A program made the translations under genes and the position numbers. Of a stretch of 64,000 bases of DNA, positions 1-64,000 are shown one piece after another (the first letter of the stretch is position 1; each line of letters begins with the position of its first letter). The notes beneath the pieces are model-generated. The model searched no databases, had not been told where the DNA came from, and worked only from the letters and a program-made list of their open reading frames with translations. This DNA is from an uncultured Holophagales bacterium (GTDB lineage Bacteria; Acidobacteriota; Thermoanaerobaculia; Multivoradales; UBA5704), in the NCBI GenBank assembly GCA_963842525.1, contig CAWJGT010000009.1, positions 544,001 through 608,000 on the forward strand, written 5' to 3'.

Positions 1-45
1 AAAATCGAAGGGGTCGAATCCAGGAACAGCAAGAGACACACAGCC

Positions 46-108
46 ATGCAGAACCAGGAAACGACCCAAACCGAGCTCCTCTCCCTCCGGTGCCAGGGCG
101 GGTCTTAA
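46..108 (+). CDS. possible 20-aa small ORF (MQNQETTQTELLSLRCQGGS), or the 3' end of an upstream gene
   Basis: ATG at 46, TAA at 106-108; the stop lies inside the following terminator hairpin. The frame is also open from base 1. Confidence 0.3.
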   Translation: MQNQETTQTELLSLRCQGGS

Positions 109-137
109 GCCCTCCGCCCGCCCTGGCCCTCTTTTTT
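92..137 (+). terminator. intrinsic terminator
   Basis: GCCAGGGCGGG / CCCGCCCTGGC 11-bp stem followed by CCTCTTTTTT. Confidence 0.75.
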
Positions 138-207
138 CTCCTCCCTAGTGCGACGAGGCCGAGCGCCCCAAAGGCAGATTCCGGGGCCTGTCCCATATAA
201 TCACCCT

Positions 208-1512
208 GTGAGCGACGCCAATGGGGGGGAGCCTCGCATCGTCCCGCGATCCGAGCACCCCATCTCCCGCAGAGACATCAACACCAGCGCCGTCAAGGTC
301 CTGTACCGGCTCAACAACGCGGGCTACCTGGCCTACATGGTGGGCGGCAGCGTCCGCGACCTGATTCTGGGCCGCACGCCGAAGGACTTCGACGTCGGCA
401 CCAACGCGCGGCCGAACGAGATCCGGCGCCTGTTCAGCAACTCGCGGATCATCGGCCGCCGGTTCCGCCTGGTGCACGTCTATTTCCATGACGGCAGCGC
501 CGTCGAGGTCTCGACCTTCCGCCGCGATCCCGACCCGGACGAGCAGCGCGGCGAGCCGGGCGAGCTCCTGATCACCAGCGACAACACCTACGGCACCCCG
601 CGCGAGGACGCCTTCCGCCGCGACTTCACCATCAACGCACTCTTCTACAACATCGCCGACTACTCGGTGATCGACCATACCGGGGGCATCGAGGACCTGC
701 AGCGCAAGCTCGTCCGGGTGATCGGGGATCCCGACCTGCGGTTCCGCGAGGACCCGGTCCGCATGCTGCGCGCCTGCGAGTTCGCCGGCCGCCTGGGGTT
801 CGGCATCGACCAACAGACGCAGGAGGCTATCCAGCGCCACCGCAAGGAGCTGGAGAAGGCCTCGCCGGCGCGGGTGACCGAGGAGATCGCCCAGCTCCTG
901 CGCTGCGGCCACGCCGGCGCCGCCATGCAATGGATGCTGGAGCTCGGCCTGCTCGAGGTCCTGCTCCCCGAGGCCGATGCCATGCTGACCGCCGGGCGGC
1001 GGGGGATGGGGGACTTCGGCCAGATCCTGCCGGTGATCGACCGCATGGTCGCCGCCGAGCGGGCGCTCCCCGATTCGGCGCTGCTCGCCGCCCTGCTGCT
1101 GCCCAAGGTCATGCTCCGGCGCGACGACCTCGAGGCGGCGCTCAAGCGGCCGATGAGCCGGTCGGAGATCGAGGTCATGATCCAGGAGGAGATCAGCCCG
1201 TTCTTCGCCCGCTTCACCGTCTCGAACCTGAAGACCCTGCAGATCAACCAGGCCCTGATCGGCTTCCAGCGCCTCTGCGAGCCCGGCTGGGCCTTCCACG
1301 AGCGGGTGAAGCTCTCCCGCAAGCCCTGGTTCGAGGACGCGCTGCTGCTCTTCGAAATCCTGGTCGAGGCCACGGGCGAGGGCGGCGAGGCGCTCGCCGA
1401 GTGGCTGGCCGCGGCGCGGCGCCGGCCTCCCCTCAAGGCTCCTCCGGGAGCAGAAGCGCGCTCCCGGCCACGCCGCCGGCGCCGGCGGCGTCCGGCCGGC
1501 GCGGCGGTTTAG
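208..1512 (+). CDS. pcnB: poly(A) polymerase I
   Basis: Motifs VGGSVRDL..G..PKDFDV, IIGRRFRLVHV (PAP I signature), DAFRRDFTINAL, EDPVRMLRA and an Arg-rich tail. GTG at 208 lies 6 nt after TATAAT (196-201). Confidence 0.9.
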   Translation: MSDANGGEPRIVPRSEHPISRRDINTSAVKVLYRLNNAGYLAYMVGGSVRDLILGRTPKDFDVGTNARPNEIRRLFSNSRIIGRRFRLVHVYFHDGSAVEVSTFRRDPDPDEQRGEPGELLITSDNTYGTPREDAFRRDFTINALFYNIADYSVIDHTGGIEDLQRKLVRVIGDPDLRFREDPVRMLRACEFAGRLGFGIDQQTQEAIQRHRKELEKASPARVTEEIAQLLRCGHAGAAMQWMLELGLLEVLLPEADAMLTAGRRGMGDFGQILPVIDRMVAAERALPDSALLAALLLPKVMLRRDDLEAALKRPMSRSEIEVMIQEEISPFFARFTVSNLKTLQINQALIGFQRLCEPGWAFHERVKLSRKPWFEDALLLFEILVEATGEGGEALAEWLAAARRRPPLKAPPGAEARSRPRRRRRRRPAGAAV

Positions 1513-1528
1513 GATCCCATTCCCGCCC

Positions 1529-1546
1529 TTGTGACGACTGTCACAA
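1529..1546. promoter_or_regulatory. CRP/FNR-family-like (or Rex-like) palindromic site upstream of sdhCAB
   Basis: TTGTGAcgactgTCACAA contains a perfect TGTGA-N6-TCACA. Confidence 0.6.
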
Positions 1547-1609
1547 ACTCGGCGCAGTTGACATAGGATACGGACGGGGCGCGCGCTTCGAGCCCCGAGA
1601 GGAAAGGGA

Positions 1610-2287
1610 ATGTCCTGGTTTTCCGAGCTCTACAGATCCGCGGTCGGCAAGAAGGCGGTGATGGCCGTGACCGGCATCATCCTCTTCGGCTTCGTGCTGC
1701 TGCACATGATCGGCAACCTCCATCTGTACGAAGGTCCGGGCCATCTCGACGACTATGGCGTGTTCCTGCGCCAGGTCGGAGCGCCGGCGATTCCGCCGAA
1801 CGGCGTTCTCTGGATCATGCGGCTCGTGCTGCTCGCCTCCGTCGTCCTCCACATCTGGGCCGCCTGGCAGGTCACGCGGATGAGCCGGCAGGCGCGCCCC
1901 GTCGCCTACCGGAAGCGCGACCGGGTGGCGATAAGCTATGCGTCGCGGACCATGCGATGGGGCGGCGTCATCATCGCCCTGTTCATCATCTACCACATCC
2001 TGCACTTCACGACGGGGACCGTCCATCCGGACTTCCAGGAAGGGGCCGTCTACCATAACGTGGTGGTTGGCTTTTCGATCTGGTGGGTGTCGCTCTTCTA
2101 CATCGTGGCGCAGGTCGCCCTGGGATTCCACCTCTACCATGGGGTCTGGAGCCTGTTCCAGTCGCTGGGGTGGAACCATCCGCGGTTCAACCGCTGGCGC
2201 GACACCTTCGCCCATGCCTTCGCCTGGATCGTCACCGTGGGCAATATCTCATTTCCGTTGGCCGTGCTGACCGGCCTGGTCCAATAG
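1610..2287 (+). CDS. sdhC: succinate dehydrogenase/fumarate reductase cytochrome b subunit
   Basis: SAVGKKAVMAVTG..HMIGNL, five TM helices, heme-ligand His residues; first gene of the operon. Confidence 0.92.
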   Translation: MSWFSELYRSAVGKKAVMAVTGIILFGFVLLHMIGNLHLYEGPGHLDDYGVFLRQVGAPAIPPNGVLWIMRLVLLASVVLHIWAAWQVTRMSRQARPVAYRKRDRVAISYASRTMRWGGVIIALFIIYHILHFTTGTVHPDFQEGAVYHNVVVGFSIWWVSLFYIVAQVALGFHLYHGVWSLFQSLGWNHPRFNRWRDTFAHAFAWIVTVGNISFPLAVLTGLVQ

Positions 2288-2307
2288 CCCGCTAGGAGCC
2301 GTCCGTC

Positions 2308-4218
<1,911 letters not shown>

Positions 4219-4219
<1 letters not shown>

Positions 4220-4986
4220 TGGACCTCAAGCTCTACGTCTGGCGTCAGGCCGGACCCGGCAAACCGGGCAAGATGGTGCGCTACGAGGCGAAGGGGGTCA
4301 ACGAGCACGCCTCGTTCCTGGAGATGCTCGACGTCCTCAACCAGCAGCTCATCGAGCGGGGGGAGGACCCGATCGCCTTCGACCACGACTGCCGCGAAGG
4401 GATCTGCGGCTCCTGCGGCTTCATGATCAACGGCGAGGCGCACGGCCCCTTGCCGCACACGACCGTCTGCCAGCTCCACATGCGCCATTTCAAGAGCGGC
4501 GACACCCTGTACCTGGAGCCCTGGCGGTCGCGGGCATTCCCTCTCGTCAAGGACCTGATGGTCGACCGCGCCGCCTTCGACCGCATCGTCCAGGCGGGCG
4601 GCTACATCTCGGTCTCGACCGGCAGCGCGCCGGAGGCGAACCTGATCCCGGTGCCCAAGCCGCTGGCCGATCGCGCCTTCGAAGCCGCCGAGTGCATCGG
4701 CTGCGGAGCCTGCGTGGCCCAGTGTCCCAACGGCGCCGCGCAGCTCTTCACCGGCGCCAAGGTCTCCCACCTCGGCCTCCTGCCGCAGGGCCAGCCCGAG
4801 CGCGACCAGCGCGCCGTCTCCATGGTCGAGGCCATGGAGCTGCAGGGCTTCGGCGCCTGCTCCAACTACCGCGAGTGCGAAGCCGTCTGTCCCAAGGGGA
4901 TCTCCATCGACTTCATCGCCCGTATGAACCGCGACTACCTCAAGGCCAAGGCGCGCGGCGAGGTCAAGGTGCCGCTGGGGGAGTAG
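4219..4986 (+). CDS. sdhB: succinate dehydrogenase iron-sulfur subunit
   Basis: [21 protein letters not shown] and [12 protein letters not shown]; ATG overlaps the sdhA stop (TAATG). Confidence 0.93.
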
Positions 4987-5027
4987 GGGCGAATCATCTC
5001 GGGCGCTTTTCTTCGCAGGCCGCCATT

Positions 5028-5149
5028 CGCGTAGGGGCGGGTTTGGGGGAATGGGTGGTGGGGCAACCCGCCCTGGGTGGGGGAAATCTCCGCCACCCAC
5101 CCGGGGCGGGTCGCGCCACCGCCCGCCCGTCCAGACCCGCCCCTACGCG
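5028..5149. repeat. REPIN-like element (inverted GTAG-type REP pair), copy 1
   Basis: CGCGTAGGGGCGGGT ... ACCCGCCCCTACGCG terminal inverted repeat; near-identical to 5689-5809. Confidence 0.85.
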
Positions 5150-5652
5150 AGGCGGACAGGGTTTTCCTGGTCCATGTCCCATTTCGCGGGATTCTCAAGA
5201 ATGTAGCGTCTGGCTCGCACCAATTCCTCCTCATCCCGTAAGACTCGTTCGTAGTAATTGCGCTGCCATACCGGGATGCCTTTGGTGCCGTTTCTTGCAT
5301 TGATTCGTCGTGCGGAAAATGCCTTGAAGGCTCGGATGGCTTCTGACAGATCATGTCGCCGGGTGGCAGCCGAGATCGGCAGCTCTCTGAGCTCGAAGAT
5401 CCCATGGACATGATTCGGCATGACCACGAAGACATCCAAGGCTACATGCGGGTAGTGCTTGGGTAGGTCCGCCCAGCAATTGGCCACTGTGGTACCAGCC
5501 CGGTTCAGGCGCATTTCTCCATTCACGATCTCCCCGAATATGCAGCTCCGGTCGTGCGAGCAGAAAGTGACGAAGTAGAAGCCTGTTCTGGAGTAATCGT
5601 ATCTGGGGAGCCGTATCGATCGGCGGTGGTGTTTCTCCGCATCGAATTTCAT
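5143..5652 (-). mobile_element. REP-associated tyrosine transposase (RAYT; Y1 HUH, IS200/IS605-like)
   Basis: RRSIRLPRYDYS..GFYFVT, HUH motif MPNHVHGI, WQRNYYE and YILENP; flanked by REPINs. Confidence 0.9.
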
Positions 5653-5688
5653 GGAGACGTATTCTACGTTACTTCGGAGTGCGTGTTT

Positions 5689-5809
5689 CGCGTAGGGGCG
5701 GGTTTGGGGGAATGGGTGGTGGGGCAACCCGCCCTGGGTGGGGGAAATTCCCGCCTCCCCCCGGGACGGGTCGCGCCATCAGCCGCCCACCCAGACCCGC
5801 CCCAACGCG
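5689..5809. repeat. REPIN-like element, copy 2
   Basis: Same ~120-bp unit as 5028-5149. Confidence 0.85.
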
Positions 5810-5850
5810 AGGTAGACGGATCTTTCTGTCGGGATCGTGGGCAGTCCCCT

Positions 5851-5905
5851 CCCACCCGGGGCGGGTCGCGCCACCAACCCGCCCGTCCAGACCCGCCCCT
5901 ACGCG
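5851..5905. repeat. partial REPIN, copy 3 (right half)
   Basis: CCCACCCGGGGCGGGTCGCGCCACC...CCAGACCCGCCCCTACGCG. Confidence 0.8.
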
Positions 5906-5918
5906 AGGCGCGCCATGT

Positions 5919-7136
5919 TCACCGGTTCCCTCCCGCCATCTTCGCCGCCTCGGGCAACCGCCGCAGGCGCAGCATGCTCCAGATGCCGAAGGCCGGCCCG
6001 AGGGCCAGGACTGCGAAGGCCCATTGCCAGCCGATGAGGTCGCGCAGGGGCGGGATCATGCGGATGGTGAAAAGGGTGAGGAGGAAGCCGAGGCTGGTCT
6101 GGAGGGTCAGGGCCGTTCCCACATAGCGCGGATCGGCCAGCTCGCTCACCGCGGCGCTGAACTGGGCGCTGTCGGCGACCACCGCGAAGCCCCAGAAGAG
6201 GCAGAGGGCCGTCAGGAGCCCGGGCCGGTGAAAGAGGAAACCGGCGGTCAGCGCGCAGGCGCCGGAGGCGACCAGGCTCCACACCGTGACCCGTGAGCGG
6301 CCCAGACCGTCCGCCAGCTTGCCGGCGAGCACACAGCCGACGCTCCCCGCGGCGAGCACGCCGAAACCGGCAAGGCGGGCCGCGCGCGGGCTCCAGCCGG
6401 CCGCTTCGTAGCTCGCCAGCAGGAAGAGGGGCGCCCAGGTCCACATGGCGTAGAGCTCCCACATGTGACCCAGGTAGCCGAAGTTGGCGAGCCGCGTCGG
6501 CCGGTCCGTGAGCACGCGGCCGGCGAACCGCCAGTCGAAGGGTGGTGCCTTGCCCAGGTAGGGGCCGGGCCGGACGAAGAGGCCGCCGAGGACGGCCGCG
6601 GCCAGGGCGAACGCCGAGGTGAGCCAGAGGACGCCGCGCCAGGGGGGCATCCCTCCGGGCGTGACGTTCAGGAGGTGCGGGAGCCCCGAGCCGATCGTGA
6701 TCGCCCCGACGAGAAGGCCGATCCCCAGGCCGCGGTCGAGCCTGCACCACGAGGCCACGAGCTTCATCCCCGGCGGATAGACGCCGGCCAGCGCCATCCC
6801 GGTCAGGCAACGCAGGAGGAGAGCCGGGCCGGCCGCGTCCAGGAGCGGGACCGCCGCGTTGAAGCCTGCCGCGGCGAGAGCGCTCAGGCCGAACAACCGC
6901 TCCGCGGGGATCCGGTCGGAGAGGCTCAGCACCGCGGAGAGCAGCGCGCCGGCCACGAAGCCGATCTGGACGCTCATCGTCAGCCACGACTGCAGGCTGC
7001 CCGACAGGCCCCAGGCGGCCGTGAGCTGCGGCACCACGGCCGAGGCCGAGAACCAGACCGACATGGCGAGGAGCGAGGCCAAGGCGAGGAGGCCGATGGT
7101 CCGCCATTTGCCCGGGATTGGAGGATCGGTAGCCAT
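5919..7136 (-). CDS. MFS transporter
   Basis: About 12 hydrophobic segments; GKLADGLGR motif; start MATDPP. Confidence 0.85.
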   Translation of the reverse strand: MATDPPIPGKWRTIGLLALASLLAMSVWFSASAVVPQLTAAWGLSGSLQSWLTMSVQIGFVAGALLSAVLSLSDRIPAERLFGLSALAAAGFNAAVPLLDAAGPALLLRCLTGMALAGVYPPGMKLVASWCRLDRGLGIGLLVGAITIGSGLPHLLNVTPGGMPPWRGVLWLTSAFALAAAVLGGLFVRPGPYLGKAPPFDWRFAGRVLTDRPTRLANFGYLGHMWELYAMWTWAPLFLLASYEAAGWSPRAARLAGFGVLAAGSVGCVLAGKLADGLGRSRVTVWSLVASGACALTAGFLFHRPGLLTALCLFWGFAVVADSAQFSAAVSELADPRYVGTALTLQTSLGFLLTLFTIRMIPPLRDLIGWQWAFAVLALGPAFGIWSMLRLRRLPEAAKMAGGNR

Positions 7137-7234
7137 GGGGCGGCCGGTATCGTAGCAGGCCGTTCGGATGTATATTCTTCGTCGACGACCTGCCGTATCC
7201 GTCACAGGATGCTGTCTTCGACAGGGAGGAATCA

Positions 7235-10201
7235 ATGCCAAGGATCTGGCGTATCGTGGGGCTCAGTCTCATGCTGGTCCTGGCCTCGGCCGTGGGCGCG
7301 TCCGCCCAGTCCCAGGCCACCACCGGCGTCATCGAAGGGACAGTCATCGATCCGGAAGGGGGTGTGCTGCCGGGCGCGACCGTCACTCTCCGCAACACGG
7401 CGACCAACTTCGAGCAGGTCGTCACCACCGGACCCGAGGGCCGCTTCCGCGCCGTCCTGCTGCCGCTCGGCCCGTACCGCATCGCCGTGAGCCTCGACGG
7501 GTTCGCGAACCTGGTGCGCGAGGGAATCGAGCTGTCGGTCGGCCAGACGATCAACCTGCCGATCACGATGCAGCTCGCCGGCGTCGAGCAGGAGATCACC
7601 GTCACCGGCGAGGCGCCGGTCATCGAGACCAGCCGCACCGAGGGGATGGTCCGCATCGGCACCGACGCCGTCGAGGGGCTCCCCAACAACGGCCGCAACT
7701 TCCTCGACTACGCCAAGCTCACTCCCGGCGTGACCATCGTGCAGGGCCCCGACGGCGACGAGCTGTCGATCAACGGCCAGAAGGGCATCGCCAACAACAT
7801 CTCGGTGGACGGCGCCGACTTCAACAACCCCTTCTTCGGCGAGCAGCGCGGAGGCCAGCGCCCGCCCTTCACCTTCAATCTCGACGCGGTGCAGGAGGTG
7901 GTGGTGGTCGCCGACGGCGCCCCGGCCGAGTTCGGCCGCTCCGCGGGTGGCTTCGTCAACGTGGTCACCAAGTCGGGCACCAACCAGCTCTCCGGCACCG
8001 CCCACGTCTTCTTCAAGAACGACAGCCTGTCCTCGGACCCGCAGAAGCCGGGCGGCGGCACAATCCCGAGGAGGGCGACTCCAGCCAGAACCAGTTCGGC
8101 TTCACGCTCGGCGGGCCGCTCGTGCCGGACAAGGTGTTCTACTTCCTCGCCGCCGACGCGCAGCGCGGCGACGAGACCAAGCAGACCCAGGCCGGCCGCA
8201 TGGACGCGCGTCTGGTCGACTTCCTCGACTCGATCGGCATTCCGCAAGACGACGGCCCGATCGAGCGCTCCAACGACGCCGAGGTGGCGCTCGCCAAGCT
8301 CGACTGGTCTGTGTCGAATTCCAACCTCTTCACCCTCCGCTACTCCTATACCAACTCCGAGCAGCTCAACGGCACCTTCGACGTCGATCCTATGGCCGCT
8401 CCTCGAACGGCGTCGAGCAGGACTATTCGCACGCCGGCACCATCACCTGGATCTCGACGCTTTCTTCCTCGAACCTCAACGAGCTGCGCGCCCAGTACGC
8501 CAAGGAATGGCGGCCGCGGCCCTACGAGGGGCCGAACATCCCGGGCCAGGACCGGCCGTTCCCGGATACCTCGATCCTCTCCGTCGACAACCGCTTCGGC
8601 CTGCCGTTCTTCCTGCCCGTCGAGTACGACGACGACCGCACGCAGTTGACCGACAACTTCTCGATGCTGCGCACCAAGCACAACATCAAGATGGGCTTCG
8701 ACTACAACGAAGTGGCGTCGTCGCAGACGTTCATCGGCTTCGCCAACGGCAAGTTCTTCTTCACCAGCGTGGACGGCTTCATCAATTACGTCAACAACCC
8801 GAGCTACGTCGAATGCTCGAACGCCGCCGGCCAGTTCGTCACCGGCTCACAGAGCGGCGTCTGCCCGGCGGGCCTGACGGTCTCCGGCCCGGTGGTCCTC
8901 TACCTGCAGCAGGCGGGCGTCGGCAACCTGACGGCGGAGGACGCCGGCACGCAGACCATCAAGCAGAAGGAGCCGGCGCTCTTCGTGCAGGACGAGTGGC
9001 ACCCGACCGCCAACCTGACCGTCCAGATGGGGCTGCGCTGGGAGGGCCTCGACAACCCCGACACGCGCACTCCGGCCGATGAGGTCTTCTTCGCGCCGTT
9101 CATCGGCCAGACCCGCAACGGCCAGGAATTCCCCTCGGACGGCAACATCCCCGACGACATGGAGATGTGGCAGCCGCGCCTCGGCATCTCGTGGGCGCCC
9201 GACGACAAGAGCGTGGTGCGCATGACCGCCGGCGTCTTCCACGCCCGCCTGCCGGCCTTGAACCTGGCCTCGACGCGCTCGACCAACGGCTCGATCGGCC
9301 AGACGCTCTTCCGCAACAGCTTCCTGGGCTCGATCGGTGCGCTGCCGCCGCCGCCGGACTACCGCACCTTGATCGATGCGCGCGGCGCGCCGGTTTTCTT
9401 CCCCGACGTCTTCGTCTACGACAAGGACTGGCAGACTCCGCGCACCACGGCGACCTCGCTCTCCTGGGAGCGTGAGGTGGCGCCCGGTCTGGCGCTGCTC
9501 GTCAAGGGCAACTACGCCAAGACCGACCACATCACGCGCTTCGTCAATCGCAACGACGCGCGCTTCGGCTCGCCCTGGACGACTCCGGTCTGCCGCCGGG
9601 CGGGGCCAACGGCATCAACACCCTGACCTCGGTCGAGTCCACCGCCAAGAGCCGCTACTGGGGCGTGACGGTGGGCGCCAACAAGCGGATGACGGGCAAC
9701 TACTCCTTCCAGGCCTACTACACCTACTCGCAGGACAAGTCGGACGACGACAACGAGCGCGACCCATTCACCTTCCGCTACGTCGACCCCCGGCACCTCG
9801 ACCGCGAGTACAACTGGTCCGACCGCGACCAGCGCCATCGCTTCAACGGGCTGGCGCTCTTCCGCCTGCCCTGGGATCTGGATCTGAACGCCCGCTATTC
9901 CTACCGCTCGGCGCAGCCCAGGTCGGTCGCCAACCGCGTGCGACCCGACGGCACCATCATCCTGCGCAACACCGAGCGCAAGGACAACGAGTTCAACTCG
10001 CTCGACCTGCGGCTGGCGAAGACCTTCGACTTCGGCCGCATCGCGCTCGAGCCGATCGTCGAGGTCTTCAATGTCTTCGACGAGCCGAACTTCCTCCGCC
10101 CGGAGGTCACCAACGGCGTCGCGGCGAGCTTCGACGGCACCATCCGCTCGGGCGGCGGCGACCCGCGGCAGGTGCAGGTGGGCGTGCGGCTGGTGTTCTG
10201 A
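7235..10201 (+). CDS. TonB-dependent receptor (Oar-like, N-terminal carboxypeptidase-regulatory-like domain); three frameshifts (~8070, ~8390, ~9585)
   Basis: Signal peptide, GTVIDPEGGVLPGATV, LPNNGRNFLD, AEFGRSAGG..NVVTKSG and C-terminal RQVQVGVRLVF; spread over four ORFs. Confidence 0.88.
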
Positions 10202-10263
10202 TCCTCACCCTCCGGTCCCCCGTCTCCCATCGCTCTTTTCCGATCGGGAGAGGGGGGCCTCGC

Positions 10264-10662
10264 TCACGCCGGATTCGAGCCGTCCGGCGCGGCCTTGTAA
10301 TAGGTAATCTCCAGTGGATTGCCGTCGGGGTCGTCGAAATAGATCGACCAGGCGATGTCATGGTCGACCGGACCCCGGAAGGGAACGCCCAGCTCTCGCA
10401 GGTGCTCCTGCGCGGCCGCGAAGCCTTCCGGACCAGTCTGCCAGGCGGTGAGGTGCCAGTGCGGCGCGGAGCCGTTCGCCCCTCTCTCGCCGCGCGCCTG
10501 AAAGAGCGCGAGCATCGTGCCGCCGATGCCGATCATGATCGGGTGAGGCTCGAACCGGCAGACCTCCCGCAGGCCGAGCACCTCGGCGTACCAGCGCACC
10601 GAGGCCTCCAGGTCCTTCACGAACACCTCTACATGGTCGATCTGCCGGACGGAGAACGGCAT
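10264..10662 (-). CDS. VOC/glyoxalase family protein
   Basis: IDHVEVFVKDLEASVRWY ... SIYFDDPDGNPLEI. Confidence 0.88.
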   Translation of the reverse strand: MPFSVRQIDHVEVFVKDLEASVRWYAEVLGLREVCRFEPHPIMIGIGGTMLALFQARGERGANGSAPHWHLTAWQTGPEGFAAAQEHLRELGVPFRGPVDHDIAWSIYFDDPDGNPLEITYYKAAPDGSNPA

Positions 10663-10753
10663 GGGGGGAATTGTACTGAAACAGGGTGCTTCCTGCTCTA
10701 TTAGGATTAGGAGCACCCATGGCCCGCGACCGGCGCTTGGCCTTCAAGCTCAC

Positions 10754-11089
10754 CTATCTCTGGCAGCGGTAGAGCCGCGGCGGCGCGCCGCGGCGCTCTG
10801 CGATCTCGCGTTCCAGATCGTCCCAGTCGAGCAGAGGAACACCCGACCTCTCGATTTCCTCCCGAGCGCGCAGCATCTTCTGAACAAGCGCTGCTTGGGT
10901 CTCTTCATCGAGCTCTTTTTCCGGCGGACGCTCCAGGGAAAGCGGGAGGCCGAAGAGGCCCGAGAGAAGGAGGAGCGGCGGGAGAGGCGGAACCGAGAGG
11001 CCCGGGAGCGGCGCCAGCGCCGGAAGACGGAGGCCCGCAAGTAGCAGGATCGGGGGTGGTCGATGGGCCGCCCCCTCATTCCCATCCAA
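10754..11089 (-). CDS. small hypothetical protein; C-terminal half is antitoxin-like; start uncertain
   Basis: Charged helical segment KMLRAREEIERSGVPLLDWDDLEREIAERRG looks coding; the N-terminal part is low complexity. Confidence 0.35.
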   Translation of the reverse strand: MDGNEGAAHRPPPILLLAGLRLPALAPLPGLSVPPLPPLLLLSGLFGLPLSLERPPEKELDEETQAALVQKMLRAREEIERSGVPLLDWDDLEREIAERRGAPPRLYRCQR

Positions 11090-11269
11090 TACATCACCTT
11101 ACATCACCTCTGACTTGAGCGGATCCCACGCCGTCACCGGGTCGGGGATCGAAACGGCCCGATGGCTCCTCCAGTGCTGTCAGCGCGGATACGAGCTTTC
11201 AACCCTTGGGGGCCGGCTTTCTGCCGGCCCCGTCACCCCGCTTGGAGCTGCGCTAGACTCTCTCTACGA

Positions 11270-12238
11270 ATGACCAAAAGCTTCGACGTCTTCCTGAGCC
11301 ACAACAGCAAGGACAAGCCCGCCGTCCGCGAGCTTGCCGAGGCGCTTCGTGCCCGGGGCCTGAAAGTGTGGCTGGACGAGTGGGAACTGGTCCCGGGCCG
11401 CCCCTGGCAGGAAGCGCTGGAAGAGGTCGTCGAGACTACCCGGTCTTCGGCCGTGCTGGTCGGCAAGGACGGTCTTGGTCCCTGGCAAGACGCAGAGATG
11501 CGAAGCTGTCTCACTGAGTTCGTGGCCAGCAACCTGCCCGTGATCCCCGTGCTCCTGCCTGATGCTCCTTCCGAGCCTAGGTTGCCTCTTTTCCTGAGGC
11601 GGTTCACATGGGTCGATCTGCGAGGTGGGCTGACCGAGGAGGGGCTCGACCGACTCCAGTGGGGAGTTACCGGCAATCGACCCGATCGGTCGAAGCTTCC
11701 AGTGCTTCCTACTGTGCCCCCAGAAGTGGCGGTAGCTGCGGCGGAGGCGCAACCGGCATCTGCGGCGCCACCTGAGCGCGCCCGCAACAAAGTAGGGCTC
11801 CCAACCGAACTCTCTCAAAAGGGCTGGGTCCGCCTTGGGCACGAGGATAAGGCCTATGTTTTCATCAGCTATTCGCATGTGGACAAGAACCATGCTGCCG
11901 AGCTGGCTCGGCGACTCGAAAGGGCTAGAATTCAGTACTTCCTCGACATAGAGGAGTCTATTGCTCTTGGAACTAGACTTGACACAATAGTTAGAGAATC
12001 TCTAGACAACGCGAGCCATATGGTTGTTCTGATTTCGCCGGCAATGGCACAGTCCGCATGGGTACCGTATGAGATGGGGTATGCTCGGGCCAAAGAAATC
12101 ATCGTGATACCGTATCTGCTGCATGGCGACATGTCAGTCCCTGCGTTCATTGCTAATCATCGGTATGTAAGGGAGGAAGATATAGACGCTCTGATCAATA
12201 TGTTGAAGGGATATCGTAGAACGGTTAGCTCTGGATAG
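11270..12238 (+). CDS. tandem TIR-TIR domain protein
   Basis: FDVFLSHNSKDK...WQDAEM and YVFISYSHVDK...SAWVPYEMG, joined by a Pro/Ala linker. Confidence 0.85.
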   Translation: MTKSFDVFLSHNSKDKPAVRELAEALRARGLKVWLDEWELVPGRPWQEALEEVVETTRSSAVLVGKDGLGPWQDAEMRSCLTEFVASNLPVIPVLLPDAPSEPRLPLFLRRFTWVDLRGGLTEEGLDRLQWGVTGNRPDRSKLPVLPTVPPEVAVAAAEAQPASAAPPERARNKVGLPTELSQKGWVRLGHEDKAYVFISYSHVDKNHAAELARRLERARIQYFLDIEESIALGTRLDTIVRESLDNASHMVVLISPAMAQSAWVPYEMGYARAKEIIVIPYLLHGDMSVPAFIANHRYVREEDIDALINMLKGYRRTVSSG

Positions 12239-12570
12239 ACCCTTCTGCTTGCTCCACCTCTTCCCGCTTCTCTTCCTCTTCCCGCCCCCTGAACCACCAA
12301 AAAAGACCGCCGGCCATCGGCCGCTTCCGGTTCAATCGGCCCGCTGGGTCAGCCTCGACACGACACCCTCGCCCCTGCCCCCGCCCACCCTCCTCCCCGT
12401 GCGGCTCTGTGTGGCCCCAGGCTCCTGGGCCATGCCACGGGCCAGCCACCGAAACGTCCTAAGTATCTGTACTGTAGTGAGTTACGCGATGCCCAGGGAC
12501 AGAATTGCACTGCCGACACCGTGATTTTCAGTCCGATGCCCTGCTCCGGTGGCAGCCGGTTGCGGGGCAT

Positions 12571-12610
12571 TTACCGGTCTTTACCGGCATTTACCGGGTT
12601 TCACCGGGGA
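12571..12610. repeat. four T(T/C)ACCGG motifs at 10-bp period
   Basis: ttaccggtct ttaccggcat ttaccgggtt tcaccgggga. Confidence 0.7.
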
Positions 12611-12659
12611 TTCATGAGGGAGGCCCGGCAACCGCGGCATTTCGGCGTGCACGGTCCGA

Positions 12660-12835
12660 GATAGCGACAAACCGTCGGAGTTAGCCGTGAACAGGACGAG
12701 TTAACCACTAACTCGACGAGTTAACGGCTATCTCGACCGAGTTAACCGTTAACCGGGCTGGATAGCGGTAAACAGGACGAGTTAACGGCTATCCGCGGCC
12801 GTTTAGCCGCTAACGGGACGAGATAGCGGTGAAAC
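12660..12835. repeat. array of nine quasi-palindromic 13-mers (GTTARC-N-GYTAWC) at 20-21-bp period
   Basis: Units start at 12660, 12680, 12700, 12720, 12741, 12761, 12781, 12802 and 12822. Confidence 0.8.
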
Positions 12836-12905
12836 GGCGGGGCTCAGCTTCACCTGGGCCCTGCGGCCCTGAAACAGGGCGCTCCCTGCTCTCGTAGGAG
12901 CACGC

Positions 12906-13598
12906 ATGACCGTCAACTCTGCACCGCCGCTGGCGCGCTGGCGCCAGAGCCCCTGGCTGGCGGTCGTTGAGGTCGCGCTCGCTGTCGCGGTGATCGTCGC
13001 GGACCGCTACGGCCTGGTGCCTCTCAGCAATACGCCGTTTCTTCTCATCCTGGGCTGGATCTCGCTGCGGCTCCGCGGCCTGCGGTGGCGCGACGTCGGC
13101 TTCGTCCGGCCGCGCAGTTGGCTGCGGACGCTCGCGATCGGAAGCGCTGCCGGCATCGGCCTGGAGCTGCTCGCGCTCTCGGTCACCGAGCCTCTGTTTG
13201 CCCGGCTCGTGGGGACGCATCCAGACCTTTCGGACTTCCGGCCGCTGGTGGGGAACCTCGGGCTCCTGTTCGTGTTCCTGGTGCCGATGTGGCTGCTGGC
13301 GGCCTTCGGCGAGGAGATGGTCTACCGGGGGTACCTGATGAACCGCGTCGCCGGCCTCAGCCAGGGCAGGCGGGAGGCCTGGCTCCTGAGCCTGATCGTG
13401 GTCAGCGCCTTCTTCGGATGGGCTCACGGGGAGAGCCAGGGGATCACCGGCATGCTGCAGGAGGGATTCGCAGGACTGCTCCTGGGCCTCCTCTATCTTG
13501 GCTGCGGCCGCACGCTGGCCGTGCCTATCGTCGCTCACGGGGTCTCGAACACGCTGGCGTTCGTGCTGATCTACCTCGACCGCTATCCCGGCGTGTGA
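12906..13598 (+). CDS. CPBP family intramembrane glutamic protease (CAAX/Abi)
   Basis: EEMVYRGYL, FGWAH and AHGVSN motifs; multiple TM helices. Confidence 0.9.
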   Translation: MTVNSAPPLARWRQSPWLAVVEVALAVAVIVADRYGLVPLSNTPFLLILGWISLRLRGLRWRDVGFVRPRSWLRTLAIGSAAGIGLELLALSVTEPLFARLVGTHPDLSDFRPLVGNLGLLFVFLVPMWLLAAFGEEMVYRGYLMNRVAGLSQGRREAWLLSLIVVSAFFGWAHGESQGITGMLQEGFAGLLLGLLYLGCGRTLAVPIVAHGVSNTLAFVLIYLDRYPGV

Positions 13599-13607
13599 AG
13601 GCCGCTG

Positions 13608-14210
13608 TCAAGCGAACAGAGAGTTGATGTACATCCGGTGGAATAGAGCGACTGTAGGGCTGCGATCTCCATGCATCGCCGCAGCGGAGGCGCGGTCGTA
13701 TCCGCCTCCCGGCCTCGGGCGAATGCGCAGAAAGGGCGGCAGGCCATAGCGCATTGCAATACTGTTCACCCAAAGCCGAGCGGTACGTCCGTTGCCGTTG
13801 GCGAAGGGGTGAATGCGAACCCACTCGGCATGAGCCCAGGCGCACAGAGTAATGATCGCGGCCAGATTGTCACCCGTCAGATCCTGACCTGGCTTAATCA
13901 GATGATCCAACTCAGCGATGGCCAGCCGGACCTTTCGATCGAATTCAGCCAGCTCAGCCGGCACTTCGGGTGCCCGGACACCGGGGATATCGCCGACTCT
14001 GACGTTGTAGTTCTCGAGCCCGGCCTCGCCTCGAAATCTTCCCACCAGCTTCGGATCTGGCGGAACAAGCCCCTGCATGATTTCGAGCTGCCAGCCGCGA
14101 GCGGCCTCGATCGTCAGCGGCTCCCGGCGTAGAGCTTCGTCTCGGACCCTGCCAAATACCCTGGCGAGATTGCTGCGCAGCTGGGGCGTGTCGTCGTCCC
14201 AGTTAACCAT
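13608..14210 (-). CDS. Fic family protein (toxin)
   Basis: Canonical motif HPFANGNGRTAR. Confidence 0.9.
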   Translation of the reverse strand: MVNWDDDTPQLRSNLARVFGRVRDEALRREPLTIEAARGWQLEIMQGLVPPDPKLVGRFRGEAGLENYNVRVGDIPGVRAPEVPAELAEFDRKVRLAIAELDHLIKPGQDLTGDNLAAIITLCAWAHAEWVRIHPFANGNGRTARLWVNSIAMRYGLPPFLRIRPRPGGGYDRASAAAMHGDRSPTVALFHRMYINSLFA

Positions 14211-14526
14211 CGAGCAGTTCGAGAATCCTCGTTTGAGCGGGGCCGATGTCCATCTGCCCTTCTGCCGGGTCCTCCTTTAGCGAGGCCTCCGCATCGACGT
14301 AATCTGCAATCGCTCGCTCGAAGTTGGGATCGCTTTTGCGGTAGGCACGCAAAGCTTCAAGGGTCGCTTCGAGGTCCATCTCGACCTCTCTGCTGCGTCT
14401 TGCGACGAAGTCACGGACCGCCTCGTTGACGAGCTGGTTCAGCGGCCGGCCCAATACTTTGCTCAGTGTGAATAGGCCAGCCTGAACGACGGGGTCGATC
14501 CTGTAGGTGGTGGCTTTCCTGGTCAT
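14203..14526 (-). CDS. ribbon-helix-helix-like antitoxin partner of Fic
   Basis: TTYRID...LNQLVNEAVRDF RHH-like N-terminus; overlaps the Fic start. Confidence 0.65.
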   Translation of the reverse strand: MTRKATTYRIDPVVQAGLFTLSKVLGRPLNQLVNEAVRDFVARRSREVEMDLEATLEALRAYRKSDPNFERAIADYVDAEASLKEDPAEGQMDIGPAQTRILELLDG

Positions 14527-14558
14527 CTGTGTAGCATAGTGCCGACCAGTCTGTGATG

Positions 14559-16394
14559 TCAATTTTGTGTTTTGACGCCAGCCTGCGTCTGTGGCCGCCG
14601 CAGAAGGACGGCAACCCTCTGGCCGACCGGCGGCGCCTGGATGCGGCGGGTGCGGACCCCGTCGTAGGAGAGCAGCCAGACCTGCGGGTCGTCGAGGTTG
14701 CGCGGGAAGCGGACGGTGATCACGGTGGGATTGCCGTCGCGGACCTCCTCCACCCAGACCGTGAGGCCGCGCTTCTCGAACCGCTCTCCTGCATGGAAAT
14801 CAGGGTTCCGGCGCACGAGCGCAGCCATGGCGCGGGAGAAATAGCCGCTGAAGAACCCCTGGGTGGACCGCAGGCGGATCGTCGACGGACCCAGCCGCGT
14901 CATCTCGTAGTCGACGGCCTGGAAGAGGACTGGAATGTAGTCCCGCACGAGCCGCCGTTCGATCCGGTAGTCCCGGTACGGCAGGAAGAGGCTCGACCAG
15001 GCGCCGGGGGAGCTGAGGAGGTAGACATCGGCCGCCTCCCGGCCCTCCGGCCAGTCGACCGACTGCCGCCACTGCTCGCGGGTCTCGAGAAAGGCGACCC
15101 GCTGGAAGGATTGCGTGGAGAAGAGGGTCTCGAACGGCGTCCTGACCCCGTGGATCACCACGATCAGCGCCACCGCGGTCCACAGGCCCGCGCGCCGCCA
15201 CCCGCCGGGCGGGTTCGTGCGCAGCCGTCGCACGGTCCCGGCCACGAAGGAGGCCAGGACCAGGGAGACCGCGGCAGACGGGAAGAGCAGCTTGTAGCTG
15301 AAGGGCAGGACGATGCAGAGGAACACCATCGAGCCGAGCGCCGCGGCAGCCACGTAGCGTTGGAGAGGGCGCTTCCAGACGTACGGCACCAGCCCCGGTA
15401 GGAGGGCGAAGGCGAGCAGCATCCCAACCGACGGCAACGGGCCCGGCGTCATGTGCGAGCTCTCGGGGGGAATCGGCGTCAGCGCCCCCATGACGTACGC
15501 GGACAGCCGTTCGGGGATAGCGCGCAGGAATTCGACCGGCCGGTCGAAAGGGCTCAGGTACCAGCTCGATCCGGCCGTGCCGTAGCCGGCGGCCGTGTAA
15601 AAGACGGCAAAGCCGAGGAGCAGAGCCACCAGCGGAGCACTGTACAGGAGCCGACTCCCCATCCTGTCCCGGGCCAGGAAAGCCTCCCAGGCCGCGATCC
15701 AGAAGATCATGGAAAAGGCTGTCTCTCCAGCGAGGAGAGCCAGGGCCAGGCAGGCGACCGCGAGCAGCAGGTGCCAGACCCCTCCACGCTGCCGAAAACG
15801 GTCGTAGAAGACCAGGCTCGTCACCGAGAGCAGCGCACTGAGCAGCTCATGCCGGGCCGCGATCCAGGCGATGGCTGCCACGTGGCCCTCGTCGAAGACG
15901 AAGAAGAGGCCGGCTAGCAGGAGGGCCAAGCGGTGGTCGGGCGTGTCGGGGAGCAGCCTCCGATGGAGCACCAGGACGGCCGCCACGAGCAGCAGCCAGA
16001 GCACGAGATTGACGATGTGGTAACCGAGGGGGCCCGAGCTGGCCAGCCGGTGGTTGAGGAGGAGCGTCCAGCCGGTGAGGGGCCGGAAGAACCGGATCTT
16101 CAGGTCGGGGTCTTTGAACCAGGGCAGCGCGTAGGGGGAACCGGCGCGGAGGTATCCCGGGCCCGAGGGCGCCGGGATGCCGGCATCGAGCGACCAGAAG
16201 TCCAGGCAGAGCTCCAGCGTCCCCCGGTTGTCCACGCCGCGGGCATGGACGTCCAGGAGCGTCTGGTGCCACAGGTCGTCGGCATAGAAGCCCACCCGCA
16301 GGCTGGGCAGGAAGAGCAGGAAGGCTGCCGCGAGGCAGACCAGGATGTAGTGACGCAGAGCAGCCCGGTAGAGGCGACGGAGGAGGGACACCAT
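14559..16394 (-). CDS. polytopic membrane protein, GT-C fold glycosyltransferase-like
   Basis: GFYADD, FFRPL, YHIVNLVL and WIAARHELL motifs typical of GT-C/TMTC-like N-termini. Confidence 0.65.
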   Translation of the reverse strand: MVSLLRRLYRAALRHYILVCLAAAFLLFLPSLRVGFYADDLWHQTLLDVHARGVDNRGTLELCLDFWSLDAGIPAPSGPGYLRAGSPYALPWFKDPDLKIRFFRPLTGWTLLLNHRLASSGPLGYHIVNLVLWLLLVAAVLVLHRRLLPDTPDHRLALLLAGLFFVFDEGHVAAIAWIAARHELLSALLSVTSLVFYDRFRQRGGVWHLLLAVACLALALLAGETAFSMIFWIAAWEAFLARDRMGSRLLYSAPLVALLLGFAVFYTAAGYGTAGSSWYLSPFDRPVEFLRAIPERLSAYVMGALTPIPPESSHMTPGPLPSVGMLLAFALLPGLVPYVWKRPLQRYVAAAALGSMVFLCIVLPFSYKLLFPSAAVSLVLASFVAGTVRRLRTNPPGGWRRAGLWTAVALIVVIHGVRTPFETLFSTQSFQRVAFLETREQWRQSVDWPEGREAADVYLLSSPGAWSSLFLPYRDYRIERRLVRDYIPVLFQAVDYEMTRLGPSTIRLRSTQGFFSGYFSRAMAALVRRNPDFHAGERFEKRGLTVWVEEVRDGNPTVITVRFPRNLDDPQVWLLSYDGVRTRRIQAPPVGQRVAVLLRRPQTQAGVKTQN

Positions 16395-16443
16395 GAAAGG
16401 CCGGGGCTCTGCGCGATCGAGATAGGTCGAAGCCCTAGTGAGC

Positions 16444-16773
16444 TCACTGGAGCTTGCTTTGCGTCTTCGAACGATTGCCGGCGGCTCGAGACTTCGTCTG
16501 CGCCGACTGCTGCGTCCTGAGCTTCGCTGGGATGAGCGTGATCAGCGAACGGAGGGCCCTGTTCACCGACTCTGCATCTGGAAAATATTTGCGCACGTCG
16601 GGTTCGAGGAGGACCATTCCCTCTCGCGGCTTCACCTCTTTCACAACAGTCGTACCGTCCTCCCGATGGACCGTTATCGTATAGCCCGCCTGCATTGCCT
16701 GGTAATGCTTACCGCGCACGCCCCCAGAGAAGTCGTATTCGGCGCGCAGATCCTTGTCTTCCACGTCATCCAC
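16444..16773 (-). CDS. orphan BrnA/CopG-like antitoxin
   Basis: LRAEYDFSGGVRGKHY ... LEPDV..YFPDAESVNRALR; no toxin gene upstream. Confidence 0.7.
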   Translation of the reverse strand: MDDVEDKDLRAEYDFSGGVRGKHYQAMQAGYTITVHREDGTTVVKEVKPREGMVLLEPDVRKYFPDAESVNRALRSLITLIPAKLRTQQSAQTKSRAAGNRSKTQSKLQ

Positions 16774-16799
16774 CCCGTCATGCTACCGCCAAGATGCCT

Positions 16800-18359
16800 T
16801 CACCGGAACATCCGGAACCACCACTCGAACGCTTTTTTCACACCGGGAGTGAGCTTACCCCGGCGCCAGGTGTCCGCGGCCTTCTTCACGGCCTCTCCCT
16901 GGGTGGGGTAGGGATGGATCACGCTCGCGATCCTGCCCAGGCCGATGCCGTGGGTGGCCGCCAGGCAGAGCTCGCCCAGCATGTCTCCCGCGTGCTCGGC
17001 GACCAGCGTGGCGCCGAGGATCTTGTCGCCTCCCTTCTGCAGGTGGACGCGCAGGAAACCTTCATCGGCGCCGTCGAGAATCGCGCGATCGACCGTCGAG
17101 AGCGGCACGGTGAGGGTCTCGACCTCGAGGCCCTTCTCCTTCGCGTCCTTCTCATAGAGGCCGACATGGGCGACCTCCGGGCTGGTGTAGGTGCACCAGG
17201 GGATGGTCAAGGCGCTCGCCTTCGACCGGCCGAAGAAGAGGGCGTTCTGGATCACGATCCGCGCCTGGGCGTCCGCGGTGTGGGTGAACTGGAAGCGCGA
17301 GGCCACGTCGCCGCAGGCATAGATCCTCTTGCTGCTGGTGCGCAGCCGGTCGTCCACCTCGACGCCCTTCGGGTTGTACCTCACCCCCGCGGCCTCGAGC
17401 CCGAGGCCTTCGACGTTGGGCGCCCGGCCCACGGCGATCAGGATGCGGTCTACCGCGACCTCGTGGCGCTGGCCGCCGGACTCGAAGACCACGACCCGCT
17501 CCGCCCCGCGGCTCCGCACCTCGACGACCTGAGCGTGGAATTCGAGCTGGACGCCGTCGCGCAGCAGGGCCTTCTGGACGATCCCGGCGGCGTCGGTGTC
17601 CTCGCGCGGCAGCACATGGGCGTCCTTGTCGAGCAGCGTGACTCGGCTGCCGAAGCGGGCGAAGGCCTGCGCCAGCTCGCAGCCGATCGGACCGCCTCCG
17701 AGCACCGCGAGCCGCGGCGGCAGCTCGGTGAGGTTGAAGACCGTCTCGTTGGTGAGGTAGCCCGCCTCGGCGAGGCCGGGGATCGGCGGCACCGCGGCGC
17801 GCGCCCCGGTCGCGACCACCGCGCGGCGGAAGCGCAGGCGCCGGCCGTCCACCTCGACCGTCCCGGGATCGACGAAGCGCCCCTCGCCCAGGAAGACATC
17901 GACTCCCAGGCTGCGGAACCGGGCAGCACTGTCGTGCACGCTGATGCCGGCCCGCAGCCGGCGCATCCGCTCCATGACGAGGCCGAAGTCGCCACGGCTC
18001 CCGTCATTCCCGTCACTCCGGCCGTCCACGGCCGGCCCACCGAAGCGCTCGCGGGCTTCGCGCGCATCGTGCCACGCCCGGGCCGCGCGGATCACCCCTT
18101 TCGACGGGACGCAACCGACGTTCAGACAGTCGCCGCCCATCAGGTGCCGCTCGATCAGGGCCACCTTCGCACCGAGCCCCGCCGCTCCCGCGGCCGAGAC
18201 CAGGCCCGCGGTCCCGGCGCCGATCACGACGAGGTGATAGCGCCCGGCCGGCTCGGGGTTGACCCAGTCCGGGGGATGGACGTTGGCGAGGAGCTTCCGG
18301 TTGTGGTCGTCGAGAGGCTCGACAGGGGAGGGGATATGCGCCAGAGCAGGCTCGGTCAT
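16800..18359 (-). CDS. pyridine nucleotide-disulfide oxidoreductase (mercuric reductase-like/LpdA-like)
   Basis: GAGTAG, redox motif GGDCLNVGCVPSK, GGGPIG and HPYPT; lacks the MerA C-terminal CC. Confidence 0.88.
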   Translation of the reverse strand: MTEPALAHIPSPVEPLDDHNRKLLANVHPPDWVNPEPAGRYHLVVIGAGTAGLVSAAGAAGLGAKVALIERHLMGGDCLNVGCVPSKGVIRAARAWHDAREARERFGGPAVDGRSDGNDGSRGDFGLVMERMRRLRAGISVHDSAARFRSLGVDVFLGEGRFVDPGTVEVDGRRLRFRRAVVATGARAAVPPIPGLAEAGYLTNETVFNLTELPPRLAVLGGGPIGCELAQAFARFGSRVTLLDKDAHVLPREDTDAAGIVQKALLRDGVQLEFHAQVVEVRSRGAERVVVFESGGQRHEVAVDRILIAVGRAPNVEGLGLEAAGVRYNPKGVEVDDRLRTSSKRIYACGDVASRFQFTHTADAQARIVIQNALFFGRSKASALTIPWCTYTSPEVAHVGLYEKDAKEKGLEVETLTVPLSTVDRAILDGADEGFLRVHLQKGGDKILGATLVAEHAGDMLGELCLAATHGIGLGRIASVIHPYPTQGEAVKKAADTWRRGKLTPGVKKAFEWWFRMFR

Positions 18360-19144
18360 GAGCGGTCCTCTGAAGTCTCCGGCTCGCCGATCTGCTGGCG
18401 CAACGCCCGGCCCGCGAGGCGGGTGATGAAGGCGGTGACCACCACGGTCGCGGCCAGCCCCACGCCGAGGGTGATCCAGTACCCGGTGCCCCGCCCGGTC
18501 TGGGCGCCGCCGGCGACCGCGGCCAGGCTGCCGGCGGCCTTGCCGTAGTAGACGTAGAGCAGCGTGCCGGGGAGCATGGCGATCGAGGCGAGGAGGTAGT
18601 CGAGGAAGCGGACCCGCGTCAGCCCCAGCGAGTAGTTGAGGAGGTTGAAGGGGAAGACGGGGGACAGCCGCAGCAGCGCGACGATCTTGAACCCCTCCCG
18701 GCCGACCGCCCGGTCGATGGCCGCGAACTTCGGATTGCCGGCGATCCTGTGCTCGATGCGCTCGCGGGCCAGATAGCGCGCCACCAGGAAGGCGGCGGAG
18801 GCGCCGAGGGTGGCGCCCAGCAGGGTGTAGACCGTCCCTCGCACGAGGCCGAAGATGGCCCCGGCCGCCAGCGTGAGCAGCGAGCCCGGGATGAATGCCA
18901 CCGTGGCCACGGCATACCCCAGCACGAAGACCACTGGTCCCCAGACGCCGAGCCCCTCCACCCAGGCGGCGAACCGGGGAACGTACTGGCCCGCCTGGCG
19001 GCCGGCGAAGATCAGGGCAACCACGCCCGCGACGACGGCGAGGTAGATGGCAAAGCGTTTCCACCTCGGCCTGGAAGCGTTCTTCGAGGCGGCGGTGGCG
19101 GTCGTGGTGTCCACGTCGGCGGCTCCTGTCAGGATCTCGGACAT
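18356..19144 (-). CDS. TVP38/TMEM64 (DedA/SNARE-associated) membrane protein
   Basis: LTLAAGAIFG and LLRLSPVFPFNLLNY; coupled to the oxidoreductase. Confidence 0.88.
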   Translation of the reverse strand: MSEILTGAADVDTTTATAASKNASRPRWKRFAIYLAVVAGVVALIFAGRQAGQYVPRFAAWVEGLGVWGPVVFVLGYAVATVAFIPGSLLTLAAGAIFGLVRGTVYTLLGATLGASAAFLVARYLARERIEHRIAGNPKFAAIDRAVGREGFKIVALLRLSPVFPFNLLNYSLGLTRVRFLDYLLASIAMLPGTLLYVYYGKAAGSLAAVAGGAQTGRGTGYWITLGVGLAATVVVTAFITRLAGRALRQQIGEPETSEDRS

Positions 19145-19207
19145 GGGACCGGCCAACACCGGCCCGCAGGATCTACGTCCGCGCCGGCCTGAATGGATGG
19201 GGCGGGC

Positions 19208-19549
19208 CTATGCCGCGGCCCAGAGCGCGACGGCGAGGAGGACGCCGCCCATCCCCACGAGCATGGCCCCGATCGAGGCCAGGTTCCCCCACCAGGTCCC
19301 CTCCTTGGCTGTCTTGCCGAGCAACATCAGGCCGCCGCAGGAGACGGCGAGATGGGCGAAGACGAAGAGCGGTGTCAGGCCGGCGGGGAAGGGCGCCCCC
19401 GGCGGCTTGGTCTGGACGACGGCGAGGTTGGCGCCGGTGAGGACGAGGCCCAGCACCAGGGCCCCGATTGCGAACCAGTCCCACCGGGCCGGGCGCGGCA
19501 GCGCGATCTTCGGCAGCTTGAACGAAGGCATCTTCTTTACGGCCTCCAT
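19208..19549 (-). CDS. small 3-TM membrane protein
   Basis: Three hydrophobic segments and GC-rich codon usage. Confidence 0.6.
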   Translation of the reverse strand: MEAVKKMPSFKLPKIALPRPARWDWFAIGALVLGLVLTGANLAVVQTKPPGAPFPAGLTPLFVFAHLAVSCGGLMLLGKTAKEGTWWGNLASIGAMLVGMGGVLLAVALWAAA

Positions 19550-19771
19550 GGCGGACCCCCCCAATTGAGCTCCAAAGGCGGCGGAATCGTAGCACAGCCG
19601 CCCGCCCCGCTCGGGGTGAGTCGGCGTCATCCTGGTCTGTGAATGCCTTTCTGCCAAGGGTCTTCAGGTGTAGACTCGGACCATCCAAACAGGCTGGCGA
19701 TTGGCGGGCACTCCAGAGGCGCCGCCTGCCGCCTGCCTGGCTGCGTTGCGCGCGGCCACTTGGAGCCTGAA

Positions 19772-21079
19772 ATGAGCAAGGACCGATTTGGCAGCCCAAA
19801 ACATCCGGCGTTTGCGCGGCATGCGCCATCCCTGCCTTCGCGGCATCCGGCGCCCCATGTCCAGGCAGCTCTCGCTTCGAGCGTGCAGCCCAAAACGGCT
19901 TCGCCGCCATCCGCGACCCGTGCGCCGGCTCCGCACGTCCAGGCAGCGCTCCGGGCCACCCGGCCGGAGCGGGCGAGCGCCGTTGGGGCGGTTCCCCAGG
20001 CGGCTCTCGCTTCGAGCCTACAGCCCAAAACGGCTTCGCCGCCATCCGCGACCCGTGCGCCGGCTCCGCACGTCCAGGCAGCGCTCCAGGCTACCCGGCC
20101 GGAGCGGGCGAGCGCCGTGATTTCGCGGGCGGTTCCGGGGACGCCGCCAAGGCCCATGGCCCCCCACGTCCAGGCAGCCGTCGGCGCCGCCCAGGCGAAG
20201 GAATCGGCCTCGCGGCTCAAAGCATCCCAACGCAAGCCTCCTGCCGATCCCCGACCGGCCCCTTGTCGACCCGGCGCAGTCCAGCGTGCTTCCCTCACGA
20301 CCTATCAAAAACTCTACAGCAACGAGCAACCCGAGTATCCAGCCCTGCGCTTCCACAAGAATAGGGACTGGAAGAAAGCGCTGGAGGAAGAAGGCGAGTT
20401 CAGAGGGGACGCCTATGCGCTCCGCGACCCGGACTACGATCCGCTCCTGCGGCATCCCTTAGGGAAGCATGTGCTCGAATCCCGTCGGATGGGTCCTTGG
20501 TTTCCCCACGAGGATTACGGAGAGCACGGAGGCTACAACGCGTCGCTGGCAGCCACGGTCGAGAGGGCAATCCACCGCAGCATCATGGAACACTCCGAGA
20601 ACCTTCATGTGCAAGGAAGAACCGTGGCCGATCTGGTGCAACAGCTCCTGGATTCGGGCCCCCTTCTCGTCGTGGACGTCGGCAGTTCCGCGGGGAACGA
20701 GCGCTACAACAGCCCGACGATGGGGCATAAAAGCTTCGGCAAGGTCGGCAAGCAGGTCTTCAAAGCGAAACAAGTGCTCACGGACATTCCCCTGATCACG
20801 GAGGCCGTGTTGGAGAATCTGCAAGACATGATGTCCGTCACATTGGACAATGAGAGCCTGCCCAAGGTGCGTGAGATCCTGATCGGAGAAGCCCTGAGGA
20901 ACGTCAGCAACTTTCTGGAGACCCGATACGGGCTTCCGAACACCAAGCCTCGTCTCCAGCAGATTCCACAGCAGGTCAATAACTCCAATGTCGCCCTCCA
21001 CTTCGAGTACGACGAGAGCTTGTTGGACGACCTCCTCGATGACGATGAGGTCCCGGGCTATCTCCAGGACTGGGTCTAG
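19772..21079 (+). CDS. hypothetical protein: repeated APHVQAA Pro/Ala leader, AVQR motif and unique C-terminal domain (effector-like)
   Basis: GGAG RBS before ATG 19772; 135-bp tandem duplication; visibly less GC-rich after AVQR. Confidence 0.6.
   Translation: MSKDRFGSPKHPAFARHAPSLPSRHPAPHVQAALASSVQPKTASPPSATRAPAPHVQAALRATRPERASAVGAVPQAALASSLQPKTASPPSATRAPAPHVQAALQATRPERASAVISRAVPGTPPRPMAPHVQAAVGAAQAKESASRLKASQRKPPADPRPAPCRPGAVQRASLTTYQKLYSNEQPEYPALRFHKNRDWKKALEEEGEFRGDAYALRDPDYDPLLRHPLGKHVLESRRMGPWFPHEDYGEHGGYNASLAATVERAIHRSIMEHSENLHVQGRTVADLVQQLLDSGPLLVVDVGSSAGNERYNSPTMGHKSFGKVGKQVFKAKQVLTDIPLITEAVLENLQDMMSVTLDNESLPKVREILIGEALRNVSNFLETRYGLPNTKPRLQQIPQQVNNSNVALHFEYDESLLDDLLDDDEVPGYLQDWV
19861..20118 (+). 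repeat. intragenic 135-bp tandem duplication (45 aa)
   Basis: Units start at 19861 and 19996. Confidence 0.85.
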
Positions 21080-21600
21080 TGAGCACGCAGGCCCAGGTCT
21101 ATATCGCTGCGATCCTGGCCGCGCTCGGCGCGCGCGATCCGCTGGAGGTCCTGCGCGAGATGCCGGGCGCGCTGCGGAACGCCATCGCCGGGCTTTCTCC
21201 TGCCCAGCTTGCAACGCCCGAAGCTCCCGGGAAGTGGTCCATGTGCCAGGTCGTCCAGCATCTGTCCGACTCGGACATTGTGGGGGCGTTCCGCTTCCGC
21301 ATGGTGCTGGCGCAAGACTCCCCCACACTGGCGGGTTACGACCAGGACCTCTGGGTGGAGCGGGTGCATCGCAACGACACCGACATCGAAACGGCGCTGA
21401 TCGAGCTCACCGCGCTGCGCCAGGCCAATGTGCGGCTGCTCGAGCGGCTGACGCCGGAGGAGCTCGACCGCGTTTCTCTGCACGCCGAGCGCGGGCCAGA
21501 GAGCCTCGGGCACATGGTGCGGCTGTATGCCGGCCACGACATCGTCCACCTCCGGCAGTTGGCCCGCATCCGCAAGGCGGTCGCCCCTGCCGAGGCGTGA
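21079..21600 (+). CDS. DinB/YfiT family protein
   Basis: GKWS..QVVQHL.D, GYDQDLW and AGHDIVHLRQL. Confidence 0.85.
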   Translation: MSTQAQVYIAAILAALGARDPLEVLREMPGALRNAIAGLSPAQLATPEAPGKWSMCQVVQHLSDSDIVGAFRFRMVLAQDSPTLAGYDQDLWVERVHRNDTDIETALIELTALRQANVRLLERLTPEELDRVSLHAERGPESLGHMVRLYAGHDIVHLRQLARIRKAVAPAEA

Positions 21601-21603
21601 GCG

Positions 21604-22254
21604 GTGACGCTCCTCTCACGAGCCCTGTTGGTGCTCAACCCCCGGCGACGCATCCGGGCCGTCTTCACGCAGCACTACCGCTCGCGCGGCTGGCAGGAGC
21701 CGGAGACCGTTTCGGGCCACGGCTCGACCCTCGACCGCACCGCCTCGATCCGGCGCGAGCTGCCCGCGCTGTTTCGCGAGCTCGGCGTCCGCAGTGTCCT
21801 CGATGCAGGCTGCGGCGACTTCAACTGGTTCCACGCGATGGAGACCCCGCTGGACAGCTATGTCGGAGTCGAGGTCGTCGAAGAGCTGGCGGCGATTAAT
21901 CAGGAGCGCTACGGAGCTGATCAATGCCGGTTTGTCTCTTTGGACGTCACCCGCGATGACCTGCCGCGCGTCGATCTGATTTTCTGCCGGGACTGCCTCG
22001 TGCACCTGAAGAATGCTCAGGTGCGTGCGGCGCTCCGCAACTTTCGGCGCAGCGGATCGACTTATCTCCTCGCAACCACGTTCACGGAGGACCATCCGAA
22101 TGAGGATGTCCCGCTCGGAGGATGGCGTCCCCTGAACCTCGCGCGAGATCCGTTCGGCCTGGGGCCGCCGCTACGGTTGATCAGCGAACGTGAGTCCGTC
22201 GAGGACGAAAGATACTTCGACAAGAGCCTGGGATTATGGGCACTGCAAGGTTGA
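21604..22254 (+). CDS. class I SAM-dependent methyltransferase
   Basis: SGHGS, VLDAGCGDFNW and DLIFCRDCLVHL. Confidence 0.85.
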   Translation: MTLLSRALLVLNPRRRIRAVFTQHYRSRGWQEPETVSGHGSTLDRTASIRRELPALFRELGVRSVLDAGCGDFNWFHAMETPLDSYVGVEVVEELAAINQERYGADQCRFVSLDVTRDDLPRVDLIFCRDCLVHLKNAQVRAALRNFRRSGSTYLLATTFTEDHPNEDVPLGGWRPLNLARDPFGLGPPLRLISERESVEDERYFDKSLGLWALQG

Positions 22255-23042
22255 TGGACACCGCAGCCTACCTCGAACGCATCAGATATCATGGTCCGCT
22301 GGAGCCAACCGCCGGGACGCTACGGCAGTTGCAAGTGGCGCATCTCCTCTCCGTCCCTTTCGAAAACCTGAGCATTCACGTGGGAGAGCCGATCGAGCTG
22401 ACCGATGAAGCCCTTTTCGAAAAAATCGTGACGCGCCGGCGTGGCGGTTTCTGCTATGAGCTCAACGGGCTGTTCGCCGCCCTGCTGCGCGCCCTGGGCT
22501 TCGACGTCGTGATGCTTTCGGCCGCCGCGATGCGCGCGGACGGGTCGTTCGGGCCCGAATTCGATCACATGGCGCTCCTGGTCAATCTCGCGGAGCGCTG
22601 GCTGGCGGACATCGGCTTCGGCGACTCGTTCCGCGAGCCGCTGCAGTTGGATGAGCGTGGGGAGCAGGCGGAGGTCCGGCGTGCCTATCGGATCGATGCT
22701 GCCGACGAGGACCGCCTGGTCCTGATGCAGCGCGACGAGGGCGGTGTATGGAAGGGTGAATATCGCTTCAGCCTGGAGCCGCACGCGTACGCCGACTACG
22801 CCGGGATGTGCCACTACCACCAGACCTCGCCGGAATCACACTTCACGCAGCGCAGCGTCTGCTCCCTGGCGACGCCGGATGGGCGCGTGACGTTGAGCGG
22901 AATGCGGCTCATCACCACCAGGGACGGCGAGCGGCAGGAGCGTGAGTTGGCGGATGAAGAGGAGTATGCCGCGACGCTGAGGAATTACTTCGGGATCGTG
23001 CTGCTAGGAACGGTGGACAGCGGCCCGATCAGCACGACCTGA
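22254..23042 (+). CDS. arylamine N-acetyltransferase
   Basis: VPFENL, RRGGFCYELN, HMALLV and ADIGFG (Cys-His-Asp triad). Confidence 0.92.
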   Translation: MDTAAYLERIRYHGPLEPTAGTLRQLQVAHLLSVPFENLSIHVGEPIELTDEALFEKIVTRRRGGFCYELNGLFAALLRALGFDVVMLSAAAMRADGSFGPEFDHMALLVNLAERWLADIGFGDSFREPLQLDERGEQAEVRRAYRIDAADEDRLVLMQRDEGGVWKGEYRFSLEPHAYADYAGMCHYHQTSPESHFTQRSVCSLATPDGRVTLSGMRLITTRDGERQERELADEEEYAATLRNYFGIVLLGTVDSGPISTT

Positions 23043-23177
23043 GGAGACCTCCTGGGCCGAAATCGTCGTCTCCTCTGCTTGATCCTCGACCACCTGCTCG
23101 AACATCTCGAGCAGGGGGGACGCGTAGGAGGCCTCGCCAAGCCGTCAGCAGGAGCGTGCGCCGCTCCGGCAAGCTGC

Positions 23178-23702
23178 TCAGATCTCGCAGCTCACTTCGG
23201 ATTCCGCGTTGCAGGTGTCGGTACCGGAGCCGCCGTCGGCGTAGTCGTCGCCCGTGTCGCCGGTCAGGTTGTCGTTGTCGCCCTCACCGTACAGGCAGTC
23301 GTTGCCGGAGTCGCCGTAAGCCGTATCGGTGCCGGACCCGCAATAGATGGTGTCGTCGCCGGCATTGCCGTCGATGGTGTCGTTGCCGCCCAATCCATTG
23401 ATGCACTCATGAGCCGAAGTGCCGTTCAACGTGTTGCCGCTGCTGGTCCCGTTGATGGTCGAGGTGCAGGAGGTCGCGAGGCATGAGCCGCAGAAGTCGA
23501 TACAGGTAGGGCCAGACATCCCACAGGTCGACTCGTTGCACTCGGGACAGTCGGGAATTTCGGGACCGCTGGTGCACACCTGGCTGCAACTCGAAGAACA
23601 ATTGCATAAGCCGCAGAGGAGCCCGGAAGCCGGGGGGGCCGCCAGCATCAAGACCAGTCCCAGGGCGAACACGACTGCGATACCACAGTCTCTCTTGCTC
23701 AT
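23178..23702 (-). CDS. secreted Cys-rich protein with hemolysin-type (RTX) Ca-binding repeats
   Basis: Signal peptide, 12 Cys in ~50 aa, then GxGxD nonapeptide repeats. Confidence 0.8.
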   Translation of the reverse strand: MSKRDCGIAVVFALGLVLMLAAPPASGLLCGLCNCSSSCSQVCTSGPEIPDCPECNESTCGMSGPTCIDFCGSCLATSCTSTINGTSSGNTLNGTSAHECINGLGGNDTIDGNAGDDTIYCGSGTDTAYGDSGNDCLYGEGDNDNLTGDTGDDYADGGSGTDTCNAESEVSCEI

Positions 23703-23783
23703 CGGCTCCTCCTGTTCGCGTAGAACAATCTCTACTCTGCTGTAAGATAGCACATGCGTAGCTCAGCTTGTCAAGGAGGTCTC

Positions 23784-26700
23784 ATGCAGTGGCTCATCAG
23801 GCTCGCGGTCCTCAGCGCCTGCGTTCTCGCTCCGGCCGCTGCCGGCGCGACGCCTGCACCGCTCGAAGTTTCCGGGCTGGTCGTCCGGGCCGGTGGGGCT
23901 CCAGCCGCTGTACGGGCGGTGCTCCTGCCTCTGCCGGGCAACCATGCCTGGCGGCGCGCCGTGCTTGCCGGGGCGGCGCCCGATCCCGCGGCGACGGTCG
24001 ACGCCGGCAGCGACGGGCGGTTCGTCCTCACGGCGCCGGCGGTGGGAGTGTGGTCGGTGGTGGTGACGGCTGCGGGCCGGGTGCCGATGCGCTACGTGCC
24101 CTTGCCGGTGACGGACCCCGTCGAGCTGCCGCCGCTCGAGCTGGTGCCCGATGCCGGCGTCGAGGTCACGGTGCGATGGCGAGACGGAAAGCCCGCGGCC
24201 GGCGTCTGGGTGCTGCTCACGACCGGGTCTCCGGAAGCTCATGCAAGGACTGCGGGCCGACGGCTGGCAGGTCGACTCGCGGCTCGGGCGCACGGACGCG
24301 GCAGGGCGGATGAGGTTGCCGCGCCTGGCTGGCGAGGAGGTGAAGGTCCATGCGTTCGCCGGGGACGCCCGCGCAGCCGCTGCCGTCTCGGCCGGCATGG
24401 CGCGGGCGGAGCTGGTCCTGGAGCCCGCGGCCGGCGGTCGCCTCGTCGAGATCCGCGAGGCGTCCGGCGCTCCTGTCGCTGGCGTCGCGGTCTCGGTGGG
24501 CAGCCCGGCGTGGCCCGCCGGCATCGCGGACCGCGACGGCCGGCTGTCCCTTCCGCTCGATCAAGGGCCGTTCAACCTCCTCCTCGCGGACGGCCGCCGC
24601 TACAAGCTGGAGTCGTTGCCGGTCGCTGGCGGTGCCGCAGGCGATCCCCTCCGCATCGATCTGGCGCCGTTGCGGCGCCTCGATGGCAAGCTGCTCGACG
24701 CCGCGACCCGGCGGCCTCTCGCCGGAGCGCTGGTGTGGCCGGGCGACGATCCGGGGAACGCCACCTTCACCGACGATCGGGGCCTCTATACCGTCGCGGA
24801 ACGCGCCGGCAGCGCCTGGGTGCGGGCCGCGGCGAGGGGCTTTCTACCGCAGGTCGCGACACTGCTGCGAGCTGACGCCGCCACCGCCCGGATCCCCACT
24901 CTCGCTCTCGAGACCGCCAACTCGCTCGCTGGGCGCGTGGTCGACACGGCGGGAGCGCCGCTCGGCGGCGTGGTCCTCACCGTGGCTCCGGATCGCCGCC
25001 CGCGGGACGAGGTCTTCCGTCTCGACCGTGCCGCGAGCCGGGCGGTGAGCGACGCCCAAGGCCGCTTCCTCCTGCGTGGCCTCGCCGCGGCGGCGTCTTA
25101 CGACCTAACCGCGAGCCGGCCGGGCTATCGGGCGACGAAGGCGACCGCGGCGGCGCGCGGCGAGGTCCGACTCATCCTCGAACGGGCCCGGTCCGCGCGT
25201 GGCCTCGCCGCCGACACCCGCGAGCGCCCGCTGGCCGGCGTCGAGGTGACGATCCGGCCTTCCCCCGCCGGCTCCGCTCCCGGCGAGACCGTGACCGCCG
25301 TCACCGACCCACGAGGGCGCTTCGAGGTGCCGGCGCTCCCCGGCGACCGGGTGGACCTCGAGGCCCGGCGGCAAGGCTTCGCCCCTACGATCGTTCCGGG
25401 AGTCGCGATCGCTCCGGGTCCGGGCTCCGTCGATCTCGGAACCCTGACCCTCGCGCCCGGCGTGCGGATCGAAGGCCGGGTCGCCGACGCCGCAGGCCGG
25501 CCGCTCGCCGGGGCCGGGGTGTGGTTGACTGAGGCAGATCGCCTGCCGAGCCGCGCGCTGGCCGAGACGCTCCGGCCGCAGGAGCCCGCCGCGGTGAGCG
25601 ATGAGGCCGGCCGCTTCGCGATCGCCGATCTCACCAGAGGGCGGATGGTGAACGTCCTCCTCGCGCGCGAGGGATACCTGCCCGCCTGGGTGGCGCGCGT
25701 CGAGGCGCCGCCCGCCAGGCCGCTCGCGGTGGTGCTGGAGCCGGCTTCCGGTATCCGCGGGCGGGTCGAAGACGAATCCGGCGAGCCGGTGCCGGGGGCG
25801 AGCGTGCGCCTGCGCCCCGCAACGCCTCCGCCTGGGACCGTCGGCGTGGAGCGACGGCGATCCGAGAACACGATGGACGTCCGGTCCGACCGCGACGGGA
25901 CCTTCGCCCTGGCCGAGGTCGCGCCGGGCCAGGTGACGCTCGAAGCCTCGGCGGAGGGGTTCCTGCCCCTCGAGCCCGTCGAGATCCAGGTGCCGCTGAG
26001 AGGCGCGGTCGAGGACGTGCGCCTCGTCCTCGACCGCGGCGCCACCGTCAGCGGCCAGGTCACCACCACCGGCGGCGAGCCGGTCGCCGGTGTGAGCCTC
26101 CGCATCGGTCCGGCCAGCGGCGAGTCCGATGCCGAGGGCCGTTACCGCCTGGCGGGCGTCCCTCTCGGATTGAAGGGACTGTACCTCAGCCATCCGGCCT
26201 ACAAGGGGAAGGCCCGGGAGGTCGACGTCCAGCCGGGAGAGAACCGGGTCGACGTCACGCTGGAGAGAGGGGCGACGGTCTCCGGCCGCGTGGTCGACGA
26301 GGCGGGGACGCCGAGGATCGGCGCCGCGTTGACGTTGAGAAACCGCAGCGAGCGCGGTCCGCGCGGCTACCGGGCTCTGGCCGGCGCCGATGGCCGCTTC
26401 GAGATCCTCGCGGTCGCCGACGGCAGCTTCGACCTGGAGGCCGAGGCCGACGGCTTCGCGCCCACGGTCCACCCCGCCGTCGTCGAGGTGGCGGGGCGAG
26501 ACGTCGCGGGCCTCGAGCTGGTACTGCGGCGCGGGGCGACCGTCTTCGGCCGGATCCGGGGTCTCGATCGCACGCAGACGGCGGCGGTCGAGGTCACGGC
26601 CGAACGCGACGGACGGCCTGCGCGGACCGGGATGGTCGACCACGAGGGCCGCTACGAGATCGCCTCGCTCGAAGCCGGCGACTGGCACCTGCGGGGGCGG

Positions 26701-27819
26701 CTGGCCGGCGGTCGGCGCGAGGCCGAAGCGTGGGTGACGATCACGCCCGGCGACCGGAGAGTCGAGCGCGATCTGAAGCTCGGAGGCGGTTTGGCGCTCG
26801 ACGGGCTGGTGCTGGTGGAGGACCGGCCGCTGCCGCAATCCCACGTCAGCCTCCGCGGCCTCGACGTGACCGCCGAGCGCGGCGTGACCACCGATCATCA
26901 GGGCGCCTTTCGGATCGAGGACCTGGAGCCGGGCCGTTATCGCGTCGAGGTGGTCCACGGCGAGCGGATGTTGAGCCACACCGAGGACCTGGATCTCGAC
27001 GCCGACCGCGAGGTCGTGATCGAGATCGCCACCGCGGTGCTCTCGGGCACCGTCGTCGACGCCGGCTCCGGCGAAGGCGTGGCGGACGCGCTGGTCTACC
27101 TCGAGCGGCAGCTCGGCGGGGCCGAGGCCGGGCCGCTGACCACCGTCGGCACGAACGCCGCCGGCTCGTTCGTCACCGCCAGCCTGGCCCCGGGCCGCTA
27201 CCGGCTCACCGTACGCGGTAACGGCTATGCGCCGGAAGAACGCATCGTCGATGCCGAAGCCGGCGTTGCCGCCGAACCGTTGACGATCGAGCTCAAACCG
27301 ACCGCCGGTCTGACTCTCACCGTCCGGCGGGCCTCCGGCGAGCCACCGCTATGGGCGACCGTCGTCGTGCTCGACGAGAGCGGCCGCCCGGTTCACGTCG
27401 AGGAGCCGCGCCTGAGCGCCTACGGCAATGGGTATCTCCAGCAGATCCCGCCCGGCCAGTGGACCATCCTGGTCAAGGCAGCCGGCTCGGCCACCGCGCT
27501 CGCCAGGGCCACCGTCCCCGGCGAGAGGCTGGAGGTGACGTTGCCCCGCGGGGCAACGCTCACGGCTCGCGTCCCGCCGCTTCTGGAGTCCCGCGTCGCC
27601 GCCGCCCTGGCCCTCGTTGCCGCGGACGGTACTCCTTATCTCGGCATCAACCCCGGCGGGTACTTCCAGCAGTCATGGCCGTTGGTCGGAGGTGCGGCCA
27701 CCATCACCGACGTCCCCGCCGGTGTGTGGCGGCTGGAGGTCACCGCCGCCGATGGCCGGGTGTGGGCCGGCTCCGCGATCACGACCGGCGAGACGGCGGT
27801 GACCGCGGTGATCGAATGA
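23784..27819 (+). CDS. large secreted protein of carboxypeptidase-regulatory-like repeats (frameshift ~24240)
   Basis: Signal peptide; many G.V.D..G.P..G..V / D..GRF repeats; joins ORFs 23754 and 24151. Confidence 0.8.
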
Positions 27820-27873
27820 GAGGCCCGGGAAGAGGGACCGATTTCGCCCCTGCTTGGTGCGCGCCGCGCCGGC

Positions 27874-29430
27874 TCAGGAGGTCAGGTTGTCAGCCTGATG
27901 CTCGGGACGCAGCAGGTCCATCACCGTCTTGACCGGGGCGAAGGTCTCGTCCGGGATCTCGACGAAGACGGTGTTCCAGCCTGCCATGGCGCCGTTCCAG
28001 AGCCCGGGGCGCTCGAGGGCCTTGAGCGGTCTGCCCTCGTGCGACTTGTGGGAGATGAAGACGGTTGCCGGATCGACGCGGCGCCGCAAGTCGTAGGGCT
28101 GGCCGTGGCGGTCGCGCAAGGCGCAGGCGAGGTCGGTCGGGTTGAAGTAGGTGGACGCCGCGAGGATTTTCTGCTGCTCCGGCGACGCGGGGTCGATCTG
28201 TGAGGTCTCGACGATCTGGAGCGACACGTCGCCCGTCTGCGACTCCACCCAGAAGGGGCCGCCTCCGGGCTCGCCCAGGTTGCGTACCATGCCGCAGACC
28301 CGCAAGGGCCGGTCCAGGGCGTGGATCAGGTACTGCCGCCGCGTTTCGCTGCCCGCGATGGCGATGTCCGGCGGCACCGTGCGGCACAGGTCGTCAGCCA
28401 GGAATCTGTCGACTTCGTCCAGCAGCTCGAGGGGGGCGGGGCCGGCCTCCAACCTCTCCAGACAGCCGAAAACCCGCTTCTGCAGGGCGACCAGGGCGCC
28501 GGCCATGAGCTTCTTCCACAGGATGCCCGTGTCTTTACGGCTGTCCGGGACCACGTTGTCGATGTTCTTGAGCAGGACGATGTCCCAGCCCAACGCGGCA
28601 AGGGCCTGCAGGTTCTCGATCAGCGAGCCGTGCCCGCCGGGACGGAAGAGGAGCGTGCCGTCCTCCTGCCGGAAGGGGCGGTTCTCGGGATCGACCGCCA
28701 GGGTGTCCGTGGACCTCGACTGGTCGGAGAAGGTCACCAGGAATCGGCAGCCGTAGCGCTCCTCATAGCGCGGGCGGACGGCGTCGAGGAGCCGGGCGAA
28801 CCCCTCCTCGTGCTGGGGCGAGACGGTCAGGTGCAGACGGCAGGCGCCGTCCGCGTCCCGGGTGTAGGCCGCGGCCTCGACCAGGTGCTCCTCGAAGGCG
28901 GTCCGCGAGCCTTCCGGATACCGGTGGAATTTCAGGAGTCCCTTGGGCAATTCGGCATAGCCCAGGCCTTTTTCGGTGAGCAGCGCCGTCAGGATCGTCC
29001 GCCAGTCGCCCTGCTGCGCCAGCTTCATGAGATCGCGGCCGTCCCGTGCCAGGACGGCAGCGAGATCCTCGAAGAAGGCAAAGCGGGGAAGGTTGTCGAG
29101 GACCTTCCGCACTTCGGCCGGCGCCTCGGCCTGCTGTGGGTTGTTGAGGCACGAGATGAGCGATTTGAACATCCGGGTGGCCGCACCGGAAGCGGGAACG
29201 AATTTGCCGATCCGCCCCTGGGCCGCGGCCCGCTCGAAGACGGCCAGCAGCTCGGGATGATCGCTGTCGAAGAACCGCCGGATCCCGTCGCCGGGCGTGC
29301 AGGGCCGTAGCACCCGGGTGAAGAGCGACGGATTGCGGAACAGCTCGACCTGGCGGGCCGCTTCCTCGGGCGCAATGCCGAGGCCGTGCATCTGCCGCAG
29401 GTCGTTTTCGGTGAAGAGGTCTTCGGCCAT
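27874..29430 (-). CDS. DUF4301 family protein (nucleotidyltransferase-like)
   Basis: KFVPASGAATRMF, FRPGGHG, RVCGMVRN.GEPGGGPFWV and PGLWNGAMA. Confidence 0.85.
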   Translation of the reverse strand: MAEDLFTENDLRQMHGLGIAPEEAARQVELFRNPSLFTRVLRPCTPGDGIRRFFDSDHPELLAVFERAAAQGRIGKFVPASGAATRMFKSLISCLNNPQQAEAPAEVRKVLDNLPRFAFFEDLAAVLARDGRDLMKLAQQGDWRTILTALLTEKGLGYAELPKGLLKFHRYPEGSRTAFEEHLVEAAAYTRDADGACRLHLTVSPQHEEGFARLLDAVRPRYEERYGCRFLVTFSDQSRSTDTLAVDPENRPFRQEDGTLLFRPGGHGSLIENLQALAALGWDIVLLKNIDNVVPDSRKDTGILWKKLMAGALVALQKRVFGCLERLEAGPAPLELLDEVDRFLADDLCRTVPPDIAIAGSETRRQYLIHALDRPLRVCGMVRNLGEPGGGPFWVESQTGDVSLQIVETSQIDPASPEQQKILAASTYFNPTDLACALRDRHGQPYDLRRRVDPATVFISHKSHEGRPLKALERPGLWNGAMAGWNTVFVEIPDETFAPVKTVMDLLRPEHQADNLTS

Positions 29431-29451
29431 GCGGGGTGAAGGCGCGGTCCG

Positions 29452-30018
29452 TCAGGGACCGGCGAGCCGGAGCTTTTGCACGATCTCGGCCAGGCGGGGG
29501 GCGTTGCGATCCTTGTCGTTGAGGACCGGGTCCTGCACGGGCCACGCGATCCCGATCTCCGGATCGTTCCAGACGATGGCGATCTCGTCGTCGCGGTCGT
29601 AGGGCTTCGTGCACTTGTACTGCACGTGCGCCGTGGCGGAGAGGACGCAGAAGCCGTGGGCGTAGCCGGGCGGGATGTAGAGCTGGTGGAAGTTCTCGCC
29701 CGACAGGACCGCGCCCACCCACCGGCCGAAGGTCGGCGACTCCGGACGGATGTCGACCGCCACGTCGAAGATCTCTCCCAGGATCACCCGCACGAGCTTG
29801 CCCTGCGGCTGCCGGAGCTGGGCATGGAGCCCGCGCAGGATCCGGCCGGCGGAGAAGGAGTGGTTGTCCTGGACGAAGGGATCGGGGATGCCGCCGGCCT
29901 GGTACTTCTCCTGGTGGTAGGTCTCCAGGAAGAACCCGCGGGTGTCGGGCCACACAACCGGCTTGACGAGGACGACCCCGTCGAGGCCCAGGCGCTCGAA
30001 TTCAATCTCTCGTCTCAT
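29452..30018 (-). CDS. rfbC: dTDP-4-dehydrorhamnose 3,5-epimerase
   Basis: [25 protein letters not shown] and GYAHGF. Confidence 0.9.
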
Positions 30019-30022
30019 CGGG

Positions 30023-31104
30023 TCAGCTCCGGACCAGCCCGAGACGCTCACGCCCGTAGCGGCCCGCCTGCACGGCTTCGCACCAGGCGCGGTTGGCGAG
30101 GTACCAGCGCACGGTCGCGCGCAGGCCCGCGGCGAAGTCGTACCGCGGCTCCCAGCCGAGCTCGGTCCGCGCCTTGGTGTCGTCGATGGCATAGCGCCGG
30201 TCGTGGCCAGGCCGGTCGGCGACGAAGGTCTTGAGGTCCTTGTAGGAGGAGATCCCGCTGCAGGGCGCGCCGCAGGGTGCTCCTGGTCGAGGACCTCGCA
30301 GAGGGTGTCGACGAGCTGGAGGTTGGTCTTCTCGCTCCGCCCGCCGAGGTTGTACTTCTCGCCCGGCCGGCCCCGCTGCAGGACGGCGAGGACGCCGCGG
30401 CAGTGGTCCTCGACGTAAATCCAGTCGCGGACGTTGCCGCCGTCGCCGTAGATGGGCAGCGGTTTGCCTTCCAGGGCATTGAGCGTCATCAGGGGGATCA
30501 GCTTCTCGGGAAACTGGTAGGGGCCGTAGTTGTTCGAGCAGTTGGTGATCAGGACCGGCAGCCCGTAGGTCTCGTGCCAGGCGCGCGCCAGGTGGTCGGC
30601 GCCGGCCTTGGAGGCCGCGTACGGCGAATTCGGTGCGTACGGCGTGGTCTCCTGGAAGGCGCCGGTCGGCCCCAGGCTGCCGTAGACCTCGTCGGTCGAC
30701 ACGTGCAGGAAGCGGAAGCCGGCCCGCTCGTGCTCTGCCAGTCCCGCGAGGTACCGGCGCGCCGCCTCGAGCAGCTCGAAGGTGCCGACGATGTTCGTCT
30801 GGACGAAGGCGCCCGCGTCCTCGATCGAGCGGTCGACGTGGCTCTCGGCGGCGAAGTTGACGACCGCCGTGGGGCGGTGCTCGGCAAAGAGCCGCCGGAC
30901 CAGCTCGCGGTCCGCGATGTCGCCCTGGACGAACGCCAAGCGCGGGCTGTCGAGCACGCCGGCCAGACTCTCCAGGCTCCCCGCGTAGGTCAGCTTGTCC
31001 AGCACGATGATTCGCGGGGCGCGGGCGCCGGTCTCGGACAGGAGGAGCCGTACGAAGTTGCAGCCGATGAATCCGGCGCCGCCGGTGACCAGAAGGGTTT
31101 CCAT
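30023..31104 (-). CDS. rfbB: dTDP-glucose 4,6-dehydratase (frameshift ~30270)
   Basis: [26 protein letters not shown] and YAASK; C-terminus [12 protein letters not shown] in the alternate frame. Confidence 0.92.
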
Positions 31105-31142
31105 GGGCGGGGAAGTATATCGGACGTATACAATCCGCGCCC

Positions 31143-31972
31143 ATGATGCCGCAACCTTTGAGCCCCCTCCAGGCGATCGTGCTCGCCGTTGTCCAGGGGG
31201 TGACCGAGTTCCTCCCCGTCAGCTCCTCGGGGCACCTGATCCTGGTCCCCTATTTCCTGCGCTGGCCCGACCAGGGGCTGACCTTTGACATCGCCACCCA
31301 CACGGGGACGCTGCTGGCGATCCTGGCCTACTTCCGCCGCGACGTGCGCGACCTGGTCGTCGGCTTCTTCACCGGGCAGCCGCGCTCGGGCGACGGCGAC
31401 TTCTCGCCGCGCAGGCTCGCCTGGGCCATCCTCCTCGCCACGATTCCCGCCGGACTCGCCGGCCTGTTGTTCAAGGACTGGATCTCCACCCAGGCGCGCA
31501 GCCCGTTGCTGATCGCCGGTACGACGATCTTCTACGCGCTGGTGATGGCGGCGGCGGACCGCATGGGCCGGCAAGAGCGGAGCATCGGCGACATCGGCTG
31601 GGCATCGGCCCTGCTGATCGGCACGGCCCAGGCTCTCGCCCTCGTGCCGGGCACCTCGCGCTCGGGGATCACCATCGCCGCCGCCCTCTTCCTGGGGTTC
31701 GCCCGGCCTGCGGCGGCGCGCTTCTCGTTCCTCATGATCATCCCCATCAGCGTGCTGGTGGCAGCGATGGACGCAAAGGATCTGATCGAGGAGGGGGTGA
31801 CAACGGCGAGCTCGTGCCCATGGCCATCGGCCTGGCCGTCTCGGCGGTGGTGGGGTACCTGGTGATCGCCTGGCTCCTCGCCTGGCTGCGTCGGCAGCGC
31901 CTCACGGTGTTCGTGGTCTACCGGCTCCTGCTGGGGGCCGTCATCCTGGCGACGGTGCTCTTCCGAGGCTAG
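31143..31972 (+). CDS. uppP: undecaprenyl-diphosphate phosphatase (frameshift ~31810)
   Basis: [15 protein letters not shown] and PGTSRSG; C-terminus ..FVVYRLLLG in the shifted frame. Confidence 0.9.
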
Positions 31973-32006
31973 TTGCGAATTTCTTCACTTTCCTCTCGGC
32001 AGGTTA

Positions 32007-32035
32007 TTGACAAGTGACGATGGGAGGGCTAGGCT
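32007..32035 (+). promoter_or_regulatory. sigma70-type promoter
   Basis: TTGACA-N17-TAGGCT. Confidence 0.7.
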
Positions 32036-32040
32036 CCCGA

Positions 32041-32107
32041 ATTGCGGGGAGGTGTAGACCTCCTCTCATCCCTCCAAAAAGGAGCGCACGAGCGCTCCTC
32101 TTTTTTT
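32041..32107 (+). ncRNA. candidate ~67-nt small RNA
   Basis: Near-consensus promoter, hairpin GGGGAGGT-GTAG-ACCTCCTC, unpaired TCATCCCTCC and a terminator, with no ORF. Confidence 0.55.
32076..32107. terminator. intrinsic terminator, probably bidirectional
   Basis: AAAAA-GGAGCGC-ACGA-GCGCTCC-TCTTTTTTT. Confidence 0.85.
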
Positions 32108-32161
32108 GGGGTGAGACCGCCGCGGTGGCGGGGGCCGGGGCTCCTGCATGTCCGCGCGTCC

Positions 32162-32484
32162 CCGCGGTGGCGCTTACCGGTCCCGCGGGATCGCCTCGAG
32201 CCGCCGCGAGCAGCGTCGCTGGTGCCGCGATGGCGCTTGTCGGTCCCGCGGGAACGCTTCGCGTCGCCGCGAGCAGCGTCGCTGGTCCCGCGGTGGAGCC
32301 TGCCGGTGCCGCGGGACCGCTTCGAGTCGCCGCGAGCAGCGTCACTGGTGCCGCGGTGGCGCTTGCCGGTGCCGCGGGACCGGTTCGAGTCGCCGCGAGC
32401 AGCGTCGTTGGTCCCGCGGTGGAGCCTGCCGGTGCCGCGGGACCGGTTCGCGTCGCCGCGAGCAGCGTCACTGGTCCCGCGGGA
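32162..32484. repeat. five 63-bp tandem repeats, each built from three 21-bp CCGCG-starting subunits
   Basis: Units start at 32162, 32225, 32288, 32351, 32414 and (partial) 32477. Confidence 0.9.
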
Positions 32485-32488
32485 CGGC

Positions 32489-32725
32489 TCAGACTTCCGT
32501 GTACACGAGATACTCCGGCATGCGGTCCAGGTCGAGGCGCAGCAACTCGCGCCGCTGGGTCTCCGGGGCGTCCTCCGGCTCCTCCAACTTGAGCCAGGTC
32601 GCGAACCAGCGCCCGTGCTGATAGAAGATCTCCAGCCCCGCCTCTTCCGGCGTGTAGGGCGGCACCCAGACCTCCGGCTGAACGGCCCGCGGATCGTGCG
32701 GCCGGGCGGTGAAGTTGTCCCGCAC
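32489..32725 (-). CDS. small hypothetical protein (78 aa)
   Basis: Coding-like composition; TAAAAT 6 nt before the GTG. Confidence 0.6.
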   Translation of the reverse strand: MRDNFTARPHDPRAVQPEVWVPPYTPEEAGLEIFYQHGRWFATWLKLEEPEDAPETQRRELLRLDLDRMPEYLVYTEV

Positions 32726-32734
32726 GACAAGATT

Positions 32735-33033
32735 TTAGAGGACTTCCCGGGTCGCCTCGTCAGGGCCCCTCGGCAGCCGCTCTGCCCTGTTGCCGGGCTC
32801 ATAGCTCGCCAGATCTCGCAGGCTCCGGATGGCGGGCTCCAGACAGTCGATGAACAGGCACCCCAGGACGGCGCGGACCTCGGTCGGGAAGTCCGGATCC
32901 GTGTCGAGGTCGCGGTACCGGCCTTCCTGCGGTGTCACCGGCTGGCAGCGTTGGAGTTTCGCAGACTCTCGAGGCACGCCCCCAGGTCCCGGCACACGCA
33001 CTGCAGCCCTCTGCGGGTCTCGCCTTCGGTCAT
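32735..33033 (-). CDS. small hypothetical protein coupled to the TPR gene (frameshift ~32950)
   Basis: ATGA overlap with the TPR stop; MTEGETRRGLQCVCRDL... continues as ...DLDTDPDFPTEVRAVLGCLFIDCLEPAIRSLRDLASY in another frame. Confidence 0.5.
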
Positions 33034-34416
33034 GATGGAACCTCGCTGCCCTCGGCGCGATGGCGCCGGCCTGCGGATTCGGGCGGATCGTTGCAGCAGC
33101 GTATGGACAGGTCCCAGGCTGCCAGGCGGTCGCCGCTGAACCGGAACATCCGCCATAGAAACGAGGCGAGTTCTCTCTCGAGCCGTCTGAGGTCCTCTGG
33201 GGGGTCGGCCTTGCCGAGCCGGTGAAACACGCGGCGGGCGAGGGGCAGATCCTGCCGGCCTTCGAGAGCCGTCTCGAGCTTCTGCCTCCAGAAGCCTGAT
33301 CCCTTTTGTCTCCCCGGCCTTGATCAGCTCCAGTCCCAGATCGAGAGAGACCAGGATCGCCTCCGGCAGGAGCCCGTCGGCGAGCACTTGCCGGCGGACC
33401 GCGTCCAGCAGGGCGAGAGCCTCCGGATCGCCGAGGAGGGCGGCGGCTTTGGCTTCCATCCAGGCAATCCAGGACAGCTCGCGGGCATCCTGGGCCTGGG
33501 TCCGGCCCCGGAGGCAGCGGCTCTCCTCCAGCGTGCGCCGGGCCCGTCGCTCCTGTCCCAGATCGGCCTGGCACAGTGCCAGGGCGGCCTCTGCGCGCGC
33601 CGCGAGAGCCAGGCGGCGCTCTGTCGAGATCAGAACCCGGCCGCGCAGGAGCGGACCGGCGGCCCGCTCCGAGTCTCCCTGTTCCGTCAAGAGGAGGCCA
33701 AGCAGGAGGAGGGAGACCCCTTCCTCGTCGGAGAGCCCCTGGCTCGCGAACGATTCCGCGCTGCGGCGCAAGAGGGCGGCCGCCTCCTCCAGCCGTCCCC
33801 GTTGCCAGCGGAGCACTCCTTGAGCCTGGCAGAAGCGGGGCCGGTCGGAAGACTCGAAGGGCACCGTGAGATAAAAGGCCTCCTCGTTGAAACACATCTC
33901 CGCCGTGTCAGCGTCTCGCCGCAAGATCTGACGAGCCATGCCGGCGAGGTACCAGGCACGGCTCAACAGCATCGCGAGCACCCGTTGGTCCTGCCCGTCC
34001 GGGAGCCAGGCCCCGAGGTCGATCGCCAGGAGCGCGGCCTCTTCGGCCTGCTCGGGCGCTCTGGGCAACAGCTCCCGGCTCGCCTCCACCAGCAGGCCCA
34101 AGAGGTCCAGGCGGTGAAAGCGGGCCTCGCGAACCACCTCGGTGCGGCGCTTCGGCTTCAGGCGCAACAGCTCGCCGCGCAGCTCTTCGGCGTCCGGGCT
34201 GCCATGGTGCAGCCATTCGAGGACCTCGATCTCGAAGCTCTGCCCCTGGCACGGTGCCGGGACGACTCGTCGTCCCTCTGTCCGCTCCAGCAGCCGCACC
34301 AGCGCCTCATCGCGGCACTCCGCGCAGGAGAGCAGATGCAGGAACGCCGGCTGCCCTTCCGCAGGCAAGCCGGCGAGGAGCTGCTGTACTTCTTTCTCAT
34401 ACGAGGGGTTTCTCAT
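33030..34416 (-). CDS. zinc-finger (HxxxCxxC) plus TPR-like helical repeat protein (frameshift ~33260)
   Basis: HLLSCAEC near the N-terminus; Ala/Leu helical repeats; C-terminus in ORF 33030..33230. Confidence 0.7.
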
Positions 34417-34561
34417 CTCACGGCCTCCCGTCCTCTCATCCGCCGCCAGCATAGGGGCGTCCCGGCCGGCCGGTGCCGGAGAAAGGCCGAAAGCCGCGAA
34501 TTGCGGCCCGAGTGGTCCTTTTTCCGCTCCCGGGTGACCGCGCGCCGCGAGGGTTATCCCC

Positions 34562-34592
34562 AGGTGTCACGCTTTTGCCCGGCTGGACACCT
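34562..34592. promoter_or_regulatory. inverted repeat, candidate operator between the divergent TPR genes
   Basis: AGGTGTC-N17-GACACCT. Confidence 0.4.
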
Positions 34593-34625
34593 CTTTCTAC
34601 CGGAAGCATTTCGAGGAGGACCGAA

Positions 34626-36089
34626 ATGGCGCGCAAGGAGACTCCGCCTCCGTTGGGTGCAGTGCTGCGGTTCCTGCGGTTCGGCTATGGCTGGAGCGAG
34701 GAGGAGCTGGCGGAAGCGCTCGGCGTCAGCCCGAGCCTGATCTCCCGCTACGAACGGAAGGGGCTCCGCCGCGAGCGCCTGGAGGAGCTGCTCGCCGTCA
34801 TGGACGTGCCGGTCGAGTCGATCGACGCGGCCCTCTTCGCCCTGGAGCTTGGCCGCCTGCCGGAAGGCTCGGGCTCGCCCGTGGACCCCACTCCGGCGCA
34901 GCGGCGGAGCATCCATCGGGCCGCTGCGGTGGCCGGCTGGAACGCCGCCAAGGCCACCCTTGCCCGGCTCACGGCGAACCTCCGGCGCATCCGCGCGGAC
35001 CGTGCCTGCCGCCGGGCCAGGGAGCTGGTCGAGGCTCTGAAGAAGATGGCGCCGCAGGAACGGCGGAAGGCGGTCGAGACCGAGCGGAAATACTGGAGCC
35101 CGATGGTGGCGGTGGAGCTGTGTGAAGAAAGTATCCGGGCCGCCGCCCACCAGGCGAAGCGGGCGTTGGAGCTGGCCGGCTTGGCGCTGCGTGTAGCCGA
35201 GTTCCTCCCCGTCGCCAAGGCGTTGCGCGAGCTCGTCCAGGGGTTCTGCTGGGCGTTCGTTGGCAACGCGCGGAGAGTCCAGGGCGACCTGCGTGGCGCG
35301 GAAGAGGCTTTCCTCCATTCCGACCGCCTGTGGGAAGCCGGCGGGCCTGCTGATCCGGAGCTGTTCGACGGCGCGCGCCTGCTTGATCTGAAGGCGTCGC
35401 TGCGCAGCTATCAAGGCCGTCTCCAAGAGGCCGTCGTCCTTCTCGATCAGGCTTTCACAGGAAGCCAGTCAGAGGGAAGCAGGGCGCGGATCCTGGTCAA
35501 GAAAGCGATCGCCCTGAGGTTCCTGGGAGCCTACGAGCGGGCCCTCGCAGTGACTCGGCAGGCGGAGTCCCTGATCGACCGGAGCGAGGACCCTCGATTC
35601 CCCTGGCTCGTCCAGTTCAATCGGACGATCAATCTTTGGCATCTGGAACGGCACCCGGAAGCTGCAGAGCTGATGCCAGGAGTATGGGAGTCGGTGGCCG
35701 ATCTGGGCAACGAGCTCGACCTTCAGCGATCTCTCTGGCTGGACGCGAGGGTCAAGAGCGGACTGGGGAAGGACCAGGAGGCTCTGCCCGCTCTTGAGCA
35801 GGTGCAGCGTTACTTCACCGTCAAGCAGATCGCCTACGACGCGGCCCTGGCCAGCCTGGAAGTTTCGGAGCTATTGCTGGAGCAGGGGCGCACGGCCGAG
35901 GTCAGGGTGCTCGCCGAACAGATGTACTGGATCTTCAAGAACCAGCAGGTCCAGGAGGAAGCCCTCAGGGCACTGGGGGTTTTCTGCGAGGCGGCCCGGC
36001 AGGAAACCGCGACGGTCGGCCTGACGCGACAGGTCCGCGATTTCCTCCTCCGGGCGCAACATGACCCCAGGCTCCGGTTCGAGCCGTGA
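34626..36089 (+). CDS. XRE-HTH plus TPR transcriptional regulator (RRNPP-like architecture)
   Basis: GAGGAGG RBS; HTH LRFGYGWSEEELAEALGVSPSLISRYE; TPR-like GNARRVQGDLRGAEEAF. Confidence 0.85.
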   Translation: MARKETPPPLGAVLRFLRFGYGWSEEELAEALGVSPSLISRYERKGLRRERLEELLAVMDVPVESIDAALFALELGRLPEGSGSPVDPTPAQRRSIHRAAAVAGWNAAKATLARLTANLRRIRADRACRRARELVEALKKMAPQERRKAVETERKYWSPMVAVELCEESIRAAAHQAKRALELAGLALRVAEFLPVAKALRELVQGFCWAFVGNARRVQGDLRGAEEAFLHSDRLWEAGGPADPELFDGARLLDLKASLRSYQGRLQEAVVLLDQAFTGSQSEGSRARILVKKAIALRFLGAYERALAVTRQAESLIDRSEDPRFPWLVQFNRTINLWHLERHPEAAELMPGVWESVADLGNELDLQRSLWLDARVKSGLGKDQEALPALEQVQRYFTVKQIAYDAALASLEVSELLLEQGRTAEVRVLAEQMYWIFKNQQVQEEALRALGVFCEAARQETATVGLTRQVRDFLLRAQHDPRLRFEP

Positions 36090-36093
36090 AAGG

Positions 36094-36125
36094 GCGTAGG
36101 GACGCGGTCCCCTGCATCCCTACGC
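36094..36125. repeat. GTAG-flanked hairpin (REP-like or terminator) between convergent genes
   Basis: GCGTAGGGACGCGG-TCCC-CTGCATCCCTACGC. Confidence 0.55.
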
Positions 36126-36136
36126 TACAGCGGACA

Positions 36137-36460
36137 CTATCCAATGCAACGGCCGTTCGGGTCGGCCTCGCAGCCGTTGTCGCTCGTTGTGGCTGTACCC
36201 TGGCCTGCCAGGCAGTGGCCGTCCGGGTCAGCGCTGCAGCCGTTGTCGCCCGTTGCGGCTGCGCCCTGGCTCACCAGGCAACGGCCGCTGGGGTCGACCT
36301 CGCAGCCGTTGTCGCTCCAGAGACCGGTCAGCAGACTCCAGAGGCTGACAAGGAGGCCCGGGCGAGGCTCGGCTCCGGCCGCGGGTGCAGCCGAAAGGAC
36401 AGGTACCGCGAGGGTGGCGGCAAGGACGAAGACGAGGGCAAGTCGGACCAGACGAGGCAT
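36137..36460 (-). CDS. secreted peptide precursor with three DNGCxxDPxGxC cores
   Basis: AAAAGGAG RBS; signal peptide; 66-bp repeats encoding DNGCEVDPSGRC, DNGCSADPDGHC and DNGCEADPNGRC. Confidence 0.8.
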   Translation of the reverse strand: MPRLVRLALVFVLAATLAVPVLSAAPAAGAEPRPGLLVSLWSLLTGLWSDNGCEVDPSGRCLVSQGAAATGDNGCSADPDGHCLAGQGTATTSDNGCEADPNGRCIG

Positions 36461-36513
36461 GAGCGGCTCCTTTTGGCGGAAAGCGCACCGGGCGGCCCCC
36501 GTGGCCGCGCGGG

Positions 36514-36533
36514 CGTCCCCGGCAATAGAGTGC
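36514..36533 (-). promoter_or_regulatory. conserved motif upstream of DPxG peptide gene 1
   Basis: GCACTCTATTGCCGGGGACG, 17/20 identical to 57116-57135. Confidence 0.6.
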
Positions 36534-36600
36534 CAGGAATCGGGTATGGAAATTCACCCCACGAGCCGCAAGGCGCGGCTCGAACCCTGAGGAGGGATGC

Positions 36601-37422
36601 ATGGCGAGACCAGGAGACCCGGCCGACCTGAGGCTGATCGTGATCTTCCTCCGCTCGCTGCGGAAGTGGACCCAGGAGAAGCTCCATGAGGAGTCCGGCG
36701 TCGACCGGGGGCTGATCTCCGACTATGAGCTGGGGGAGAAGGCGCCGACGCGCAGGACCCTCGAACGGCTGACCGTGGCGGTCGGACTGCCGTATTCCTT
36801 TGTCGAGCGGTTGCTGCCGGTCTTCCGGGAGGCCCGCCGCGCCATGGAAACCCGGCCGGCCGGCCGGGGCACGGCGGCGCCTGAAGCGCCCGCGAGCCTG
36901 GAGGAAGACCTGGGCAAGGCGATCCTCGACGCCGTGCTCCCAAGTCTGACGCACCATCTAATGGAGCTCGAGATCCTGGTGAACGGGGCGGATGACGACG
37001 AGGCGGCGCAGAGGCCCGAGGACCGCCTCGTGGCGGTGGAGCTGTGGGCGGGCCTGAAGGACCGCACGCCGCGCGACCGGCGACGGGCCCTCGAAGCCGA
37101 CCGGAAATACTGGACCTGGGCGGTCGCAGAGCGGCTGGCCCTGGAAAGTGAGCTGGCTGCGGCCCACGAGGCCAGGCGGGCCCTGGAGCTGGCCCGCCGG
37201 GCCCTGCGCGTGGCCGAGCTCGCGCCCGGCACCCAGGCCTCCCGGAGCCGCACCCAGGGATTCTGCTGGGGGTTCCTGGCGAAAGCCCGGCGTGCCCTGG
37301 GAGACCTGCCCGGCGCCGAACAGGCCATCCTCGAATCCGACCGTCTATGGGAAGCCGGAGCCGCCGATCCGGGATTGCTCGACGGCGCGCGCTTGGCCGA
37401 CCTGAATTCGGCGTTGTCGTAA
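36601..37422 (+). CDS. XRE-HTH plus short/truncated TPR regulator, paralog of 34626..36089
   Basis: HTH WTQEKLHEESGVDRGLISDYE; shared segments RKYW, RALELA, QGFCW.F, GDL.GAE and SDRLWEAG..DP.L.DGARL.DL. Confidence 0.8.
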   Translation: MARPGDPADLRLIVIFLRSLRKWTQEKLHEESGVDRGLISDYELGEKAPTRRTLERLTVAVGLPYSFVERLLPVFREARRAMETRPAGRGTAAPEAPASLEEDLGKAILDAVLPSLTHHLMELEILVNGADDDEAAQRPEDRLVAVELWAGLKDRTPRDRRRALEADRKYWTWAVAERLALESELAAAHEARRALELARRALRVAELAPGTQASRSRTQGFCWGFLAKARRALGDLPGAEQAILESDRLWEAGAADPGLLDGARLADLNSALS

Positions 37423-37425
37423 GAA

Positions 37426-37466
37426 GGCCGGCAAGGATGCCGGCGCTCCCAGCGGAGTCCTGGGAG
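37426..37466. repeat. REP-like palindrome
   Basis: GCCGGCAAGGATGCCGGC followed by GCTCCCAG...CTGGGAGC. Confidence 0.55.
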
Positions 37467-37491
37467 CCCGTTCAGGTTGGGCAGCCGTAGC

Positions 37492-38046
37492 CTACCCGCC
37501 CAGCACCGCCTTTTTGAAGTCCTTCCCGGGGGCGGGATCGGGGCCGATCCAGGTGGCGAGGATGGCGTCGGCCGTGGGCTTGCCGGGGAGCGTGCCCTTG
37601 ACCTTGCCGCCGACCTCGACCTGGGTGCCCTCGCCCGGCAGGTAGGTCAGCACCAGCTTCTGGCCCTTGCCGACCCCGTCCATCCAACCGCAGAGGGTGG
37701 CGAAATTCTTCTTGACCTCGGCCGAGGCTTTCGGGGTGTTGTCTTCCAGCCCGTCGTTCCAGGCCTCGCACATCTGGTCCTTGCTCACGTCGTAGATGAA
37801 GTGCAGCACCATACGGCGGGGGGTATCGGCGGCGAGGACCTTCTCGGCCGACTTCTCCTTCTGGGGGAGGTAGAGCCCGCCGACATAGACCTTGATGATG
37901 AGCTTCGTCCGCAGGCCCATCCCGTTGAGGACGAGCTTCTGGCCGTTCACCTCCACCTGATCGGGGAGGGTGACGCCGGCCAGGGTGCCGGCGATGGCGG
38001 ACGTGGCCAGGAGCAGGACGAACAGGGCGATCGGCAGCCTTCGCAT
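37492..38046 (-). CDS. secreted chalcone isomerase-like family protein
   Basis: Signal peptide; LVLNGMGLR.K..IKVYVGGLYL and IWIG/TWIG..P motif. Confidence 0.82.
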   Translation of the reverse strand: MRRLPIALFVLLLATSAIAGTLAGVTLPDQVEVNGQKLVLNGMGLRTKLIIKVYVGGLYLPQKEKSAEKVLAADTPRRMVLHFIYDVSKDQMCEAWNDGLEDNTPKASAEVKKNFATLCGWMDGVGKGQKLVLTYLPGEGTQVEVGGKVKGTLPGKPTADAILATWIGPDPAPGKDFKKAVLGG

Positions 38047-38126
38047 TGTAGAGTTCCTCCAGGATCGTTCGTAGACGGAACGTCGCTGGAGGGAAGTTTA
38101 ATTCCGCTTGCCGTATCCATGGAATC

Positions 38127-38729
38127 ATGAAGACCGATGCCGAGCTGGTGGCGAGCGCGCTCAAGGGCTCGCAGGAGGCGTTCCGCGAGCTCGTGGTGCG
38201 CTTCGAGCGCCCGGTCTACAGCCTGGTGGTGCGCATGGTCCAGGACCCGGGCTTGGCCGAGGACCTGGCCCAGGAGGTCTTTTTCAAGGCCTACCGCCGG
38301 CTCGACACCTACGATCCAGTGCGCAAGTTCTCGAGCTGGCTGTTCAAGATCGCGCACAACACCACCATCGACCACCTGCGGCGGCATGCGCCGGAGACGG
38401 TCCCGCTGGAGCCGGACGGGAAGGGCGACGACCGCGGAAGCCTTGCCGCGGTGCTGGCGGACACCTCCACGGAGGACCCGTCGGCTGCGGCAGAGCGCCG
38501 GGACATGGCAAGATCCCTGGAGCGCGCGATCGCCCGCCTGCGGCCCGAATACCGGGAGCTGGTGGTGCTCTTCTATGTGGAAGGGGCTTCGTACCAGGAC
38601 CTGTGCGACGCCACCGGGCTGCCTCTCGGGACCGTGAAGACGAACCTCCACCGGGCGCGCAAGGAGCTCGCCCACGAGATGGCGGCCCAGGGATGGGGGC
38701 CAGAAACCCGGAGCGCGCCGGCCTCGTAA
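38127..38729 (+). CDS. ECF RNA polymerase sigma factor (SigW/RpoE-like)
   Basis: AEDLAQEVF, FSSWLFKIAHN and GTVKTNLHRAR. Confidence 0.92.
   Translation: MKTDAELVASALKGSQEAFRELVVRFERPVYSLVVRMVQDPGLAEDLAQEVFFKAYRRLDTYDPVRKFSSWLFKIAHNTTIDHLRRHAPETVPLEPDGKGDDRGSLAAVLADTSTEDPSAAAERRDMARSLERAIARLRPEYRELVVLFYVEGASYQDLCDATGLPLGTVKTNLHRARKELAHEMAAQGWGPETRSAPAS
38703..38729 (+). promoter_or_regulatory. ECF-type promoter inside the sigma gene 3' end
   Basis: GAAAC-N17-CGTAA ending at the sigma stop codon. Confidence 0.45.
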
Positions 38730-38754
38730 GGCGAGGCGAAGGAGAAAGAACCGA

Positions 38755-39297
38755 ATGCGTCCCTCTCAGCAAGACCTCCTGGCCCGCTGGCTCGCCGCCG
38801 AGCGGGACGACCGCGCGGACGAAGCCGAGGCCGCGCTGCTCGCCCTGTTCGAGGAGCTGCCGCGTCCGGCGCCGCTGCCCGGGTTTGCCGACCGGGTCCT
38901 GGCGCGGACGGGTCTGGGGTTCATCGCAGCGCCGGTCCAGAGGAGCCTGTTCGCATCCCGCTGGCGACGTGTCGTGCTCGCGCTCGCCCTGGTGGCGACC
39001 GGCCTGTCGCTGTTCTGGCTGCCGGCGACCCTGACCGCACTGGCGGGCCTGTGGAGCTTCGGCGATCTCATCCAGCTCTCGACGGCCCTCTTCGCGAGCG
39101 CTGCCGAGGGCTTTGCCGAGCTCGCCGCCTTCGGGGACTGGCTGCTGACGCTGGGAATCTCTCTGGCGAGCCTGCTCGCGACGCCCACTGTGGCCGGGAT
39201 CATGATCGTCTGCCTCGTGGTGTCGACAGTTGCGTTCCGCTTTCTCCGCGACCTCATCACACGAGAGAGGAGTTGGATCCATGTGGAACCTATCTGA
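38755..39297 (+). CDS. putative membrane anti-sigma factor
   Basis: P.PGFADRVLAR motif plus TM helices, directly after the ECF gene. Confidence 0.65.
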   Translation: MRPSQQDLLARWLAAERDDRADEAEAALLALFEELPRPAPLPGFADRVLARTGLGFIAAPVQRSLFASRWRRVVLALALVATGLSLFWLPATLTALAGLWSFGDLIQLSTALFASAAEGFAELAAFGDWLLTLGISLASLLATPTVAGIMIVCLVVSTVAFRFLRDLITRERSWIHVEPI

Positions 39298-40894
39298 TCG
39301 ATGGAACCGGTGGGGGCTCGGAGCCCGGTGGCTCCGGGTCCTGGCGGTCCTCCTCGCCCTGGCCCTGCCCGGGGCGGAGCGGGCTGCCCTGGCACAACCC
39401 GAAGCGACAGCGTCGCGGCAGGAGCTGCGCGACGCTCTCGAGGAAAGATATGAGGTGCTCCCCCTCCAGGACGGCCTCGTGCTGCGCCCGCGCGAGTCGG
39501 AGCGTGGGGTGCGCACGATCGAGCTGAGCGACGGCACGGTCGCCATCAACGGCCAGCCGGTGAACGAGACGGTCGTCCGCGACTGGCTGGGCGAGGACGC
39601 GGGCCCGGTCCTCCAGCTCTGGCGCCTGCAGCCCGGCGAGCGGCGGGCCCTGTTCGACCTGCAGGCAGGCCGGGGGGGCGCGACGAGCGCGCCTCCTGCT
39701 TCCGAAGACACCCTCTCTGCCGAGGAGACGCCCGCGACGGAGGAGCCATCGACGACCGGCGAGAGCGAGATCCCGGACGTGCCCGAGGCACCCGAGACGC
39801 CGGAGGAGCCCGACTACGTCCGGTCCGACAGGACCTCTTCCGGCGGCCGCGTGAGGGTCTTCGGCAGCATCTCCGTGGAGAAGGGCGAGGTGGTCCGGGA
39901 GGCCGTCGCCGTGCTGGGCTCGGCCCGCATCGACGGCGAGGTGCTCGGCGACGTCGTGGCGGTCGGCGGCTCGGTCGAGGTCAACGGCAAGGTCGGCGGC
40001 ACGGTGACGGCGGTGGGGGGCGGCGTCCGCCTGGGCCCCAACGCGGAGGTGATGCAGGACGTCACCAGCGTCGGCGGCTCCATCGAGCGCGAGGAGGGGG
40101 CCCGGGTCCACGGCCAGTCCGCCGAGGTCCCCCTGGCGCCGGGCCGCCGGGGCTGGGACCACGACGTCGAATTCTTCCCCTGGTCCGTCCTGGATGGGCC
40201 GACGAGCGTGTTCTGGGAGCTCATCAGCCTCCTGGTGCTCGGCCTGCTGGTCTGCCTCTGCCTGCTGATCGCACGGAGGAGCGTGGAGCGGGCGGACCAC
40301 ATCGTCGCCACCGAGCCCTGGATTGCGGGCCTCGTCGGATTCCTGGCGCAGCTTCTCTTCATCCCGCTGCTGGTCGTGGTGACGATCCTGCTGGCGATCA
40401 CGATCATCGGCTGCGCGCTCTTCCTCCTCTATCCGTTCCTGTTCATCGCCCTCCTCCTGGCGGCCCTGGTCGGCTACACCGCCGTGGCCTACCGCCTGGG
40501 CCGGGTCCTCGAGGCCCGTTTCGGGCGGAGCTTCGGCAGCGCCTACGGGGTCGCCATGATCGGTGTGGTGGCCATCCAGATCTGGGCGATCTTCTCCCAC
40601 CTGCTCGGCATCGGCGGCGGGCCGCTCGACTTCATCGCCTTCATCCTGCTGGCCTTCGGCGCGGCGGTGGAGTACGTGGCCTGGACCGTGGGCTTCGGCG
40701 CCGTCCTGCTCGCCTGGTTCCGGGGTCCCAACCGGTGGCGGCGGACCGCCGCGGCCCCTCCCATGCCGGTCGCTCCGGTCCCGCCGCTCCCCGGGCCTCC
40801 GGCCTATGCGGACCCCGGCCCGACTTATCCCTCCAGCCCTGAATCCCTCCCGCTCTCCGAGCGGTGGGAGGAGCCGCCCCCTCCCGAGCGGTAG
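39281..40894 (+). CDS. bactofilin-like (polymer-forming) beta-helix domain membrane protein
   Basis: Repeats such as GDVVAVGGSVEVNGKVGG, multi-TM C-terminus and Pro-rich tail. Confidence 0.7.
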   Translation: MWNLSDRWNRWGLGARWLRVLAVLLALALPGAERAALAQPEATASRQELRDALEERYEVLPLQDGLVLRPRESERGVRTIELSDGTVAINGQPVNETVVRDWLGEDAGPVLQLWRLQPGERRALFDLQAGRGGATSAPPASEDTLSAEETPATEEPSTTGESEIPDVPEAPETPEEPDYVRSDRTSSGGRVRVFGSISVEKGEVVREAVAVLGSARIDGEVLGDVVAVGGSVEVNGKVGGTVTAVGGGVRLGPNAEVMQDVTSVGGSIEREEGARVHGQSAEVPLAPGRRGWDHDVEFFPWSVLDGPTSVFWELISLLVLGLLVCLCLLIARRSVERADHIVATEPWIAGLVGFLAQLLFIPLLVVVTILLAITIIGCALFLLYPFLFIALLLAALVGYTAVAYRLGRVLEARFGRSFGSAYGVAMIGVVAIQIWAIFSHLLGIGGGPLDFIAFILLAFGAAVEYVAWTVGFGAVLLAWFRGPNRWRRTAAAPPMPVAPVPPLPGPPAYADPGPTYPSSPESLPLSERWEEPPPPER

Positions 40895-40950
40895 GATTGA
40901 AAACCACGCCCGCTCTCCGTATCGAACAGGAGAGCGGGCGTGGCGCTCTC

Positions 40951-42063
40951 ATGATCCTCCCCGTCGAAGAGATCCTCGCCGCCCCGGCCGGCGCTCCGCC
41001 CCCGGGCCCCCCGGGTCGTACCCTCGGCCGGTCGCGCGAAGGCCGGGACATCGTTGGCTGGCGCTTCGGGCACGGGGACCTGCACGTCAGCCTGATCGGC
41101 GGCTGCCACGCCGACGAGCCGGTGGGGCCGGCCATGCTGCGGCGGCTCGTGGACTGGCTGGCGGACCGCCCGGCCGGCGATCCCCTTCTGGAGGCGGCCA
41201 CCTGGTCCATCGTCCCGCACGTCAATCCGGACGGCGAGGCGCGCAATGCCATCTGGAGCGAGACGACCCGGCCGGCGGCCGACCATCTCGGGGCTCCGGA
41301 CCGCGTCTACGACCTCGCCCCCTACCTGCGCCACGTCGTGCGGGAGAGGCCGGGCGACGACATGGAGTTCGGGTTTCCCCGCGGCGGGGACGACGCGGGA
41401 GCCCGGCCCGAGAACCGTGCCGTGGCGGCGTTCCTGGCCGAGGCGGCGCCGTTCCACCTCCACGCCAGCTTCCACAGCATCGGCTTCGCGACCGGCCCCT
41501 GGTTCCTGATCGAGCCGGCCTGGGTGGAGCGCACCGGGGGGCTGCGCGAGGCACTCCGCGCGCGTGTCCGGCAGATGGGCTACCAGCTCTTCGACGTCGA
41601 CCGCGGAGGAGAGAAGGGCTTCCGCCGCGTCGACGAAGGGTTCTCGACCCGCCCGGACGCGCTCTCGATGCGGGCGTGGTTCGAGGCGCGGGGAGATCCG
41701 GAGACGGCGGCCCTCTTCCGGCCGAGCTCGATGGACTACGTCCGCTCGCTGGGCGGCGACCCCTTCACGATGGTTTCCGAGATGCCGCTCTTCCTGCGCC
41801 CGTTGGAGGAAGGAGAGACGGGGCGCCCCGACGACCCGCGCTTCCGCGCCTGGCACCAGCGGATGGCCGCCTGCCGCACCCCCGAGGAGCTGCGGGCCGC
41901 CGCCGCGCGGGGCGGCGTGCGGGGCATGCCGCTGCGCGATCAGATGCGGCTGCAGCTCGCCTTCCTGGACGAGGGCTTGAAGATGGTGGGAGTTATGCCG
42001 TGGCGGCCCGCGGCTGCTCTTCCTCGCCGGGGGTGTCGAGGATCGAGCGGACGGTCTGGGTGA
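40951..42063 (+). CDS. M14 family zinc carboxypeptidase-like protein
   Basis: GRSREGR, GGCHADEPVG (HxxE), PHVNPDG and ASFH. Confidence 0.78.
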   Translation: MILPVEEILAAPAGAPPPGPPGRTLGRSREGRDIVGWRFGHGDLHVSLIGGCHADEPVGPAMLRRLVDWLADRPAGDPLLEAATWSIVPHVNPDGEARNAIWSETTRPAADHLGAPDRVYDLAPYLRHVVRERPGDDMEFGFPRGGDDAGARPENRAVAAFLAEAAPFHLHASFHSIGFATGPWFLIEPAWVERTGGLREALRARVRQMGYQLFDVDRGGEKGFRRVDEGFSTRPDALSMRAWFEARGDPETAALFRPSSMDYVRSLGGDPFTMVSEMPLFLRPLEEGETGRPDDPRFRAWHQRMAACRTPEELRAAAARGGVRGMPLRDQMRLQLAFLDEGLKMVGVMPWRPAAALPRRGCRGSSGRSG

Positions 42064-45000
42064 GCGTCTGCGGGGAGAACGGCTTCTGGAGGCAGGTCCA
42101 GGCGGCCTGGCCGGCCTGGAGCACCTCGTCGTTGTAGCCTGACATGTAGATCACCCGCGTCTGCGGCCGTTCGAGGAGGAGGCGGGTGGCGAGCTCCGAG
42201 CCCTTCATCCGCGGCATGGTGACGTCGGTCAGCAGAAGCTGGATGCCGCCGCGGTGCAGCCGGGAGATGGCCAGCGCCTCGTCGCCGGAGGCCGCCTGGA
42301 TCACCCGGTACCCCTTGCCGATCAGGATCTGGTGCAGCACCTTGCGGACGTCGTCCTCGTCCTCGACCAGCAGGATGGTCTCCGTGCCGGTGTCCGCGGT
42401 GGGGCCGGCGACCGCGATGCGCGGGGTCTCGGCGTCCCGCGACACCGGCAGGTAGAGTGAGAAGCAGGTCCCGTGGCCCGGCGTGCTGTCCACGAAAATG
42501 TGGCCGCTGCTCTGCTTGACGATGCCGTAGGCGGTGGCGAGCCCGAGGCCGGTCCCCTCGCCCTTGGTGCTGAAGAACGGCTCGAAGATGCGCGCCTGCG
42601 TCTCGGCGTCCATGCCGACGCCGGTGTCTTCGACCGTCAGCAGGACGTAGACACCGGGCGGGACGTTGGCGTGGCGCGCCGGGCTCTCGTCCGTCACCTC
42701 CACCGGTGCGGTCCGGATCGAGAGCCGGCCGCCGGACGGCATGGCGTGGCGGGCGTTCACCGCCAGGTTGACGATGACCTGCTCCATCTGCCCGGCGTCC
42801 ACCCGGACCTTGCCGGCCTCCGGGTGCAGGGCGGTCGCCAGGGAGATGTCCTCGCCGAGGAGCCGTTGCAGCATCTTCTCCAGGTTCGCGACGATCGGGT
42901 TGGGATCGAGCACCCGGGTCTCCATCGGCTGCCGGCGGGCGAAGGCGAGGAGCTGCTTGGTCAGGGCTGCCGCCCGCTGGCCCGCCTCCTTGATGCCGGT
43001 CACGTTGCGGCACAGGAAGGCGTCCTCGGCATAGCGGTCGAGCAGCAGGTCGCTGTAGCCGAAGATGGCCAGCAGGCAGTTGTTGAAGTCGTGGGCCACG
43101 CCCGCGGACAGGCGGCCGATCGCCTCCATCTTCTGGGAGAGGAGGAGCTGCCGCTGCAGCATCTTGTTTTCGGCTTCGTCCCGCTTGCGCTGGACGATGT
43201 CGCGGATCGCGATCACGGTGACGTCCTCGCCCTGGAAGACGTACTTCTTGCCCGCCATCTCGATGTCCACCGGCGTGCCGTCGCACATGTAGCCGATCCC
43301 CTCGCGCGGCACGTCGTCCAGGTCGGCCTCGCTGCCGGAGACGAGATCGGAGAGCCGGCGGCCGATCAGGCCGTCCGGCGTATGGCCGAAGATGCCGAGC
43401 AGAGCGTGGTTGACCTCCAGGATGACGCCGTTGCGCACGATGGCAATGCCTTCGAGGGTCGCCTCGAAGAGCGTCCGGAAGCGCTCCTCGCTGCGCCGGA
43501 TCTCCTCCTCGGCGGCCTTGCGCTGGGCGATCTCCTGCTGCGCGCGCTCGTAGAGGCGGATGTTCTCGACCATCGGCGCGATCTGATTGGCCACCGTCGA
43601 CAGGAGGTGGATGTCGCTGCGCGGAAAAAAGTCGTCCGGATCGCGGCGGCCGATGAGCCAGACGCCGACCGTCTTGGCCTGCACGGTGAGCGGGACGATC
43701 AGCCGTACCCAGCCGTAGCGGGACCCTGCCTCCTCGAGCGGGGGGATGTAGCGCCCGCCTTTCTCCAGGAGATGATGCAGCTCCCCGGCATCGGGCGGCG
43801 GCTCGCCCGCGGGCACGGCCTGCTCATAGAGGCTCTCGAGGCCTGCCTCGTCGATCAGGTACAACGCAGACTGGCGGATCATCAGGGCCGGCAGGATCTC
43901 GCCGGCGATCACGCGGGCCAGCACGGCGCGGTCGAACGCCGTCGGGATACGCTCCGAGACGAGGTCGATCACCTCCTCGGGACTGTGGCGGATGCCGAAG
44001 ACATGGCGGTCGACGAACGTCTGGAACCGGATGCGCAGGAAAGGCGCGGTCGAGACGAAGAGCAGGGAGGCCACGAGCATGGCGGCGAGGAGCTCGCCGT
44101 TGACGGGAGGCCACTGGCTGTTGATGACGAAGAGCGCCACCACATAGACGATGCTCGACAACGCCATGAAGCTGTACACCCCGAGCAGCCGGTTGGCGCG
44201 AAACTCCAGGGCGCCGAGGTGGTGCTTGTAGATGGCGTAGATATAGCTCATCGGCAGGGTGAGCAGGCAGACGACTCCGATGAAAGTGAACCAGGGATAG
44301 AGGAGGCGGATGTCGGAGATCAGGGTGCTGATCTGGTGGTAATACTGGGACACCAGGCCATAGAAGAGGCTGAAGGGCCCCAGGCCCAGGATCAGCCCGT
44401 ACAGCATGATCCGGTTGGCCACCTTGACGGCGGGTGCGAGGGGCATGAACAGCCGCGCCGCGAAGAGGGCGAGCGGCACGGCGATGCCGAGGAGGACGTT
44501 CCAGACGTACAGATGGCGGAGGAAGTCGAGCTCATAGAAGAAGAACGTGTCGAGCAGGCTCTGGACGAAAGCGATCGCATAGAGCGAGCCCAGCACGACC
44601 CAGCGCCGCCTGACGCTGAGCAGCGAGCTCGGGAGGATCAGGTGGAGATGGATGGACAGCGGCAGGAACCACCAGACCACCGCATGGAAGACGATGCTTG
44701 ATCCGCCGGCATGATAGGCGGCGATCTGGCCGGCCCCGAACCAGATGGCGGACACATAGCTGAAGACCACCAGGATGAGCCAGCGCTGGTCGCGTGGCCG
44801 CAGGAACAGGACGGCGATCGTGCCCATCAGCCAGAGGACCAGCGGCAGGAAGACGACGGGGGTGATGTCGGTGCCGAACTTGGCGAGGTTGTTGGCCCGG
44901 GGCAGGCGCACGCGAGCGCGAAAGCTCATGAGCTTGCCGTCGCGGATGAGCTCGACCGGGATCTTCCCGTCCTTGTCGATGCCCGAAAACGGTGTGAGCA

Positions 45001-45256
45001 GGCGGTCGCGCAGGTAGTCCTCGTACCGGATGCCGCCGATGGAGAGCAGGCGGTCTCCCACGAAGAGGCATCCTTCGCTCCCTGGCGGGCAGGGGACGGC
45101 CGCGAACACCTCCCAGCGGCCGGGAGACAAAGTGATGTCGATCGCGTTGGCCGCGCCGATGTAGGGGTAGTAGAGGCAGGGGAGGAGGACCACCAGCGAC
45201 ACGGCGACCCAGAAGAAATCGGTCTTGCTCCAGGAGAAGATCTGGCGGGTCTTCAT
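41993..45256 (-). CDS. hybrid sensor histidine kinase (PDZ-like, ~8 TM, GAF, PAS, HisKA, HATPase, REC) with ComP-like input
   Basis: VGDRLLSIGG...VELIRDG PDZ-like segment; H-box AHDFNN; G-box GTGLGL; REC motifs LLVEDE and LLTDVTMP. Confidence 0.9.
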   Translation of the reverse strand: MKTRQIFSWSKTDFFWVAVSLVVLLPCLYYPYIGAANAIDITLSPGRWEVFAAVPCPPGSEGCLFVGDRLLSIGGIRYEDYLRDRLLTPFSGIDKDGKIPVELIRDGKLMSFRARVRLPRANNLAKFGTDITPVVFLPLVLWLMGTIAVLFLRPRDQRWLILVVFSYVSAIWFGAGQIAAYHAGGSSIVFHAVVWWFLPLSIHLHLILPSSLLSVRRRWVVLGSLYAIAFVQSLLDTFFFYELDFLRHLYVWNVLLGIAVPLALFAARLFMPLAPAVKVANRIMLYGLILGLGPFSLFYGLVSQYYHQISTLISDIRLLYPWFTFIGVVCLLTLPMSYIYAIYKHHLGALEFRANRLLGVYSFMALSSIVYVVALFVINSQWPPVNGELLAAMLVASLLFVSTAPFLRIRFQTFVDRHVFGIRHSPEEVIDLVSERIPTAFDRAVLARVIAGEILPALMIRQSALYLIDEAGLESLYEQAVPAGEPPPDAGELHHLLEKGGRYIPPLEEAGSRYGWVRLIVPLTVQAKTVGVWLIGRRDPDDFFPRSDIHLLSTVANQIAPMVENIRLYERAQQEIAQRKAAEEEIRRSEERFRTLFEATLEGIAIVRNGVILEVNHALLGIFGHTPDGLIGRRLSDLVSGSEADLDDVPREGIGYMCDGTPVDIEMAGKKYVFQGEDVTVIAIRDIVQRKRDEAENKMLQRQLLLSQKMEAIGRLSAGVAHDFNNCLLAIFGYSDLLLDRYAEDAFLCRNVTGIKEAGQRAAALTKQLLAFARRQPMETRVLDPNPIVANLEKMLQRLLGEDISLATALHPEAGKVRVDAGQMEQVIVNLAVNARHAMPSGGRLSIRTAPVEVTDESPARHANVPPGVYVLLTVEDTGVGMDAETQARIFEPFFSTKGEGTGLGLATAYGIVKQSSGHIFVDSTPGHGTCFSLYLPVSRDAETPRIAVAGPTADTGTETILLVEDEDDVRKVLHQILIGKGYRVIQAASGDEALAISRLHRGGIQLLLTDVTMPRMKGSELATRLLLERPQTRVIYMSGYNDEVLQAGQAAWTCLQKPFSPQTLTQTVRSILDTPGEEEQPRAATA

Positions 45257-45413
45257 GGCTCGCTCGGCACAGCCGTGCCCCCGAGGGGCTTCGTCCCGGC
45301 CGTTCGTGGTCTTGGATCAGCGGTGGGATTGTACACCGGCGGAGGGAGGAACGGACCGCCCGCGAGGCTCGCGGGCTGGAACCGGCGGGCGCGTCCGTCC
45401 TCGATCGCCGTTC

Positions 45414-45617
45414 TTACGCCGGGCTGGGCTGGCGCTGCGCGTCGACTGGGCACCCCTCCCAAGGGATCCAGGCGCCGAAGGCTGGTTCCTCCTCTTCCTC
45501 TTCCGGGTTGGCCAGGCATTTCGGATCCGGGAGCAGGCTCAGCCTGCGCAGCGCGCTGAACAGGGCGTTGCTTTCATTCTGCGACACGAGCTTCGAATAG
45601 AAATCATGGATGGACAT
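45414..45617 (-). CDS. ComX-like peptide precursor 2 (67 aa, GAWIPWEG)
   Basis: GGAG RBS; clear paralog of 46973..47158. Confidence 0.75.
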   Translation of the reverse strand: MSIHDFYSKLVSQNESNALFSALRRLSLLPDPKCLANPEEEEEEPAFGAWIPWEGCPVDAQRQPSPA

Positions 45618-45896
45618 GGTTGCGTCTCCCGCGGGGAGTAGAGCATTGTTTCATCAACGGTTCCGACGGCTTCTGACGCTGCGCGAGAGGTGGGGCTTGG
45701 AGGGCTGCGCACCCGGTCGGTGCCTACAGCCTCCACGAAGATGTTCCTTGCTCGCAACCGGGCGGCGGGCGGAGGGTCCACGCGGAGTGCGATGGCCGCC
45801 GACATGATTTGGACCTCTCTTACGAGGCCGCCTCCAGGCGTGCCGCCGAAGCCGGCCGCTCTGCTCTGAAGCCAGTATAGCGCCCTTCGTTGCGGC

Positions 45897-46859
45897 TCAT
45901 GCGCGGACCTCCGAGAGGGTCGCCGGATCCTCGACGCCCACCAGCTCGAAGAGCCGGTGGAGCGGCCGCAGGTGGGAGCCGAGGAGCTCGTCGAGAGGCG
46001 CCGGATCGCGCAGCGCCAGCCGGGCCAGCCGGTCGCGGGACTCCTGCGAGATCTCGATCATCTTGAAGGCGCAGTAGCTCACGGCGCCGCTGCGCAGCAG
46101 GATCTTCTGCGCCTCTTCCAGGGCCTCGGGGTCCTGGTGGCGCGCGGCCAGATCGACGAACGCCTCGCGGTCCGGATGCTGGGCCGTCATGGCGAAGAGG
46201 ATCGGCAGGTTGTTCGAGCGGCGGTGCCAGTCGGTCCGCGGTGGCACCTGCAAAGCGTCCGAAAGGTCGTCGCTGACCTGGATGAACCGGCCCAGGACGT
46301 TGCCCCACTGGCCGATTTCGTCCGCCAGCTCGTCGGTGGCGCCGCCGAGCAGGGCTCCAAGGCGGAACGCCGCGCCGAACAGCGGCGGGGTCTTGGCCTC
46401 GACCACCCGCCAGTAGTCCTCCTCGCCGCGCAGATCGTGCAGGTCGAGGCTCTGGCCGAAGGCGGTCGCCAGGCCCATCTGGGCGAAGGTCGCCTGCAAG
46501 AGGCAACGGGTGCGGGCGTCCACGCCGGCGGCGTCCAGCAGGCGGTGCCCGGCAGCCTGGAAGGCGAGCGCCAGGTTCGCCGCCGGGCCGACGCCGAGGC
46601 GGATGTGGTCGCCCCGGGGATCCTCGTCCAGGATGTCGTCGACGAGATGGATGCTGAGCAGAGAGCAGAAGACTGCGGCGGCTCCCGGCAACGCGGCCTC
46701 GGGTGTCCCGCCGACGGCCCGGCAGGCGGCCACAGGGTAGTCCCAGACGGACACGCCACCCTCGCGGTGGCCCACGCGCTCGATCAGCTCCAGCATCTCC
46801 GGCCAGGCGGCGACCTCGGGGATCGTCCGGACCTGCGCCTTCATCTCCTCGAAGCTCAT
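45897..46859 (-). CDS. isoprenoid synthase-fold prenyltransferase, ComQ-like
   Basis: First Asp-rich motif HLVDDILDED, GQSLDL, KT and second motif QVSDDLSD; sits between two Trp-containing peptides. Confidence 0.85.
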   Translation of the reverse strand: MSFEEMKAQVRTIPEVAAWPEMLELIERVGHREGGVSVWDYPVAACRAVGGTPEAALPGAAAVFCSLLSIHLVDDILDEDPRGDHIRLGVGPAANLALAFQAAGHRLLDAAGVDARTRCLLQATFAQMGLATAFGQSLDLHDLRGEEDYWRVVEAKTPPLFGAAFRLGALLGGATDELADEIGQWGNVLGRFIQVSDDLSDALQVPPRTDWHRRSNNLPILFAMTAQHPDREAFVDLAARHQDPEALEEAQKILLRSGAVSYCAFKMIEISQESRDRLARLALRDPAPLDELLGSHLRPLHRLFELVGVEDPATLSEVRA

Positions 46860-46972
46860 TCCTTGACTCCTTTGTCGTGCTCGTCTTGGAGAAGCGCCCG
46901 CGGGCTCGTTGCGCTGGACCCGCGGACGCTGCTTCCGGCCTGATTACGTTCCCGTGTGCCGGGATGGACGGA

Positions 46973-47158
46973 TCAGGCCGTCACCTCAGACACTCCGGGC
47001 GGGTTCGACGGGTCGCCCCAGGGGATCCACTCCCCGAGAGGCTCCTCGCTGAACATGCTCTTCGGGTCGTCCAGCAGGCTCAGCTTGCGCAGCGTTCCCA
47101 GCAGCGCGTTCTCCTCGTTCATGGAAACAAGCCTCGAATAGAAGTCATGAATGGACAT
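46973..47158 (-). CDS. ComX-like peptide precursor 1 (61 aa, GEWIPWGD)
   Basis: GGAG RBS; MSIHDFYSRLVS..E.NAL...LR.LSLL.DPK. Confidence 0.75.
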   Translation of the reverse strand: MSIHDFYSRLVSMNEENALLGTLRKLSLLDDPKSMFSEEPLGEWIPWGDPSNPPGVSEVTA

Positions 47159-47452
47159 GGGCGTAGCTCTCCCGATGTGCAGAGGGGATTTCCCCTGCGG
47201 TTCAACGTTAAAAAAGAAAACAGGTGACGACTTCGTACGTCCGGAACTGCAGCGGGTTACTTCTAGGGTATGGGTGGGAGCACGATTTGAAACCCTCCAA
47301 AAGAAAGAAAAAGATTGACGAAGACTGCAACGTGCGCGCTCGTCGATCTCTACAGTGCTCAGTCCGTGGTCAACCGTGACACGGTCGAGGCCAAGATCTT
47401 TTTTCCCCGCGACTGGAGGGCTGGTGGGACGCGGGAAGGGCGCGAACGCCTG

Positions 47453-48683
47453 TCAGGTCGGGGACGGGAGGACGCCGAGCCGCTCGGAGGTCTCGAGCCG
47501 GATCGGGTGGGCGAGGCCGCCGCGCAGCGCCTGGACGAGCTCGCGGCCGGGCAGCGGCTTGAGGAAGTAATAGCCCTGCGCGTAGTCGATGCCGAGGAGC
47601 CGCAGCACCTCGGCGTCCTCGGCAGTTTCCACTGCCTCCATGATCGTCGCGGTGCCCGCGCGCGCCGCCATCTCGGCGGTGCTCTGCACGATGATCTGTT
47701 TGAACGGGTCGCGGGCGAGGTTGCGGCAGAAGGTCCCGGAGATCTTGAGGAAATCCGGGCGGAGGTCCTGGAACAGGTTGAGGTTCGAGGAGCCCTCGCC
47801 GAAGTCGTCGAGCGCGATCCGGAAGCCGATCTCGCGCAGCCTGCCGAGGGTGGCCGCGAAAGCGCGCGGATTGACGATCGTCTGCTGCTCGGTCAGCTCG
47901 AGGACGATGCTTCGCTCGGCCATCCCCGAAGCCCGGACCGCCTCGCACAGCCGCGTCGTGAGCTCCGGATTGGTCAGCGAGCGCGGCTGGACGTTCAGGA
48001 ACGTGGTCACCGGGATGTCGAGCTGGCGCACCTCGGCCAGGGCCGCCCGGATGCAGATCATGTCCGCTTCGAACAGCAGCTCCTTGCGGGCCGCGTAGGC
48101 GAGCAGGAACGACGGGTTCCCCAGCACCGAGGTGTTGGGGCCGCGCGCCAGCCCCTCGACGCCGAAGACCTCGAACGACTCGCGGCGGTCGCGCAGCTTG
48201 ACGACCGGCTGCAGCACCGAGCGGATCGTGTTGGCCGCCAGGAAGTCTTCGAGGAGCTCGACCTGCTCGACCTCGGAGCCTCTCCTCGCGCTCGCTGTTC
48301 GTGCTCGCGATGGCGGCGCGGCGCTCCAGCAGCAGGCTGCGGAGCTGGCCGAGACCGTCCGGCTTCTCCAGGACCGCGCTCACGCCCAGCACGGAGCAGA
48401 GCGAGCGCACGCTCTCGTCGATATAGCCGGAGAGGACGTAGACCGTCGTATCCGGGAAGTGGGTGGTGACGAAGCGGATCAGCCGCATCCCCTCCAGCCC
48501 GCCCAGGCGGGACACGGAGAGGTCGGTGACGACCACGTCGAAGCGGAACGAGCTGAGCAGCGCCTCGGCCGCCTCGATCTCCAGACAGGTCGTCAGGTGC
48601 ACGCCGGGCATGCGCAGCCATACCGCGAGCGTGTCGACCACCATCGACTCATCGTCGAGCACTAAGACACGGAGCACGCGCAC
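47453..48683 (-). CDS. response regulator, REC plus EAL (c-di-GMP phosphodiesterase) (frameshift ~48280)
   Basis: REC motifs VLVLDD and VVTDL; EAL motifs QPVV, EGLAR, LELTE, ALDDFGEG and QGYYF. Confidence 0.82.
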
Positions 48684-48759
48684 GAGTATAGACCTATCGG
48701 GAGATTTCTGCGACCCATGAAATTTGCATGGGAAGCCCCCATCCTCTGTTCCCCTCTTT

Positions 48760-50976
48760 CTATGATTCCCGCGGCGGGGCCGCCAGCCGTTCGGCGAGGC
48801 GGGTGTGGCGGGCGCGGACGCGGCGGTTGCCCACGGCGATGCGCAGCGCCCGCTCCTCGCCCACCAGCACGACGAGGCGCTTCGCCCGGGTGAGGGCGGT
48901 ATAGAGGAGATTCTTCTGCAGCATCAGGTAGTGGGTGGTGTGGAGGGGCACCACCACGCACGGGTACTCGCTCCCCTGCGACTTGTGGATCGTGCAGGCA
49001 TAGGCCAGCACCAGCTCGTCGAGCGAGCTGAAGTCGTAGACGACCTCGCGGCCGTCGATCACGATGCGCACGGTCTGGTCGACCTCGTCGATGCCCGCCA
49101 CGCGGCCGATGTCGCCGTTGAACACCTCCAGGTCGTAGTTGTTGCGAACCTGCATCACCTTGTCCCCCACCCGCAGGCTCTGGCCGCCGCGGGTCACGGT
49201 GACCCCCTCTGGGTTGAGCAGGTCGCGCAGCTTCGCGTTCAGCGTGTCGGTCCCCAGCGGGCCGCGGTTGCGTGGCGTCAACACCTGGATCTGCTCGACC
49301 GGATCGAGCCCGAAGCGCGCCGGGATGCGCTGGGTCACGACCTGGGCGACCGTCTCCAGGACCTCCGCGGGATCGCGCCGCTCGATGAAGAAGAAGTCGC
49401 CGTCGCTGTCCACCGATTCGAGCACGGGCATCTGGCCCTGGTTCACCCGGTGGGCGTTGACCACGATCAGGCTCCGCTCGGCTTGCCGGAAGATCTCGGT
49501 CAGGCGCACCACCTCCACGGCGTCCGAGCGGATCAGGTCGGCGAGCACCCGGCCGGGCCCCACGGAGGGGAGCTGGTCGACGTCCCCCACGAGGATCACC
49601 CGCGCCGCGTCAGGCACCGCGCGCAGGAGGTGCCAGGCGAGCAGGGTATCGAGCATCGAGGCCTCGTCGACGATCAGCAGGTCGCCGGCCAGCGGGTGCT
49701 GCCGGTTGCGGTCGAAGGCGCGGGTCTTGGGGTTGAATTCGAGGAGCCGGTGGAGGGTGCTCGCCTCGCCGCCGGTGGCCTCGGCCAGGCGCTTGGCCGC
49801 CCTGCCGGTCGGAGCGGCGAGCAGCACTTTCTGCCGCTTCTTCTCCAGGATGCGCACGATGCCGCGCACCAGCGTCGTCTTGCCCGTGCCGGGGCCGCCG
49901 GTGATGACCAGCAGCTTGCGGGTGAGCCCCGCCCGGATCGCCTGCCGCTGTTGCGGCGCGAGCGCCAGGTGCTCGTTTTTCTCGAACCATTCGAGGGCGC
50001 GGTCGAGGTCGATCTCGAAGGGGAGGAGCGGCTGGACCAGCAGATCGTGGAGGCGGGCCGCGATGCCCGTCTCGGCCAGATGGAGCAGCTTGAGGTAGAC
50101 GGCGTCCTCGGCACGGTCTTCGGCCGCCGCGGCGAGCGGCTCGACCACCACCTGGCCCGTCTCGGCGAGGGCGGCGACGGCCGGCTCGATGCGCCAGGGC
50201 TCGACCCCGAGCAGCCCCTGGGCCTCCTCGACCAGCTCGCGCCGCGGCAGGAAGAGGTGCCCGCGGTCGCCGGCCTGGGAGAGCAGGTGGAGAACGCCGG
50301 CCTCGATCCGCTGCGGTGCATCGCGTGGAATGCCGAGCTCGGCGGCGATCTTGTCGGCGGTCTTGAACCCGATGCCGAAGATATCGGTAGCCAGGCGGTA
50401 CGGGTTCTCCTTCACCACCTGGTTGGCTTGGCCGCCGTAGGTCTTGTAGATCCGGATCGCCCAATGGGTCGAGACGCCATGGGACTGCAGGAAGACCATG
50501 ACGTCCTTGACCTCGCGCTGCTCGACCCAGGCCTCGCGGATGGCGGCGGTCCGGTGGCGCCCGATGCCTTCGACCTCCTTCAGGCGCTCGGGCCGGTTCT
50601 CGATCACGTCGAGCGTCTCCAGGCCGAAGGTCCGGACCAGCCGCGAGGCCATCACCTTGCCGATGCCGCGGATCAGCCCGGAGCCCAGGTACTTCTCGAT
50701 CCCCGCCACGGTCGCCGGCACCACCGTGGTGTAGGAGCTCACGCGGAACTGGCGGCCGTACTTCGGGTCCTGGACCCAGCTCCCGGACAGGCGCAGGTGC
50801 TCCCCGGGCTGGACCGCGAGGAGGTTGCCGACCGCTGTCACCGGGTCGGACCGCCCGGGGACCGCAATGCGCACCACGCTCCAGGCGTTCTCCTCGTTGC
50901 TGAAGACGACCCGCTCCAGCACCCCTTCCAGGGTCGTTTGCTGGTCGCGGGCAGGGGATTCCAGGGGGAGGCTCAT
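48760..50976 (-). CDS. recD2: ATP-dependent RecD-like DNA helicase
   Basis: HhH repeats, GGPGTGKT, VDEASM, GDVDQL and TIHKSQGSE. Confidence 0.92.
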   Translation of the reverse strand: MSLPLESPARDQQTTLEGVLERVVFSNEENAWSVVRIAVPGRSDPVTAVGNLLAVQPGEHLRLSGSWVQDPKYGRQFRVSSYTTVVPATVAGIEKYLGSGLIRGIGKVMASRLVRTFGLETLDVIENRPERLKEVEGIGRHRTAAIREAWVEQREVKDVMVFLQSHGVSTHWAIRIYKTYGGQANQVVKENPYRLATDIFGIGFKTADKIAAELGIPRDAPQRIEAGVLHLLSQAGDRGHLFLPRRELVEEAQGLLGVEPWRIEPAVAALAETGQVVVEPLAAAAEDRAEDAVYLKLLHLAETGIAARLHDLLVQPLLPFEIDLDRALEWFEKNEHLALAPQQRQAIRAGLTRKLLVITGGPGTGKTTLVRGIVRILEKKRQKVLLAAPTGRAAKRLAEATGGEASTLHRLLEFNPKTRAFDRNRQHPLAGDLLIVDEASMLDTLLAWHLLRAVPDAARVILVGDVDQLPSVGPGRVLADLIRSDAVEVVRLTEIFRQAERSLIVVNAHRVNQGQMPVLESVDSDGDFFFIERRDPAEVLETVAQVVTQRIPARFGLDPVEQIQVLTPRNRGPLGTDTLNAKLRDLLNPEGVTVTRGGQSLRVGDKVMQVRNNYDLEVFNGDIGRVAGIDEVDQTVRIVIDGREVVYDFSSLDELVLAYACTIHKSQGSEYPCVVVPLHTTHYLMLQKNLLYTALTRAKRLVVLVGEERALRIAVGNRRVRARHTRLAERLAAPPRES

Positions 50977-51046
50977 GGCGGCTCGAGAGGCAGTGTACGA
51001 CAGGCGACGTTTCGCCTCGCGCTCGACTGTGCCAAAATGACTGCGC

Positions 51047-52445
<1,399 letters not shown>

Positions 52446-52450
52446 GAGGG

Positions 52451-52669
52451 ATGATGGAATTACCTGCGGAAGTCTTGATCCACAACGAGCTGTTGGGCGT
52501 GAAGGGTGGGAAGGGGACCCTGCTCCAGGTGAGCTCCGAAGGGTATTACGAAGTGAACTGCGCGTTCGGGGAGAGGATCCACCGCACCCTCTTCCCGATC
52601 CAGAACACGGTCCTCATCTGCCGCCAGCCGGAAGACATGACGCGGCGCGACATCGAAATCGAGCGCTGA
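52451..52669 (+). CDS. small hypothetical protein (72 aa)
   Basis: AGGAGG RBS; operonic position. Confidence 0.65.
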   Translation: MMELPAEVLIHNELLGVKGGKGTLLQVSSEGYYEVNCAFGERIHRTLFPIQNTVLICRQPEDMTRRDIEIER

Positions 52670-52670
52670 C

Positions 52671-53426
52671 ATGACCGCCAACACCGCTGAAACCAGACTG
52701 TCCGTCAATGTCGATCACGTCGCCACGCTGCGCCAGGCGCGCAAGACGTCCTATCCGGATCCCGTCGAGGCGGCCCGCCTCGCCGAGGATGCGGGGGCCT
52801 CCGGGATCACCGTCCACCTGCGGATGGACCGGCGGCACGTCCAGGACGCGGACGTGCAGAGCCTGAAGGAGAGCGTGCGGGGCAAGCTCAACCTCGAGAT
52901 GTCGATCTCCACGGAGATGCTCAAGGCCGCGCTGCGCGTCCGGCCGCACCAGGTGACGCTGGTGCCCGAGCGGCCCGAGGAGGTCACCACCGAGGGTGGG
53001 CTCAACCTGATCTTTTACGGCCGGCGGGTGACCGAGGCCGCCGAGCAGCTCGCCGCGGCCGGCATCGCCGTCTCCCTGTTCATCGACCCCGATCCACGGC
53101 AGCTCCAGGCCCTGGCGACCCTGCCCGGCGGAGGCGCCCGCTGGATCGAGGGGTTCGAGATCAACACCGACGCCTACACCCGGACCACCGACCCGGCCCA
53201 GGCGGAGGAGGAGCTCGGCAAGATCCGCGACATGGCCGCGCTCGGCCAGCAGAGGGGCCTGCGCGTCTACGCCGGCCACGGCCTGCGCACGGACAACGTG
53301 GGTCCGGTCGCCGCCATCCCGCACATGGAGGAGCTGAACATCGGCCACGCCATCGTCGGCCGCGCGGTGCTGGTGGGCATGGCCGCGGCCGTCCAGGAGA
53401 TGCTCGCCGCGATCCGGGGCGCCTGA
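52671..53426 (+). CDS. pdxJ: pyridoxine 5'-phosphate synthase
   Basis: VNVDHVATLRQAR, TLVPE..EE.TTEGG, AGHGL and ELNIGH. Confidence 0.95.
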   Translation: MTANTAETRLSVNVDHVATLRQARKTSYPDPVEAARLAEDAGASGITVHLRMDRRHVQDADVQSLKESVRGKLNLEMSISTEMLKAALRVRPHQVTLVPERPEEVTTEGGLNLIFYGRRVTEAAEQLAAAGIAVSLFIDPDPRQLQALATLPGGGARWIEGFEINTDAYTRTTDPAQAEEELGKIRDMAALGQQRGLRVYAGHGLRTDNVGPVAAIPHMEELNIGHAIVGRAVLVGMAAAVQEMLAAIRGA

Positions 53427-53429
53427 CGG

Positions 53430-53756
53430 ATGGATGTCGCACAGCCGGTACCGCCGGTCCCCGAGCGTGGCAGGAGGGCCACGCGGATCCTGCTGATCGT
53501 CGCCACGGTCCTCTACGGCCTGTCGCTGGTGCCCGCCGCCTTCATGGTCATGATGTCGCCGATGATGTTCGACGCGGGCCCTTCGCCCGAGGTGTGGACG
53601 ATGTTCGGCCTCGTCGTCGGCTATCCGGTGCTGGTGCTCGTGACGATCGTGCTGGGGTGGGTGCTCTTCGCCTACAAGAAATACCGCGCGGCGCTGATCG
53701 TGAGCCTGCTGCCGATCCTGGAGGTCGTGGCCGGCGTGATCGTCATGATGCTGTGA
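53430..53756 (+). CDS. small 3-TM membrane protein
   Basis: Hydrophobic; SPMMFDA motif. Confidence 0.65.
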   Translation: MDVAQPVPPVPERGRRATRILLIVATVLYGLSLVPAAFMVMMSPMMFDAGPSPEVWTMFGLVVGYPVLVLVTIVLGWVLFAYKKYRAALIVSLLPILEVVAGVIVMML

Positions 53757-56195
53757 GGCTAGGCGTCGGACTTGCGAGTCCGGCCAGCTCAGCCAGCTCC
53801 CGCAAGACCGCAACCTGGGCGGTGGTGAACGACTTTTCACCACGGTGAATGGCTTCTATCTCTTTCAGGGCCTCCGCTCTTTCGGCAGGATCGTGGCGGG
53901 CAGAAAACAAGCGAGCCCACAGAAACTCTGCCTCGCGGCAGGCTTTCCTGCGATCGTCGACCAGTTGGTCCCGCACGTTGAGCCCGAAGATGTCAAGACA
54001 GGCCTGGCCGCGCGAGGTGCGATGGCCCATCAGACCCGTCTTCGTATCGACCACCAGATGGTGGCTCGGATCGTCGGCCTCCTGGTCGCTTAGCGGATTG
54101 ATCAGCAGAGGCTTTTCCTCTGCCACTTCTTCGGGCCGCTGAGCATGGCGGCCCTCGACCGGAAAGCGGCTGTGCTTCCCGATCCTACGCCCCTGGCGGA
54201 CGTCGTCCTGGTTGCATTTGACGCACGTCGGCAGCAGATTCGTCCACTCATAGGCCAGCCAGTAGTAGCCCGGATGCTTCACGGGCTCGCCGTCGGCGTC
54301 GATCTGGACCTGCCCCTGCTCGTCGAGCAGCTCCGGATCGGCGGAGGTCGTCATCTCACGCAGGGTCTTGCCGACCGCGGCTTCCACTTCCTGCTCGAAC
54401 GGCCGCTCGCCGGAACGCAGGCTCTGGTCGAGCCGTTCCGACAGGCGATCGAGCTCGGCGTCCTCTTCTGGCGTGCGGTCGGCTTTGCCGCGCAGCTCGG
54501 CGAAGCGGTCGAGGTCACTGACCGAGCCCAGGCTGCGGCTGGTGGGAAGGCCGAAGGCCTCGGAGGCGAGCACCTGGTCGGCACGCAGGCCGGCCAGCTC
54601 CTGCCGATCGATGATCACCAGCTCCGGCGGCCCGTCGAGCTGGGCCTTGAGGCGGCACACCAGGGCATCCTCGAAGTCGGCCGACGCCGCAGCCAGGAGC
54701 GGCGTGTGGGTGGTGGCGAAGATCTGCGTCGCGGGGAACTGCCGGCGCAGGCGGTCGACGATGTGGCGCTGCCAGACGGGGTGCAGGTGCTGCTCCAGCT
54801 CGTCGATCAGCAGGATGCCACCCAGCTCGCGGCCGCTGTTGAAGCGCCCCGCATAGACGCCCCAACCGATGAAGTCGAGCACCCATTGCATGGTGCTGCG
54901 ATAGCCGTCCGACAGGACCCGCAGTGCCTGGCGGCCCCAGGGGCCGTCGATGACGGGGCCGGTCTTAGGATACGTGACCTCGTAGCCCGGAGCGTCGAGC
55001 ATAAGGATCTGCAGGACCTTGTGCTCGATCTCCTGCCGCAGGTCCGGGCTCTGACGCAACAGCACCAGCTCGGGATTCTGCAGCGACGCCTCGTCGTCGA
55101 AAAGAGTGCGTACCGCGTCACGGACGGTGTAAGTCTCGAATCCGGCGTGCGCCTGGCGACCACGGTTGGTGCCGTAGCCGCACACGAAGAGCTTGTTCCA
55201 AGGAAAGGGGTCTGGGGCGGTGTCCTTGCGCAGGGTCTCCCCACCGGTCGCCTCGTCGCGGGTGATCCGGGTGATGATCGACAGGTTGCGATCTTCCTCG
55301 GCATCGTGAAGCTCGATCCGGATCGTCCCGGAGCCGGCACCTTCCCGGACCATGCTGCCGGGTAGCTCGCGCATCAACGCGGCGGCGTCGCTCTCCTGGC
55401 ACAACCCCAGCGCAAGGCTGCGCAGCAAGGTCGACTTGCCGGCGGCGTTGTCGCCTAGGACGGTGATCCAGCCGGTCCCGTCGGCCACGGCGAGGTCCAG
55501 GCTCTCGAAGCAGCGGACGTTCTCGAGCACGAGGCGCTGGATGCGGAGCTGCCCACGCACAGGCTCGCTTGTCGGGGAAAAGTCTCGCAGCTCCGTTCCT
55601 GTTTTGCTTTGCTTCAGCCCGCAAAGCCCCCGTTCGGCTCGAATCAGAACTGGAGCCATTGATTCAGAAAAAAGATTTTCAAGACGTAGGACAACGATAC
55701 CATACTGAAAGGCGTATGGAACTTCCTTTGTCTGTCCGATCGCCTCGTAAAACGCGAGCGAAAACACGAAGGCGGCTTTATCGGAAATCTCTTTCTGTGT
55801 CCCGATTACGAACGGAATGTGCCGCGCGATCGCCTCCGCCTGATGCAGAGAGAAGCAACGATCTAAAAACACGCACTGAATGTGTTGTTTGAAGATCTCG
55901 AAGAAGGACTCCAGTGCTTCTGCGGTGACTAAGCGGGCTACACCATTATCGCCCCTTCAAGTACGATGCCGGCCTCCTCGCCATGTCCTGAAAAATGGAC
56001 GAAGTGAGGTTTGTACGACAGCATATGGCGACTGAGGTCCCTCGGGCGGACGGCCTCACGAATCTGCAGCTCGAACGGCATCATTGTCCGGCTCTCAAGG
56101 GCCTCCCTGATCCGGCGAGCTTCTTGGTCCAGGCGGAGTTTCGCCGTGTTCAAAGGATCAGCAGACAGCAGTAGAATGCGAACAAGTTTCCTCAT
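53743..56195 (-). CDS. CHAT domain plus ABC-type ATPase (PtuA-like) fused to the C-terminal half of an HNH nuclease (PtuB-like); frameshift ~55953
   Basis: CHAT motifs VHFSGHG and CVFLDRC; ATPase motifs GDNAAGKS, LSDGY, LIDELEQHLHP and TTHTP; HNH motifs YYWLAYEWTNLLPTCVKCN and LLINP. Confidence 0.75.
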
Positions 56196-56376
56196 GTCAT
56201 TACTATTTTAAGCGTGCCCCATTTGCAGTCAACATGGAGGTCTCGGATCCTGTTCCCGCTCCCCGAAGCTCCAAAAGGCCGCCGGCCAAGCGGACGTCTC
56301 CGGTCCCTGTCGTCCCCTCCGCCCCCGCTGTCCTCTGGGAACCCGAGACCTATCCCCCCGGCACCTATCCCCGGTG

Positions 56377-56778
56377 TCAGGCCCAGAGGATCTCGATTTC
56401 GTAGGGCTCCAGGAGCCGGTCGTGAGTGACGAGGGCCAAGCCTTCTGCCTGCGCCTGTGCGACCAGCGTCCGATCGAAAGGGTCCCGGTGGTGGGGAGGA
56501 AGGGTGCCCGGCCCGCTCGGCGTGGGAGAACGTAATGAGGAGCTTCTCGAAACCGCTCGCGAGGACACCCGCCTCCATCGTGTCGGGGAAGCGAGACGGC
56601 CCAAGGAGGCCTTGATCGCAGCCTCCCAGGCCGAGGCCGCACTCACGAACACGATCTCTGCCGATGCGATCTTGTTTTGTACGTCGGCGGCCAACCGGGA
56701 GGGCTCGCCTCGCCACCAGAGAAAGACGTGGGTATCGAGGAGGAGCCGGGTTGAAGGTTCACCCACGCCCTCACTCAA
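56377..56778 (-). CDS. vapC: PIN-domain toxin (frameshifted)
   Basis: LLLDTHVFLWW, SAWEAAIK and HRDPFDR.LVAQA. Confidence 0.8.
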   Translation of the reverse strand: MSEGVGEPSTRLLLDTHVFLWWRGEPSRLAADVQNKIASAEIVFVSAASAWEAAIKASLGRLASPTRWRRVSSRAVSRSSSLRSPTPSGPGTLPPHHRDPFDRTLVAQAQAEGLALVTHDRLLEPYEIEILWA

Positions 56779-57007
56779 AGGCGGCCTGGATCTCCGGAGG
56801 CAGGGGAGCGTCGAAGTCTTCCGAGATGCGCATCCTGCCTTCCCACCCGCCAGGCCGGCGCGGCTCAGCAGGCCGATGGAACGGCACGAGCTTGGCGAGA
56901 GGCTTGCCCGCCTTGGACAGAATGATCTCCTCACCGCTCGCGGCGCGGTCGACGAGCCGCGAGAGAGAAGTCTTCGCCTCGTATAGGTTGTAGATGACCT
57001 CGGACAT
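56771..57007 (-). CDS. Phd/YefM family antitoxin
   Basis: NLYEAKTSLSRLV...GEEIILSKAGKPLAKLVP. Confidence 0.9.
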   Translation of the reverse strand: MSEVIYNLYEAKTSLSRLVDRAASGEEIILSKAGKPLAKLVPFHRPAEPRRPGGWEGRMRISEDFDAPLPPEIQAAFE

Positions 57008-57023
57008 CGGCGGGTTCTCCAGG

Positions 57024-57068
57024 TTGACCAACCCTGACCAAGTCTAGGCGTCCGGTGGTCAGGGTCAA
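57024..57068. promoter_or_regulatory. toxin-antitoxin operator (inverted repeats)
   Basis: TTGACC..CCCTGACCA / TGGTCAGGGTCAA around a minus-strand TAGACT. Confidence 0.55.
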
Positions 57069-57115
57069 GAGGCGGTGCTCGGCCTTTCTCACCAACTCCA
57101 CAGCCCGAAATCGGT

Positions 57116-57135
57116 GCACTGTATAGCCAGGGACG
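57116..57135 (+). promoter_or_regulatory. conserved motif upstream of DPxG peptide gene 2
   Basis: GCACTGTATAGCCAGGGACG, matching 36514-36533(-). Confidence 0.6.
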
Positions 57136-57194
57136 GTCCCTCCCTCCCGCGGTGGGAGACAGGAGCGGATGCCGTTCCAGACAAGGAGACCTCC

Positions 57195-57476
57195 TTGAGC
57201 CGCAGCGCTCGCCGTATCTCTGTCCTGCTTCTCCTTCTTCTCGCCGCAGCCGTGGCCGCTCCTCCTGCCTTTGCCGGCGGCGACGACAGCGCCCGGGCCG
57301 TGCGAGGGGTCCACAGCCTCTTCTCCTCCCTCCGGCAGACCCTGGGCGAGATCGTCGCCCGCTTCGCCCTGGAGTCCGCCAGTGACTCGGACGGCCGCTC
57401 GACCATCGACCCGAACGGCGCCACCGCGCCCGCTGGCGATCCTGACGGCCGCTCGACCCTCGACCCGGACGGCTAG
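57195..57476 (+). CDS. secreted peptide precursor with two DGRSTxDPxG cores
   Basis: AAGGAG RBS and TTG start; signal peptide ending AFA; 54-bp repeat; ends in DPDG-stop. Confidence 0.78.
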   Translation: MSRSARRISVLLLLLLAAAVAAPPAFAGGDDSARAVRGVHSLFSSLRQTLGEIVARFALESASDSDGRSTIDPNGATAPAGDPDGRSTLDPDG

Positions 57477-57504
57477 GCGGCCCCCGTTTCCTTTGTTGAC
57501 ATGT

Positions 57505-57532
57505 CCGCCGGTGCCGTACCGGCGGTCTTTTT
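57505..57532 (+). terminator. intrinsic terminator after the peptide gene
   Basis: CCGCCGGT-GCCGT-ACCGGCGG-TCTTTTT. Confidence 0.75.
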
Positions 57533-57599
57533 GTTCTCCCGAGACGCGCTTCTGAAGTACGATAGAGCGCACGGAAACAGGAATTGTGGGAGGACCACG

Positions 57600-58966
57600 A
57601 TGGCAGAGCGGCACATTCCGGAAGGTCTGTTCAGGCGGTTCTTGCGGCAGGAGACCTCTCGCGACGAGTCGCGCGAGATCGTGCGTCATCTCCTGACCGG
57701 ATGCCCGCAGTGCTCGGAGACGGGGTACCGGGTGGTCTCCGAGATCGGCCTGGTCGTACCCCCCGAGTCTCCGCAACCCGCGTGGGAAGAGGCGTACGAA
57801 GGCTCTTCTCCCGGGCGCTCGCCTTCTCCAGCGAGGAGGAGCGGCGGATCGCGTGGGAGAAGCTTCAGGGGTGGGCCCGCTGGATGGAGCTCGAGCCATT
57901 GAGCCCGCAGGAACGGCTCGTCCGGATGGAGTCCGACGTGCGTTTCCAGACTTACGGGCTCTACTCCCGGCTCCTCGAGGCGAGCCGCTGGTACAGCCGC
58001 ACTGATCCGGGCGAGGCGGTCGATATCGTCCGCCTCGCCGTCGTTGTGGCGGAGCGGCTCGATCCAAGCAGGATCGGACGGCAGCGCACCGCGGATCTCC
58101 AGGCTGCCGCCCGGGCAGAGCTCGGCAACGCCTGCCGGATCGCCGAGGACTTCGAAGGAGCCCGCCAGGCGTTCGATGAGGCCTGGCGCATCCTGGAGAC
58201 TGGAACGGGCGATCCGGCCGAGGAGGCCCATCTCATCAGCCTCGAAGCCTCGTACCTGAAGGACATTGGAGACTACGAGCTGGCCGAGGCTTCCCTGGCC
58301 GAGGCGCTCCGGATGTACCGGGCCATCGGAGACACCCACCACCAAGGCCGGGTGCTTCTCAAGATGGGCGAGGTCATCGGGCACGTCCAACCGGAGCAGG
58401 GCGTTGCTCACATCCAGAAAGCCCTGACCCTCCTGGATGCGGCGAGGGAGCCGAGGCTGGAGCTCTATGCACAGCATGACCTCGCCCAGTTCCTGAGCGA
58501 CAGCGGCCGGCCCGAGGAGGCGCTCGCCGTTCTTGAGCGCGCTCGTCCTCTCTACCAGCAGTTCCAGGAGGAGCCGGTCCAGCTTCGCCTGCACTGGCTC
58601 GAAGCCAAGATCGCCAGCCGCCTCGGTGACCTCGCTGAGGCCGAAAGCATCCTCGCGCAGCTCTGGGAGGAATTCCGCGTCCGCAACCTCTATCAGGAGG
58701 TGGTGCTCGTCACAATCGACCTGGCGCAGATCCTGACCCGCAAGGGGGAGTCGGCGCGCGCCGCGCAGCTCGCGTCCGAGTGCCACACGATCATGGCCGG
58801 CTGGGGCCTGCACCGGGATGCCCTCACCGCGTGGCTCGTCTTCTGCGACGCCCTGGCCCAGGACCGCGTCAAGATAGACCTCTTCGAGCGGCTCGGCGAC
58901 TACTTCCGCCGCCACCGGTTCCGGCCCGCTCCCTTCAGCACGGCGGATACCCCGCGGGAGGAATGA
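57600..58966 (+). CDS. zinc-finger (HLLTGCPQC) plus TPR protein (frameshift ~57800)
   Basis: GGAGGA RBS; zf-HC2-like N-terminus; ELGNACRIAEDFEGARQAF TPR segment similar to the 34626 protein. Confidence 0.8.
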
Positions 58967-59169
58967 GCGACCCCAGGGCGACGTCGAGTCTCTCCATAAT
59001 CGAAGGCGCTCTACACGCTGGCAATCAGCCGGTTGCGAAGGCTGCGCCCGCGTCGTAGGATCTCCTTGCCTCGCCGCGTCGTCTCACGAAGTTGCCTGCG
59101 ATGGTCATCCTCTGGATGCCCGGCATCTGTTGCCATGCCGCTCGGGCAAAGGCGAAGCGTTGAGAGGAA

Positions 59170-59785
59170 ATCTCGACGGGCTTGGAGAGAATTGGGCGGG
59201 CTTTCGAGACGATTCTGGAGGCCTTGCGGAACAGTTCTGGAAGGATTCCGGACAGTTCTCCAGGGCTTCGGAAAAATTCTGGAGCCCTCCAGAAAAAATC
59301 CTAAGGGCTCCAAAAGTTTTTCCAGCCCTTCCGAGGAACTCTGAAGCCCTCCAAAACTTTTCTCCAGGACTTCGGAACGGTTCCGAAGGCTTCCGGAAGT
59401 TTTCTGGACGGCTCGAAAAAATTCTGGAAGGCTTCGGGACGGTTCTGGAGTCCTTCAGAACTTTTCTCCAAGGCTTCGGATCGGTTCCGAAGGCTTCCAG
59501 AAAGTTTCCGAACGGCTGGAAAAATTTCTGAAAGGCTTCCGGAAGGTTCCGAAGCTCTCCGGAACTCTTCTCCAAGGCTTCGGATCGGCTCCGAAGCCTT
59601 CCGGAAAACTTCTGGACGGCTGGAAAAACTTCTGGAAGGCTTCCGGGAGATTCTGAAGCCCTTCAGAATTCTTCTCCAGGGCTCCAGATCGGCTTCGAAG
59701 CCTTCCGGGAAACTTCTAGCCGGCTCGAAAAGTTTCCAGAAGGCTTCCGGAAGACTCTGAACCCCTTGAAACTTCTCCTCCAGCC
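59170..59785. repeat. intergenic degenerate array with 104-bp higher-order period and ~10.4/21-bp subperiod
   Basis: Equivalent positions 59262/59366/59470/59574/59678 and 59406/59510/59614/59718. Confidence 0.85.
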
Positions 59786-59828
59786 GTAAGGACTCGTCAC
59801 GAAGTAAGTGAACGTGGCGTTGTAGGCC

Positions 59829-61194
59829 CTACCTCACCCCCAGCTCTTCCGAGATAACGCCGGCCAGCTCGCCGGCAAGGGCTTCGATCCAGGCCTGGTC
59901 GGGGCCTTCGATCATGACGCGGGCGAGGGGCTCGGTGCCGCTGTAACGCAGGACGAGGCGGCCGTCCTCGCCCAATCTCTCCTCCACGGTGCGGGCTGTA
60001 GCGGCCACCCGGGGGACCTGGAAGAGGTCGGGCTTGCGGGCCACACGCACGTTCTGCAGCACCTGGGGGTAGCGGCGGAAGCCGGCGAGGAGCTCCGAGA
60101 GGGGTCGCCCGGCCCGGCGGACGAGCCAGGCCATCTGCAGCGCGGTTAGCAGGCCGTCGCCCGTGCTCGCGAGGCCGCTCTGCACGATGTGGCCCGACTG
60201 CTCGCCGCCCAGGAGGATGCCCTCCCTGCTGCATGGCCTCGACCACGTAGCGGTCGCCCACGCCGCAACGCTCGATCCCGATCCCCTCGCGGGCAAGCGC
60301 CCGTTCCAGGCCCAGATTGCTCATCGTGGTCGCCACAATGCGCGGCGGCACGAGCGCGCCGCGGTCGCGCAGGAAGATCGCCCAGAGGTAGAGGATGGCG
60401 TCGCCGTCCCGCACCTCGCCCCGCTCGTCGGCCAGGATGCAGCGGTCGGCGTCGCCGTCGAAGGCGGCGCCGAGGGCCGCCCCCTCGGCCACCACCCGGT
60501 CCGCCATGTCCCCGGGAGCGGTCGAGCCGCAACCGTCGTTGACGTTGCGGCCGTTGGGCGCGGCATGGAGGAGCGTCACGGCGGCGCCGAGCCGCTCGAA
60601 CAGCTCGCCGGCGTAGGACGAGGCGGCGCCGTTGCCGGCGTCGAGGACGATCTTCAGGCCGGCGAGCGGCCGGTCGCCCGGCACGGTGGCGGCCAGATGG
60701 CGCAGATAGAGCTCGCGCAGCCCGGCCTCGACCGGCAGGTCCCCGTTCCAGGGCTCGACGTCCATGGAAGGCTTGGCTTCGAGGCGGCGCTCCAGGGCGG
60801 CTTCGTCCTCCTCGCTCCACTTGGATCCCTGCGGATCGATCAGCTTGATCCCGTTGTCCGGATGGGGGTTGTGGCTCGCCGACACCACGGCGCCGCAAGC
60901 GGCGTCCAGCTCGCGGGCCAGGAAGGCGACCCCCGGCGTGGGGATGACCCCGGCGTGGCGGACGCGCGCGCCGCCCGCGGCCAGGCCTTCGGCGAGCCAA
61001 CGGCAGATCTCGGGCGTGCTCTCCCGGGTGTCGCCGCCCAGGACCACCACCGGTGCGTTCCCGGCCTTCTCCTGCAGCGTGGCCGCGAGGTGGGAGGCGA
61101 GGGCTGTCACGGTGGCGCGGTCGAGGGGCGGCTCGCCGGCCCGTCCGCGGACGCCGTCGGTTCCGAAGAGATGTCGCGTCGGGCTCGAGGTCAC
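59829..61194 (-). CDS. glmM: phosphoglucosamine mutase (frameshift ~60225)
   Basis: FGTDGVRG, SASHNP, FDGDADR, GGEQSGH and RYSGTEP. Confidence 0.93.
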
Positions 61195-61898
61195 GTCTGG
61201 GGTCTCCGCGCCGCCGGCTGGGCGCCGCCGGCAGTCGCTTCATCGGTCTTGTCTTCAGGCTGGTGCAGCGGCACCCGGACGGTCACCTCGGATGGCTGTA
61301 CGACCTGGATCAGGGGATTGGGGGACACCACCTCCACCTGTTGCTCGAAGGTCACGGCGTGCCCGTTCAGGTTGATCGGACGTGTGGTCAGCGACGTAGT
61401 GCTGGCGAGAAGAGACTCCGGGCCGGTCACCAGCACCTGGCTCGGGAAGACCTCCGGCTCGTCGGCGACCGCTCCGGCCGCAGGCGCTCCGACGAGCTGC
61501 GGCACCACGGGCAGGCTCTGGCTGCCCTCCCGCTCCACGGCGACGTCGATGATGTTCGGCTCGATCGACACCACCTCCAGCCCGTCCGGCATCAGGACGT
61601 TCCTGGAGCTGAGGTTGACGGTGACCCGGCCCGGCTCGGCCGGCGGGAGGTCGACCTGGACGCTCACCATCTGGGGGTTGAGCTGGCGGATCAGCCGGCT
61701 GCTGCCGCGTAGCCGGAGATTGACGGTCCCCACCGGGTCGAGGATCATGAGGCCGCGCGGCCGGTTGTAGGTGACGCTCGCCTCGACGAGCCGCTCGGTC
61801 AGCTCCACCCGGTCCTCGAACGAGACGCTGAACCATACGGCGACGGCGATGCCGAGCGCCAACAGGCGCAGGCCCCATGTCCGGGCGTTGTCGCTCAT
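61191..61898 (-). CDS. cdaR: CdaR/YbbR family diadenylate cyclase regulator
   Basis: N-terminal TM plus YbbR-like repeats; lies between cdaA and glmM. Confidence 0.8.
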   Translation of the reverse strand: MSDNARTWGLRLLALGIAVAVWFSVSFEDRVELTERLVEASVTYNRPRGLMILDPVGTVNLRLRGSSRLIRQLNPQMVSVQVDLPPAEPGRVTVNLSSRNVLMPDGLEVVSIEPNIIDVAVEREGSQSLPVVPQLVGAPAAGAVADEPEVFPSQVLVTGPESLLASTTSLTTRPINLNGHAVTFEQQVEVVSPNPLIQVVQPSEVTVRVPLHQPEDKTDEATAGGAQPAARRPQT

Positions 61899-62680
61899 GC
61901 GGTCCCCGCCTGGGGATAGAGGTCGGTGACCAGGTATTTATAGAGGGTGTTGCGCAGGCTCTTGCCGTCGAGGTCGCGGATCATCTCGCCGTCGAACGCC
62001 ACGGAAATGATGCCGGTCTCCTCGGAGACGACCACGGCCACGGCGTCGGTCTCCTCGGTGATGCCGAGGGCGGCCCGGTGGCGGGTGCCGAACTCCTTGG
62101 ACAGCTCGGGGTTGCCGGTGAGCGGCAGGAAACAGGCGGCCGCTGCGATGCGGTCGTCCTGCACGATGACCGCGCCGTCGTGGAGCGGCGTGTCCGGGGA
62201 GAAGATGTTGATCAGCAGGTCGTAGGAGAGCGCGGCGTCGAGCGGGATGCCGTTCTCGATGTAGGTGCGCAGCCCCTGCAGGCGCTCGATCACGATCAGC
62301 GCGCCGACCTTGCGCGACGACAGGGTGGTCGCCGCGAGCACGATGTCGCCGAAGGACGAGACCACCTTCTGCTGCTTGGTCAGCCCCCACAGCGGGTTGC
62401 GCCCGAAGCTCGCGAGGGCCCGCCGGATCTCCTGCTGGAAGAGGATGATGATGGCGAAAGGGACGACGATGAGCAGGCTCTCCAGCATCTTCTGGAGGGT
62501 CGGCAGCTCGAGCGCCCGGGCCACGTAGTAGACGAGGCCCACGAAGACGATGCCGAGCAGCATCTGGACGGCGCGCGTGCCCCGGATGAGGAGCAGCAGG
62601 TTGTAGACCACCACCGCGACGACCAGGATGTCGATGGCGTCGCGCCAGGTCAGCAGCTCCAGGAAGCGCTGGACGGTCAC
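61895..62680 (-). CDS. cdaA: diadenylate cyclase
   Basis: Three TM helices, FQQEIRRAL, PLHDGA, GTRHRAA and VSEETG. Confidence 0.93.
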   Translation of the reverse strand: MTVQRFLELLTWRDAIDILVVAVVVYNLLLLIRGTRAVQMLLGIVFVGLVYYVARALELPTLQKMLESLLIVVPFAIIILFQQEIRRALASFGRNPLWGLTKQQKVVSSFGDIVLAATTLSSRKVGALIVIERLQGLRTYIENGIPLDAALSYDLLINIFSPDTPLHDGAVIVQDDRIAAAACFLPLTGNPELSKEFGTRHRAALGITEETDAVAVVVSEETGIISVAFDGEMIRDLDGKSLRNTLYKYLVTDLYPQAGTA

Positions 62681-63606
62681 CGCTCGGCCTCCTCTCCGGC
62701 GATCGCCCGCCAGACGGCGAGGAACTGGACCGTCTCGGCCACGTCGTGGACGCGGACGAGTGCCGCGCCATGGTGCGCCGCCCAGGCCAGGGCCGCGAGG
62801 CTGCCGGCCAGCCGGTCGGCGGGGGCGATCGCCGGGGTCGCCGGCCCGCCGACCTTCTCGAAGGCCTTGCCGAGGAAGCTCTTGCGGCTCGCTCCCACCA
62901 GCAGGGGCCGGCCGATCTCCGTCAGCTCATCGAGCCGCCGCAGGAGCGCGAGGTTCTGCTCCGCTGTCTTGCCGAAGCCGAGCCCGGGATCGAGGACCAC
63001 CTGCCCGGGGTCGATCCCCAGCGCGGACGCCCGCTCGAGGGCCTGCGCCAGCTCGCTCCGCACCTCGGCGAGGAGGTTGCCGAAGCGGATGTCCCGCTGC
63101 ATGGTCGCGAGCTCGCCGCGGCTGTGCATCAGCACGACGGGGCAGCCCGCCTCCGCAACGGCCCGGCCGAGCTCCGGGTCGGCGAGGGCGCTCACGTCGT
63201 TGATCAGGTCTGCTCCAGCCGCGAGGGCCTGTCGCGCCACCGCTCCCTTGCGGGTGTCGACGGAGAGCGGTGCATCCGTCGCCCGCCGCACCGCTGCGAG
63301 GACCGGGAGGAGGCGCCGGATCTCCTCCTCGACCGGCACGGTGGCGGCCCCCGCGCCGTAGACCCCGCCGCCCGGGCGGGTCGACTCGGCTCCGAAGTCG
63401 ATCAGCTCGGCGCCCTCCGCGAGCATCCGGAGGGCCCGGTCGACGGCGCGCGGTGGATCGGTCCACAGGCCGCCGTCGCTGAAGGAGTCCGGGGTGAGAT
63501 TGAGGATGCCCATCACCCGCGGTCCGCGTTCGAGCACGAGCGAGCGGCCCCGGGGGAGGCGAAGGGTCCATGTCGAGCGGTTTCCGAGGATGCGCGCGGT
63601 CTCCAT
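62677..63606 (-). CDS. folP: dihydropteroate synthase
   Basis: MGILNLTPDSFSDGG, ESTRPG, DPGLGFGK, SRKSF and RVHDV. Confidence 0.95.
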   Translation of the reverse strand: METARILGNRSTWTLRLPRGRSLVLERGPRVMGILNLTPDSFSDGGLWTDPPRAVDRALRMLAEGAELIDFGAESTRPGGGVYGAGAATVPVEEEIRRLLPVLAAVRRATDAPLSVDTRKGAVARQALAAGADLINDVSALADPELGRAVAEAGCPVVLMHSRGELATMQRDIRFGNLLAEVRSELAQALERASALGIDPGQVVLDPGLGFGKTAEQNLALLRRLDELTEIGRPLLVGASRKSFLGKAFEKVGGPATPAIAPADRLAGSLAALAWAAHHGAALVRVHDVAETVQFLAVWRAIAGEEAER

Positions 63607-63636
63607 GGCCCGCGGTCTAGTCTATCGCAGGCATCC

Positions 63637-63667
63637 AAACGAAAACGCCCGGCGTATTGCCGGGCGT
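63637..63667 (-). terminator. intrinsic terminator downstream of ftsH
   Basis: Minus strand reads ACGCCCGGC-AATAC-GCCGGGCGT-TTTCGTTT. Confidence 0.75.
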
Positions 63668-63693
63668 CGATGAAACCGGTAGGGGAAGAAGGT

Positions 63694-64000
63694 TCATGCC
63701 GTCTTGTTGGGCTGCACGGCGGTGCGCCGGTGGGCACCGGCGGCGACCTCCGGCTCGGGCTGGGCTTCCTCCGCCGGCGTCTCATCCAAAGCGGCCGTGG
63801 GCTGATCGTGATCGGTGCCCGGGATGGGCCGCGGGCTCACGACCGCTTCGGGGACCTCATGGCCGCCGATGACCAGGCCCTCGCCCGGCGGGGCCGGCCG
63901 CGTTGGGGCGGGCTCGTGGCCGGTCATGTCCCGGATGATCTGGTAGACCTCTTCGCCGTCCAGCGACTCGCGCTCCAGCAGGTCCTGGGCGACGCGGTCG
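63694..64000 (-). CDS. ftsH: C-terminal end of ATP-dependent zinc metalloprotease FtsH (truncated by the window edge)
   Basis: DRVAQDLLERESLDGEEV matches the FtsH C-terminal helix; ftsH-folP synteny. Confidence 0.75.
   Translation of the reverse strand, partial: DRVAQDLLERESLDGEEVYQIIRDMTGHEPAPTRPAPPGEGLVIGGHEVPEAVVSPRPIPGTDHDQPTAALDETPAEEAQPEPEVAAGAHRRTAVQPNKTA

Follow-up and report, generated by a model that had tools for sequence, protein, structure and literature searches.

Organization of the locus

The window analysed here, a 64,000-nucleotide stretch from an uncultured Holophagales bacterium of the acidobacterial class Thermoanaerobaculia, carries a compact cassette encoding two short peptides, an enzyme of the isoprenoid synthase fold, and a large sensor kinase (Table 1). 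A preceding sequence-only reading had described these as four co-oriented genes, and the open reading frame listing bore out both the arrangement and the coordinates. The motifs it had quoted were also found, including the common N-terminal leader and G.WIPW of the peptides and the enzyme segments HLVDDILDED and QVSDDLSD. That set of genes was incomplete, since a conserved REC-EAL gene lying directly upstream had been missed. In Thermoanaerobaculia the full cassette thus comprises five genes in the order REC-EAL, peptide, enzyme, peptide, and sensor kinase, and the Chloroflexota version keeps the cassette without the EAL gene.

Table 1. Coordinates of the cassette genes, domains, and intergenic regions within the window
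Feature	Positions	Strand	Basis
Peptide 1 (61 aa)	46973-47158	minus	ORF listing
Enzyme (320 aa)	45897-46859	minus	ORF listing
Peptide 2 (67 aa)	45414-45617	minus	ORF listing
Kinase (1087 aa)	41993-45256	minus	ORF listing
Sensor module of kinase, residues 1-440	43937-45256	minus	Hydropathy, AlphaFold2 model
PDZ-like beta domain, kinase residues ~41-115	44912-45136	minus	AlphaFold2 model
Cytoplasmic transmitter (GAF, PAS, HisKA, HATPase_c, REC)	41993-43936	minus	Pfam
REC-EAL gene, directly upstream of peptide 1 region	47453-48683	minus	Pfam, tblastn
Intergenic region 5' of peptide 1	47159-47452	minus	Sequence reading
Intergenic region between peptide 1 and enzyme, with two strong stem-loops	46860-46972	minus	RNA folding

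The intergenic region 5' of peptide 1 is locally A+T-rich, contains a GGGAGAG Shine-Dalgarno-like motif 8 nt from the ATG, and presumably provides the promoter and 5' leader of this gene; searches of the region returned no sigma-70-like site, no Rfam family, and no unusual folding (z = +1.18). Downstream of peptide 1, the RNA of 46860-46990 folds at -61 kcal/mol (z = -4.0), a stability reached by none of 200 shuffled sequences. No terminator with a U-tract was found between peptide 1 and the enzyme, and the stem-loops there may act as a partial terminator or as an mRNA stabiliser that sets the peptide-to-enzyme ratio.

Precursor peptides

The two peptides are 55% identical and share a common anatomy. 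Peptide 1 consists of a leader (residues ~1-36, with an invariant F6 and a near-invariant L23), a W44-x-x-W47 core, and a 14-residue tail, while peptide 2 combines the same leader with an acidic linker of six glutamates (E39-E44), a W50-x-x-W53 core, and a tail of equal length. The earlier description of two precursors, two tryptophans per core, and a long tail holds in the window. Among 50 aligned peptides, F6 and one tryptophan are invariant and 45 contain WxxW; the flanking segments and tails show the hypervariability typical of RiPP cores. The last tryptophan lies 14 residues from the C-terminus in the window and 0-3 residues from it in most Chloroflexota relatives. Neither window peptide matches any Pfam or NCBIfam model, leader families included. 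A soil metatranscriptome contig of 158 nt aligns with positions 45458-45615, within peptide 2, with one mismatch, a weak hint that this peptide is expressed.

Enzyme

The enzyme has the trans-isoprenyl-diphosphate-synthase fold, retains both aspartate-rich motifs, and has lost the motifs of the isopentenyl diphosphate (IPP) site. The first motif comprises D74, D75, D78, and D80, and the second, preceded by Q194, follows the pattern Q194-x-x-D197-D198-x-x-D201; D74, D75, D78, K156, Q194, D197, D198, and D201 are invariant in all 43 aligned sequences. Among the 136 family representatives with a recognisable second motif, 133 show DDxxD and two show ND.

In canonical synthases, four motifs mark the IPP site: GGKRxRP in region I, a histidine preceding the first aspartate-rich motif, RRG following that motif, and GK...(E)GKxT following the second. 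When the window enzyme and seven other family members were aligned with the four ordinary synthases encoded elsewhere in the same genome, all four motifs were present in the paralogues and altered or deleted throughout the family. In the window enzyme, GGKRxRP has become W39..P42, the upstream histidine is lost, RRG reads PRG, and the GK...EGKxT segment is deleted. A chain-elongating synthase of the IspA, IspB, or GGPPS type was considered as an assignment and rejected, as these motifs are altered or deleted and every NCBIfam cut-off is missed.

Public automatic annotation names such proteins 'geranylgeranyl pyrophosphate synthase' or 'polyprenyl synthetase family protein', and a protein atlas shows PF00348 clusters only, as would suit a housekeeping polyprenyl diphosphate synthase placed by chance beside small open reading frames and a kinase. 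This explanation is very improbable: the PF00348 score is 57.5 bits against 178-218 bits for each of the genome's four real paralogues, all 14 matches to NCBIfam synthase models fall far below their cut-offs (the best at 73.5 bits against 450), and the IPP-site motifs are gone. A quick tree placed the family apart from the canonical paralogues of the window's genome with 98% SH-aLRT.

The family stands apart from canonical synthases, with 262 representatives at E<=1e-30 against 3015 at E<=1e-10. In a sequence comparison with solved structures, 9imq was matched at E=1.2e-13 and the tryptophan prenyltransferase Ord1 (9v4g) at 1.8e-4. The AlphaFold2 model of the enzyme (pLDDT 95) matched synthase structures at TM 0.72-0.78; the top matches were all canonical synthases, and Ord1 was not among the matches listed. 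By both sequence and fold, the enzyme is closer to chain-elongating synthases than to Ord1. Its sequence features and the modelling described below suggest that it is probably a peptide tryptophan prenyltransferase.

Conservation and co-occurrence of the cassette

Related loci numbered 46 distinct examples, 18 from Thermoanaerobaculia and 28 from Chloroflexota. A family peptide was identified in 45 of them, 39 through a profile and six by eye or regular expression, leaving L063 as the sole locus without one. The N-terminal sensor module adjoins the enzyme in 38 of the 41 loci with enough flank (five loci that stop at a contig edge were left out of this count); L036, L041, and L044 have enough flank and no adjacent sensor. 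The neighbourhood conservation that had been proposed as a check is thus seen for peptide and sensor in two phyla. The peptide is preceded by the EAL gene at 14 of the 18 distinct loci from acidobacteria and at none of the 28 from Chloroflexota.

Among 301 genomes of the window's class, 13 encode the enzyme family (>=333 bits), and the same 13 encode the sensor module (>=259 bits); one further genome, G659, has a weak sensor-module match of 134 bits. The window's own genome holds one enzyme, one sensor, and two peptides, the sensor module giving a single match. The peptide-family profile matched this 9.95-Mb genome exactly twice, both times beside the enzyme, so that the grouping of these peptides goes beyond chance. 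The strict adjacency and co-occurrence of the enzyme with peptide and sensor also speak against a housekeeping synthase. The loci examined share no conserved gene for a transporter, immunity, or a protease, and the M14 carboxypeptidase gene that neighbours the cassette in the window is not conserved at related loci.

Modelled enzyme-peptide complex

Structure prediction supports binding of the peptide leader by the enzyme. Complex models gave ipSAE values of 0.77, 0.76, and 0.76, compared with 0.01 for the best control, a result that again disfavours a chance neighbour of housekeeping function. In the benchmark, 58 of 80 solved complexes and two of 110 mismatched pairs attained this mark, counts that are only roughly valid here because the complex model was built from our own alignments. 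The runs agreed in at least 51% of contacts, with a partner pLDDT of at least 59. The best contacts join F6 and L23 of the peptide to enzyme residues 258-265, a stretch in which G258 and S261 are invariant across the family and Y262 nearly so, and the modelled leader-binding surface spans approximately residues 221-228, 251-269, and 299-318. The leader was placed confidently and the tryptophan core was not.

The enzyme could instead make a small isoprenoid or polyprenyl compound that the sensor detects, with the peptides serving as regulatory or scaffold partners rather than substrates. Such an activity would fit the intact, canonical aspartate-rich motifs, the chain-elongating synthases that are nearest in sequence and fold, and a model in which only the leader is bound and no tryptophan occupies the active site. 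It is nevertheless quite improbable, given that the IPP-site motifs are gone in all aligned family members and that the genome already has four canonical synthases; moreover, nothing in the peptide cores is invariant except tryptophan, a pattern more in keeping with a substrate than with a scaffold.

Sensor kinase and REC-EAL gene

The membrane-bound part of the kinase had been read as about eight transmembrane segments, and hydropathy and AlphaFold2 modelling revealed ten membrane helices instead, one before and nine after a beta domain of about 75 residues. The sensor module was modelled with a pLDDT of 86 and a pTM of 0.85, is kept in both phyla, and has invariant residues that include R153-P154, H203, and R353. 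Comparison with PDB folds gave no relative at E<=0.001, and the local PDZ matches were weak; Foldseek aligned it locally with the PDZ domains of DegP and DegS (E 0.14-0.15, probability 0.99, 86-100 columns). The N-terminus of the window kinase matches nothing in Pfam even at E<=10, and the orthologue in L008 matches PDZ_2 at E=1.3e-4 with 22.6 bits, under the cut-off of 27. The PDZ-like label given earlier thus draws weak support from the local fold matches and the sub-threshold orthologue, and none from Pfam on the window protein itself.

The transmitter carries GAF, PAS, HisKA, HATPase_c, and REC domains in Pfam. Its designation as a CckA-type hybrid kinase is apt for transmitter likeness and for nothing beyond it, with CckA as the best NCBIfam match at 374 bits, where the cut-off is 1000. 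In Thermoanaerobaculia the sensor module is fused to a hybrid kinase, and in other loci to HisKA-HATPase (L009, L010, L013), to HATPase (L011, L014), or to HD_5 of the HD-GYP type (L008). We presume that the module is the receptor of the modified peptide.

The REC-EAL gene scores 48.1 bits for Response_reg and 154.2 bits for EAL. The window copy is split over two frames, and the break falls in the linker joining the two domains, between about 48296 and 48318; in tblastn with the protein of L003, residues 8-120 aligned in one frame and residues 128-405 in another. In L001-L007 the gene is a single open reading frame of 404-429 aa. This protein, of the c-di-GMP phosphodiesterase type, is likely the output of the cassette. 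No Hpt protein that would relay phosphate from the hybrid kinase to REC-EAL was seen.

Lantibiotic kinases are known to autoregulate production or to provide immunity, and the cassette might likewise make a lipidated RiPP natural product, such as a membrane-active antimicrobial lipopeptide, with a sensor that merely autoregulates or confers immunity rather than serving a dedicated cell-to-cell signal. The enzyme-peptide evidence would be the same for both readings, two diverged precursors per locus are common in bioactive RiPP clusters, and the available parts of the reports regard the products of ChrPC and PalQ as RiPP natural products (PMC10853753; PMC13290415). This reading is still unlikely, because genes for transport, immunity, or proteolysis are not conserved in the loci examined, the partner that is strictly conserved is the sensor module, and a c-di-GMP phosphodiesterase-type output occurs in two lineages, as an EAL neighbour gene and as the HD_5 fusion, which points to control of behaviour rather than antibiotic production.

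Comparison with known systems

The cassette had been proposed to be ComQXP-like, and this likeness holds for the logic of the system. Both systems combine a prenyl-synthase-fold enzyme, a short tryptophan-containing precursor, and a polytopic histidine kinase in co-oriented, adjacent genes, and the shared logic is supported by adjacency and co-occurrence in two phyla, the invariant tryptophan, the lost IPP-site motifs, and a complex model that holds up against its controls. At the level of protein families the likeness fails, and on the features tested the cassette lies outside the ComQ, ComX, ComP, and ComA families. The gene order is Q-X-P-A in Bacillus and X-Q-X-P, with two precursors, in the window.

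The window enzyme shares with ComQ (IPR033965) the PF00348 fold and a first motif of DDxxD (D74-D75-x-x-D78). The second motif of ComQ is a pseudo-motif NDxxx in the available text of a recent preprint, in which the N186D substitution in one ComQ is reported to lower activity by ~90% (10.64898/2026.08.29.745113), whereas the window enzyme has a canonical DDxxD. Bacillus ComX precursors of 52-73 aa with an essential tryptophan, described in the accessible part of a census (PMC4008528), are comparable in size to the window peptides. The census criterion places this tryptophan within 5-10 residues of the C-terminus (PMC4008528), a position that the window peptides do not share and that most of their Chloroflexota relatives do. 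None of 24 peptides matched the Pfam ComX model (PF05952), even at E<=10, and the WGD of peptide 1, once taken as a resemblance to ComX, is coincidental, because the residues after the second tryptophan vary freely among relatives (WPP, WGS, WNE, WEG, WY, and others).

The window kinase resembles ComP in its polytopic N-terminus and HATPase_c domain, but carries HisKA (PF00512) with a PDZ-like domain, GAF, PAS, and REC, compared with HisKA_3 (PF07730) and HATPase_c in ComP as given in the census text available (PMC4008528). The claim that the cassette lacks comA stands insofar as no protein combining REC with a LuxR-type HTH (PF00196) is present; it had overlooked the conserved REC-EAL partner in that place.

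The census, in the part available, contains no com-like loci outside Firmicutes (PMC4008528). A location outside Bacillota, which had been emphasized, is no longer new by itself, given StheQ/StheX of a Chloroflexi species (August 2026) and the P domain of ChrPC, which a 2026 review counts as another tryptophan prenyltransferase with this fold (PMC13290415). For this pair from Sphaerobacter thermophilus, the preprint text available reports tryptophan farnesylation by LC-MS/MS and a peptide-binding pocket mapped to helices alpha6-alpha9 (10.64898/2026.08.29.745113). StheQ/StheX resembles the cassette in its trans-IDS-fold enzyme outside Firmicutes, an adjacent peptide of ~69 aa, and a phylum, Chloroflexi, in which the present family also has many members. 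StheX, unlike the window peptides, is encoded downstream of stheQ and ends in W-W-x, and StheQ has a pseudo-motif N215-D216-x-x-D219 with a single Mg site. In the available text of the preprint, the word 'kinase' has no occurrences and no receptor is described (10.64898/2026.08.29.745113).

PalQ/PalX/PalP of Paenibacillus alvei likewise pairs a histidine kinase with a precursor and a prenyltransferase of the isoprenoid synthase superfamily (PMC10853753, from the portion available). According to the accessible parts of two reports, the PalX leader boosts prenylation and an AlphaFold complex was used in its discovery; PalX carries an NHLP-type leader, its tryptophan is strictly C-terminal, and extension past this residue abolishes activity (PMC10853753; PMC13290415). 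The cassette leader, in contrast, forms a new family without an NCBIfam or Pfam match, and the tryptophan is internal in the window. The P domain of ChrPC is trans-IDS-like and prenylates an internal tryptophan of a ribosomal peptide with C10-C20 donors, and a fused cyclase domain cyclises the prenyl group (PMC13290415, in the sections available). Unlike ChrPC, three longer proteins taken from the 150 best representatives of the present family (P0194, P0261, P0182) matched no domain family besides PF00348 above its cut-off. The genome mining for ChrPC might already include the present enzyme family. All characterised trans-IDS-like peptide prenyltransferases target tryptophan, as stated in the accessible text of a 2026 review (PMC13290415). 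No description of the cassette was found in the literature searched, where the StheQ/StheX, PalQXP, and ChrPC studies come nearest.

Proposed mechanism

The cassette is probably a ComQXP-like system that produces a tryptophan-prenylated, RiPP-type peptide signal with a c-di-GMP output. From genes, conservation, adjacency, co-occurrence, a motif pattern, and a modelled enzyme-leader interface, all established computationally, we infer prenylation, where it occurs and with what chain length, export of the product, recognition of the ligand by its receptor, and the route of phosphotransfer. Counting against the proposal are the canonical second motif, the closeness of the enzyme to chain-elongating synthases, the tryptophan core that the model does not place, the internal tryptophans of the window peptides, the lack of a conserved protease or exporter, the outer membrane to be crossed, the missing Hpt protein, the frame-broken REC-EAL gene of this assembly, and the three loci that have no adjacent sensor. 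The precursors encoded by the two small genes would each begin with a helical leader of ~35 residues, followed by a W-x-x-W core and a variable tail. The enzyme would have kept its binding of an allylic diphosphate (GPP, FPP, or GGPP) and lost that of IPP; with the leader docked on its C-terminal helices, it would prenylate a tryptophan of the core, probably the second and perhaps both. As the tryptophan lies well inside the window peptides, extra trimming would be needed. The cassette has no conserved protease or exporter, and the lipidated peptide would be trimmed and exported by machinery encoded elsewhere. The neighbouring sensor would then detect it through the extracytoplasmic PDZ-like domain, the nine-helix membrane domain, or both. 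Phosphate would next move, in Thermoanaerobaculia, from the hybrid kinase to the neighbouring REC-EAL protein, with a resulting change in c-di-GMP turnover. A Bacillus-style peptide signal would thus operate in an outer-membrane bacterium. The window's host differs from Bacillus in having Omp85 outer-membrane machinery, of which homologues are present, and a lipidated peptide would need to cross the outer membrane.

A broader form of this proposal is possible, though doubtful. It holds that the cassette encodes an independently evolved lipidated-peptide autoinducer of outer-membrane soil bacteria, with a synthase that kept both metal-binding motifs and was recruited separately from ComQ to prenylate the W-x-x-W core of a new leader family. 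The receptor would belong to a new class, in which the periplasmic PDZ-like domain reads the peptide end and the nine-helix domain reads the prenyl group, c-di-GMP hydrolysis would be switched directly or indirectly, and the module would have moved once between Chloroflexota and Thermoanaerobaculia. If true, c-di-GMP switching by the receptor would set the choice between biofilm and motility.

Architecture of the cassette and its most likely mechanism

By textbook account, peptide pheromones with a prenylated tryptophan are peculiar to Bacillus and its relatives. The cassette that the sequence-only reading had put forward as a ComQXP-like system is confirmed as an observation, and the ORF listing recovers all four of its genes co-oriented on the minus strand (see the table of features), although that gene list was incomplete, a REC-EAL response regulator having been overlooked. 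The mechanism considered most likely, on sequence comparison and structural models, is that the enzyme would prenylate a Trp of two precursor peptides under the guidance of their leaders, that a dedicated PDZ-like polytopic receptor would sense the prenylated product, and that this receptor would control the hydrolysis of c-di-GMP. The earlier reading is thereby kept in its logic and amended in several details that were wrong or incomplete: on the features tested, the cassette appears to work like ComQXP without being a member of the ComQ, ComX, ComP or ComA families.

Features of the cassette and of neighbouring genes in the window
Feature	Positions	Strand	Length	Annotation
REC-EAL response regulator	47453-48683	minus		Pfam; directly upstream of peptide 1
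Peptide 1	46973-47158	minus	61 aa	ORF listing
Enzyme	45897-46859	minus	320 aa	PF00348 polyprenyl_synt, 57.5 bits
Peptide 2	45414-45617	minus	67 aa	ORF listing
Kinase	41993-45256	minus	1087 aa	Pfam GAF, PAS, HisKA, HATPase_c, REC
M14 zinc carboxypeptidase	40864-42063	plus		convergent with the kinase
ECF sigma factor	38127-38729	plus		first gene of the region 38127-40894
NtrC-type regulator	51047-52445	plus		REC in the ORF starting at 51047; Sigma54_activat, AAA lid and HTH_8 in the ORF 51453-52445

Reading of the sequence places a GGGAG-type ribosome-binding motif 7-8 nt 5' of the ATG of both peptides, and neither a promoter and terminator scan (no site above chance) nor an Rfam search (zero families) returned further elements. 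RNA folding predicts two strong hairpins after peptide 1 (z = -4.0; 0 of 200 shuffles fold equally well) and a weaker one after peptide 2 (z = -2.0), which could set the peptide-to-enzyme ratio. Inside peptide 2, a 158-nt contig of a soil metatranscriptome library aligns to 45458-45615 with a single mismatch; this hints weakly at expression, with DNA carry-over as an alternative source. In any one public sequencing run, at most 12% of the sampled window words were present.

A distinct enzyme family with the prenyl-synthase fold

The enzyme falls far below all NCBIfam synthase cut-offs (best match 73.5 bits against 450), and the four other PF00348 proteins of the genome are ordinary, at 178-218 bits. 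Motifs were compared by aligning the window enzyme and seven further members of its family with the four canonical paralogues. Retained in the family are the first Asp-rich motif (D74, D75, D78, D80), the GQxxD motif, K156, Q194 and a canonical second Asp-rich motif (D197, D198, D201); the residues D74, D75, D78, K156, Q194, D197, D198 and D201 are invariant in 43 of 43 family enzymes. The family replaces GGKRxRP by W39..P42, lacks the His upstream of the first motif, carries PRG in place of RRG and has lost the GK...EGKxT segment after the second motif through a six-residue deletion; these lost motifs are the ones that make up the IPP site. Searching 1.84 billion proteins yielded 262 family representatives at 50% identity (E<=1e-30), and among the best 150 of these the second motif is recognisable in 136, as Q-x-x-DDxxD in 133 and as ND in 2. 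The protein atlas returned generic PF00348 clusters only.

The best PDB fold matches of the AlphaFold2 enzyme model (pLDDT 95, pTM 0.93) are canonical synthases (TM 0.72-0.78, 16-25% identity), and canonical synthases are likewise the nearest solved proteins by sequence (9imq, E=1.2e-13; Ord1, 9v4g, 1.8e-4). Ord1 is absent among the fold matches listed, which comprise some of the ranks up to 50; the PDB sequence matches listed include Ord1 (9v4g to 9v4j) and no entry for StheQ, a Chloroflexi enzyme. That 9V4J is Ord1 follows the StheQ preprint (bioRxiv 10.64898/2026.08.29.745113).

In a quick maximum-likelihood tree, with support given as SH-aLRT and without bootstrap, the family splits from the genome's canonical paralogues at 98%. 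All 19 acidobacterial enzymes group together in a single clade (99%), placed among several clades of Chloroflexota, a topology that fits one transfer between Chloroflexota and Acidobacteriota. Because the family retains the canonical second Asp-rich motif and lies close to ordinary synthases, its sequences suggest a separate recruitment of the prenyl-synthase fold.

Precursor peptides and their modelled binding to the enzyme

The two window peptides are 55% identical. A MAFFT alignment of 50 peptides has a mean column identity of 28%; all sequences share F6 and one Trp, and conservation is 90% or higher at L23 and at the other Trp. In a smaller alignment both Trp were invariant. W-x-x-W is found in 45 of the 50, and the other five, from loci L033, L034, L035, L038 and L039 of one Chloroflexota subclade, end in [VI]-G-W-x. 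MAFFT puts the single Trp of these five into the first Trp column; against this placement it is read here as the probable second Trp of the core, because it is preceded by Gly and the nearest relatives have W-x-G-W. Chloroflexota peptides mostly have 0-3 residues beyond the Trp, those of Thermoanaerobaculia usually go on with P(P) and 5-25 residues of variable tail, and both window peptides extend 14 residues beyond the last Trp. The WGD that peptide 1 was said to share with ComX is not kept among its relatives, and a Pfam search of 24 peptides at E<=10 gave zero family matches, ComX included. The combination of leader conservation, a tiny invariant core and hypervariable flanking sequence is the pattern of RiPP precursors.

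Binding between enzyme and peptide is supported by a complex model built from the enzyme (alignment of 43) and peptide 1 (alignment of 50), which scored 0.77, 0.76 and 0.76 against 0.01 for the best control. For calibration, 58 of 80 solved complexes and 2 of 110 mismatched pairs attained this score mark, proportions that apply only roughly here, where own alignments were used. The runs had at least 51% of contacts in common and a partner pLDDT of at least 59. The confident modelled interface joins peptide residues 1-36 with enzyme residues 221-228, 251-269 and 299-318, and its tightest pairs bring peptide F6 and L23 to enzyme residues 258-265, of which G258 and S261 are invariant in the family and Y262 nearly so. 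A family-specific enzyme patch would thus meet conserved leader residues. The placement of the Trp core is not confident in this model.

The sensor module and its predicted output

The GAF, PAS, HisKA, HATPase and REC domains ascribed to the kinase by the sequence-only reading are all present, and its estimate of about eight transmembrane helices is raised to ten by hydropathy and AlphaFold2. The N-terminal module consists of TM1 at 11-36, a beta-rich domain at 41-115 and nine more helices to 418, and the model of residues 1-450 has a pLDDT of 86 and a pTM of 0.85. Ten helices in total would place the GAF-PAS-kinase-REC part in the cytoplasm, and on this model the beta-rich domain must lie outside it. 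Solved structures gave zero matches to the sensor model at E<=0.001; the only specific local fold matches, at E 0.14-0.15, are to RseP and to the PDZ domains of DegP and DegS, and one orthologue has a sub-threshold PDZ_2 match. PDZ domains typically bind peptide C-termini, an analogy that suggests the PDZ-like domain as the reader of the peptide end. Six Omp85-family matches in the window's own genome make an outer membrane likely in the host; LpxC had no match in the genome (96% complete), in which lipid A synthesis by the usual route is undetected.

The module is kept across both phyla at 21-48% identity, with D68, R153-P154, W159, H203 and R353 among its invariant residues. A homologue search by region listed 120 sequences, all acidobacterial hybrid kinases, and the diversity of output domains was derived from the related loci: the output is a hybrid kinase in Thermoanaerobaculia and a plain kinase in L009, L010 and L013, HATPase is the sole domain detected in L011 and L014, and an HD_5 (HD-GYP-type) domain is fused in L008. 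Since the outputs vary in this way, the module rather than the kinase is the constant partner of enzyme and peptide, as would be expected of a receptor. The neighbouring REC-EAL gene and the fused HD_5 domain appear to be two independent routes to c-di-GMP phosphodiesterase domains.

In the Anaerolineales MAG with the HD_5 fusion (L008:6914-9397), sensor module and GAF are joined to HD_5 with no kinase, and a 1079-aa TPR/BTAD protein with a weak AAA_22 match is encoded just upstream of the sensor. In the window the REC-EAL gene is split over two frames, with the break (48296-48318) in the inter-domain linker, and its relatives are single ORFs of 404-429 aa; the break may be either an assembly indel error or a genuine disruption of the cassette's output gene. 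The NtrC-type regulator is also split over two frames, at about 51440-51460, and because this second linker break lies within 4 kb, assembly indels are a likely cause of both.

Conservation and co-occurrence of the cassette

The window's genome (9.95 Mb, 34 contigs) holds one copy of the enzyme family, one sensor and two peptides. A scan of one genome per species detected 16 related loci, 9 of them in MAGs labelled Thermoanaerobaculia or Acidobacteriota and 7 in MAGs labelled Anaerolineales or Chloroflexota, and further loci came from 401 genomes of one Chloroflexota class and 301 genomes of the window's class, giving 46 distinct loci after de-duplication, the window excluded. A same-family peptide is present in 45 of the 46 (the profile recovered 39, inspection by eye or regex a further 6); profile, eye and regex found none in L063. 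The sensor module adjoins the enzyme in 38 of the 41 loci with enough flank (L036, L041 and L044 being without it), a count that leaves out five loci ending at a contig edge. The EAL gene lies upstream in 14 of 18 acidobacterial loci versus 0 of 28 Chloroflexota loci.

Enzyme scores are bimodal: 24 of the 401 Chloroflexota-class genomes score 224-461 bits, the lowest value belonging to a gene cut by a contig end, and the next genome scores 119 bits. The enzyme reaches 333 bits or more in 13 of the 301 genomes of the window's class, and these are limited to three families, f1 (6 of 7), f7 (1 of 3) and f9 (5 of 5). The sensor module occurs in the same 13 genomes, beside the enzyme every time, and one additional genome of the class has a weak match (134 bits). 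Three genomes of family f13, including G581 (flagged unpublished), have intermediate enzyme matches of 148-170 bits, and the 301-genome search found zero sensor modules in f13. Co-occurrence and copy number together make the case for functional linkage as strong as comparative genomics can make it.

Loci with two precursors are typical among close relatives of the window (L001-L007, L016, L055), and a single precursor is found in more distant Thermoanaerobaculia and nearly all Chloroflexota.

Relation to known peptide prenylation systems

The accessible text of the 2014 ComQXPA census records zero com-like loci outside Firmicutes and defines ComX by PF05952 and a Trp near the C-terminus, ComP as polytopic with HisKA_3 and HATPase, and ComA by REC and a LuxR HTH (PMC4008528). 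Compared with ComQXPA, the window cassette has the architecture and differs in every family-specific feature tested. According to the available parts of an August 2026 preprint, StheQ is a trans-IDS-fold enzyme of a Chloroflexi species with demonstrated Trp farnesylation; StheX, downstream of the StheQ gene, ends in W-W-x, no receptor is described there, and this was the first enzyme-peptide pair to be reported outside Firmicutes (bioRxiv 10.64898/2026.08.29.745113). The main difference is that in ComQ and StheQ, as far as these sources extend, the second pseudo-motif begins with Asn, whereas the window's family has a canonical DDxxD. PalQXP of Paenibacillus comprises a kinase and an NHLP-type precursor whose Trp is strictly C-terminal (PMC10853753; PMC13290415). 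A 2026 review names ComQ, the ChrPC P domain and PalQ as the trans-IDS-like peptide prenyltransferases known, with Trp as the target of every characterised one (PMC13290415). Among mostly open papers, taken without supplements, no description was found of the Acidobacteriota cassette, the W-x-x-W leader-peptide family, the sensor module or the c-di-GMP link.

New here are a large, sharply defined enzyme family, a putative receptor that always travels with a predicted peptide-modifying enzyme, and the predicted output of the cassette, c-di-GMP breakdown. Acidobacteriota are abundant in soil and hard to grow, and to our knowledge almost none of their signalling chemistry has been described. The cassette opens to testing whether outer-membrane bacteria use lipidated peptide signals, how a membrane sensor reads a lipidated peptide ligand, and how often the prenyl-synthase fold has been turned to peptide modification. 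The predicted enzyme might also serve as a biocatalyst for lipidating Trp, including internal Trp.

Neighbouring genes and locus variants

The M14 zinc carboxypeptidase was considered as a tail-trimming enzyme and rejected: it is conserved in 0 of 16 loci with 6-kb flanks, the one match being spurious and on the opposite strand. The ECF sigma factor is followed by a 180-aa and a 554-aa ORF, both without a Pfam family, the latter with a C-terminal half judged hydrophobic by eye; this region shows no linkage to the cassette in relatives.

Several loci depart from the common layout. A tandem duplication at L007:3344-6108 gives the order peptide-enzyme-peptide-enzyme-kinase, and L024 and L025 (genomes G328 and G286) have one peptide followed by two enzyme genes in tandem. 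The MAG of L005 contains a second whole cassette on a different contig (L012), with EAL, enzyme and kinase each in several frames and the second peptide truncated, which may reflect decay of a duplicate, strain variation or poor assembly. P0194, a public 655-aa gene call among the enzyme representatives, joins enzyme residues 1-246 to the sensor start (TM1 and PDZ-like domain) by way of a linker that looks out of frame; a frame error is the most likely explanation, and the joined call again shows the adjacency of enzyme and sensor. At one Chloroflexota locus the gene that immediately follows the kinase (L010:9368-10963) encodes a B12-binding radical SAM protein, which may be an additional tailoring enzyme.

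Sister prenyl-synthase-fold families occur in the Chloroflexota class at L047, L049, L050 and L051, with enzyme matches of about 107-114 bits. Their upstream ORFs encode 67-100 aa with a leader differing from that of the window's family, and L049 (ending PWG) and L051 (ending GWF) have their Trp at or close to the C-terminus, L047 and L050 12-13 residues before it; in L049 a distant relative of the sensor module adjoins.

Follow-up and report, generated by a model that had tools for sequence, protein, structure and literature searches.

A small DPxG-core precursor gene and its probable TPR receptor with a zinc anti-sigma-like head: one pair of a large, coded family in Thermoanaerobaculia

The window that we analysed is a stretch of 64,000 nucleotides from an uncultured Holophagales bacterium (assembly GCA_963842525.1, contig CAWJGT010000009.1, positions 544,001 to 608,000), and all coordinates without a further label refer to it. 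At 57-59 kb it contains a small gene followed on the same strand by a gene for a TPR protein. The small gene (57195..57476, +) is an ORF of 93 codons plus stop with a TTG start, preceded by an AAGGAG ribosome-binding site (57183..57188, +). Its translation includes the cores DGRSTIDPNG (57390..57419, +) and DGRSTLDPDG (57444..57473, +), the latter being encoded by the last codons. The N-terminus starts out basic, continues with a hydrophobic stretch (the highest Kyte-Doolittle mean over 19 residues is 2.38, beginning at residue 8) and ends in AFA, by which a heuristic call predicts a Sec signal (residues 1-27); residues 38-58 are amphipathic, with a moment of 1.45 that was equalled by 0.45% of 2000 shuffles. 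Within 42 aligned precursors A27, D72, P73, G75, D90, P91 and G93 are invariant. The initial annotation had listed the start codon, the ribosome-binding site, the two cores, a terminator, a signal peptide and an amphipathic helix for this gene, and all of these were confirmed, the signal peptide as a heuristic call on the hydrophobic N-terminus.

The gap between precursor and receptor gene measures 123 nt here and contains an intrinsic-terminator-like hairpin with a T-run (57505..57535, +; stem 57505-57525, fold z -3.1), a pattern that is retained in 31 of 34 dereplicated orthologous loci. It is followed by a -10-like TACGAT (57558) and a GGAGGA ribosome site (57589), together spanning 57558..57594 (+), which suggest that the receptor has a putative promoter of its own; a TAnnAT-like box before the receptor was scored in 15 of the 34 loci. 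About 75 nt 5' of the precursor start we found a conserved GCACTGTA box (57116..57123, +), a candidate promoter element. A looser CACT form of the box lies about 75 nt 5' of the precursor in 31 of the 34 dereplicated loci, and [GA]CAC[TC] occurs at -90..-55 before 31 of the genome's 53 precursors, against 105 of 937 genes taken as controls. The precursor leader is also predicted to form a GC-rich hairpin (57130..57178, +; z -2.8), and over the 53 precursors the mean z of this element is -1.9, with 23 below -2. A sigma-70 scan recovered no + strand promoter at the locus. The CAC[TC] box and the GC-rich leader hairpin (e.g. 57116-57178) are common to the precursors of both receptor classes that are distinguished below, and they may serve as the promoter that the family sigma recognises or as an RNA element with a regulatory role.

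The second gene consists of a ZAS-like head (57600..57801, +; ATG at 57600) that contains the string HLLTGCPQC and the predicted ligands H5, H30, C35 and C38, and of a TPR body of 387 aa (57803..58966, +) that, on the basis of Pfam TPR matches and the fold model of an ortholog, is predicted to form a superhelix and to lack a membrane helix. The HLLTGCPQC zinc-finger-TPR gene described in the initial annotation is thus recognisable in both its head and its TPR part, but the two lie in different frames: one base is absent near 57801, and the resulting one-base gap (57800..57803, +) splits head from body in the assembly. The frameshift is present in the sequence and 22 of 76 strong receptor loci in the assembly are split across frames, so that the family could be real and this copy's receptor a true pseudogene, a question that is independent of the mechanism. 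We consider this improbable: close relatives are in frame at the very same base, as contigs of two studies have an inserted base behind 57801 and four orthologs carry one more base at the head/body junction, and single-copy genes nearby are broken in the same way. The sole glmM homolog of the genome, 1.3 kb from the receptor, is split inside domain III, and rmlB is split as well. Based on these relatives and on the two other split genes, the break near 57801 is probably an assembly error. More generally, glmM (59797-61194) and rmlB/rmlC (29452-31144, -) are split or fused by frameshifts that point to assembly indel errors.

The intact orthologs of the receptor measure 444-451 aa and contain Pfam TPR_12 in 21 of 21 cases; the ortholog model has a pLDDT of 88.5. 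The four ligand residues of the head are invariant in 103 full-length homologs, most of which belong to this sigma-less clade, and their His-Cys spacing is mostly H-x4-C, as compared to the class I motif His/Cys...His-x3-Cys-x2-Cys. The top PDB sequence matches of the head profile are ChrR (E 4e-4), DdvA (1.5e-3) and RslA (2e-3). When the head model was compared to structures, the scores were weak and the ranks consistent: with VIA the top four were anti-sigma complexes (RsiW, MucA, RslA and a SigK partner; Z 5.7-4.8) and with Foldseek the top six rows were RsiW or ChrR (E about 1-2). The zf-HC2 HMM, proposed earlier as a check, gave weak matches in 5 of 22 heads (best E 0.007) and none for this head. 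For the TPR body the fold matches were APPBP2 (Z 23.8), LGN (21.8), Rap phi105 (20.7) and NprR (20.0), and the highest query TM-score among the fold matches listed, 0.52, was that of RapJ-CSF. By sequence the receptor is only weakly similar to RapH/F/J (E 0.002-0.006), no RRNPP model matched it in Pfam or NCBIfam, and searches of the same two collections yielded no catalytic domain. The ESM Atlas matches were TPR clusters from Acidobacteriota, all of them unnamed or generic. The earlier suggestion of an anti-sigma-like or Rap-like factor can therefore be narrowed: the anti-sigma-like part is the better supported one (head profile, fold ranks and the sigma linkage treated below) and the Rap-like part the weaker one.

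The genome (9.95 Mb, 34 contigs) contains many more such genes. The TPR body matches 113 ORFs at E<1e-5 and a family HMM identifies 101 receptor loci at >=100 bits. The DPxG motif was defined on the window only and matches 66 ORFs of the genome. For 41 of them a receptor is no more than 1.4 kb away (2.2 expected), and of the 43 ORFs in which the motif stands at most 15 residues before the stop, 37 are near a receptor (1.5 expected). Within the window the five motif matches are precisely the five cores, in two precursors, from which the motif had been proposed. Chance occurrence of the motif in unrelated contexts had been named as a refuting outcome; instead the motif is concentrated near receptors and nine scrambled or re-spaced control motifs are not, with 0-5 of 20-47 ORFs in that position. 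A wider core pattern recovers 65 precursors near receptors in the genome. The signal-peptide heuristic is passed by 48 of the 56 precursors with a good start, and a lipobox is found in none of the 56. Among five distant motif ORFs that were inspected, four are precursor-like and adjoin the end of a contig or broken receptors. Identical precursors were observed at different contig ends (C18:1445-5371 and C9:2489-5557; C18:43198 and C19:527193; the ends of C8 and C10), which suggests assembly overlaps and hence slightly inflated copy counts. What had been presented as a second copy accordingly belongs to a set of about 60 precursors that accompany about 100 TPR paralogs, and the idea of a real, diversified family extends far beyond two copies, to 101 receptor loci and 66 motif ORFs.

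Receptors were recovered from 20 of the 21 relative genomes searched (own genome counted) and from 26 of 151 genomes of the class; at E 1e-25 they are confined to the class in a search of 201 phylum genomes, and the homolog records name Thermoanaerobaculia or Acidobacteriota. In the orthologous clade, defined as loci at >=55% identity with enough flank and with duplicates kept in, a precursor is found at 64 of 67 loci (53 by the strict pattern, 11 more by inspection). Cores of the type xGRxT[ILV]DP adjoin 8 of 12 receptors at >=64% identity and 4 of 49 below that. The precursor-receptor family is real, and a literature search, which covered few subscription journals, returned no description of it.

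Besides the precursor no neighbour is conserved over 75 orthologous loci. Here, a Phd/YefM antitoxin and PIN toxin pair (56377-57010, -) is divergent from the precursor, and a Septu-like gene, a single ORF in which a PtuA ATPase part is joined to a PtuB-like nuclease part (53743-56195, -), is preceded by a short CHAT-like ORF, with frames that may reflect assembly indels. One contig of run X1 places the Phd/PIN region downstream of a receptor end instead. Just 3' of the receptor lies a 104-bp tandem repeat of 4.3 copies (59340-59783), and other low-complexity repeat arrays flank some of the orthologous loci (e.g. L059 and L074). The variable neighbourhoods, and the toxin-antitoxin pair and Septu-like gene that adjoin this copy, would suit a defence or kin-recognition module without a density signal, in which the peptide is an antidote or identity tag and the TPR protein a sensor or toxin; the ZAS-TPR-CHAT anti-sigma DdvA is described as controlling a defence island (PMC11506125). 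The receptor nevertheless lacks a catalytic domain, its PADLOC TPR match is marginal (E 9e-4) and the neighbours are not conserved, which makes this reading very unlikely. Still more remote is a RiPP pathway in which the precursor would be the substrate and the TPR protein would serve as scaffold for its maturation. It would accommodate the multi-core layout and a weak NCBIfam match to HaaT (24 bits versus a cut-off of 1125), but a conserved modifying enzyme is absent near the 75 orthologous loci, the signal peptide occupies the position of a leader, and the receptor heads are regulatory (HTH or ZAS).

Those heads divide the 101 loci into 27 with an HTH, 41 with a ZAS-like head and 33 unclassified. 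The HTH receptors have a precursor at 25 of 27 loci, always on the opposite strand, and 26 of 26 of their precursor links involve C-x-x-DPxG-x-C cores. For the ZAS receptors a precursor was found at 27 of 41 loci, without exception on the receptor's own strand and upstream of it, and bracketed cores are absent from this class. The contrast between Cys-containing and Cys-free cores, taken in the initial annotation as locus-specific, is therefore genuine, although tied to receptor class and gene layout rather than just to the locus. A quick tree was built from 79 receptors, with the sigma-linked homologs of another order as its root, and in it the 14 HTH receptors form one branch (SH-aLRT 99; two unclassified rows included) inside the ZAS set; judged by this placement, the HTH receptors with Cys-bracketed cores are a derived class.

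The other precursor of the window (36137..36460, -) has three Cys-bracketed cores and belongs to the HTH class. It is convergent with an XRE-HTH-TPR receptor gene (34473..36089, +; likely start near 34626) and divergent from an XRE-HTH gene with truncated TPR (36601..37422, +). Next to these lies a diverged ZAS-TPR paralog (32935..34452, -), with no precursor found adjoining. The TPR body at 57-59 kb matches the XRE-TPR of the 33-37 kb locus at E 7e-18 and the 32935-34452 gene scores 109 bits on the family HMM, so that the kinship claimed earlier holds but is distant: the 33-37 kb locus represents the HTH class and the 57-59 kb locus the ZAS class, and the two are distant paralogs. A repetitive GC-rich array with units in several frames (32004-32600) separates the 31.1-31.9 kb gene from the 33 kb ZAS-TPR gene. 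At 2 kb from the HTH-class locus a membrane-protein gene follows that of an ordinary ECF sigma (38127-39297, +), which gave no match to the family sigma model.

Covariation of cores with receptors had been put forward as a check, its absence being a refuting outcome, and it was found, down to one residue pair. In a mutual-information scan of 62 clade pairs (84 pairs reduced at 90% identity) receptor column 298 (L002 numbering) and core position 4 rank first, with z 8.8. All 36 of these discovery pairs with Trp or Tyr at column 298 have Gly-4, versus 2 of the 26 with other residues there; Leu, Gln and His go mostly with Ala or Ser-4, Lys with Asp (2/2), and the Gly-298 receptors all with a Trp-4 core (3/3). 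In the present copy the column corresponds to Gln229 of the TPR body (58487..58489, +), paired with a Ser at position 4, and the Gln-298 receptors of the clade, this copy and three relatives, have a Ser-4 core in 4 of 4 cases. The Trp/Tyr coding was picked after the discovery table and then tried on 73 held-out pairs, 44 from 80 newly fetched loci and 29 from paralogs of this genome, from which rows >=90% identical to any other row were excluded; split or short receptors are absent from the trees and the covariation. Gly-4 accompanies Trp/Tyr-298 in 11 of 14 held-out pairs versus 3 of 59 for the remainder, and the volume correlation of -0.54 (p 8e-7) is the most negative, rank 1 of 338 columns; each of the two subsets passes the rule separately. 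Independent contrasts on a FastTree tree of all 135 pairs, discovery pairs included, gave 14.1 in the same direction and 0 opposite (p about 1e-4), and the next best of 255 columns nets 5.3. Gly-298 is accompanied by Trp or Met-4 in 11 of 13 pairs (contrasts 6:0, p 0.03). A first binary coding of the column (L/T/S/V/A versus the rest) had not been significant in contrasts on the 62 pairs (median p 0.25).

Two further candidates were rejected: N330 accompanies Met-6 in 10 of 10 pairs, yet with 2 independent contrasts only this is not significant, and columns 327 and 367, strongly associated with core position 2 in the clade, gave no clear pattern in the held-out pairs. In the ortholog model column 298 is on helix 286-302, predicted to be a groove helix, one turn from the conserved H294, and N178, R181, R331 and W334 occupy every second helix, the counterparts of TPR helix A. 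In TPR proteins it is this helix that lines the groove, and in RRNPP receptors a conserved Asn contacts the peptide backbone. N178 is kept in 132 of 135 receptors, R181 in 134 and W334 in 124. Covarying columns fall on A helices in 18 of 30 cases for the clade (p 0.01), and the enrichment weakens to 14 of 30 for the 29 paralogs and 13 of 30 when pooled. Complex predictions of the TPR body with precursor residues 62-93 scored 0.02, 0.38 and 0.02 against a mark of 0.32 and count neither way. Similarity of whole receptors and of cores is modestly correlated (Mantel rho 0.22, p 0.001), a signal that co-inheritance alone could explain. Shared ancestry by itself would not readily produce size compensation again and again at a single residue pair, for which reason direct contact is the best reading, and on these sequence patterns the DPxG core very probably binds its cognate TPR protein.

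In 18 low-copy genomes with 20 receptor loci a sigma gene is directly upstream at 16 and absent at 3, while 1 locus is truncated by a contig end, and the family sigmas pass the ECF cut-off. In this genome ECF sigma genes overlap the starts of two ZAS-TPR genes on contig C34, and several unlinked sigmas of the family clade are present. Of the 47 proteins with a sigma-2 region in this genome, those of the family clade are on C34, C25, C10, C23 and C3. A precursor lies 5' of the sigma at L010, L022, L025, L180 and L187, and no precursor is evident at ten loci of the other order. At G000:C34:43286-47855 and at L010, L019, L022, L024, L025, L094 and L170 we observed a conserved cluster in which ZAS-TPR genes accompany two or three ECF sigmas and small secreted ORFs; among the latter, one ends in a DDNG core variant. 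At L182, L183 and L100 secreted-looking small ORFs 5' of the sigma have the same signal and amphipathic layout and no DPxG core. The likely history, the direction of which depends on the root, is that sigma and ZAS-TPR came first and the peptide next, followed by an expansion with frequent loss of the sigma.

An anti-sigma output of the family is moderately supported. A search for the family sigma clade found no member beside this copy or the 75 orthologous loci, and a full sigma is within the fetched flank of only 5 of the 82 receptors of the 80 further loci; the present copy would thus have to regulate a sigma in trans, and for this copy we put an output via an ECF sigma at an even chance. 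The sigma-less copies might instead sense the peptide with a head that has a target other than sigma, or act as a peptide sink or decoy. No sigma accompanies the clade, remnants with sigma-2 only, between precursor and receptor at five loci of the genome, indicate that the sigma partner decays, and 33 of the 101 receptor loci have no recognisable head, some being fragments. We nonetheless regard such a function as quite unlikely, since the four predicted zinc ligands are invariant in the 103 homologs, which are mostly from this sigma-less clade, and since several sigmas of the family clade occur unlinked in the genome.

The reading that we slightly favour overall is that of a predicted exported precursor whose cores settle in the TPR groove and switch a zinc head that holds an ECF sigma. 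The small gene would give rise to a Sec-exported precursor with DPxG cores, which would be cut into a peptide of about 10 residues and be re-imported via a peptide permease. Inside, the core would probably bind in the groove of the cytoplasmic TPR protein that the adjacent gene encodes, and would thereby switch the anti-sigma-like zinc head of this protein. The head probably keeps bound an ECF sigma that is encoded elsewhere and that this sigma-less copy would contact in trans; the peptide would either release or tighten the sigma. That the signal goes out and back in is, in our judgement, reasonably likely. Import routes in the genome include one Opp/Dpp-like operon, one POT and OPT genes; no dedicated protease or importer gene is linked to the pair, and two genes for family-5 peptide-binding proteins at 2-4 kb from receptors, considered as candidates, have no linked permease in their surroundings and were set aside.

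The return of the peptide must cross the outer membrane, which counts against this mechanism. The binding may then be real and the signal intracellular, with the receptor reading an unexported precursor or a fragment returned from the periplasm, as a monitor of envelope or secretion. The outer membrane would hinder return between cells, ECF sigmas often serve in envelope stress, and the conserved amphipathic helix of the precursor could hold it at the membrane. A generic monitor would, however, not need dozens of distinct core-receptor specificities per genome, and the tandem cores resemble duplicated Phr pheromones (PMC11343458); we therefore deem an intracellular signal unlikely.

Should the export-and-return reading be true, a single genome would contain dozens of coded channels that run through ECF sigma factors. 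This would be a new route of signalling and also a rich natural collection of orthogonal peptide-receptor pairs. Owing to the residue code the idea can be tested directly, as one receptor substitution should switch the core that is bound. More speculatively, and with rather less confidence, Thermoanaerobaculia may have a peptide language of their own: an ECF anti-sigma with TPR sensor would have gained an exported DPxG peptide, expanded to about 100 knob-and-hole-coded channels per genome and undergone one head swap to HTH with disulfide-looped peptides, yielding cell-to-cell signalling in a diderm independent of RRNPP. Peptide signalling through cytoplasmic TPR receptors is attributed to Bacillota and their mobile elements in PMC10075063 and PMC9765709, and our literature search found no quorum-sensing system of Thermoanaerobaculia.

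The system closest in layout is RRNPP(A) (Rap-Phr, NprR-NprX, PlcR-PapR, AimR-AimP), which the pair resembles in several respects. A small propeptide, here with a predicted Sec-type signal, adjoins a TPR protein that is cytoplasmic and measures 250-500 aa; the cores are repeated within the propeptide and stand at its C-terminus; the output head varies; and the TPR fold matches. Repeated cores have a precedent in Phr propeptides (PMC11343458). The layout used by RRNPP_detector (PMC10075063) consists of a propeptide of 10-100 aa, a Sec signal, a receptor of 250-500 aa with TPRs and adjacent genes; the 93-aa propeptide, the receptor length, the TPRs and the adjacency agree with this layout, and a Sec signal is predicted by a heuristic. 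The host is from Thermoanaerobaculia and not from the Bacillota, or their mobile elements, to which PMC9765709 and PMC10075063 assign RRNPP. The precursor is upstream and behind its own terminator, the cores are 10-residue DPxG units, and the head is ZAS-like in place of a three-helix phosphatase module or HTH. With the different host and without clear homology, the pair would work like RRNPP and is not filed as a member. Neither does common descent follow, given the weak sequence likeness to Rap, and the fold likeness is not unique, since two eukaryotic proteins, APPBP2 and LGN, score higher than Rap and NprR.

The best NCBIfam match of the TPR body is to the NsdA-family TPR-like regulators of Streptomyces (44 bits, below the 75-bit cut-off). 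TPR modules are tied to ECF control in the C-terminal extension of ECF42 and the FecR-like anti-sigma of ECF267 (PMC7826278), neither of which is described there as a soluble ZAS-TPR protein with a peptide gene. DdvA combines a membrane helix with a periplasmic TPR-CHAT part (PMC11506125). From the class I ZAS anti-sigmas (ChrR, RslA, RsiW, DdvA) the receptor differs in having as sensor a soluble TPR superhelix with a partner peptide gene, in a His-to-first-Cys spacing that is longer by one residue and, for this copy, in the lack of a co-encoded sigma. ChrR itself carries a cupin. The likeness to this class consists of a predicted N-terminal helical bundle, putative His-His-Cys-Cys ligands that align to those of ChrR, a predicted soluble protein like ChrR and, in the low-copy genomes, a receptor gene directly behind that of an ECF sigma.
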